This document shows positions 1 through 29,475 of a stretch of DNA of 29,475 bases, piece by piece. The notes beneath the pieces were generated by a model that was not told the origin of the DNA, ran no database searches, and worked only from the letters and a program-made list of their open reading frames with translations. How positions within the stretch are numbered: the stretch's first letter is position 1; the number at the start of each line of letters is the position of its first letter. This stretch comes from an uncultured virus (IMG/VR IMGVR_UViG_3300028920_000053) (taxonomy: Duplodnaviria > Heunggongvirae > Uroviricota > Caudoviricetes). The DNA is taken from the IMG/VR virus record IMGVR_UViG_3300028920_000053; one strand, given 5' to 3'. The position numbers were made by a program, and so were the translations under genes.

Positions 1-1
1 G

Positions 2-844
2 ATCCTGGACGACCCGGGCGATCCCGACCATGCGAGGCATCACTGCTTCGGGTGCGGCTTCGGAGGATACCCGGTCCACCTGGTCGAGGCGGTGCTGTAC
101 TCCCACGTCGACGACGAGGAGGAGCGCCGCGAGATGGCGCGCGAGTGGCTGGATGGGGCGCGCGAGGCGGCGGTCCCGCTGGAGGTGCGGGTCGAGGTGG
201 CGCCCACCCGGGCCCGTCGCGAGCTGCGGATGCCGGGAGGTGTCAAGTTCAAGCCCCTCGACAGGTGGCCGAAGCCGGCGCGGCAGTATGCCCTCGGACG
301 AGGACTCGAAGCGTGGCAGGTGACGAGGTGGGGACTCGGGTATGCGGCGGAGGGGCGGCTGCGCGGGCGTCTCGTCTTTCCTGTCCGAGATGGCGGGGGG
401 AAGCTGATCGGGTACACCGCCCGCAGCTTCACGGGGGCGCGCCGCAAGTACCTGGAGCCGAGCGAGGGAGACGGGGCGACGCCGGGCGCGGTGTTCGGCG
501 AGCAGCACTGGCCCCCTCCCGAGCGACGGAGGATCGTCGTCGCGGCGGAGGGGGCGCTCGACGTCCTGGCGGTCGAGCGGATGGTCCGGCTGCCGATCGC
601 GGGGCTGTACGGATCCAACCTGGCGAGCCGGCACATCCAGCGGCTCAGCACCTTCGGCGTCGTGGTGATGGCGAGCGATCCCGACGCAGCGGGCGATGGG
701 GTCGCTGGCGCCGTGTCGGAAGCGCTCGCTCGGTGGGTCGAGGTGCGGCGCCTGACGCTACCGACGGGGACCGACTGTGCTAGCCTGTGGGTCGAGGATC
801 GCGGGAGGTTCTGCGAGCTGCTGAGGAGCGTGCTCATTGGCTAA
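2..844 (+). CDS. dnaG: DnaG-type DNA primase (CHC2 zinc finger + Toprim), 5'-truncated by the window edge
   Basis: Frame is open from base 2 and reads ...HHCFGCGFGG (zinc-finger half) upstream of the tracked 92..844 ORF. It also has RLVFPVRD...IGYTAR...KYL, Toprim EGALD and DPDAAG. Confidence 0.88.
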   Translation: MLDDPGDPDHARHHCFGCGFGGYPVHLVEAVLYSHVDDEEERREMAREWLDGAREAAVPLEVRVEVAPTRARRELRMPGGVKFKPLDRWPKPARQYALGRGLEAWQVTRWGLGYAAEGRLRGRLVFPVRDGGGKLIGYTARSFTGARRKYLEPSEGDGATPGAVFGEQHWPPPERRRIVVAAEGALDVLAVERMVRLPIAGLYGSNLASRHIQRLSTFGVVVMASDPDAAGDGVAGAVSEALARWVEVRRLTLPTGTDCASLWVEDRGRFCELLRSVLIG

Positions 845-1085
845 CAAGCAGACGGGAATCGGGCTGATGTTCAGGCGCAGCCAGGACGATGCCGTGGGCG
901 AGCTCCGCGAGGTCATCGACCGGTGCGGCGGACGCATCACGCGGATGGCCGAGGACCTGCTCATCTCGCGCCGCCACTTGTACCGGCTGCTCGATCGTGC
1001 GAACCTCTGGGAAGAAGTCGAGGCTGCCCGCAAGCGAGCGAGGGCGCCCCTAGATCCGGAGACACGACAATGGACGAGCAGCTGA
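837..1085 (+). CDS. Small Fis-type helix-turn-helix DNA-binding protein
   Basis: IDRCGGRITRMAEDLLISRRHLYRLL fits the Fis/HTH_8 pattern. TTG start after AGGAG, overlapping the primase stop. Confidence 0.7.
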   Translation: MANKQTGIGLMFRRSQDDAVGELREVIDRCGGRITRMAEDLLISRRHLYRLLDRANLWEEVEAARKRARAPLDPETRQWTSS

Positions 1086-1243
1086 AGTCCCGCCTGGCGG
1101 CGGCGTGCCAGGGAATGACGGCCGAGGAGATCCAGGGGGCCATCGAGCAGTCGGCCATCGCAGGCCAAGTGCCCGATCCCGCCAAGCTGGCCGCATATAT
1201 CCTGGAAGAATGCGGCGAAGAAGGCCCCGAATCGGGCTACTAG
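1070..1243 (+). CDS. Hypothetical protein (57 aa, MDEQLKSRL...)
   Basis: ATG at 1070 after GGAG, in the frame of the tracked 923..1243 ORF; fills the gap in the operon. Confidence 0.55.
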   Translation: MDEQLKSRLAAACQGMTAEEIQGAIEQSAIAGQVPDPAKLAAYILEECGEEGPESGY

Positions 1244-1287
1244 CCGGGAGATCGGGCCTATCCTGACCGACCTGCCAGGGAAACGCC

Positions 1288-1316
1288 TTGGCGTGGCGGC
1301 CATTCGTGGTTAATGT
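1288..1316 (+). promoter_or_regulatory. Sigma70-type promoter TTGGCG-N17-TAATGT
   Basis: Intergenic. Same -35 hexamer and 17-bp spacing as the promoters at 15129 and 26089. Confidence 0.6.
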
Positions 1317-1367
1317 GACATTAGACGTTAACCAAGAAGCCCCCCGATAGGGGGAGGAGAGGCCCCA

Positions 1368-2981
1368 ATGCTAGACAGCACTCGATTTCCCGAGGCGACT
1401 CACCGCGCCGAGCTGGCCGGACAGGTTCTGTTCCTGACGGTCGATAGCTACGACGACGCGTGCGAGCGGCTCCGAAGTACCAACGAGGGAGTCCCCGTCA
1501 TCGTCCCGCTGGACCCCGAAGCAGATCGATCTGCTTCTGATGGGTCGACGCTCGACCCCACGGCGCTCATGCAGCCCGTGCCCAGAAACGACGAAGAGGA
1601 AGCCCCGACCCGCGACGCCGAGGCCGGCGAGGTGAGCGCAAGCGGCGCAGCCCGAAGCCAGACCGACGCCGACGCCGCAACCGCCGCCGGCTTCGCGCCG
1701 AAGCAGCCGCTGTATACACGCGGGACCCGGGTTGTGGAGTGGGGCGTCGAAAACGCCAAGACGAAGCGAGCCGAGTTCGACGCCATGCCCCCGATCGTCG
1801 AGGTGTGCGACGGGCTGATCGAGACGGTCGCCGCCGAGAAGCGGCGGGTGGTCGAGGTCCAGCTCGCCGGGACGCGCTTCGACTCGCAGGGCGGCATCGC
1901 GCTGCCCGGCACCGACGGCCCCGGCAAGGGCCGACGATACCAGCTCGACGACTACGCCTTCCGATCGCTCGTCTCCCGCATGGGGTTGAGCGGCGCGCGA
2001 TACCTCGCCGAGGACTGCTCGCCCAAGCTGCGAGCCATCAACATGAACCACCACTTCGCCGATGCCGAAGTTGACGACCAGCTGCGACTTCTGATGCGCC
2101 GCAACCCGAACGCGCGGGGCGGACATGAGGTCTTCGGGGTTGTCGGGTCCCGCTACCAAGAGGAGTTCCATGCGGGTCGGATCGCCGAGGGAGTCGCGAA
2201 GGCGATGGCAACGACCGAGGCCCGGGGATCGCTGACCTACGATGGCCGGCGCACGAAGATCCAGGCCCTGTTTCATTCGACGGTCGAGCCGGAAGAGTAC
2301 GTCGCGGGCGAGTTCTTCCGGGCCGGCATCCAGGTCCGAACCGACGACACCGGGGGCGGCTCGTGTATCGTCGAGGCTGTCGTCTGGCAGAACCTCTGCC
2401 TGAACCTGATCGTCATCGACCAGGCGGTCTCGGAGATCGCGAACATCATCCACGTCGGCGACCTGTCGAAACTGGAAGACCAGCTCGCTGAGGCGATGGT
2501 CAAGGCGCAGGCCGCCATCGGCCACTTCGTCAAGGCGTGGGGATATGCGACGCACGACGACGTCATCGCCGAGGCGCTGAAGGTCATCCACGACCAGGCA
2601 GCGAAGCGCGAGCTGGAAGCCGCGGCATCGGGCGCGGTTCCGATCGAGGAAGTCATCCCTGGGTTCTACGCCGCCATGAGAAAGCGCGAGCTGGTCCCGC
2701 TGAAGCGCCGCGATGTCCACAAGGACAAGGATACGAAGCGGCTGGTCGCGCCCGACCTCGTCGAGGCTTTCAAGGCCGACGCCAGCGCGGCCCGCGTCAA
2801 GGCGGGAGTCCCCCTTAGCCGGGCGGCCCTCGTCAACGCGGTGACCCGCCACGCCCACACGACGGCGGATGGCACGTTCGCCGAGGACGGGCTCGAAGCG
2901 GCGGCCGGCAAGCTGCTGTTCGGGCGCAACCGCCAGTCCCCTGCGCCGCTCCCCTACCAGGCAGTCGGGCTCGACATCTAA
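1368..2981 (+). CDS. DUF932-like phage/plasmid protein
   Basis: VFGVVGSRYQ, GIQVRTDDTGGGS and WQNLCLNL resemble the DUF932 motifs (V.drY, nshDGs, lvC.NG). SD GGAGGAG present. Confidence 0.6.
   Translation: MLDSTRFPEATHRAELAGQVLFLTVDSYDDACERLRSTNEGVPVIVPLDPEADRSASDGSTLDPTALMQPVPRNDEEEAPTRDAEAGEVSASGAARSQTDADAATAAGFAPKQPLYTRGTRVVEWGVENAKTKRAEFDAMPPIVEVCDGLIETVAAEKRRVVEVQLAGTRFDSQGGIALPGTDGPGKGRRYQLDDYAFRSLVSRMGLSGARYLAEDCSPKLRAINMNHHFADAEVDDQLRLLMRRNPNARGGHEVFGVVGSRYQEEFHAGRIAEGVAKAMATTEARGSLTYDGRRTKIQALFHSTVEPEEYVAGEFFRAGIQVRTDDTGGGSCIVEAVVWQNLCLNLIVIDQAVSEIANIIHVGDLSKLEDQLAEAMVKAQAAIGHFVKAWGYATHDDVIAEALKVIHDQAAKRELEAAASGAVPIEEVIPGFYAAMRKRELVPLKRRDVHKDKDTKRLVAPDLVEAFKADASAARVKAGVPLSRAALVNAVTRHAHTTADGTFAEDGLEAAAGKLLFGRNRQSPAPLPYQAVGLDI
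1518..1537. repeat. 20-bp perfect palindrome GAAGCAGATCGATCTGCTTC, copy 1 of 4
   Basis: Exact sequence, inside the CDS, encoding EADRSAS. Confidence 0.95.
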
Positions 2982-3087
2982 TCCGACGCATAGCCTCGGG
3001 CGCCGAAGCCGGTTAACTTGGCCGGCCTTCGACGCCCGCATTATGCGCCGGTGATGGACGCGCCGCGCGCCTGGACAAGGAGAGGAC

Positions 3088-3330
3088 ATGGACCTGAAAA
3101 GGACGACATCCGACATGCTGACCGTCGGGGACATCGCGCAGTGGAAGGAGGACGAGGACATCACCGTCGCCGGGATGACCTGGGCAGGTGGCCTGTGGAG
3201 TGTGCGGCTCGTGCATCGGGCATTCACTCCGGCGATGCGAGTCGTCGTCGCCGAGGCGAAGGAACTGGACGTCGCGCTGTGGGCGGCGAAGCTGAAGCTG
3301 GGGAGGCATTCCGATGCCCTCCCGTCGTGA
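3088..3330 (+). CDS. Hypothetical protein (80 aa)
   Basis: ATG after GGAGAGGA; codon usage like neighbouring genes; overlaps the next start. Confidence 0.65.
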   Translation: MDLKRTTSDMLTVGDIAQWKEDEDITVAGMTWAGGLWSVRLVHRAFTPAMRVVVAEAKELDVALWAAKLKLGRHSDALPS

Positions 3331-4006
3331 CAGCGTGATCGCGGAACTGAGCACCGAGCTGCTGAGCGGTCGTGTCGACTTCGGGCGGTTCGCTCGGGAG
3401 ACGGACGGCGAGTGGCGGGCGTTGGCCCGGATGCTACTTCGGCGATGGGATGCGCCCCCGAGCGCGGGCGAGGACGACCTGGTGCAGGAGATGCTGGTCG
3501 CGGCCTGGACGAGCATGCCGAGGTTCGACCCTTCGAGGGGACCGTCCCTCCACCGATTCGTCACTTACAACGCCGTGGACAAGGCCAAGAAGTGGCTCCA
3601 CAAGGCGAGGAAGGCCACGCGAGAGGGGGACAGGGGTCGGTCGCGGTATCCGGTGCCGGCGTCGATGCTGAGGAAGGACGAGCGGGCTGCCGTCGAATAC
3701 CTGGACCGCCGGAGGGTGAGCCCCGACGCCTCGCCGGAGGAGGCGATCGAACGAGAACAGGAGCGACGCGAGTCGCTGATCCGCGTGCTCGAGCAGATGG
3801 ACGACGACCTCGACCGCTTGCTGGTGCTCGCGGTCGTCGACGCGGAGGGCGACCTGGAATTGGCGGCCAGTCGGTTGTGGGAGGATTCGCGGATGCGCCT
3901 GGCGCTGCGGGGAGGGGATCGCGAGGACGTGAGGAAGAAGCTGAGGCGGGCGGTGGCCCGCGCTGCGGAAGCAGATCGATCTGCTTCCCGCGGCATCAAC
4001 AGATAG
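3314..4006 (+). CDS. Phage-encoded sigma-70/ECF-like RNA polymerase sigma factor
   Basis: Region-2 pattern EDDLVQEMLVAAWTSMPRFDPSRGPSLHRFV, followed by SPEE and a helical C-terminus. Confidence 0.8.
   Translation: MPSRRDSVIAELSTELLSGRVDFGRFARETDGEWRALARMLLRRWDAPPSAGEDDLVQEMLVAAWTSMPRFDPSRGPSLHRFVTYNAVDKAKKWLHKARKATREGDRGRSRYPVPASMLRKDERAAVEYLDRRRVSPDASPEEAIEREQERRESLIRVLEQMDDDLDRLLVLAVVDAEGDLELAASRLWEDSRMRLALRGGDREDVRKKLRRAVARAAEADRSASRGINR
3968..3987. repeat. 20-bp palindrome, copy 2 of 4 (extends to 22 bp)
   Basis: GGAAGCAGATCGATCTGCTTCC at 3967-3988, at the 3' end of the sigma gene, encoding EADRSAS. Confidence 0.95.
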
Positions 4007-4032
4007 AGGACGAGCACCGAGAGGAGAAACGG

Positions 4033-5304
4033 ATGAGCAAGAAAACGAACATCGACCTGACCAAGGTCGACGAGGGTTTGATCGAAAGCTACCTGTCAGA
4101 CTATGGCGTCGTGCTGGACGCGGACGCCACGCTGGAGGACAAGGCGCTGGCGCTGGAGGAGTACACGCGGAAGCAGATCCCGAAGGAACACCTGGCCGAT
4201 TGCGACACCTGCGGCGGCGACAGCGACATCACCCTGCCGAGCTGCCCCTACTGTGGGGACGGCGCGGTCGAGGGGGACATCCCGGAGACGGCCGAGGCTG
4301 CCCGGCAGCAGCTCAACGACGACTCGGGCTCATACGAGGAAGACGAACAGGGGTCGGCGGACGCCCCGGAACAGGAGGAAAGCACCGTGGCGACCAAGAA
4401 ACGGACGGCCAAGAAGGCCAGCAAGAAACCGAGCAAGAAGCAGACGAAGAAGGCACCGAGCAAGAAACGGAGCCAGGCCAAGAAGGACGACCAGGAATCG
4501 GCGACGGAAGTGGTCGACGGCGTGTTGGTCGAGGCGACGGGAGTCGAGGTGGTCGAGGCCCAGGTGGAGGCTGTCCGACAGCTCGACGACGGCATCGTCG
4601 AGGTCAAGCGGCTGTTCATCGAGGGCGCGCAGAAAGTCTGGGAGCTGGGCCGCGCGATCAAGCACCTGCACGAGTCCGAGCTGTGGAAGCATCGGCTGAC
4701 CGAGGACGGGAAGCAGGCATACAAGGCGTGGGGCGCCTTCGTCCGAACCGAGCTCCACATGAGCCCGACGCACGCGTTCAGCGTGATGGACGTCGCCGAG
4801 CACTTCACCGAGCAGCAGATCGCGGAGCTGGGCGTCGCGAAGCTGAACATCGTCTTGAAGCTGCCGGACGGCGAGCGCGAGAACATGATCGAGCGGGCCA
4901 AGAGTGGGATGAGCCTCTCGCAGGTCAGCAACGAGGTCCGCGACCGCATCGCGAAGAAGGGGGGGAAGGCCAGGAGCACCGGACGGCTCACGCCGGCGCA
5001 GGTCGCGAGAAACCGCAAGGGTGGGGTCGGGAAGGCCAAGAAGTCCAAGGCGAAGAAGGCGGACGGCGGCGAGGTCACTGCGGTGGCCCAGCTCGGGCGG
5101 ACCACCGTCAAGCTGTTCGCGGCCCCGAACGCGACCGAGAAGAAGGAGGGGCTCAAGGTCAGCAAGCGTCGCGCGACGACGATCGCCCAGGATCCGAGCG
5201 GCGCCGAGGAGCTGGTCAACGGGGTCGTCGTCCGGTACCGAATCGTCAAGCAGGCCGCCGGGCTCGCCCTCGTGATCGAGCGTCGACGGGAGTCGGACGA
5301 ATAG
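4033..5304 (+). CDS. Putative DNA-binding protein: Zn ribbon, Lys-rich segments and a DUF3102-like helical domain
   Basis: ATG 4033 after GAGGAG. CDTC...CPYC; KKASKKPSKK tract; WELGRAIKHL...WGAFVRTELHMSPTHAFSVMDVA resembles DUF3102-type phage proteins. Confidence 0.6.
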   Translation: MSKKTNIDLTKVDEGLIESYLSDYGVVLDADATLEDKALALEEYTRKQIPKEHLADCDTCGGDSDITLPSCPYCGDGAVEGDIPETAEAARQQLNDDSGSYEEDEQGSADAPEQEESTVATKKRTAKKASKKPSKKQTKKAPSKKRSQAKKDDQESATEVVDGVLVEATGVEVVEAQVEAVRQLDDGIVEVKRLFIEGAQKVWELGRAIKHLHESELWKHRLTEDGKQAYKAWGAFVRTELHMSPTHAFSVMDVAEHFTEQQIAELGVAKLNIVLKLPDGERENMIERAKSGMSLSQVSNEVRDRIAKKGGKARSTGRLTPAQVARNRKGGVGKAKKSKAKKADGGEVTAVAQLGRTTVKLFAAPNATEKKEGLKVSKRRATTIAQDPSGAEELVNGVVVRYRIVKQAAGLALVIERRRESDE

Positions 5305-5322
5305 GGGCATAATCGCGGCATG
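5304..5322 (+). promoter_or_regulatory. Putative leaderless promoter GGGGCATAAT-N6-ATG
   Basis: CATAAT at 5308-5313, six bases before the polB ATG; no SD. The motif recurs at 7821, 22531 and 28650. Confidence 0.6.
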
Positions 5323-7815
5323 AAACGCCGCCAGAAGGATCCGGGCGCGGCAGCCCGGCAGGAGCCCGAGGTAGTCAATGCGGTGTGGCAAGGCAAGGAT
5401 GTCGTGCTGCTCAGCAGGGACTCCTCGGGTTCGTTGATCAAGCGGACGAAGAAGGCCGAGTTCGTCTGCTACCTGCGCGGCGAGGACGTCGACGCCGAGA
5501 TGGAAAGGATGCTGCGGGCGACGCGCGCGGTCATCGGCGTCCGTCGGGAGGGGAAGTGGGTCCGGATCAACTGGCGGTCGTGGGACGACCTGCGCCGGAT
5601 GTGCCGCCCTGGCGGCTGGTTCGAGGGGAAGGGGATCGCCACCTTCGAGGCCGACCTCAACCCGGTCAAGCGCTGGATGGCCGACAGCCGCTGCCGGATT
5701 CAGAGGCCGCGCTTCGCGTTCCTCGACCTGGAGACGGACTCGCGAGTGCCGCCGCGGAAGGCGATCGAGGGGGAGGCCAGGATCCTAAGCTGGTCGCTCG
5801 TGTTCGAGGATGGCGAGGCGGTGCTCGATGTCTTGGAGGAAGATACCGACGAGGCGGAGGCCGACCTGCTGGAGGACCTGTGGAGCGAGCTGGTCGAGGT
5901 CGATTTGATTATCGCGTGGGGCGGCGACGGCTTCGACTTCCCGGTGCTGAAGAAGCGGACCGCCCACCGGGGGATCAGGGTGGATCCGCGCCGGTGGCTG
6001 TTCCTCGATCAGATGGAGCTGTTCCGGAAGTTCAACATGTCGGCGGCCGAGTCGGGCGACGAGAAGCAGTCGGTCGCCCTGGAGAACGTCGGACAGGCGC
6101 TGCTCGGCCGTGGCAAGGTGGACTTCGACGCGTCGATGACCTGGGAAGCCTGGTATGAGGGCGGACAGGCTCGCGAGGAGCTGGGCCGGTACAATGTCGG
6201 CGACGCGAGGCTGCAGCGGGACATCGAGCTGGAGACCGGATTCGTCGAGCTGCTGTTCACCCTCGCCGGGATCTGCGGGGTCTTCCCCGACAGCTACGGG
6301 ATGAACGCCACGAATTTCGTCGAGGCGTACATGCTGCGGCTCGGCCTCGACCACGACGAGCACTTCCGCTCGACCTTCGGCTACGAGGGGCATGAGCAAT
6401 TTGCCGGCGCATTCGTGATGGAGCCGACCAAGACGGGCATCGTCAGGCACGTCCATGTCGTCGACTTCTCCAGCCTGTACCCCTCGATCATCCAGACCTT
6501 CAACCTGTCGCCGGAGACGCATGACCCGGACCACGTCGCGCCCGACCCCTCGAAGTGGCCGACCTATCTGATGCACTCCAAGGTCCCGGAGCTCAAGGTC
6601 CCCGAGGGTCTCTGCTGCGCGCCCATCACGAACAAGTTCTTCCGGGCAGCGCCGCCCGGGCTCCTGCCCCTCGCGCTCGACAGCATGAAGGCGATGCGGA
6701 AGAAGTGGTCGGACAAGGAGGCGAGCCTTCCTCCCGGGACTCCGGAGGCGGCGGAGGCACACCGACTGAGCGCGGGGGCGAAGATCATGGTGAACAGCTT
6801 CTACGGCGTCGCCGGTTCCTCCTTCTCGCGCCTGTACCACCGGGAGGTCGCGGAGAGCACGAGCCAGGGCGGCGTGTGGCTGATCAAGAAAACGATCGAG
6901 GCGGCCGAGTCTGACAGGTGGGGGATGACCGCGCTCTATGGGGACACGGACTCGGACTTCCTGATGGGATGCGGGTGCCCGCCCGACGCGCACGAGTGCG
7001 CCTGGGAAGGTCGCGTCGCCGAGTTCGTCGACTGGTGCAACGAGGAGCTGTACCCCGACCTGCTCGAGCGACGAGGCGCCCAGCGGAACGAAATCAAGCT
7101 CGCGTACGAGAAGGCATTCGACCGGCTCATCATGGTCGGCAAGAAGCGGTACGCCGGCAGCTTCCTCCACTACAAGGGGACCCGCGCCCGCGAGGACTCG
7201 AAGCCGGAGATCAAGGGACTGGAGTACAAGCGGGGCGACACGGCCAGGCTCGCGCGGCGGATGCAGAAGGAGCTGATCGACCTGCTCTTGTCGGGAGTGG
7301 ACGACCCGGACTTCCTGGAAGGGTGGGCGATGGGCTGGCGCTGGAAGGTGCTCGCCGAGCCGATCAACATGGACGACATCACGCTCGCCAAGCGGTTGAG
7401 CAAGCCGCTCGCAGCCTATCGGCGCAAGCGGAAGAAGGACGGAACATGGGGATCGCTTCCGCCCCACGTCGAGGTGGCGAGGTCGATGGCCGAGCAGGGA
7501 GCGGACATCGGGGAGGGCACGAGGATCGAGTACATCGTCACCGACGGGGGGACGCCCCAGAAAGCCATCTCGGTGTCGGAGTATGAGCCCGACGCGGAGG
7601 ATCGGGTGTACGTCTGGGAGTCGCTCACCTTCCCGCCGAGCCAGCGGGTGCTCGAGGCGTGCTTCCCGCAGAAGCGGTGGAAGAACCTCTTGCGAGGACG
7701 ACGCAAGAAGGTCCGCGCCAAGAAGGAGCCGCCGCCGAAGCCGATGGCCAACGGGCGGAAGCCTCGGAAGGGCAAGCCGGCGCCGCCAGGCCAGAGTAAG
7801 CTGGTGGGATTCTGA
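5320..7815 (+). CDS. polB: Family B DNA polymerase with 3'-5' exonuclease
   Basis: ExoI FLDLETD, ExoII GFDFPVL, ExoIII YNVGD; polymerase motifs DFSSLYPSII, KIMVNSFYG, YGDTDS, KKRY. Confidence 0.97.
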   Translation: MKRRQKDPGAAARQEPEVVNAVWQGKDVVLLSRDSSGSLIKRTKKAEFVCYLRGEDVDAEMERMLRATRAVIGVRREGKWVRINWRSWDDLRRMCRPGGWFEGKGIATFEADLNPVKRWMADSRCRIQRPRFAFLDLETDSRVPPRKAIEGEARILSWSLVFEDGEAVLDVLEEDTDEAEADLLEDLWSELVEVDLIIAWGGDGFDFPVLKKRTAHRGIRVDPRRWLFLDQMELFRKFNMSAAESGDEKQSVALENVGQALLGRGKVDFDASMTWEAWYEGGQAREELGRYNVGDARLQRDIELETGFVELLFTLAGICGVFPDSYGMNATNFVEAYMLRLGLDHDEHFRSTFGYEGHEQFAGAFVMEPTKTGIVRHVHVVDFSSLYPSIIQTFNLSPETHDPDHVAPDPSKWPTYLMHSKVPELKVPEGLCCAPITNKFFRAAPPGLLPLALDSMKAMRKKWSDKEASLPPGTPEAAEAHRLSAGAKIMVNSFYGVAGSSFSRLYHREVAESTSQGGVWLIKKTIEAAESDRWGMTALYGDTDSDFLMGCGCPPDAHECAWEGRVAEFVDWCNEELYPDLLERRGAQRNEIKLAYEKAFDRLIMVGKKRYAGSFLHYKGTRAREDSKPEIKGLEYKRGDTARLARRMQKELIDLLLSGVDDPDFLEGWAMGWRWKVLAEPINMDDITLAKRLSKPLAAYRRKRKKDGTWGSLPPHVEVARSMAEQGADIGEGTRIEYIVTDGGTPQKAISVSEYEPDAEDRVYVWESLTFPPSQRVLEACFPQKRWKNLLRGRRKKVRAKKEPPPKPMANGRKPRKGKPAPPGQSKLVGF

Positions 7816-7816
7816 C

Positions 7817-7835
7817 GCGGCATAACGGACTCATG
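7817..7835 (+). promoter_or_regulatory. Putative leaderless promoter GCGGCATAAC-N6-ATG
   Basis: CATAAC at 7821-7826; ATG at 7833. Confidence 0.55.
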
Positions 7836-8552
7836 AGGAAGCGCAGCACCAAGAAGTCGCCCGCCGGGCAGGGATCATTCCTAAGCGACGGGCCAGAAGG
7901 AAACCCAGCCGACTCGCCCGCCGAACCCGAGGCCAAGGCGCCGGCGAAGAAGTCGGGGGGCAAGAAGACCGAGGCCCCGAGCCTCGACAAGCGGGCGGGC
8001 GCGATGGCGGACATGGGCCAGGATGAGCCGCGCAAGCCGCGGCGCGGCGACGCCAATGTGGATGCGGTGCTCGATCCGGAGTACAAGCGGATCGTCGACG
8101 TGCTGTTCGACCTGCCCGATCCGTTCGAGGTCGAACAGCGGGTCCGTGAGGGGCTCAGCTTCCAGGGCACCAAGGCGAGCCGGGCCGAGTACGGGACGCT
8201 GATCGACGCGCTCGACGAGGCGGAGGAGCTGACGCGCCAGGCGATGAAGCTGGTCGTCAACGCGAAGGAGGCGCGCGACCTGTTCGAGATGGACGCCCGC
8301 ATCGTGATGGGGGCGCTGCGCGAGGCGGCTCAGTCGGTGCTGATGGAGGAGTACCGGAACAAGCAGCGTCGCTCGCCGACGAACGACGACATCGAGGGCT
8401 ACATCGCGACCCACCACGCGGACGAGTACCGGGACATCGAGACGCGGAGGGCTCGGGCTCGGCGCATGTGCGAGTACCTGGAGGATCTCCACAGGAGGTC
8501 GGCGTCGCGGGCCATCCACCTGCGCGATATGGTGAAGGGGTCGAGGGGCTAG
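7833..8552 (+). CDS. Helical protein, possibly a UvsY-like recombination mediator
   Basis: Long helices with PTNDDIEGYIAT...EYRDIE...EYLEDL, recalling UvsY-like phage proteins; lies next to SSB-like and RecA genes. The ORF is solid; the function is inferred. Confidence 0.5.
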   Translation: MRKRSTKKSPAGQGSFLSDGPEGNPADSPAEPEAKAPAKKSGGKKTEAPSLDKRAGAMADMGQDEPRKPRRGDANVDAVLDPEYKRIVDVLFDLPDPFEVEQRVREGLSFQGTKASRAEYGTLIDALDEAEELTRQAMKLVVNAKEARDLFEMDARIVMGALREAAQSVLMEEYRNKQRRSPTNDDIEGYIATHHADEYRDIETRRARARRMCEYLEDLHRRSASRAIHLRDMVKGSRG

Positions 8553-8556
8553 GCCC

Positions 8557-8576
8557 GAAGCAGATCGATCTGCTTC
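8557..8576. repeat. 20-bp palindrome, copy 3 of 4 (extends to 24 bp, intergenic)
   Basis: CCGAAGCAGATCGATCTGCTTCGG at 8555-8578. Confidence 0.95.
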
Positions 8577-8625
8577 GGAACCGGGAACGAAAACGGAAAC
8601 CAAACGGAACGAACGGAACAGAACG

Positions 8626-9957
8626 ATGGCAAGAAGCAAGGACAGGCGGCCGGTCACTGCCGCCGAGACGATGAGCATCGACGAATACCTGACCCACACC
8701 AGCAGCGCGGGCGGGAGCGGGTCGTACCTCAAGAACTGGAAGGACGACGGCTTCATCGTCGTCTGGCTCCACCCCAAGGCGCCCTTCGCCGCGCCCTGGT
8801 TCTTCCGGTTCTACCGGCTCGTCAAGGACCGCGAGGGCGACGGCATGCGCGTTCGGTCCTGGCGCGTCAAGTCGATGGATCGCGATGCGGTCATGCGCAA
8901 GCAGCACTTCCGCGAGGACGACGGGACGCGCGAATACCCGCCCGAGGTGTGCGCCTTCGCGAAGACCCTGGAGTGGGTCCACCAGGCAGTCGAGGAGGGA
9001 ACGCTGGCGGACACAGACGTCATCTTCAGATGGGAGGGCGACGACGACGAGGACGAGCCGATCGAGCTACATGCCGGCGGATTCACCGGACAGATCGCGA
9101 AGAGGTTCCGCGACAAGGAAGTCACGAAGGAGGACAAGCGACGGTATCGGGAGGCCGGAATCCGCGGCGACGAGGTGTGGCGCGAGTCGTGCGCGGCGAA
9201 GCTGAACTACGTCTTCGGGGTCGTCCCCCACGACGAGGCGGAAGATGGGCCCGTGATCGCGATCGAGGGCAAGACCCTGGGCGATCAGATGAAGAAGGTC
9301 ATCCGCGACAGGCGCGAGGACCTCGACACGGACGAGGGGAACTTCGGGAACCCGATCGAGTACCCCGTCGCCTTCAAGTGGATCTACGACGACGACGAGT
9401 CCTTCTCCCGGAAGTATGACGTCAAGGTCCGGACGAGCGTCGAGCTGACGGACCAGGTCCGGGCCGCGTTCGACATGGACCCGCCCGACTTCGGGCCCGT
9501 CCTGGAGCCGTACAACGTCGCCGAGCTGCGCCTCGCGATGGAGGAGGCGTGGTGCTGCGAGGGCGTGACCCCGCCATGGGACGAGCTGTTCGCGGCCGCC
9601 GAGGAGTCGGTCAAGGGGACGCCGCTCGCCGAGCTGCCGTCCGACTTCAACCCGGAGAACTACGAGGACGAGGAAGAGGACGGCGACGAGCCCGAGAAGT
9701 CGACGGGGCCAGAAGAGACCGAGGCGGAGGACGAGGACGGGGAGGAGCTGTACGAATGCGACGCTTGCGGCCAGCCGATGCCCGACGCCCCGAAGTGCCC
9801 GCACTGCGGGGCCGAGTACGACGAAGCCGGGGAGCTGATCAAGAAGCCCGAGAAGCAGGCGACGAGGAAGCGATCGTCCGCCAAGAAGGACAAGGCCGAG
9901 ACGGCGGCACCCGCGAAGGAGGCAAGGGCCCCGCGACGCCGCGGCGGCAAAAGTTGA
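8626..9957 (+). CDS. Putative single-stranded DNA-binding protein (T4 gp32-like) with acidic tract and C-terminal Zn ribbon
   Basis: KLNYVFGVV...DGPVIAIEGKTLGDQMKKVI...NPIEYPVAFKW...KYD parallels the layout of the gp32 core. Long D/E tract; CDAC...CPHC; sits between polB and recA. Confidence 0.55.
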   Translation: MARSKDRRPVTAAETMSIDEYLTHTSSAGGSGSYLKNWKDDGFIVVWLHPKAPFAAPWFFRFYRLVKDREGDGMRVRSWRVKSMDRDAVMRKQHFREDDGTREYPPEVCAFAKTLEWVHQAVEEGTLADTDVIFRWEGDDDEDEPIELHAGGFTGQIAKRFRDKEVTKEDKRRYREAGIRGDEVWRESCAAKLNYVFGVVPHDEAEDGPVIAIEGKTLGDQMKKVIRDRREDLDTDEGNFGNPIEYPVAFKWIYDDDESFSRKYDVKVRTSVELTDQVRAAFDMDPPDFGPVLEPYNVAELRLAMEEAWCCEGVTPPWDELFAAAEESVKGTPLAELPSDFNPENYEDEEEDGDEPEKSTGPEETEAEDEDGEELYECDACGQPMPDAPKCPHCGAEYDEAGELIKKPEKQATRKRSSAKKDKAETAAPAKEARAPRRRGGKS

Positions 9958-9965
9958 GGTGATGA

Positions 9966-10012
9966 GCCGGGCCACCCAGGCGCTCCCATGGGGCACCTGT
10001 GGGGGGCCCGGC
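9966..10012 (+). other. Intergenic GC-rich stem-loop between the SSB-like gene and recA
   Basis: GCCGGGCC...CAGG...CCTG...GGCCCGGC. No U-tract, so a stabilising or processing hairpin rather than a classic terminator. Confidence 0.45.
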
Positions 10013-10034
10013 GACCCCCTTCCATGGTGAGGAC

Positions 10035-11207
10035 ATGCCGAGGAAAGCCAAGAGTGCGCCCAGCGTGGCGAGCAGCGCGAAGCAGAACCGCGAGCGGATG
10101 GCGGCGCTCGCATCGGTGGCCGAGGAAGCCGGCGAGTGGAGGCCCCGCCGCGAGGTCCTCCGGAAGATCGAGGTGGTGCCTACGATCTTCCCGCAGTATG
10201 ACGAGCAGGTCAGGGTGATGGGCCACCCCATCGGGCGCATCACGCTGGTCCATGGCCCGAGCACCGGGGGCAAGACCGAGTTCTGTCTCGGGCTCGGCCT
10301 GTCGTTCCTGAAGCGGGGCCACTTCTTCGCGATGGCCGACGCCGAGCGGACGACTCCCGACCAGTGGGTGCGTGACACCATGCGGGAATACGCGGACCAC
10401 CCGGGGTTCATCGCCTTGCCCGTCAGGACCTACGAGCAGGTGCGAGTGGAGATCCGGAAGCTGTGCGAGCGGGTCGCGAAGGCCAGGGACGAGGGCCGGC
10501 TGCCCGACGATACGACAGGGCTCATCGTCGTCGACTCGATCCGGAAGCTGGTCCCGGAGAAACTGTTCGACAATCTGAAGAAGGCGCTGTCCGACAGCGC
10601 GAGCGCGAAGAAGGTCGTCAAGGACAAGGGCGTCGACGGATTCGGCGGCCGTGCCGGTCAGATGAAGGCGGCGCTGAACGCGGCCTGGGTGGACGAGCTG
10701 GTCCCGCTGATGGCCGACACCAGGATGGCGATTGCGATCGTTACCCGCGAGACCAAGATGGACGATGCCGACGACTCGGTGCCGTTCTGGGAGAAGCGGG
10801 AGGGCCGCGACTTCAAGACGGGCGGCGGGGCCGCGCTGTTCTACGACAGCAGCCTGAGCGTTCGGGTCAAGTCGCAGCCGGTGCAGGTCGATAAGCGGCT
10901 CATCGGCGAGCGGAAGCGGCTGGAGCTGTGGAAGACCAAGCTGGAGTGGCGGACCGAGCAGGTCCCGGTCGCGCACTTCCATACGTCCAACGGCGCCGAC
11001 GGCGCGCCGCGCGGGTTCGATGTTGCGCGGGATCTGCTGGAGCTCGGTCTCGACCTCGATGTGCTGACGCTGTCGGGCAGCTGGATCAAGTTCGGCCGGA
11101 AGAGGTGGCAGGGATCGGAGAAGGCCGTCGCCGCGATGCGAAAGGACGAGGGGCTCCGCGCCGATGTCGAGGAGGAGTGTCGCCGCAGATTCGGGGGCGA
11201 CAAGTGA
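10035..11207 (+). CDS. recA: RecA/UvsX-family recombinase
   Basis: Walker A GPSTGGKT, DAE, Walker B IVVDSI, TGGGAALFYDSS and a RecA C-terminal SGSWIKFG...QG. ATG 10035 after GAGGA. Confidence 0.92.
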   Translation: MPRKAKSAPSVASSAKQNRERMAALASVAEEAGEWRPRREVLRKIEVVPTIFPQYDEQVRVMGHPIGRITLVHGPSTGGKTEFCLGLGLSFLKRGHFFAMADAERTTPDQWVRDTMREYADHPGFIALPVRTYEQVRVEIRKLCERVAKARDEGRLPDDTTGLIVVDSIRKLVPEKLFDNLKKALSDSASAKKVVKDKGVDGFGGRAGQMKAALNAAWVDELVPLMADTRMAIAIVTRETKMDDADDSVPFWEKREGRDFKTGGGAALFYDSSLSVRVKSQPVQVDKRLIGERKRLELWKTKLEWRTEQVPVAHFHTSNGADGAPRGFDVARDLLELGLDLDVLTLSGSWIKFGRKRWQGSEKAVAAMRKDEGLRADVEEECRRRFGGDK

Positions 11208-11932
11208 GCGGCCACGACATCGTCGTCGCCACGGGCGACTGGCACATGGACTGGCGCACGGCCGGTCTGTCCAGGTTCGACGATGTGCGGAGGGGCGCGG
11301 AGCAAGCGGTCGACAAGGCGATCGAGCTGAGGGCGGACCTGTTCGCGTTCCTCGGAGACCTCGCCGATCCGGATTCACCCGCGGCATGGAGGGCCGCCGC
11401 CTTCGCGATCGAGTGCTGGCAGCGGTTGGATGAGCACCGCATCAAGTCGGTATGGCTGACCGGCAACCACGACGTCCTGGAAGATGGCAGCGGGACCTCG
11501 GTCCTGGAGCCGCTACGGGCGGCTGGCGCCGAGGTCGCGGCCCTGCCGACCTTCCATGTCGGCGAGCGGCTCGGCCTGGACGTGATAGCGCTGCCCTATG
11601 TGGCCCGGTCTCACGCGTACGACCCGGCGGAGGAGATCCGCAAAGCGGCCGGCTGGGGACAGATCGGGAGGCGCCCGCTCGTCCTCGGACACCTGATGGC
11701 CGAAGGGATCTCCGTCGGTTCGGAGACGGGCGACATGGCGCGAGGTCGCGACGTGTTCCTCCCGCTCGAGCAGCTCGCCGCGAGCTACCCCGAGGCGATC
11801 ATCGTGAACGGGCACTACCACCTGGCGCAGGAGTTCCGCGGCGTCCGGTTCCCGGGGGCGCTTGCCAGGCTGACCCGGGGCGAGCGAGACCACGACCCGC
11901 AGTTCCTCGTCCTGGAGGTGCCGGTTGGCTAG
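11204..11932 (+). CDS. sbcD: SbcD/Mre11-like metallophosphoesterase nuclease (catalytic domain only)
   Basis: GDWH, GDLAD, GNHD, GHL and GHYH motifs; GTGA overlap with the recA stop. Confidence 0.88.
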   Translation: MSGHDIVVATGDWHMDWRTAGLSRFDDVRRGAEQAVDKAIELRADLFAFLGDLADPDSPAAWRAAAFAIECWQRLDEHRIKSVWLTGNHDVLEDGSGTSVLEPLRAAGAEVAALPTFHVGERLGLDVIALPYVARSHAYDPAEEIRKAAGWGQIGRRPLVLGHLMAEGISVGSETGDMARGRDVFLPLEQLAASYPEAIIVNGHYHLAQEFRGVRFPGALARLTRGERDHDPQFLVLEVPVG

Positions 11933-12326
11933 GCGTAGGAAGGTCCAGGCGCTGCGGGCCGAGTCGGTCCCGGTCGACTCCCGGCGGATCGTGGTTGTCG
12001 GGCCCGACAGCGCCTTGTGGAAGGGCGAGCCAGGCGAGATGGAGGTGGTGGATGCGATCGTCTTTCTGGAGCCGCCGGCGGGGACCCCGCCGCACGACGT
12101 CGAGTCGGCCAGGGATCGGCTCGCCAACGACATGGGGGCGGCGGTCGTCCGCACCCTGCCGGCCGCCAAGGGGCAGGCCGAGGTCCCCGAGCAGGCAGCT
12201 CGCCCCGAAGAGGCGGACGAGTCGATCCGGCAGGTCGTGTTCGCCATGGCAGCTGAGTGCCGGACCGCGGACCCCGACCTGCTGCGGACGGCGCTGGAGG
12301 AGTGCCTTGGCGCGGCCGGAGTCTAG
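11925..12326 (+). CDS. 133-aa protein, probably the detached C-terminal (capping/Rad50-binding) part of SbcD
   Basis: TTG start after GGAGG. Beta/alpha segment, linker, then two terminal helices; lies between sbcD and sbcC. Confidence 0.5.
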   Translation: MARRRKVQALRAESVPVDSRRIVVVGPDSALWKGEPGEMEVVDAIVFLEPPAGTPPHDVESARDRLANDMGAAVVRTLPAAKGQAEVPEQAARPEEADESIRQVVFAMAAECRTADPDLLRTALEECLGAAGV

Positions 12327-12389
12327 GTTCCTGGCATCGGTGGCGCTCGGCATGCTGCTGGCGTCGGGCGCGGCATTGATGGGGTGGAT

Positions 12390-14309
12390 ATGAGCGCCTT
12401 CCTGACCGGCATTAGGGTGAGGAACTGGAAGAGGTTCCGCGGGACGTTCGAGCTGGAGCTGGGCCCCGGCACCTACGCGATCGTCGCCGAGGACGAGGAA
12501 GACAGCGACAGGAGCAACTGGCTCGGGAAGTCCGCGATCGTCGAGGCGGTGCGGTTCGCCATGACGGGCAAGGCTAGCAGTGACGACGGCACGCTGGACG
12601 GGCTCATCAGCCATGGCGAGGCGGAGATGGCTGTCGACCTGGAGTTCAGCGACTCGACCTTCGTCTCCAAGTCGAAGGAGCGGGGCAAGTCGGTGCAGAC
12701 GTTTGCCGCGGTCCAGGAGCTCGCCGGCGAGCTGGAGGCCCACCAGGCAGCGGCGCAGGAGGCGATCCACGAGTGGCTGTGCCTGTCCGCCGAGGACTTC
12801 GACTCGACCGTCTACATCGGGCAGAAGGAGGCGCGCCGGTTCGTCGATACGGATCCCGCCGACAGGACTCGGTTGATCAATGGATGGCTGGCCCTGTCGC
12901 CTTTGGAGGTTGCCGCCGCGAGGGCCGACCGCAGAGTGGCGGCGCTGGTCGAGGAAGACCGGAAGCTGAACGAGGTCGAGGACAGGGCGAGAGGGGAAGC
13001 GGAGCGGCACGACGCGGAGGGTATGGTCCAGGTGGTCCGCGGGCTGGAGCTGGAGGTCGAGGAGGAGCGGGAGGCGCTGGAAGCCGCGAGGGCCAGGTGG
13101 CGGAAGGCTCACGAGTCGGTCGAGGATCGGGCCAAGGCGCTGATGGACAAGCAGCAGGCCGACGCCCACGCGAGGACGCTGCTCGAGCTGGAGGCGGCGA
13201 AGAAGGCCGCGCTCGGGCTGAAGGTCGTCCCGACCAAGCGGAGCGAGGAGCTGCTCGCGGGACAGCGGGCGGCGATCGAGGACTGCCGCCGTCGCGTGGT
13301 GAAGAAGCGGAGGCTCGCCGCCGGCGACTTCGACGGCCAGTGCCCGCTGATGCACGCGCCTTGCCCTGCCTCCGACGAGGTACTGGAGAAGACGAAAGGG
13401 AACCGGCGGATGCTGGAGTCGGCAGAGTCGTCGCTCGCCGTGGCCGAGCAGGAGACGGCGAAGACCGAGCGGGCCCTCGCCCAGCTGCGCCGGGACAATC
13501 GGGAAGCGGAGACGAAGATCGAGCGGGAGCGACGGCTGAAGGCCGAGGCCGAGCGGCTGCGACCGGCGGCCGAGCGACATCGGCGGTGCCGCGAGGAGAT
13601 CCCGGAGGAGCCGCCCGCCGAGCCGTCCGACCGCGCCCTGGTGCTCGCCGAGCAGGCGCTGGAGCGGGCGCTGGAGCTGTGCCGCGAGCTGGATGCGGCT
13701 CGCGAGAGGAGGGCCGAGCTGGCGCGGGAGCTCGGCGCGTGGCGGGCGGCCTGCGCGATCCTGGGTAGGCAGGGGGCGCAGCGACGCATCAGCCGTTCGG
13801 TCCTCGCGCAGATCGAGCAGGGGGCGAACGGCCTACTGTCCAGGGCTGGCATCCCGCTGCAGGTCCGGGCCGAGTGGGGAAGGCCGACGCAGCAGATGGA
13901 GGATCAGTGCAGCCGATGCGGCGCGCCATTCCCGAAGTCCAGGAAGGCCAGGCAGTGCGAGGCATGCGGATCGGACCGAGGCCGCAAGCTGGACGGGAAG
14001 CTGCACGTCGCGACCAGCTCCCGAAGCGGCGCGACCGAGGACCTCGGCGGCGTCGGCTTCCAGCTCGCGGCCGCCGCGTGGCTTCGGCGCCGACGGGGAT
14101 CGCCGCTGTCCACGGTCTTTCTGGATGAGCCGTTCGGGGCGCTCGACCCCCACAACCGAAGGGGGCTCGCCCAGGCGCTCGCGAGGGTCGCCGACATCGG
14201 GTTCGAGCAGTCCTTCGTCATCGCCCATGACCGGGGGATCCTGGACGCGCTGCCGAGGCGCATCCAGGTGATCGGCAGGGGGAAGTGGTCAGAGGTTCGG
14301 GTTGTCTGA
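12390..14309 (+). CDS. sbcC: SbcC/Rad50-like (gp46-type) ABC ATPase
   Basis: IRVRNWKRF, Walker A variant SNWLGKS, Q-loop YIGQ, coiled coils, Walker B/D-loop FLDEPFGALD, H-loop IAHD. Confidence 0.9.
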   Translation: MSAFLTGIRVRNWKRFRGTFELELGPGTYAIVAEDEEDSDRSNWLGKSAIVEAVRFAMTGKASSDDGTLDGLISHGEAEMAVDLEFSDSTFVSKSKERGKSVQTFAAVQELAGELEAHQAAAQEAIHEWLCLSAEDFDSTVYIGQKEARRFVDTDPADRTRLINGWLALSPLEVAAARADRRVAALVEEDRKLNEVEDRARGEAERHDAEGMVQVVRGLELEVEEEREALEAARARWRKAHESVEDRAKALMDKQQADAHARTLLELEAAKKAALGLKVVPTKRSEELLAGQRAAIEDCRRRVVKKRRLAAGDFDGQCPLMHAPCPASDEVLEKTKGNRRMLESAESSLAVAEQETAKTERALAQLRRDNREAETKIERERRLKAEAERLRPAAERHRRCREEIPEEPPAEPSDRALVLAEQALERALELCRELDAARERRAELARELGAWRAACAILGRQGAQRRISRSVLAQIEQGANGLLSRAGIPLQVRAEWGRPTQQMEDQCSRCGAPFPKSRKARQCEACGSDRGRKLDGKLHVATSSRSGATEDLGGVGFQLAAAAWLRRRRGSPLSTVFLDEPFGALDPHNRRGLAQALARVADIGFEQSFVIAHDRGILDALPRRIQVIGRGKWSEVRVV

Positions 14310-14484
14310 CAGGACCTTCCCCGTCAACCTGGTGGTCAGGATGGAAGTCAAGGCGAGGAACGCCGCGGCGGCGAGGAACCGCGCGGCGGAGATCGCGACA
14401 AGGCAGGGCATGCGAGTCGTGTCCGCCGAGCTGGCACAGGCCGAGGAGCGGCCTCCGCAGAGGAGGCGGCGCGATGTCAGATAA
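14302..14484 (+). CDS. Hypothetical protein (60 aa)
   Basis: TTG start after GAGG; overlaps both neighbours and fills the gap. Confidence 0.5.
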   Translation: MSDRTFPVNLVVRMEVKARNAAAARNRAAEIATRQGMRVVSAELAQAEERPPQRRRRDVR

Positions 14485-15040
14485 GGGGCCAAGGGGCGAG
14501 CGCGAGGCGGTCGTGATGCTGGAGAAGTGGTGGCGCAGGCTGGAGCCCGAGGTCGAGATGGTCCGGACCCCGAAGTCGGGGGGCTGGGCCCACGCCGCGA
14601 AGTTCAAGGCCAGGGGCGACGTGATGGTCGATCCCGGAACCGAGCGCTTCCCCTTCTCGGTCGAGGTCAAGAGGCGCGAGGCGTGGAGCCCGGACCACCT
14701 GCTCGACGGCAGGCCCTCGCCCGTCTGGAAGTGGTGGCTCCAGTGCCAGGCCGCGGCGCGGGACGAGGAGCTGGAGCCGCTGCTGCTGTTCCGGAAGAAC
14801 CGCCGCCCGTGGCTCGCGGTGCTGCGGCTCGCGTTCGCCAGGGTGAAGCGGATGCCCGAGCCCGACGTCGTGTGGGCGAGGGACTTCGAGCTGGCCCGGG
14901 GGTTCGAGGTCGGGGAGCGGCCCTGCCTGTACCTCGCCGAGCGGCTGGTGGCGGTCGACCCGGCGCTGGTGGCCCTAAACCCGCCCGGGTCGCGCCAGGA
15001 CGCGCCAGGAGGCCGCCGGCGGAAGGGGCAAGGGGGGTAA
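14474..15040 (+). CDS. Hjc-like PD-(D/E)xK Holliday junction resolvase
   Basis: KGPRGERE...RTPKSGG...GDV...VEVKR...PLLLFRKNR; ATG 14474 after AGGAGG. Confidence 0.82.
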   Translation: MSDKGPRGEREAVVMLEKWWRRLEPEVEMVRTPKSGGWAHAAKFKARGDVMVDPGTERFPFSVEVKRREAWSPDHLLDGRPSPVWKWWLQCQAAARDEELEPLLLFRKNRRPWLAVLRLAFARVKRMPEPDVVWARDFELARGFEVGERPCLYLAERLVAVDPALVALNPPGSRQDAPGGRRRKGQGG

Positions 15041-15160
15041 GCCGCAGGCTCCTGAAAGCGCGCCAGGGCGCCGATCTGGTGGCTTCCTGCAGGTCGTGGA
15101 AATCGGAAGGAAATCGACGCCGCGCCCCTTGGCGTAAGCCGCCGGAATGACTAGCTTAAT
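14997..15160 (+). promoter_or_regulatory. Duplicated promoter module, copy 1 (TTGGCG 15129 - N17 - TAGCTT 15152)
   Basis: Shares blocks AGGACGCGCCAGGAG, GCCGCAGGC, GAAAGCGCGCCAGGGCG, GGAAATC, AATCGACG, CCCCTTGGCGTAA and CGGAATGACTA with 25961-26120. Confidence 0.8.
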
Positions 15161-15226
15161 ATCAGATGGGCGATGGAGCTCAGCTGGGATGGCCCAGCCG
15201 GTAGCTCTCGCCAGAAACGGAATACG

Positions 15227-15781
15227 ATGAGCACATTGGCATTGAGCAGGGCGCTAGGAAAGGTCGCGCCGTTCGCGCTGACCCTGACCAGCATCCAAGG
15301 CAACATCTGGACGTTCCTCGCACTCGCGACCCTCGTCCGGACCCACACCGACTCAGACGGCCACACCTGGGAATCCCTGGAAGACGCCGACATCGAGCTG
15401 GAAGTGGATAACAAGACCGACAAGGTCACGGCGACCGACGCCCCCGACTGGGTGACCCCCGAAGCGGCGGTGGCGGTGGCGGCCGAAGCGATGGAGTGGC
15501 TGGAATCCCTGAAGTCGGCGGATCGCTGGACGATCATCGACGAGGCGAAGAAGGCCGGCTGCTATACGGGCGCCTGGGAAGTCAGGAAGGCCGAGCGCAG
15601 CGAGCGGAACGGCGAGCTGTACATCCACGGCCTGAACCACTACACGGGCGACGAGTTCCACTGGCACATCGGGCTGCGGCACAGCATGCCGAGCGCCTAC
15701 GAGTACGACTTCAGCGACTGCGAAGCGACCCCCGAGGCCGCCCCGATGGTCGAGGCGATGATCGCCGCGAGGTCGGTGTGA
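15227..15781 (+). CDS. Hypothetical early protein (184 aa)
   Basis: First gene after the promoter. ATG 15227 preferred because the tracked upstream ATG at 15173 lies within the leader hairpin. Confidence 0.65.
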   Translation: MSTLALSRALGKVAPFALTLTSIQGNIWTFLALATLVRTHTDSDGHTWESLEDADIELEVDNKTDKVTATDAPDWVTPEAAVAVAAEAMEWLESLKSADRWTIIDEAKKAGCYTGAWEVRKAERSERNGELYIHGLNHYTGDEFHWHIGLRHSMPSAYEYDFSDCEATPEAAPMVEAMIAARSV

Positions 15782-16098
15782 GCGCCCTCTGGACTGTCGA
15801 GCAAGTCGACCGCAATCGGCTGATCCGCGAGGTCGCCGAGCTGCTGGACCGACTCCGGCCGACAATCGACGACGGCTTCCGGGCCGATCCCGAGGACGAG
15901 GAGCCAGGGATACAGGTGACGATCGCGACCAGCGACGGCGAGTCGTGGGTCTACCAGACCGGAGACAATTCCTTCATGGGCGACTGCTACGGACACCGAC
16001 ACTGGGGCGTGATGTCCCTCTACCGCGACAGCGACACCCACGAGGTCGCGTCCGACGGCGTCGCCATGATGCTGGAGTCCTACCTGGAGGCGGTGTGA
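15778..16098 (+). CDS. Hypothetical protein (106 aa)
   Basis: GTGA-coupled start with GAGG SD; contains the segment YQTGDNSFMGDCY. Confidence 0.7.
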   Translation: MSALWTVEQVDRNRLIREVAELLDRLRPTIDDGFRADPEDEEPGIQVTIATSDGESWVYQTGDNSFMGDCYGHRHWGVMSLYRDSDTHEVASDGVAMMLESYLEAV

Positions 16099-16385
16099 GC
16101 CGCCTACGCCGGGCCCTTGCGAGGGTCGAGGCTGACCTCGCCGCCAACGACGCGGCGAGGCGCGGGCGGGTCGAGCGGCGGCTGGGCCGCGATCTCAAGG
16201 TGGGCGATACGATAGAGACCTGGTGGTCCCCCCGGCGAGACACGATCGTCGGGCTGACCCCCTACGAAGGGCCGCTAAGCGGGGTCTTCCCCGAAGGCGC
16301 CCAGCTCGCCGAGTTCGCGCTGAGCCCGACGGGCATGACGATCGACAACGGCGACCTGTACGAGGTCGTCCTGGTGGGAGAGTGA
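16095..16385 (+). CDS. Hypothetical protein (96 aa), possible small beta-barrel
   Basis: GTGA-coupled start after GGAGG; DLKVGDTI motif. Confidence 0.65.
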   Translation: MSRLRRALARVEADLAANDAARRGRVERRLGRDLKVGDTIETWWSPRRDTIVGLTPYEGPLSGVFPEGAQLAEFALSPTGMTIDNGDLYEVVLVGE

Positions 16386-16386
16386 G

Positions 16387-16665
16387 ATGCAAGTCAGCTT
16401 GAGAATGGATGATGGCCGGACCGTCGAGGCCCGGCCCCCTACCCCCGACGCGTCGTGGGTCGAGACCGGGATCGAATGTCCGAGCGGAGGCCACTACCTC
16501 GACGTCAGGAGCGACACCCGGATCCGGCACGAACGGCACTACGAGGGGCCCGGCGCCTATTGCATGGCGTGTAAGCGGAAAGTCGGGACGCTGGTCGTCA
16601 AGACGGACACGCTGTTCGGGCTGGACGAGGACGAGGCGGTCGCCCGTCGCGGGAGGGTCTATTGA
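16387..16665 (+). CDS. Hypothetical protein (92 aa), possibly Zn-binding
   Basis: CPSGGH...CMAC; GGAG SD. Confidence 0.65.
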   Translation: MQVSLRMDDGRTVEARPPTPDASWVETGIECPSGGHYLDVRSDTRIRHERHYEGPGAYCMACKRKVGTLVVKTDTLFGLDEDEAVARRGRVY

Positions 16666-16853
16666 TGGCCCGGCGCAGCGGGAACCGGGCACGCCGTCGG
16701 AACATGAACCGGGCCGAGCGTGAGCGGCAGAAGCCTGCCGCCCCGAACTGCCCACTGTGCGGGAGCGAGGCCCCCGAGGTCTCGCCCCGGCTCCATCGGT
16801 GCAGCAACTGCGCCGTGGAGATCAGAAGGGAGGACGTCCGGTGGGCGTCGTGA
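16665..16853 (+). CDS. Small Arg-rich Zn-ribbon protein (62 aa)
   Basis: TGATG overlap; RRSGNRARRRNMNRAER followed by CPLC...CSNC. Confidence 0.65.
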   Translation: MARRSGNRARRRNMNRAERERQKPAAPNCPLCGSEAPEVSPRLHRCSNCAVEIRREDVRWAS

Positions 16854-17275
16854 TCAAAGGACTGCGGACGACCGGGCTCCGGCCTGTCGGGCCCGACGGC
16901 GAGCGCGTCCCCTCGCCGATCTACCTGTCGATCGATGACCCCGACCTCGTGGCGTGGTCGAGCGGAAACGCCAGGATCTATTTCAGGGCGATGGGGATCG
17001 ACGCGGGCGAGCACCTGATCGGGGACGTCTCGGTCGAGGAGGCCGAGGACGCGATCCGGCGCGGACTGGAAAGCGTCTCGCAGGACATCACGCGGCGGGC
17101 CCTCGGAGTCATCCGGGAGCGCGAGGTGCAGATGGCCAGGGGCAGCGACTACCTGCGGCCGAAGGTCATCTCCGCCGAGCTTAGGACGACGGACGTGGTG
17201 CGGGCGCTCGGGCAATTCTCCCGGGCAGTCCGCCGATTCAAGCAGATGGGAGCCGACAGGATCGGCTGGGAGTGA
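16841..17275 (+). CDS. Hypothetical protein (144 aa)
   Basis: GTG 16841 after GGAGG, in the frame of the tracked 16757 ORF. Confidence 0.6.
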   Translation: MGVVIKGLRTTGLRPVGPDGERVPSPIYLSIDDPDLVAWSSGNARIYFRAMGIDAGEHLIGDVSVEEAEDAIRRGLESVSQDITRRALGVIREREVQMARGSDYLRPKVISAELRTTDVVRALGQFSRAVRRFKQMGADRIGWE

Positions 17276-17302
17276 GGCGACCGCCTCGGAAAGGACGTTG
17301 AG

Positions 17303-17662
17303 ATGAGCGATAAGCTGGACATGGTGGAGTGGATGGAGCGGGCGCGGTTCCGGAGGACCTTCGACGGGAGGCTGGTCTGCCAGCTCGGGATGAGCCCGGC
17401 GCAGGACGATCTATTCCTGGTCATCGAGTGGCGATCACGCGGGGGGATCCCCGCCGACGCCCAGGTCGAGCCGCCGACAATGGACGACGACGAGGTGCGG
17501 ATGCGCCTGGTCGCGAAGCGCGGCGACCTGCCCGAGCGTGAGCTGGCGGAGTGCGACGAGGCGTTCCTGCTGGGCGACTTCGCGAGGCGCTACCCCGGCG
17601 GCCTCGACCTGGAGACGCTGCTCGGGCTGGGCCTGATCCATGGCGTCGCGCCTGGTGAGTAG
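17303..17662 (+). CDS. Hypothetical protein (119 aa)
   Basis: ATG after AAGGA; typical codon usage. Confidence 0.65.
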   Translation: MSDKLDMVEWMERARFRRTFDGRLVCQLGMSPAQDDLFLVIEWRSRGGIPADAQVEPPTMDDDEVRMRLVAKRGDLPERELAECDEAFLLGDFARRYPGGLDLETLLGLGLIHGVAPGE

Positions 17663-17707
17663 GGCGAGGGCTCGCGACTTCTTCGGGATCGCGCTATCCT
17701 CCGTCCA

Positions 17708-19426
17708 ATGGAGGAAGCCCTAGACCGAGCCGAGCGCCGCCCGCGCGGGAAGCGACGCAAGACCGAGAAGCGAGACGCGTACGCCCGGATGCTCGACCGC
17801 GAGCTGCCGAAGGAACCCCCAGGATCCTGCGGGCTGCAGCTCGCGTCCTTCTTCTGCGGGTGCGGCGGCGTGGACCTTGGCTTCCGATCGGCCGGGTTCG
17901 AGCTGGCATTCTCGAACGACATCTTCCAGTCGGCGGCCGTCAGCTTCGCCGAGAACCTTGGGCACGAGCCGATGGTCGAGGACATCCGGAACGTCGACGC
18001 CCGCCAGCTGGAAGGCATCGACGTCCTGACGGGCGGCTTCCCATGCGTGACCTTCTCGACGGCGGGAAGGCGGAAGGGGGTCGTCGACGACATCAACGGC
18101 AAGCTGTACCTCGAGCTGTGCCGGGTCATTCGCGAGGCGCGCCCGCGCTACTTCGTGGCCGAGAACGTCAAGGGGATCCTCAGTGCCAACGGCGGCGACG
18201 CGATGAAGCTGGTCCTCGCCGCCTTCTATCGGCTCGGGTATTACGTCTTCCACCAGCTGGTCGACATGTCGGGGCACGGCATCCCGCAGACCCGGCACCG
18301 CGTCATCTTCGTGGGCATCCGCGAGGACCAGTTCCGCGGCGCGTTCCGATTCCCGAAGCAGACCCACAAGGTCGGCAAGGGGGATCCGGCCTGGCTCCCG
18401 CCCCCAGTGTCGCTGCGCGCTGCGATCGGGGACCTCGGGGAGCCGGCGGTCGGGGTCCGCAACGCCGACTTCTTCAACCCGGTCCGCGACGCCGACGGGC
18501 CGTGCGTCGCGGTCACCGGGGCGGCGCCCGAGCTGAGCGTCCCGAACCACGACCAGGTCAGCGAGAAGCCCGCCTATGAGTTCGTGCAGACTCAGCGGGT
18601 GAATCGACGCAGCGGGCCCTCGATGACGATCGTCACGAAGGAGCAGGACGTCCAGTTCGTCCCGGCCAATCACGAGCGGAACGACGCGCCGCCTCCCAAG
18701 GTGGATCCGACTGCGGCCCATGCCGGCGGCGCCGCTCCCGGTGAGCAGCGGGGTAGGGTGCGCGATCCTCGGAAGCCGGGCGCGACTGTGGCGGGTGGTC
18801 CCGGGGACGCGCCGTTCATTCCGAACCAGGACCAGCGGACGACCTTCGGCGTCGGCGAGCGTTACCATGGCACCGGCCACAGGCAGACCAAGGCAGACGA
18901 GCCGTCTCCCTCGATCATCGGCAGCACGGGCGGCGGAACCCCGATGCTGCCCAACCAGGACCAGCGGAGCGAGGCATCGGAGGGCAAGGTCCACAACTGG
19001 ATGCAGCAGCGGCAGGCGTCCGACGACGAGCCGGTCCCATCGATCGTGTCGCGAGGTCCCCCTCCCTTCCTGCCCAACCAGGATCAGCGGACCGTGGCGG
19101 GGCCGACCGCATTCGGCTGTAGCGAGCGCGGAGCCGATGAGTCCGAGCCGAGCCCGACTATCGCCGGCGCCCATGCCGCGGGCGTGCCCTGGCATCCGAA
19201 CGACCTCGGCATCCGGAGGATGAGCGTCCGCGAGTGCGCCCGCGTCCAGTCGTTCCCCGACTGGTTCGCGTTCCACGGATCGATGAGCGAGTGCTACAAG
19301 CAGGTCGGGAACGCGGTCCCGCCGCTGTACGCCAAGCGGCTCGCCGAGGCCATCGCCGAGTACGACAGGAGGAGCAAGTGCCGTCCAAGAAGCCGAGGCA
19401 ACGGAAGCAGCAGAAGCCGTCGATAG
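17708..19426 (+). CDS. DNA (cytosine-5) methyltransferase with repeated target-recognition region
   Basis: Motif I FCGCGG, IV GGFPC, VI ENVKG, VIII QTRHR, IX RECARVQSFP, X KQVGNAVPP. TATCCT lies seven bases before the ATG. Confidence 0.95.
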   Translation: MEEALDRAERRPRGKRRKTEKRDAYARMLDRELPKEPPGSCGLQLASFFCGCGGVDLGFRSAGFELAFSNDIFQSAAVSFAENLGHEPMVEDIRNVDARQLEGIDVLTGGFPCVTFSTAGRRKGVVDDINGKLYLELCRVIREARPRYFVAENVKGILSANGGDAMKLVLAAFYRLGYYVFHQLVDMSGHGIPQTRHRVIFVGIREDQFRGAFRFPKQTHKVGKGDPAWLPPPVSLRAAIGDLGEPAVGVRNADFFNPVRDADGPCVAVTGAAPELSVPNHDQVSEKPAYEFVQTQRVNRRSGPSMTIVTKEQDVQFVPANHERNDAPPPKVDPTAAHAGGAAPGEQRGRVRDPRKPGATVAGGPGDAPFIPNQDQRTTFGVGERYHGTGHRQTKADEPSPSIIGSTGGGTPMLPNQDQRSEASEGKVHNWMQQRQASDDEPVPSIVSRGPPPFLPNQDQRTVAGPTAFGCSERGADESEPSPTIAGAHAAGVPWHPNDLGIRRMSVRECARVQSFPDWFAFHGSMSECYKQVGNAVPPLYAKRLAEAIAEYDRRSKCRPRSRGNGSSRSRR

Positions 19427-20109
19427 ACGCACCCGAGCCGATCATGCTGGAGCTCGCTTCGCTCAACGAGGCGACCTACAATCCGAGGTTCATCTCCGAC
19501 GAGGAGATGCGGAGCCTGAAGGCCAGCCTCCGCAAGCACGGGCTCGTCGAGTCGCTGGTCGTTCAGAAGAAGGGGACGGTCCTGATCGCCGGACACCAGC
19601 GACTCCGGGCGCTACGGGAGATCGCCGAGGCGGGCGAGGTCAGCGTCCCCGAGCGGGTCGCCTGCATCGTCCTCGACGTCAACGACTCGACGGCCAAGCA
19701 GCTGAACATCACGCTGAACCGCGTCGGCGGCGAGTTCGATCCTTTCAAGCTGGGCCAGGTCCTGGCGGACATCCATCATCGAAACGACTTTGACGAGGTG
19801 GCGATCGGATTCAATGGAGAGGAGATCGCCGAGCTGGTCAAGGCCGCGACGACGTCGCCCGAGGACCTGGCGAATGAGCTGGAGTCGTCGGTCGGCGACC
19901 TTGGCGTTTTCGCCAAGTCGGTGACCCTGACCGTGCCCTTCCCATCCGTGAAGGAGCGGGACGAGGCGAAGGTGCTGCTGGAGGAGCTCGCGGGCAAGGG
20001 GAAGCACGGCGAGTACATCCTGAAGCTGCTGCACCAGGCGAGGGCGATGGCCCGAGTCGGCAAGGCCAAGGTCGGCAAGCGGTCCAACGGCAAGCGGGCG
20101 AGGGCGTGA
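19378..20109 (+). CDS. ParB N-terminal (ParB/Srx) domain protein
   Basis: YNPR...LKASLRKHGLVESLVV...IAGHQRLRAL; GTG after AGGAGG, overlapping the MTase end. Confidence 0.85.
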   Translation: MPSKKPRQRKQQKPSIDAPEPIMLELASLNEATYNPRFISDEEMRSLKASLRKHGLVESLVVQKKGTVLIAGHQRLRALREIAEAGEVSVPERVACIVLDVNDSTAKQLNITLNRVGGEFDPFKLGQVLADIHHRNDFDEVAIGFNGEEIAELVKAATTSPEDLANELESSVGDLGVFAKSVTLTVPFPSVKERDEAKVLLEELAGKGKHGEYILKLLHQARAMARVGKAKVGKRSNGKRARA

Positions 20110-20579
20110 GCATCCTGTCCGACCGCTTCCGGAAGTGGATCCGCTCGATCGCCGAGTGGTTCATCGGCGACTACTACGAGGGGCCGCAGCCGCCGCGCCA
20201 TATCGCCGAGGAAGCCAGGCTGTTCAGGCTCCTGAACCCGAACGCGGGCCCCTCCGACTGGGAGTCGTTCGCCGTCAAGCACGCACAGAACTGCTATCGA
20301 TCGGGCTTCGTCCGGGGCTTCGAGTGGACCGAGCGAGACTGGCCGGGACCGCCCGACGATCCCGAAGTGCTCGCCGAGCTGGAGCGTCACGATTGGTCGT
20401 TGGCAGGCGCCGACCCCCGGCTCGACCTCGCGCTGGCGACGGCGGCCAATCCCGATGACCCGATCGCGATGCTGCACTCGCCCGCCGAGCGACAAGCCTT
20501 CCTGGACGAGGTCGCCGCCCGGGGCGGCATAGTGACAGAGGATGGGCAGTTCGTGCCCGAGCAAGTCGAGGTCGACTGA
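20106..20579 (+). CDS. Hypothetical protein (157 aa)
   Basis: GTGA-coupled to the ParB-like gene. Confidence 0.7.
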   Translation: MSILSDRFRKWIRSIAEWFIGDYYEGPQPPRHIAEEARLFRLLNPNAGPSDWESFAVKHAQNCYRSGFVRGFEWTERDWPGPPDDPEVLAELERHDWSLAGADPRLDLALATAANPDDPIAMLHSPAERQAFLDEVAARGGIVTEDGQFVPEQVEVD

Positions 20580-20879
20580 ATGGCTGACGCGGTGAAAGCG
20601 AGCAACGCGCTGGTGAGCATGGCGGGGTTCTATGCGGATGCCCTGGGCGAGCTGCACCAGAAAGACGAGGGGCAGCGGCAGCTGCTCGAGCAACTGAAGA
20701 AGCAGCTGGTCCAGCAGGCGGCGGCGCTGCAGGGGAGGGCCAGGCTGGTCGACGCCGTCGGCGCTTATCTGAAGCAGGTCGAGCAGCACGCGAGCGTCGC
20801 CCCCGACGAGTACAGGGAGCTGGTCGCGGCATGGCGCGCGGTCCAGGGAGAAACGCCGGAGCCCAAGGCAAAGGGGTAG
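20580..20879 (+). CDS. Hypothetical coiled-coil protein (99 aa)
   Basis: Abuts the previous stop; GAGG SD; Q/L-rich helix. Confidence 0.65.
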   Translation: MADAVKASNALVSMAGFYADALGELHQKDEGQRQLLEQLKKQLVQQAAALQGRARLVDAVGAYLKQVEQHASVAPDEYRELVAAWRAVQGETPEPKAKG

Positions 20880-20882
20880 CTG

Positions 20883-21197
20883 ATGGCCGAGATCCGATTC
20901 GACCCCGACAAGGCATGCGAGCTGCTCGAGACGGAGACGGTGTCGGACAGATCCAGGCGGTGGCGCCGGTTCAGGCCGCAGAACTTCCAGACCGTCGTCG
21001 GTGTGTTCGAGCCTCGGAAGTGGAACCACGAGCAGCGCACGGCCGAGCCGCAGCGATGGAAGGCGATGTGTCTGGTGTGCGGCCAGCGCTTCCAGGGCGA
21101 CTGCATGACGGGGGCCGTCCGCACCCACATCTGCCGATTCGGCGCGGTGCACGCCCACCGCGACCCGCTTCAACCGAAGGAGAGGAGAGAGGGATGA
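20883..21197 (+). CDS. Hypothetical protein with a possible C2H2-like Zn finger (104 aa)
   Basis: CLVCG...HICRFGAVHAH; ATGA overlap with the next gene. Confidence 0.65.
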   Translation: MAEIRFDPDKACELLETETVSDRSRRWRRFRPQNFQTVVGVFEPRKWNHEQRTAEPQRWKAMCLVCGQRFQGDCMTGAVRTHICRFGAVHAHRDPLQPKERREG

Positions 21198-22240
21198 TCA
21201 GCGACGCGATGCACAAGCGAGAGAGGTCCTTCATCGTGACGGCCTTTCGGCAGAGGCGGGGTCGCGAGCCGACCACCGCCGAGGCGCAGCTCCTACAGTC
21301 GGTGAGCTGGCTCGAAACCCGGTACGGGACCGCGTGGAAGTCGGACGCCGGACGCGAGTCGAAGAACCGCGGGGCGGTCCAGTACAAGACTCCCCGGCAG
21401 CTCGGGCTGACCCCGCCCTATCCCGACGTGTCGCCCGATGGCCGGGGCTTCCTCTACACCGACACCTCGCCGAATGACGATGGATCCTCGACCCCATATT
21501 CGGTTTACTTCCGGCGCTACGAAAGCGACGAGGAGGCAGTCCGCGACCTCGTTCAGCAGGTCTACGACAACCGACCGGCGGTGCTCCAGGCGGCATCCGA
21601 GGCCGATGTCCTCGGGTTCAGCCGGGCGATGTACGAGTCCCGATACTACGAGGGCTTCGGCAGGACGAAGGAAGAGAGGATCGCGAACCACCACAAGGCC
21701 GTGAAGGCCGCGCTCCGAAGGATCGCGAATGCGCTCGGCGAGCCGCTCCCGGATGGCTCGATGCCGCTACCCAGGACGATCGAGCGCGGCAGCTCCGGGG
21801 TCGTCGTCAAGGACTGGCAGGCGGTCGTCGACCTGTGGCTCGCCGGGATCGAGGAGTCCGGCGATGAACTGAGCGGCGCCGCATGGAGGGCCTGGGTCGG
21901 TGAGTGCGAGGAGAGGGGCGCGGCCCCCTATTCGCTCGCGAGTGACGGCTTGTTCGGCGAGATGACCGACCTGGCGACCAGGGCGTGGCAGGAGGCGCAC
22001 GGCCTGAAAGTCGATGGAATCGTCGGCCCGAACACCTGGGGCGCCGCCCAGAAGGGGACGGCCCCGACCGAGCCGCCCCCGATTCCGGACGAGGACCTGC
22101 TGGAGAAGGCTGCGGCGGGGGACCTGCCGGACGGCGTCGACCTGCGCAGGATCGTCTCCCTGCTGGCGGCCCGAGTCCTCGACTTGGAGAAGCGACGCAA
22201 GAAAACCGGCCGGAAAGCGACTCCACCGACGCGCCTGTGA
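21194..22240 (+). CDS. Endolysin-like peptidoglycan hydrolase (GH73/FlgJ-like catalytic domain + PG_binding_1)
   Basis: WLETRYG (catalytic Glu), FRRYESDEEAVRD, AMYESRYY; PG-binding DGLFGEMT...WQEAHGLKVDGIVGPNTW. Confidence 0.8.
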   Translation: MISDAMHKRERSFIVTAFRQRRGREPTTAEAQLLQSVSWLETRYGTAWKSDAGRESKNRGAVQYKTPRQLGLTPPYPDVSPDGRGFLYTDTSPNDDGSSTPYSVYFRRYESDEEAVRDLVQQVYDNRPAVLQAASEADVLGFSRAMYESRYYEGFGRTKEERIANHHKAVKAALRRIANALGEPLPDGSMPLPRTIERGSSGVVVKDWQAVVDLWLAGIEESGDELSGAAWRAWVGECEERGAAPYSLASDGLFGEMTDLATRAWQEAHGLKVDGIVGPNTWGAAQKGTAPTEPPPIPDEDLLEKAAAGDLPDGVDLRRIVSLLAARVLDLEKRRKKTGRKATPPTRL

Positions 22241-22521
22241 AACAGTTCGGACTATTCGATCCCGCTATTCCACCGACGCGCCGGTGGAACAGTCCGAACT
22301 GTTTGGGGCCCCTATTCCACCGACGCGTCTGAGAAACAGTCCGAACTGTTTGGGGCCACTGTTTCTCAGACGGCTCGACAGAAACAGTCCGAACTGTTTG
22401 GGCTCGCTATTCCACCGACGCGCCGGTGGAACAGTCCGAACTGTTTGGGGCCCCTATTTCACAGGCGCATCGGTGAAACAGTCCGAACTGTTTGGTCTCG
22501 CTATTCTACCGACGCGCCGTG
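22223..22521. repeat. Array A: ~6.5 tandem copies of a 47-bp palindromic unit CTRTTY-N16-RAACAG-TCCGAA-CTGTTT-N7
   Basis: AACAG recurs at 22241, 22288, 22335, 22383, 22430 and 22477. Confidence 0.95.
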
Positions 22522-22526
22522 GTTTC

Positions 22527-22545
22527 GCCGCATAACCGGGCCATG
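22527..22545 (+). promoter_or_regulatory. Putative leaderless promoter GCCGCATAAC-N6-ATG
   Basis: CATAAC at 22531-22536; ATG at 22543. Confidence 0.55.
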
Positions 22546-24477
22546 GGAATCGTTCAAGACACCTTCGGCGAGGGAGGACACCTCGTTCAGCAGCTCGACG
22601 ACTATCAGGTTCGGGACGGCCAGGTCCGGCTCGCCGAGCGAGTCCTGGCGACGATGGAGGAGGGGGGCTCGCTGCTCGCCGAGGCCCCGACGGGCACGGG
22701 CAAGTCGCTCGCCTACGCGCTGCCCGCCGTGTGGCACGCCGTCCAGAACGGACGCAAGGCGGTGCTCGTCACCGCGAACATCGCGCTGCAGGACCAGCTC
22801 GCGAAGAAGGACCTCCCGCTGCTGGCCGCGGCGCTGCCCTTCGAGTTCAACTTCCAGGTCCTGAAGGGCGTCGCGAACTATCTCTGCCTGGACGTGATGG
22901 ATGAGTCGAATGGCTCGCCGTCGCTCAACTTCGACCGGCGCGAGGAGCACGAGCAGTGGGATGCGATCAAGGCGTGGACGGAGACGACCCCGAGCGGCGA
23001 CATCGCCGAGCTCCCCTTCGAGCCTCTGCACCGGGTCCGCGAGCGGTTCACGGTTTCCAGCGACGACTGCCTCGGTGTTAGCTGCCCGTTCCGCGACGGA
23101 TGCCACCTGCTCTCTGCCAGGCGCAAGGCGGCCGACGCCGACCTGGTCGTGACGAACTACCACCTGTTCTTCGCCGACCTCGCGATCAAGGCGGGGGACG
23201 GCCAGGGAGTCCTCCCGCCGTATCAGCATGTCGTGTTCGACGAGGGCCACAAGATCGCGGACATCGTGCGGGACTTCTTCGGGTGGCGGGTGAGCAGGCC
23301 CGGGATCAAGCAGGCGACCTCCCAGCTGAAGAAGGGAAGGCGCGGGGCGAAGGGGATCGACCGCGAGCTGTACGACAGGATCGAGCTGGAGGCCGACTTC
23401 TTCTTCGGGAAGCTGGCGCAGTTCTACCACTCCGACGACTATGCGGTCCGCCTGCGGGGCCCGGGCGAGTACGATGCCGAGCAGCTCGCCGCGTCGCTCG
23501 ACGAGGCGGCATCGACGCTGCAGGTCGCGGCCGACCAAGGCAGGTTCAAGGCGGACCGAAAGGCCGAGCTACGCAACGGGGCGAACCGCTGCGCGGCAGC
23601 CGCCTCGCACCTGCGCGAGGGGCAGGAGCTGCAGGACGAGACCCGGGCCTACTTCCTGGACGAGAGGAACGACCGGGTGGCGGTCGCGATGAAGCCGGTC
23701 GACGTCGCGCCGATCCTACGGCAGCACGTCTTCGAGTCCGAGAAGGTGAGGACGACGGTCGTCACCAGTGCGACGCTCAGCACGGGCGGCAGCTCGGGCT
23801 TCGACTTCATCGCCAAGCAGCTCGGCGCCGAGTCCTCGGCGGACATCGAGGTGGAGTCGCCGTTCGACTTCTCCGGGGTGACGATGGTCGTTCCTCGAGG
23901 TATCGCCGTCCCGAATGCGAAGGCGTTCCCGTCCGACGTCGCCGAGGCGCTGGTCGAGACGGTCGGGCTGGCGAGGGGCCGTACGCTCGGGTTGTTCACG
24001 AGCTATCGGGTGATGAAGGTCGCCGCCCAGGCGCTGCGCGGAGCCGGGCTCCCATACCGGATCTTGGTCCAGGGAGAGGGCTCGCGGATGCAGCTCGTCC
24101 GCGACTTCAAGGAAGATGTCCCTAGCGTGCTGCTCGGGGTCGAGTCGTTCTGGCAGGGGCTCGACTGCCCCGGCGAGACGCTATCCTGCGTGTTCATCGA
24201 CAAGCTGCCCTTCGCGGTGCCCGACGACCCGGTCCTGTCCATGCTGGAGCAGCGGGAGGGCTCGCGGTTCTGGAAGCGGCACTCGCTTCCCCACGCGATC
24301 ATCGCGTTCAAGCAGGGCTTCGGTCGGCTCGTGCGGACGGTCAGCGACGCGGGCGCGGTCGTCTGCTGCGATCGGAGGCTGGTCGACAAGCCCTATGGCA
24401 AGTCGTTCTTCCGGGCCTTGCCCGAAGGCGTCCGCGTCGTCCGGCAGCTGGAGGAGGTGGCGAATGCGACCAGGTGA
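22543..24477 (+). CDS. dinG: DinG/YoaA-family (XPD-like) ATP-dependent helicase with Fe-S cluster
   Basis: Q motif RDGQ, APTGTGKS, NYLCL...CLGVSCPFRDGC, DEGH, SATL, WQGLD, KQGFGRLVR. Confidence 0.95.
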   Translation: MGIVQDTFGEGGHLVQQLDDYQVRDGQVRLAERVLATMEEGGSLLAEAPTGTGKSLAYALPAVWHAVQNGRKAVLVTANIALQDQLAKKDLPLLAAALPFEFNFQVLKGVANYLCLDVMDESNGSPSLNFDRREEHEQWDAIKAWTETTPSGDIAELPFEPLHRVRERFTVSSDDCLGVSCPFRDGCHLLSARRKAADADLVVTNYHLFFADLAIKAGDGQGVLPPYQHVVFDEGHKIADIVRDFFGWRVSRPGIKQATSQLKKGRRGAKGIDRELYDRIELEADFFFGKLAQFYHSDDYAVRLRGPGEYDAEQLAASLDEAASTLQVAADQGRFKADRKAELRNGANRCAAAASHLREGQELQDETRAYFLDERNDRVAVAMKPVDVAPILRQHVFESEKVRTTVVTSATLSTGGSSGFDFIAKQLGAESSADIEVESPFDFSGVTMVVPRGIAVPNAKAFPSDVAEALVETVGLARGRTLGLFTSYRVMKVAAQALRGAGLPYRILVQGEGSRMQLVRDFKEDVPSVLLGVESFWQGLDCPGETLSCVFIDKLPFAVPDDPVLSMLEQREGSRFWKRHSLPHAIIAFKQGFGRLVRTVSDAGAVVCCDRRLVDKPYGKSFFRALPEGVRVVRQLEEVANATR

Positions 24478-24802
24478 GGGCATGCACTTCGGGCTGGTGG
24501 AGGTCGTCTTCGACCGCGAGGGGAGGAACGCGCAGACGGTCGCGACCACCGGGGCGCTGATGACCTCGGCGCTCGGGCTGTTTTCGCTCACCGTGACGCC
24601 GGTCGGGCTCACCGCGATCATCGTCGATCCGGACCCCGCCATCGTCTCGGCGAGGGCCAACCGGCTGAAGCAGGCGCTGCTCAATGCCGGCGCGCAGAAG
24701 GTAACCCGGGCGCTGGTGTCGGACGACATCGAGCAAGTGATGCCAGGCGTCCGACGCTGGGCCGAGCAGGAATCCGGGAGGAAGGACGGAGATGGAAACT
24801 AA
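24464..24802 (+). CDS. Hypothetical protein (112 aa)
   Basis: ATG after GGAGGAGG, overlapping the dinG end. Confidence 0.6.
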   Translation: MRPGEGMHFGLVEVVFDREGRNAQTVATTGALMTSALGLFSLTVTPVGLTAIIVDPDPAIVSARANRLKQALLNAGAQKVTRALVSDDIEQVMPGVRRWAEQESGRKDGDGN

Positions 24803-25232
24803 GGCCAACGACAGGGAGCTCGCCTACCTGCGGTGCATCTACGGGGTGATCGCGGATGTTGCCCGGGAACTGAGGATCGGCAGCGAGGAGCACGAGGAAG
24901 CGCGCCGAGCGTTCGAGCCCGACCCCCTCGGCCGCGAGGTTCCGGGCAGGTTCTTCCAGCGGGTCAGGGAGTCGGCGGTCGAGCAGTCGACGCACGACGG
25001 CCGCGTGCTGGGCCGAAGGCACCGAGGATGGGGGCTGGAGATCATCTGGTCGGCTTGCGGCTGGCTGCTGGAGTCCCGGCTGTCGCTGGACCGGGGCGAT
25101 CGGGAAGGGGCCAACGAGGCCGGCAGGAACTGCCTGGACGCGCTGGTCCGCGCCAGCGTGATAATCGGCAACAGTGGGCAAAGCATCCAGACGGCGATCG
25201 AGACGGCGCTCGGTCGCGAGGGCCTTCGGTGA
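24792..25232 (+). CDS. Hypothetical protein (146 aa)
   Basis: Overlaps both neighbours; purine-rich SD. Confidence 0.65.
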   Translation: METKANDRELAYLRCIYGVIADVARELRIGSEEHEEARRAFEPDPLGREVPGRFFQRVRESAVEQSTHDGRVLGRRHRGWGLEIIWSACGWLLESRLSLDRGDREGANEAGRNCLDALVRASVIIGNSGQSIQTAIETALGREGLR

Positions 25233-25681
25233 ACATCGCCGAGGCGCTGGTCGACCTCGGACGCGAGCGCGGGGGCCAGACGGCGATCGTCGCCGGGATC
25301 AAGGTCCTGCGCCGGCTCGTCCGCGGGCGGGGAGACCCGTCGCTGGTCTCGCTCGACACGCTCGAGGCGAGGGCCGTCCGCGGCAACCCGGCGGACCCGC
25401 TGCTGGTCGCCCTCCGCTGCGCCAACGCGGAGACGCTCGGGCAGTTCATCTGCGGGGTCGCGGTGCTCGCCTTGCTGAAGGCGCAGCAGGGGGGCGAGAC
25501 GGGCAAGGTCGGGGAGTTCACCGGGCCCTGCCTGATGCTGGCCGGGATCCTGATGGAGAACCTGGCGGACGCCGCGGAGTGCGAGCGGGCTATCCTGCTG
25601 ATGTCCAGGCTGCTGCGGGCCGCCACGCCCGAGGCCGCCGCGGCGGCAGTCGACGAGTACAACGGGAAGGAGCCGTCGTGA
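25229..25681 (+). CDS. Hypothetical helical protein (150 aa)
   Basis: GTGA-coupled start. Confidence 0.6.
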   Translation: MNIAEALVDLGRERGGQTAIVAGIKVLRRLVRGRGDPSLVSLDTLEARAVRGNPADPLLVALRCANAETLGQFICGVAVLALLKAQQGGETGKVGEFTGPCLMLAGILMENLADAAECERAILLMSRLLRAATPEAAAAAVDEYNGKEPS

Positions 25682-25962
25682 AGAAGAGAGCCAAGAAGCC
25701 CGAAGCAGATCGATCTGCTTCCGTCTACATCCCGCCCGTGCGGGTCGAGGTCCACGCCCCCGAACCCTACGACCACGGCGGGGCGACCGAGAGATGCCAC
25801 CATTGCGAGGAGGTCTACTCCGTGCGGTTCGACTCATTCGCCCCGCCGACGCCGACGCTCCGGGAAGCGCTGCGGAGCCTGGAGCAGGTCCTCGTGGGGA
25901 GCGTCGGGCTTCCGATGCGAGGTGAGGTGGTCGTCTCGGTGACCCGCCGAAAGTCTCGCTAG
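25678..25962 (+). CDS. Hypothetical protein (94 aa)
   Basis: GTGA-coupled start after AAGGAG; contains palindrome copy 4. Confidence 0.6.
   Translation: MKKRAKKPEADRSASVYIPPVRVEVHAPEPYDHGGATERCHHCEEVYSVRFDSFAPPTPTLREALRSLEQVLVGSVGLPMRGEVVVSVTRRKSR
25702..25721. repeat. 20-bp palindrome, copy 4 of 4
   Basis: Exact sequence, inside the CDS, encoding EADRSAS. Confidence 0.95.
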
Positions 25963-26120
25963 GACGCGCCAGGAGCGGCTTTCAGGGAAGATGGGATAGG
26001 TGGGCCGCAGGCGACGAAAGCGCGCCAGGGCGTCGGTTTGGGGCCTTCCCGTGGGTCGGAAATCAAACGACAATCGACGTCGCCCCCCTTGGCGTAACCC
26101 CTCGGAATGACTATAATAAT
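25961..26120 (+). promoter_or_regulatory. Duplicated promoter module, copy 2 (TTGGCG 26089 - N17 - TATAAT 26112)
   Basis: Consensus -10 in an AT-rich patch; homologous to 14997-15160. Confidence 0.85.
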
Positions 26121-26123
26121 AAT

Positions 26124-26531
26124 AGATAAGAGAGAGGGGCCCCGGAGAGGGGACCCACCCGGAAAGCCCGGTAAGCCGCTGCGAGACGGCGCTCGGGCGA
26201 AGCCGGCAACAGGGGTCACGCGCTGCCCCGTCAAGATAAGAGGCGCGGCCCGGCGGGGCTCACAACGCGCGGCAGCCGGCGCGGGGCGACAGGAAGCCCC
26301 AAACCTGGCCGCGGCACCCGGAGGCCCCGGTCGGGGCCCCGGGCCTCTGAGCGCAAGCCGCGCACACTCCCCTCCCCCTGGTGGCAAAGCAGGTCCAGGC
26401 AGCGAGCAGCGAGTGGCCGAGCAGCGACAGGCGGACCCCGAGACCCCGACCAGAGTCCCCGGACTCAGTGAGCGGTTGCAGCTCGCCGGCGGGATTGGCC
26501 CGGCGGAAAGTAGCTCCCGCAGAAAGTCGAG
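26124..26531 (+). ncRNA. Candidate ~400-nt structured RNA / long 5' leader
   Basis: No credible CDS between a consensus promoter and ATG 26532; several complementary segment pairs. Family not recognised. Confidence 0.4.
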
Positions 26532-26744
26532 ATGAACTTCCTATCCAACGAGACGCGCGCATACGAGCTGGCACTCACCAGCGCGAACGAGCGTGCAGGC
26601 GCCCTTGTCAGGGCGACCCACTGCAACGGCCTAGCGCTGGCCCTGGCCGAGATGGCCGAGACCCGCACGGGCAACGACTTCGCCGGCCACCTACATGGAA
26701 CGGCCTGGCACGTCGCGCTGACCCCCGCCCGGAGGGCGGTGTGA
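26532..26744 (+). CDS. Hypothetical protein (70 aa)
   Basis: First ORF of the operon; ends in the GGAGGGCGGTGTGA junction. Confidence 0.6.
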   Translation: MNFLSNETRAYELALTSANERAGALVRATHCNGLALALAEMAETRTGNDFAGHLHGTAWHVALTPARRAV

Positions 26745-27025
26745 GCTGCTCGGCCCTCAACTACGGCATCGAGCGCATCGTCAGCGTCGAGCTGCGCGAG
26801 GACGGCGGCCGGGTCTATCACACACGCGACGGCCTCTCGGTCGCCGTCTGGAAGATCCAGGACACCGACAGGGGCCACTGGTTCTACAGGGCGACCCGCT
26901 GGGTCGGCGACGACAAGATGCTCGTCGCCAGCAACCTGCGCGACGAGGACGGCCACCGGTCCCGCAAGGACGCGCTGGTCGAATGCCTCGGACTCCACGC
27001 CCTCCGCGAGAGGAGGGCGGTGTGA
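26741..27025 (+). CDS. Hypothetical protein (94 aa)
   Basis: GTGA-coupled start after GGAGG. Confidence 0.65.
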   Translation: MSCSALNYGIERIVSVELREDGGRVYHTRDGLSVAVWKIQDTDRGHWFYRATRWVGDDKMLVASNLRDEDGHRSRKDALVECLGLHALRERRAV

Positions 27026-27456
27026 GCGTCCTAATGCTGATGGCCCTTCACGGGTTCGACGACGTCGCCCACACGGGCGGCGGATGCCGCGCCCTGATGC
27101 GCGCCCGGGATGGGGCTTATGTCATGGTCACCGACGAGGGCGGCTGCGAGCTGCCAAAGGACGGCGAGACCGTCCTGGTCGGGATCTACGCGGACGGCGA
27201 CGTCGGCGAGATGGCGACGATGGACCTGGTGTTCGCCAGTCCGGAAGCCTTCGAGGCGACGCTGCTCGGCCGCTCACTGGACCAGGACCGCGGCGACATC
27301 ATCGAGCGGGCCGAGCGCTGGACGCGCGAGGGGGTCCCCACGGGCGAGAGCCTGGACCCCGAAGCCCCGGCCACCCTGCGGCGCATGCGCGACGCCGGGG
27401 CTGCCCCCCGCGAGATGGCCGAGGTCCTCTGCGATGCGGTCCAGGGGGACGAGTGA
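27022..27456 (+). CDS. Hypothetical protein (144 aa, HTGGGC motif)
   Basis: GTGA-coupled start after AGGAGG. Confidence 0.65.
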   Translation: MSVLMLMALHGFDDVAHTGGGCRALMRARDGAYVMVTDEGGCELPKDGETVLVGIYADGDVGEMATMDLVFASPEAFEATLLGRSLDQDRGDIIERAERWTREGVPTGESLDPEAPATLRRMRDAGAAPREMAEVLCDAVQGDE

Positions 27457-27457
27457 G

Positions 27458-27721
27458 ATGGCTGTCATCTTCCGAAACCAACTACGGGACGAGCTGGACC
27501 GCATCTTCGCCAAGGGTCAGGCCCGACGCGAGGCTGCCGCCGATGAACAGATTCGGGCCCTGCGCCCGACCGACATCGACTGGCTCGAACCAGACGAGCG
27601 GGCCCGCGCCCACGAAATCCAGCTCGCCCTCGTCAAGCTGGGCCCGACCCGTGAGGAGATCCGGGCGAGGGTCGCGGCCCGACGCGCTGCGAGGAAGGCC
27701 GCCCGCGAGTCGGCAGAATAA
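27458..27721 (+). CDS. Hypothetical helical protein (87 aa)
   Basis: ATG one base after the previous stop. Confidence 0.6.
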   Translation: MAVIFRNQLRDELDRIFAKGQARREAAADEQIRALRPTDIDWLEPDERARAHEIQLALVKLGPTREEIRARVAARRAARKAARESAE

Positions 27722-28005
27722 GGCCGGCAAACAGTGGCCCTCTATTCTGCCGAGCCGTCGGTGGTTAGGGGGCCACTGTTTGGGCTCGCTATTCTGCGGC
27801 GCCGCCTGAGAAACAGTTCGGACTGTTTGGGCTCGCTATTCTGCGGCGCCGCCTGAGAAACAGTTCGGACTGTTTGGGCTCGCTATTTCACCGGCGCGTC
27901 GGTGAAATAGTTCGGACTGTTTGGGGCCCGCTATTCTGCCGAGCCGTCGGTGGTTAGGGGGCCACTGTTTGGGCTCGCTATTCTGCCGAGCCGCCGGTGA
28001 ATAGC
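27710..28005. repeat. Array B: ~6 tandem copies of the same 47-bp unit family as array A
   Basis: CTATT recurs at 27742, 27789, 27836, 27883, 27931 and 27978; shares CTGTTTGGGCTCGCTATT with array A. Confidence 0.95.
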
Positions 28006-28011
28006 GGCTGG

Positions 28012-28040
28012 TTGACGCCGTGTCCCCGGGAGGGCACCAT
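28012..28040 (+). promoter_or_regulatory. Putative promoter TTGACG-N17-CACCAT for the tRNA
   Basis: Near-consensus -35 and weak -10, directly after array B. Confidence 0.4.
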
Positions 28041-28086
28041 TCCGGGCATGAACCACTGACCGCAAGACCGTCTTAGGGCGGGCATC

Positions 28087-28123
28087 AAGAGGGCCTGGAA
28101 ACCGCGCGTTTCCGGGCCCTCTT
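28087..28123 (+). other. 16-bp stem-loop abutting the tRNA 5' end
   Basis: AAGAGGGCCTGGAAAC-CGCGC-GTTTCCGGGCCCTCTT (one G-U pair). Confidence 0.75.
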
Positions 28124-28197
28124 GCGTCGGTAGCTCAATGGCAGAGCATCCCGGTTGGTGACCGGGGGGGTAGCGGGTTCGACCCCCGCCCGACGCG
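28124..28197 (+). tRNA. tRNA-Thr(GGT), atypical anticodon arm, CCA not encoded
   Basis: Acceptor GCGTCGG/CCGACGC, D arm GCTC-AATGGCA-GAGC, anticodon arm TCCCGG-TTGGTGA-CCGGGG, T arm GCGGG-TTCGACC-CCCGC. Confidence 0.85.
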
Positions 28198-28234
28198 CGA
28201 TCCCGATTCGGTGCCGCAATGTCACGCCGCGATC

Positions 28235-28263
28235 TTGCGACCGGCCGCCGGGATGCCTACAAT
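28235..28263 (+). promoter_or_regulatory. Sigma70-type promoter TTGCGA-N17-TACAAT
   Basis: Intergenic; near-consensus hexamers with 17-bp spacing. Confidence 0.6.
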
Positions 28264-28348
28264 TAGCGGCGATGGACCCAATCACCAGGAGAAGCGGCTG
28301 AGAGGGCGGCGGGAGTGTCCTGCCGTCGTCCGCGCCCGAGGAGGACCG

Positions 28349-28654
28349 ATGTCGATGGCAGTTCACGAGTTCAAGGTAAAGCCCGGCGGGCTGGACGCGT
28401 ACGCGGCAGGGATGCGGCGGGCGCTGCTGGTCCCGGCCTCGCTCGAGCTGGAGGCAGGGGACGAAGTCCTCCTGTCGGAGTACGACGAGCTGAGCGGCGT
28501 CTACCCCGGTCCGTGGCTCGTTGCCAGGGTGACCCACGCCGAGCAGGTGTCCCGGTTCGCCAAGCTGGTCAGCGTCGCACCCATGAAGCGCGGCGAGGGC
28601 CGTCCACGGCAGAGGCGAGTAGGGCTGGGCGAGGACGCCTCGGTCGCGGCATAA
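28349..28654 (+). CDS. ASCH/PUA-like (DUF3850-like) protein
   Basis: HEFKVKP...AYAAG...LEAGDEVLLSEYD...YPG...ARVTH follows the DUF3850 pattern; ATG after GAGGAGG. Confidence 0.65.
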   Translation: MSMAVHEFKVKPGGLDAYAAGMRRALLVPASLELEAGDEVLLSEYDELSGVYPGPWLVARVTHAEQVSRFAKLVSVAPMKRGEGRPRQRRVGLGEDASVAA

Positions 28655-28665
28655 TCCCGCGCATG
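28646..28665 (+). promoter_or_regulatory. Putative leaderless promoter GCGGCATAAT-N7-ATG
   Basis: CATAAT at 28650-28655; ATG at 28663. Confidence 0.55.
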
Positions 28666-29058
28666 GACAAGAAGCCGAAGCGGCCGAAGGCCGTGACCAA
28701 GCGGGAAGACACCAAGCGACCGCAGGCCGTGACCAAGCGGGAAGACACGAAGCGGGCCCAGGCCGTCATCGACGGCCAGGCCCACACGTCCACCGTCGAA
28801 TGTTTCGAGGTGCTGCTGCCGCGCGTCGGCGAGCGCCTACGATCCGTCGCCGGGAGCGAGAAAGGAGACGCGACTCTGGACCGCTGTCGGGCCAGAGTCG
28901 AGGCCGTGATCGCCGAGCGGAAGGTGCAGGCGCCGCCGCTGCCCGAGAAGTGCGACATCGGCGCTGTCCGGCTCGCGCTTCTCCTGGTCGTGGATGAGCA
29001 GTTCGCGGCCAGCATCGGGAAGACCTTCCAGCTGGATCCGGGAAGGTTCAATCTCTGA
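28663..29058 (+). CDS. Hypothetical protein (131 aa) with an N-terminal 12-aa repeat
   Basis: KRPKAVTKREDT x2.5 (36-bp repeat, 28678-28767). Confidence 0.65.
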   Translation: MDKKPKRPKAVTKREDTKRPQAVTKREDTKRAQAVIDGQAHTSTVECFEVLLPRVGERLRSVAGSEKGDATLDRCRARVEAVIAERKVQAPPLPEKCDIGAVRLALLLVVDEQFAASIGKTFQLDPGRFNL

Positions 29059-29357
29059 TGCACAGCCACATCATCCTGAAGAAGAAAGGCTACACGGCGA
29101 CGCTGTACCTCGGCGACCGCCGCAAGCTGGAGCTAATCGGGCCCGAGACGGAGATCCGCGATGTCGCCGCCGGGGTCCTGGTCCAGGTGGCATCCAAGGT
29201 GAAGGACGGCACGATCCCGCTCCCGCACGGCATGTCGTGGGAGTTCGAGGAAACCGGCCGACGCCGACAGCTTGCGGATCCGGATAGCGACGAACAGCGG
29301 GCCCCTTGGCAGGGGGAAGTCGACGAGCTGGCGCCCGACGAAACGACGACCAAGTAG
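29058..29357 (+). CDS. Hypothetical protein (99 aa)
   Basis: TGATG overlap with the previous gene. Confidence 0.65.
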   Translation: MHSHIILKKKGYTATLYLGDRRKLELIGPETEIRDVAAGVLVQVASKVKDGTIPLPHGMSWEFEETGRRRQLADPDSDEQRAPWQGEVDELAPDETTTK

Positions 29358-29475
29358 TCCCCGAGACACAGCCTCGGTCCCTCGCGGTCCCCGAGACACG
29401 GCCGCGGTCCCCGAGACACAGCCTCGGTCCCTCGCGGTCCCCGAGACACGGCCGCGGTCCCCGAGACACAGCCTC
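29357..29475. repeat. Perfect 50-bp tandem repeat of 10-bp blocks, running off the window end
   Basis: CCGAGACACA GCCTCGGTCC CTCGCGGTCC CCGAGACACG GCCGCGGTCC starting at 29361, 29411 and 29461 (partial). Confidence 0.95.

What the first reader, a model, noticed from the sequence alone, without database searches (positions are those of the whole stretch)
22223..22521. Two dispersed arrays of a 47-bp nested-palindrome unit (second array at 27710-28005)
Seen: the unit is CTRTTY + 16-nt variable core + RAAYAG + 6 nt + CTGTTT + 7 nt. This gives a 28-bp imperfect palindrome (e.g. CTATTCCACCGACGCGCCGGTGGAACAG) overlapping an 18-bp palindrome (AAACAG-TCCGAA-CTGTTT). Each array has about six units with a period of 47 bp (one 48-bp unit each). 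Both arrays begin at the stop codon of the upstream gene and end just before a putative promoter. Inference: a cis-acting system of unknown type, such as multiple origins/enhancers, protein-binding or recombination arrays, or an array processed into small RNAs. The architecture recalls baculovirus hr elements (dispersed arrays of ~28-30-bp imperfect palindromes); this is an analogy only.
Basis: partly seen in the sequence, partly recalled or inferred. Interest (0 to 1): 0.85.

Follow-up and report, generated by a model that had tools for sequence, protein, structure and literature searches.

The report
Paired 47-bp palindrome arrays beside phage promoters
Two real, non-coding runs of a 47-base repeat bracket the helicase module of an uncultured marine-sediment phage; they look like multi-site landing pads for a DNA-binding protein at two promoters, but their function is untested and no relative carries them.

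Summary
Two head-to-tail arrays of period 47 bp lie at 22218-22521 and 27695-28004. Each has five complete units plus a degenerate first and a truncated last unit. Each starts on the stop codon of the gene before it.

The window is the replication module of a ~91.6-kb, 68% GC phage from marine-sediment metagenomes. Array 1 ends 9 bp before a CATAAC box that sits 6 nt before the ATG of a YoaA/DinG-type helicase. Array 2 ends 7 bp before a weak TTGACG-N17-CACCAT candidate, upstream of tRNA-Thr.

- **Conservation:** it is position-specific. ACTGTTTGG and CT.TT are invariant in 10 of 10 units.
- **Palindromes:** the arms of the 28-bp palindrome show no unit-specific covariation. Only 2-3 of 7 distinct units fold better than shuffles.
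- **Known RNA families:** no Rfam family matches.

This favours conserved DNA recognition motifs over RNA or DNA hairpins.

Best reading (confidence about 0.4): protein-binding operator, enhancer or roadblock arrays at two promoters, possibly also acting in replication control. The binding protein is unknown.

The unit was found in none of the collection scans, the 42 helicase-relative loci or the five complete related genomes. Function is therefore not supported by comparison. Moderate interest; a new variant of a known kind.

The parts
22218..22521 (+). Array 1: degenerate unit U0, five complete 47/48-bp units U1-U5, truncated U6
   Evidence: TRF; unit table; alignment
27695..28004 (+). Array 2: degenerate unit V0, five complete 47/48-bp units V1-V5, truncated V6
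   Evidence: TRF; unit table; alignment
27883..27910 (.). Best example of the 28-bp palindrome (11-bp arms, 6-bp centre, perfect): CTATTTCACCG-GCGCGT-CGGTGAAATAG
22334..22351 (.). Example of the 18-bp palindrome AAACAG-TCCGAA-CTGTTT; its left arm is the right arm of the 28-bp palindrome
22321..22377 (.). Inter-unit inverted repeat (20-nt arms, 90% complementary): the right arm of U2 pairs with the left arm of U3, so matching arms are shuffled between units
20831..22240 (+). Upstream gene (469 aa, PG_binding_1, endolysin-like). Its last codons and TGA stop (22238-22240) lie inside unit U0
22531..22536 (+). CATAAC box 6 nt before the helicase ATG; one of four GCATAAY-N6/7-ATG gene starts; probable -10 element of a leaderless transcript (inferred)
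   Evidence: 3 matches of CATAAY-N6-ATG against 0.01 expected
22543..24477 (+). YoaA/DinG-type Fe-S helicase gene (644 aa) directly downstream of array 1
27458..27721 (+). Upstream gene of array 2 (87 aa, helical hairpin, no family). Its TAA stop (27719-27721) lies inside unit V0
28012..28040 (+). Weak sigma-70-like candidate TTGACG-N17-CACCAT, 7 bp after array 2 (8 of 12 consensus positions; below the scan's threshold)
   Evidence: read; not reported
28086..28124 (+). 17-bp-stem hairpin abutting the tRNA
28124..28198 (+). tRNA-Thr (GGT), first gene after array 2

Best explanation
The two arrays are non-coding, cis-acting DNA. Each is a phased cluster of one recognition motif: the core hexamer CTRTTY and its complement RAAYAG, three per unit in the order forward, reverse, forward, with an invariant block ACTGTTTGG-N6/7-CTATT. 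I read them as multi-site landing pads for a sequence-specific DNA-binding protein that binds as a dimer or higher oligomer.

Each array fills the whole gap between the end of one transcription unit and the promoter of the next: the YoaA/DinG-type helicase gene for array 1 and the tRNA-Thr unit for array 2. The truncated last unit of array 1 lies where a -35 element would be. The bound protein therefore most likely sets the activity of these two promoters, as operator, upstream enhancer or transcriptional roadblock. Because the arrays bracket the helicase module in the same orientation, it could also pair them by looping or 'handcuffing'.

**Shown:** the arrays and their anatomy, motif-level conservation, absence of covariation, and position relative to stop codons and promoter-like elements.

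**Inferred:** that a protein binds, which protein it is, and what binding does.
For: 1. Conservation is by position, not by unit. ACTGTTTGG and CT.TT are invariant in 10 of 10 complete units across both arrays, while a 16-nt core and a 4-5-nt linker vary. A 9-column invariant run has p about 0.002 under column shuffling.
2. The inverted arms keep their sequence rather than their pairing. For the 28-bp palindrome, 79.2% of cells pair against 77.4% when right arms are dealt out among units (149 of 500 shuffles as high). U2, V2 and V3 combine non-matching arms. U2's right arm matches U3's left arm instead.
3. Single-unit folds are uneven. As ssDNA, only V4 (z -3.6), V1 (-2.8) and U1 (-1.8) beat shuffles. 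U2, U3, U5 and V2 score -0.3 to -1.3.
4. The centre of the 18-bp palindrome is flipped between arrays (TCCGAA against TTCGGA). This is neutral for a symmetric dimer on duplex DNA but changes an RNA loop.
5. Position. Array 1 ends 9 bp before CATAAC-N6-ATG of the helicase. That box recurs at 4 gene starts in the window and is far above chance (3 against 0.01). Array 2 ends 7 bp before TTGACG.
6. The motifs occur only in the arrays, so any binder acts at these two loci within the window.
7. No RNA family matches.
8. Known precedents exist for arrays of short motifs in mixed orientation over promoters: pSM19035 parS/omega sites (PMC9499535, passages read) and sopC, 12 x 43 bp each with a 16-bp inverted repeat (PMC3177203, abstract).
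Against: - No binding protein is identified. Pfam finds no DNA-binding domain in the roughly 10 small ORFs between the arrays.
- The one clear small HTH protein (837-1085, HTH_8) has homologues in 5 of 5 relatives that lack the arrays.
- No relative carries the unit, so function is not supported by conservation.
- Identical units within an array (U1=U4, V2=V3, V1=V5) show recent duplication, as in a drifting minisatellite.
- The promoter assignments are inferred from motifs only. The consensus scan found nothing at either array end.
- The covariation test has little power, with only 7 distinct units.
- Both arrays share the orientation of transcription, which also suits an RNA role.
- A 47-bp period (about 4.5 helical turns) puts successive units on opposite faces of the helix, unlike sopC.
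Confidence: 0.4

Rival explanations
1. Replication origin or copy-control iterons. The arrays bind an initiator. The promoter-proximal array acts as origin and auto-operator, and the second array acts as a control locus that pairs with it. This would resemble iteron plasmids with handcuffing, or, as I recall it, phage P4 ori plus crr.
For: - The arrays lie in the replication module: primase, PolB, UvsX, SbcC, helicase.
- Two arrays in the same orientation bracket the helicase and about 10 small ORFs.
- Handcuffing of iteron sets is a known mechanism (PMC6312765, passage read).
- T4 oriE carries evenly spaced direct repeats (PMC3016281, passages read).
Against: - No AT-rich unwinding stretch lies beside either array. 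The arrays are 57% and 62% GC, and the lowest-GC 60-bp windows are at 26.07 kb, 1.3 kb and 4.0 kb.
- Cumulative GC skew is monotonic in the window and in 5 complete relatives.
- No initiator-like gene was recognised.
- The 47-bp composite unit is unlike 17-22-bp iterons.
- Even for T4 oriE the review says no link between the iterons and origin activity has been established (PMC3016281).
- The arrays are absent from the relatives examined.
Confidence: 0.15
2. RNA-level element. The arrays are transcribed with the upstream gene and act as a run of hairpins. Possible roles are a 3'-end stabiliser, a U-tract-less terminator or insulator, a processing site, or a tandem-repeat RNA cut into ~47-nt units, such as a mimic of a type III antitoxin (ToxI-like) or another RNA decoy.
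For: - Both arrays start on a stop codon and have the orientation of all neighbouring genes.
- Whole arrays fold far better than shuffles on either strand (z -7.1 to -10.1).
- The geometry (5-6 tandem units of about 47 nt) is, from recall, in the range of type III antitoxin arrays.
- The only A-rich motif of the unit (GAAACAG) could serve as a nuclease site. This is speculation.
Against: - No Rfam family matches at E up to 1, apart from chance miRNA-type rows.
- There is no covariation.
- 4 of 7 distinct units fold no better than shuffles.
- The stems of the 18-bp palindrome are invariant in sequence rather than co-varying.
- Its loop is reverse-complemented between arrays.
- The two hairpins of a unit share six bases and exclude each other.
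- There is no U-tract. Terminator-like hits numbered 6 against 2.6 +/- 1.6 in shuffles, and only two weak ones touch the arrays.
- No ToxN-like or other defence-related protein lies next to the arrays.
Confidence: 0.15
3. Neutral or selfish minisatellite. A single palindromic site (operator or hairpin) was amplified by slippage or unequal crossing-over, copied to a second intergenic gap, and is tolerated without a function of its own. This would resemble intergenic minisatellites of the MIRU or REP/BIME kind.
For: - Identical units occur within each array: U1=U4, V2=V3, V1=V5.
- Array 2 has a 94-bp higher-order period.
- Arms are shuffled between units.
- One assembly contig in run X3 skips 189 bp between the identical units V1 and V5. 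This may be a real length variant or an assembly collapse.
- The arrays are absent from every relative examined.
- A third, unrelated tandem array starts at the next stop codon, 29357. This genome region accumulates such arrays.
Against: - Position-specific invariance is shared by both arrays (p about 0.002), although the arrays have diverged elsewhere.
- Both arrays keep the same mixture of unit and linker types.
- Both stop within 10 bp of a promoter-like element.
- The 19-mer core is not a dispersed repeat of any of the 185,579 species genomes scanned: 13 single chance matches and no array.
- All units are head-to-tail, unlike alternating REPs.
Confidence: 0.15
4. ParB/parS-type loading or centromere array. 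The arms of the 28-bp palindrome are parS half-sites split by 10 bp. They would recruit the phage ParB/KorB/Noc-like protein, or the host ParB, for partition or long-range silencing.
For: - All 4 exact matches to a parS half-site (GTGNAACA) in the window are right arms in array 1. Of 42 matches with at most 1 mismatch, 14 lie in the arrays, which make up 2% of the window. The consensus string was confirmed to be in print in 6 papers (search listing only).
- A ParB-like gene lies 2.1 kb upstream (19378-20109).
- Its model (pLDDT 90.8) matches KorB (Z 11.8, rmsd 3.4, 130 residues aligned) and Noc (Z 9.2, 155 aligned). Residues 100-158 overlay the DNA-binding helices of Spo0J in its parS complex (Z 5.6, 55 aligned).
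Against: - The half-sites are 10 bp apart, not adjacent. There is no contiguous parS in the window: the best 16-mers have 4 mismatches.
- Most array-2 units lack the CAC/GTG part.
- The invariant block is ACTGTTTGG...CTATT, not the parS-like part.
- No ParA was found among the ORFs scanned.
- ParB-like homologues carry only PF02195, and distant ones are fused to methyltransferases.
- The protein has clear homologues in relatives G002 and G005, which lack the arrays but carry a different dispersed palindrome that suits a ParB/KorB-type site better.
- The repeated units are not independent matches.
Confidence: 0.07

Closest known systems
pSM19035 parS / omega-repressor sites (arrays of 7-10 heptads WATCACW in direct and inverted orientation overlapping three promoters; PMC9499535, passages read)
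   Same: Several dispersed arrays on one replicon. Each is a run of a short motif in mixed orientation and sits on or against a promoter. Many protomers are expected to bind cooperatively, and the sites double as operators.
   Different: - Contiguous 7-bp units, against a 47-bp composite unit with three hexamers and a variable core.
- A known RHH binder and a ParA partner, against none identified here.
- A plasmid, against a ~92-kb phage with a lytic-type replication module.
F-plasmid sopC centromere (12 direct repeats of 43 bp, each with a 16-bp inverted repeat bound by SopB; PMC3177203, abstract)
   Same: Head-to-tail repeats of about 45 bp, each carrying a palindrome that is the presumed protein site.
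   Different: - One array next to sopAB, against two arrays here.
- Nearly identical units, against a variable core here.
- 43 bp keeps sites on one face of the helix; 47 bp alternates faces.
- No ParA was found here.
Iteron origins and control loci with handcuffing (PMC6312765, passage read); P1 incC/incA, F incB/incC and P4 ori/crr (recalled)
   Same: Two sets of repeats flank replication genes. The promoter-proximal set could auto-regulate, and the two sets could pair.
   Different: - Iterons are 17-22-bp direct repeats beside an AT-rich unwinding element and an initiator gene.
- Neither was found here, and there is no skew signal.
[quoted passage not shown]
   Same: A repeat cluster in a lytic phage's replication region whose role is unproven.
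   Different: - 12-nt direct repeats conserved in syntenic regions of related phages.
- Here the units are 47 bp with nested palindromes and are not found in relatives.
Baculovirus hr elements
   Same: Dispersed arrays of imperfect palindromes of about 28-30 bp that act in cis, as enhancers and putative origins.
   Different: They belong to a eukaryotic virus with another binding protein (IE-1) and have no sequence relation. This is an analogy of architecture only.
REP/BIME and MIRU-type intergenic repeats (recalled)
   Same: Extragenic palindromic units in tandem, starting at the end of a gene.
   Different: - Those are dispersed in tens to hundreds of copies in a host chromosome, and REPs alternate in orientation.
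- Here there are two head-to-tail arrays in a phage, and the core 19-mer forms no array in the 185,579 species genomes scanned.

Membership tests
ParABS-type centromere array (sopC / parS) | Tandem or clustered repeats each carrying an inverted-repeat protein site | tested here: met
   47-bp units with 28-bp and 18-bp palindromes
ParABS-type centromere array (sopC / parS) | Cognate ParA ATPase and ParB gene next to the site | tested here: not met
   No ParA-type family among the 31 + 24 ORFs scanned. A ParB-like gene lies 2.1 kb upstream, but only 29.5 kb of a ~91.6-kb genome was visible.
ParABS-type centromere array (sopC / parS) | ParB with a DNA-binding helix-turn-helix domain after the N-terminal domain | tested here: inconclusive
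   Pfam finds only ParB_N. The profile aligns weakly through the HTH region of 4umk. The model overlays KorB at residues 18-159 (Z 11.8) and the Spo0J DNA-binding helices at 100-158 (Z 5.6).
ParABS-type centromere array (sopC / parS) | Contiguous 16-bp parS palindrome | tested here: not met
   The best 16-mers in the window have 4 mismatches and lie outside the arrays. The half-sites in the arrays are split by 10 bp.
Iteron-type replication origin | Short direct repeats (17-22 bp) at about two-turn spacing | tested here: not met
   The unit is 47/48 bp, with three hexamers at spacings of 22, 12 and 13 bp in mixed orientation.
Iteron-type replication origin | Adjacent AT-rich unwinding element | tested here: not met
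   The arrays are 57% and 62% GC. The lowest-GC 60-bp windows are at 26.07, 1.3 and 4.0 kb.
Iteron-type replication origin | Origin activity, or a turn in GC skew | tested here: inconclusive
   Skew is monotonic in the window and in 5 relatives. However, nearly all genes share one strand, which masks a replication signal. Activity cannot be tested here.
CRISPR array | Identical repeats separated by unique spacers of similar length | tested here: not met
   The variable part is only 16 nt, recurs between units (U1=U4, V1=V5, V2=V3) and is complementary to its flanks. A true CRISPR-like array in relative G004 provides the contrast.
CRISPR array | Associated cas genes (the helicase as Csf4/CasDinG) | tested here: not met
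   NCBIfam: YoaA 548 bits against cas_csf4 67 bits (cut-off 400). The PADLOC typeIV_DinG 'associated' model scores 368 bits, but no other Cas family was hit among the 16 neighbouring proteins.
Type III toxin-antitoxin (ToxI-like RNA array) | Tandem RNA repeats followed by a ToxN-family endoribonuclease gene | tested here: not met
   No PADLOC hit of that kind among the 16 flanking proteins. The genes downstream are a helicase and a tRNA.
Type III toxin-antitoxin (ToxI-like RNA array) | Match to a described antitoxin RNA family | tested here: not met
   Rfam scans of both arrays at E up to 1 list none.
REP/BIME | Many dispersed copies in a bacterial chromosome | tested here: not met
   The exact core 19-mer gave 13 single matches in 185,579 species genomes and 28 in metagenome contigs. 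None carries the flanking motif or an array. The host itself is unknown.
REP/BIME | REPs alternate in orientation within a cluster | tested here: not met
   All units are head-to-tail.
Intrinsic terminator | G+C-rich hairpin followed by a U-tract | tested here: not met
   There is no T-run after the hairpins. The scan found 6 sites against 2.6 +/- 1.6 in shuffles, and two weak ones touch the arrays.
Protein-coding repeat | Period a multiple of three with coding-type composition | tested here: not met
   The period is 47/48 bp. GC3 is flat (0.57-0.65 in all three frames) across 27721-27990.

The most novel reading that the evidence does not exclude
A bacteriophage counterpart of baculovirus hr elements. 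The paired arrays would act as both enhancer and replication-control elements. A still unknown phage protein would oligomerise on the roughly 18 hexamers of each array and activate the two adjacent promoters: a '-10-only' leaderless helicase promoter and the tRNA promoter. By looping array 1 to array 2 it would isolate the 5.5-kb helicase module as a topological domain used to start or meter replication.
Probability: 0.1. Interest if true: 0.8.

Novelty: new variant of a known kind. Interest (0 to 1): 0.42.

Why it matters
If the arrays bind a protein, they give a compact natural example of many-site, mixed-orientation operator arrays in an uncultured, high-GC phage lineage. They would also provide a way to find its regulator and its promoters, including a candidate class of '-10-only' leaderless promoters (GCATAAY-N6-ATG).

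The unit's overlapping palindromes, which share one arm, are an unusual design that could toggle between two binding modes.

If the arrays are only a minisatellite, they still mark a region of this genome that builds tandem arrays at successive stop codons. That would be useful for strain typing in sediment metagenomes.

Either way the finding does not yet bear on a long-standing open question.

Tried and rejected
**Searches for the arrays elsewhere**
- Own genome: none is held.
- Exact-motif scans of viral contigs (1 locus, a coding chance match), metagenome contigs (28 loci) and species genomes (13 loci). All are single matches without the flanking motif.
- A looser pattern across the unit boundary in viral contigs gave only single matches among the 80 rows listed.
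- Close relatives by helicase: none in viral contigs with the single protein, and none among isolated phages by DNA or protein (at most 31.5% identity).
- With a 26-sequence alignment, 42 loci were found, at most 48% identical. None has the array upstream of the helicase.
- Five complete relatives were fetched. Their tandem repeats are mostly coding, with periods that are multiples of 9. None resembles the unit.
- An nhmmer profile of the unit gave 0 hits in relatives.
- ParB-like relatives: 80 loci, best 47% identity, and no array.

**RNA and expression**
- Rfam: no family.
- Sequencing runs: no RNA holder is listed.
- The DNA contigs of 4 runs break at the arrays, as assemblers do at repeats. 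They say nothing on copy number except one ambiguous 189-bp skip.

**Candidate binders**
- Pfam at E up to 1 on 24 ORFs found no DNA-binding domain between the arrays.
- The Atlas look-up of the 87-aa protein before array 2 gave only helical-hairpin look-alikes.

**Other checks**
- CRISPR link through DinG: rejected.
- Sigma-70 promoter and terminator scans gave nothing above chance at the arrays.
- GC skew showed no origin signal.
- Earlier notes of this scan: none on this genome or sequence. A word search gave only unrelated arrays in other genomes.
- One literature search for similar phage arrays returned nothing relevant. This is no proof that nothing is in print.
Full report
**What is there.** Tandem Repeats Finder reports two arrays of period 47: 22222-22519 (6.3 copies, score 340) and 27742-28004 (5.6 copies, score 215).

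Laid out unit by unit, each array has three parts:
- a degenerate first unit (U0 at 22218-22264, V0 at 27695-27741);
- five complete units of 47 bp, one of them 48 bp;
- a truncated last unit (U6 from 22501, V6 at 27978-28004).

- CTRTTY-N16-RAAYAG occurs 7 times, with N17 once and N15 once.
- RAAYAG-N6-CTRTTY occurs 9 times.
- None of these patterns occurs outside the arrays.
- V1 and V5 are a variant type that lacks RAAYAG and the 18-bp palindrome.

The 19-mer core gives 18 strand-matches against 0.02 expected. The 47-bp period, flat GC3 across array 2 and the absence of any family hit make the arrays non-coding.

**Context.** The window is one strand of a phage replication module. It encodes:
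- a DnaG-type primase;
- a sigma-70 region-2 protein;
- a family-B polymerase;
- a UvsX/RecA-like recombinase;
- an SbcC-like ATPase;
- a PDDEXK nuclease;
- a C5 methylase;
- a ParB-like protein;
- a peptidoglycan-binding lysin-like protein;
- a YoaA/DinG-type helicase;
- tRNA-Thr.

The helicase is found letter for letter on a 91,617-bp contig. Near-identical DNA is held by three marine-sediment metagenome runs of three studies, one of which may be the source of this DNA. The best helicase relatives are only about 50% identical, and many sit on contigs of about 92 kb.

**Position of the arrays.** The stop codons of the upstream genes (TGA 22238-22240, TAA 27719-27721) lie inside the first degenerate units. 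In a 68% GC genome stop codons are rare and the repeat holds the most AT-rich words. An ORF that runs into the array will therefore end there, so this is expected rather than special.

Array 1 ends 9 bp before CATAAC (22531-22536), which lies 6 nt before the helicase ATG. That start codon is fixed by the homologue alignment. The same box, GCATAAY-N6/7-ATG, precedes four genes: PolB, the gene at 7833, the helicase, and the gene at 28663. CATAAY-N6-ATG occurs 3 times against 0.01 expected.

The geometry is that of a -10 hexamer with the transcript starting at the A of the ATG, so I infer leaderless '-10-only' promoters. The truncated unit U6 then covers the -35 position.

Array 2 ends 7 bp before TTGACG-N17-CACCAT (28012-28040). 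This is a weak candidate that the consensus scan did not call. It is followed by a 17-bp-stem hairpin (28086-28124) and the tRNA.

**DNA motif or hairpin?** The alignment of the 10 complete units (7 distinct) shows ACTGTTTGG and CT.TT invariant in all. Variation is confined to a 16-nt core and a short linker. The invariant run is unlikely by chance (p about 0.002).

The 28-bp palindrome pairs in 79.2% of cells. The figure is 77.4% when right arms are dealt out among units, and 149 of 500 shuffles do as well. The complementarity therefore comes from a shared consensus of inverted half-sites, not from compensatory change within a unit.

Several further points fit this reading:
- Some units combine non-matching arms (U2, V2, V3), and U2's right arm matches U3's left arm across the unit boundary.
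- The 18-bp palindrome does not vary in its stems.
- Its centre is reverse-complemented between the arrays.
- As single strands only 2-3 of 7 distinct units fold clearly better than shuffles. The strong whole-array z-scores on both strands follow from repeated inverted motifs.
- No Rfam family matches.

I read this as conservation of a recognition sequence on duplex DNA. There are three copies of CTRTTY per unit (forward, reverse, forward; spacings 22, 12 and 13 bp), and the middle copy is shared by two overlapping palindromes. The test has low power with only 7 distinct units, and an RNA role is not excluded.

**Who binds?** This remains unknown.
- Pfam finds no DNA-binding domain in the small ORFs between the arrays.
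- The 87-aa protein before array 2 looks like a helical hairpin.
- A small Fis-type HTH protein (837-1085, HTH_8, 24.1 bits against a cut-off of 22) has homologues in 5 of 5 complete relatives, which lack the arrays.

The palindrome arms resemble parS half-sites. All 4 exact GTGNAACA matches in the window are right arms of array 1. The consensus string occurs in 6 papers, of which I saw only the search listing.

The ParB-like protein models with pLDDT 90.8. Its matches are:
- KorB: Z 11.8, rmsd 3.4, 130 residues aligned;
- Noc: Z 9.2, 155 aligned;
- Spo0J DNA-binding helices (model residues 100-158): Z 5.6.

Several points weigh against a parS role:
- the half-sites are 10 bp apart;
- most array-2 units lack them;
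- the invariant block lies elsewhere;
- no ParA was found.

The ParB-like protein also has a more natural partner, the dispersed palindrome described under 'Seen in passing'.

**Comparison with relatives.** Nothing like the unit was found:
- in three collection scans with the exact core;
- in a looser scan, as far as its 80 listed rows go;
- in 42 helicase-relative loci;
- in five complete 91-94-kb relatives;
- by a profile search of the relatives' loci and of every locus fetched after them.

In several relatives the gap before the helicase holds other perfect palindromes, so that position seems to be a regulatory spot in this phage group. The arrays themselves are lineage-specific. Because no close relative exists in the collections, neither conservation nor turnover can be judged.

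| Reading | Confidence |
|---|---|
| Multi-site protein-binding arrays that control the two adjacent promoters, perhaps also pairing with each other | about 0.4 |
| Iteron-type origin or control locus | 0.15 |
| RNA hairpin or processed-RNA element | 0.15 |
| Neutral minisatellite grown from one palindromic site | 0.15 |
| ParB/parS-type loading array | 0.07 |

The closest known systems are the pSM19035 omega/parS arrays over promoters (PMC9499535, passages read), sopC (PMC3177203, abstract) and iteron sets with handcuffing (PMC6312765, passage read). T4 oriE shows that even in a model phage such repeats can remain unexplained (PMC3016281, passages read).

The array is not a member of any of these families by sequence. 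Several defining features were tested and not met; they are listed in the membership table. I rate it a new variant of a known kind, of moderate interest.

**Seen in passing.**
- **A dispersed perfect palindrome with a constant GATCGATC centre and genome-specific arms.** It occurs 4 times in the window, 14 times in G002 and 17 times in G005, and is absent from G001, G003 and G004. Clear homologues of the ParB-like protein occur in G002 and G005, a weak one in G004, and none in G001 or G003. Within the 14-kb loci the association is imperfect: 2 loci have both, 1 has only the protein, 3 have only the palindrome, and 36 have neither.
- **A CRISPR-like array** in relative G004.
- **A third tandem array** at the end of the window.

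Noticed in passing
window 1518-1537, 3967-3988, 8555-8578, 25702-25721; G002 (L090-L094), G005 (L100-L104), L051, L065, L084: A dispersed perfect 20-24-bp palindrome with a constant GATCGATC centre and genome-specific arms.
- Window: GAAGCA-GATCGATC-TGCTTC, 4 copies.
- G002: TCGGAA-...-TTCCGA, 14 copies.
- G005: ACGGAT-...-ATCCGT, 17 copies.
- G001, G003, G004: none.

In G005/L047 and L051 a copy sits just upstream of the helicase, where this phage has array 1.

Clear homologues of the ParB/KorB-like protein occur in G002 and G005, a weak one in G004, and none in G001 or G003. This suggests a protein-site pair of the KorB/Noc kind. Within the 14-kb loci the link is imperfect: 2 both, 1 protein only, 3 palindrome only, 36 neither.
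   Followed up: partly
L046 2300-3100 = G004 35992-36688 (IMGVR_UViG_3300032893_000018): A CRISPR-like array in a 93.9-kb relative phage, about 3 kb upstream of its helicase. It has 10 identical 36-nt repeats (CCATCAACAGCCGCGCGAGGCTTCGAGTATCGCGAC) plus one degenerate copy, separated by unique spacers of 26-44 nt. I did not look for cas genes.
   Followed up: partly
window 29357-29475: A third, unrelated tandem array. Its core is GGTCCCCGAGACAC at alternating 30- and 20-bp spacing, giving a perfect 50-bp period. It starts on the TAG stop of ORF 29058-29357 and runs off the end of the window.
   Followed up: no
window 5308, 7821, 22531, 28650: GCATAAY-N6/7-ATG lies directly before four gene starts: PolB, the 239-aa gene, the helicase and the 131-aa gene. 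The fixed N6 form occurs 3 times against 0.01 expected. The geometry is that of a -10 box for leaderless mRNA. In two cases the TAA inside the box is also the stop codon of the gene before. The motif is rare in five relatives, at 0-2 per genome. One G002 copy lies right after a GATCGATC palindrome.
   Followed up: partly
window 26061-26140 and 1281-1320: The most AT-rich spot of the window holds a near-consensus promoter, TTGGCG-N17-TATAAT, followed by AATAATAGATAAG. The same CCTTGGCGT word precedes TAATGT at 1286-1316.
   Followed up: no
window 837-1085: A small Fis-type HTH protein of about 72-82 aa lies just after the primase gene. Pfam hits are HTH_8 (E 2.9e-5, above cut-off) and SoPB_HTH (weak, E 0.0012). 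Homologues occur in 5 of 5 complete relatives.
   Followed up: partly
window 22543-24477: The helicase scores 368 bits on PADLOC's 'typeIV_DinG, CAS-IV-A associated' model. NCBIfam, however, places it with YoaA (548 bits) and not Csf4 (67 bits against a cut-off of 400). The PADLOC label is misleading here.
   Followed up: yes
L051 4891-4964: Three and a half tandem copies of a 21-bp unit, CATGGCGCACCATTGTTGACA, each holding a short palindrome and a TTGACA word. They lie 1 kb upstream of the helicase in another relative.
   Followed up: no
window 28678-28766: A 36-bp tandem repeat inside a gene encodes the repeated peptide KRPKAVTKREDT in the 131-aa protein that starts at 28663.
   Followed up: no
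G003, G004, G005 (for example L096 6670-6905, L109 13537-13731): Relatives carry long coding repeats with periods of 9, 18, 27 or 54 bp, the sort collagen-like Gly-X-Y tracts would give. I did not examine them further.
   Followed up: no
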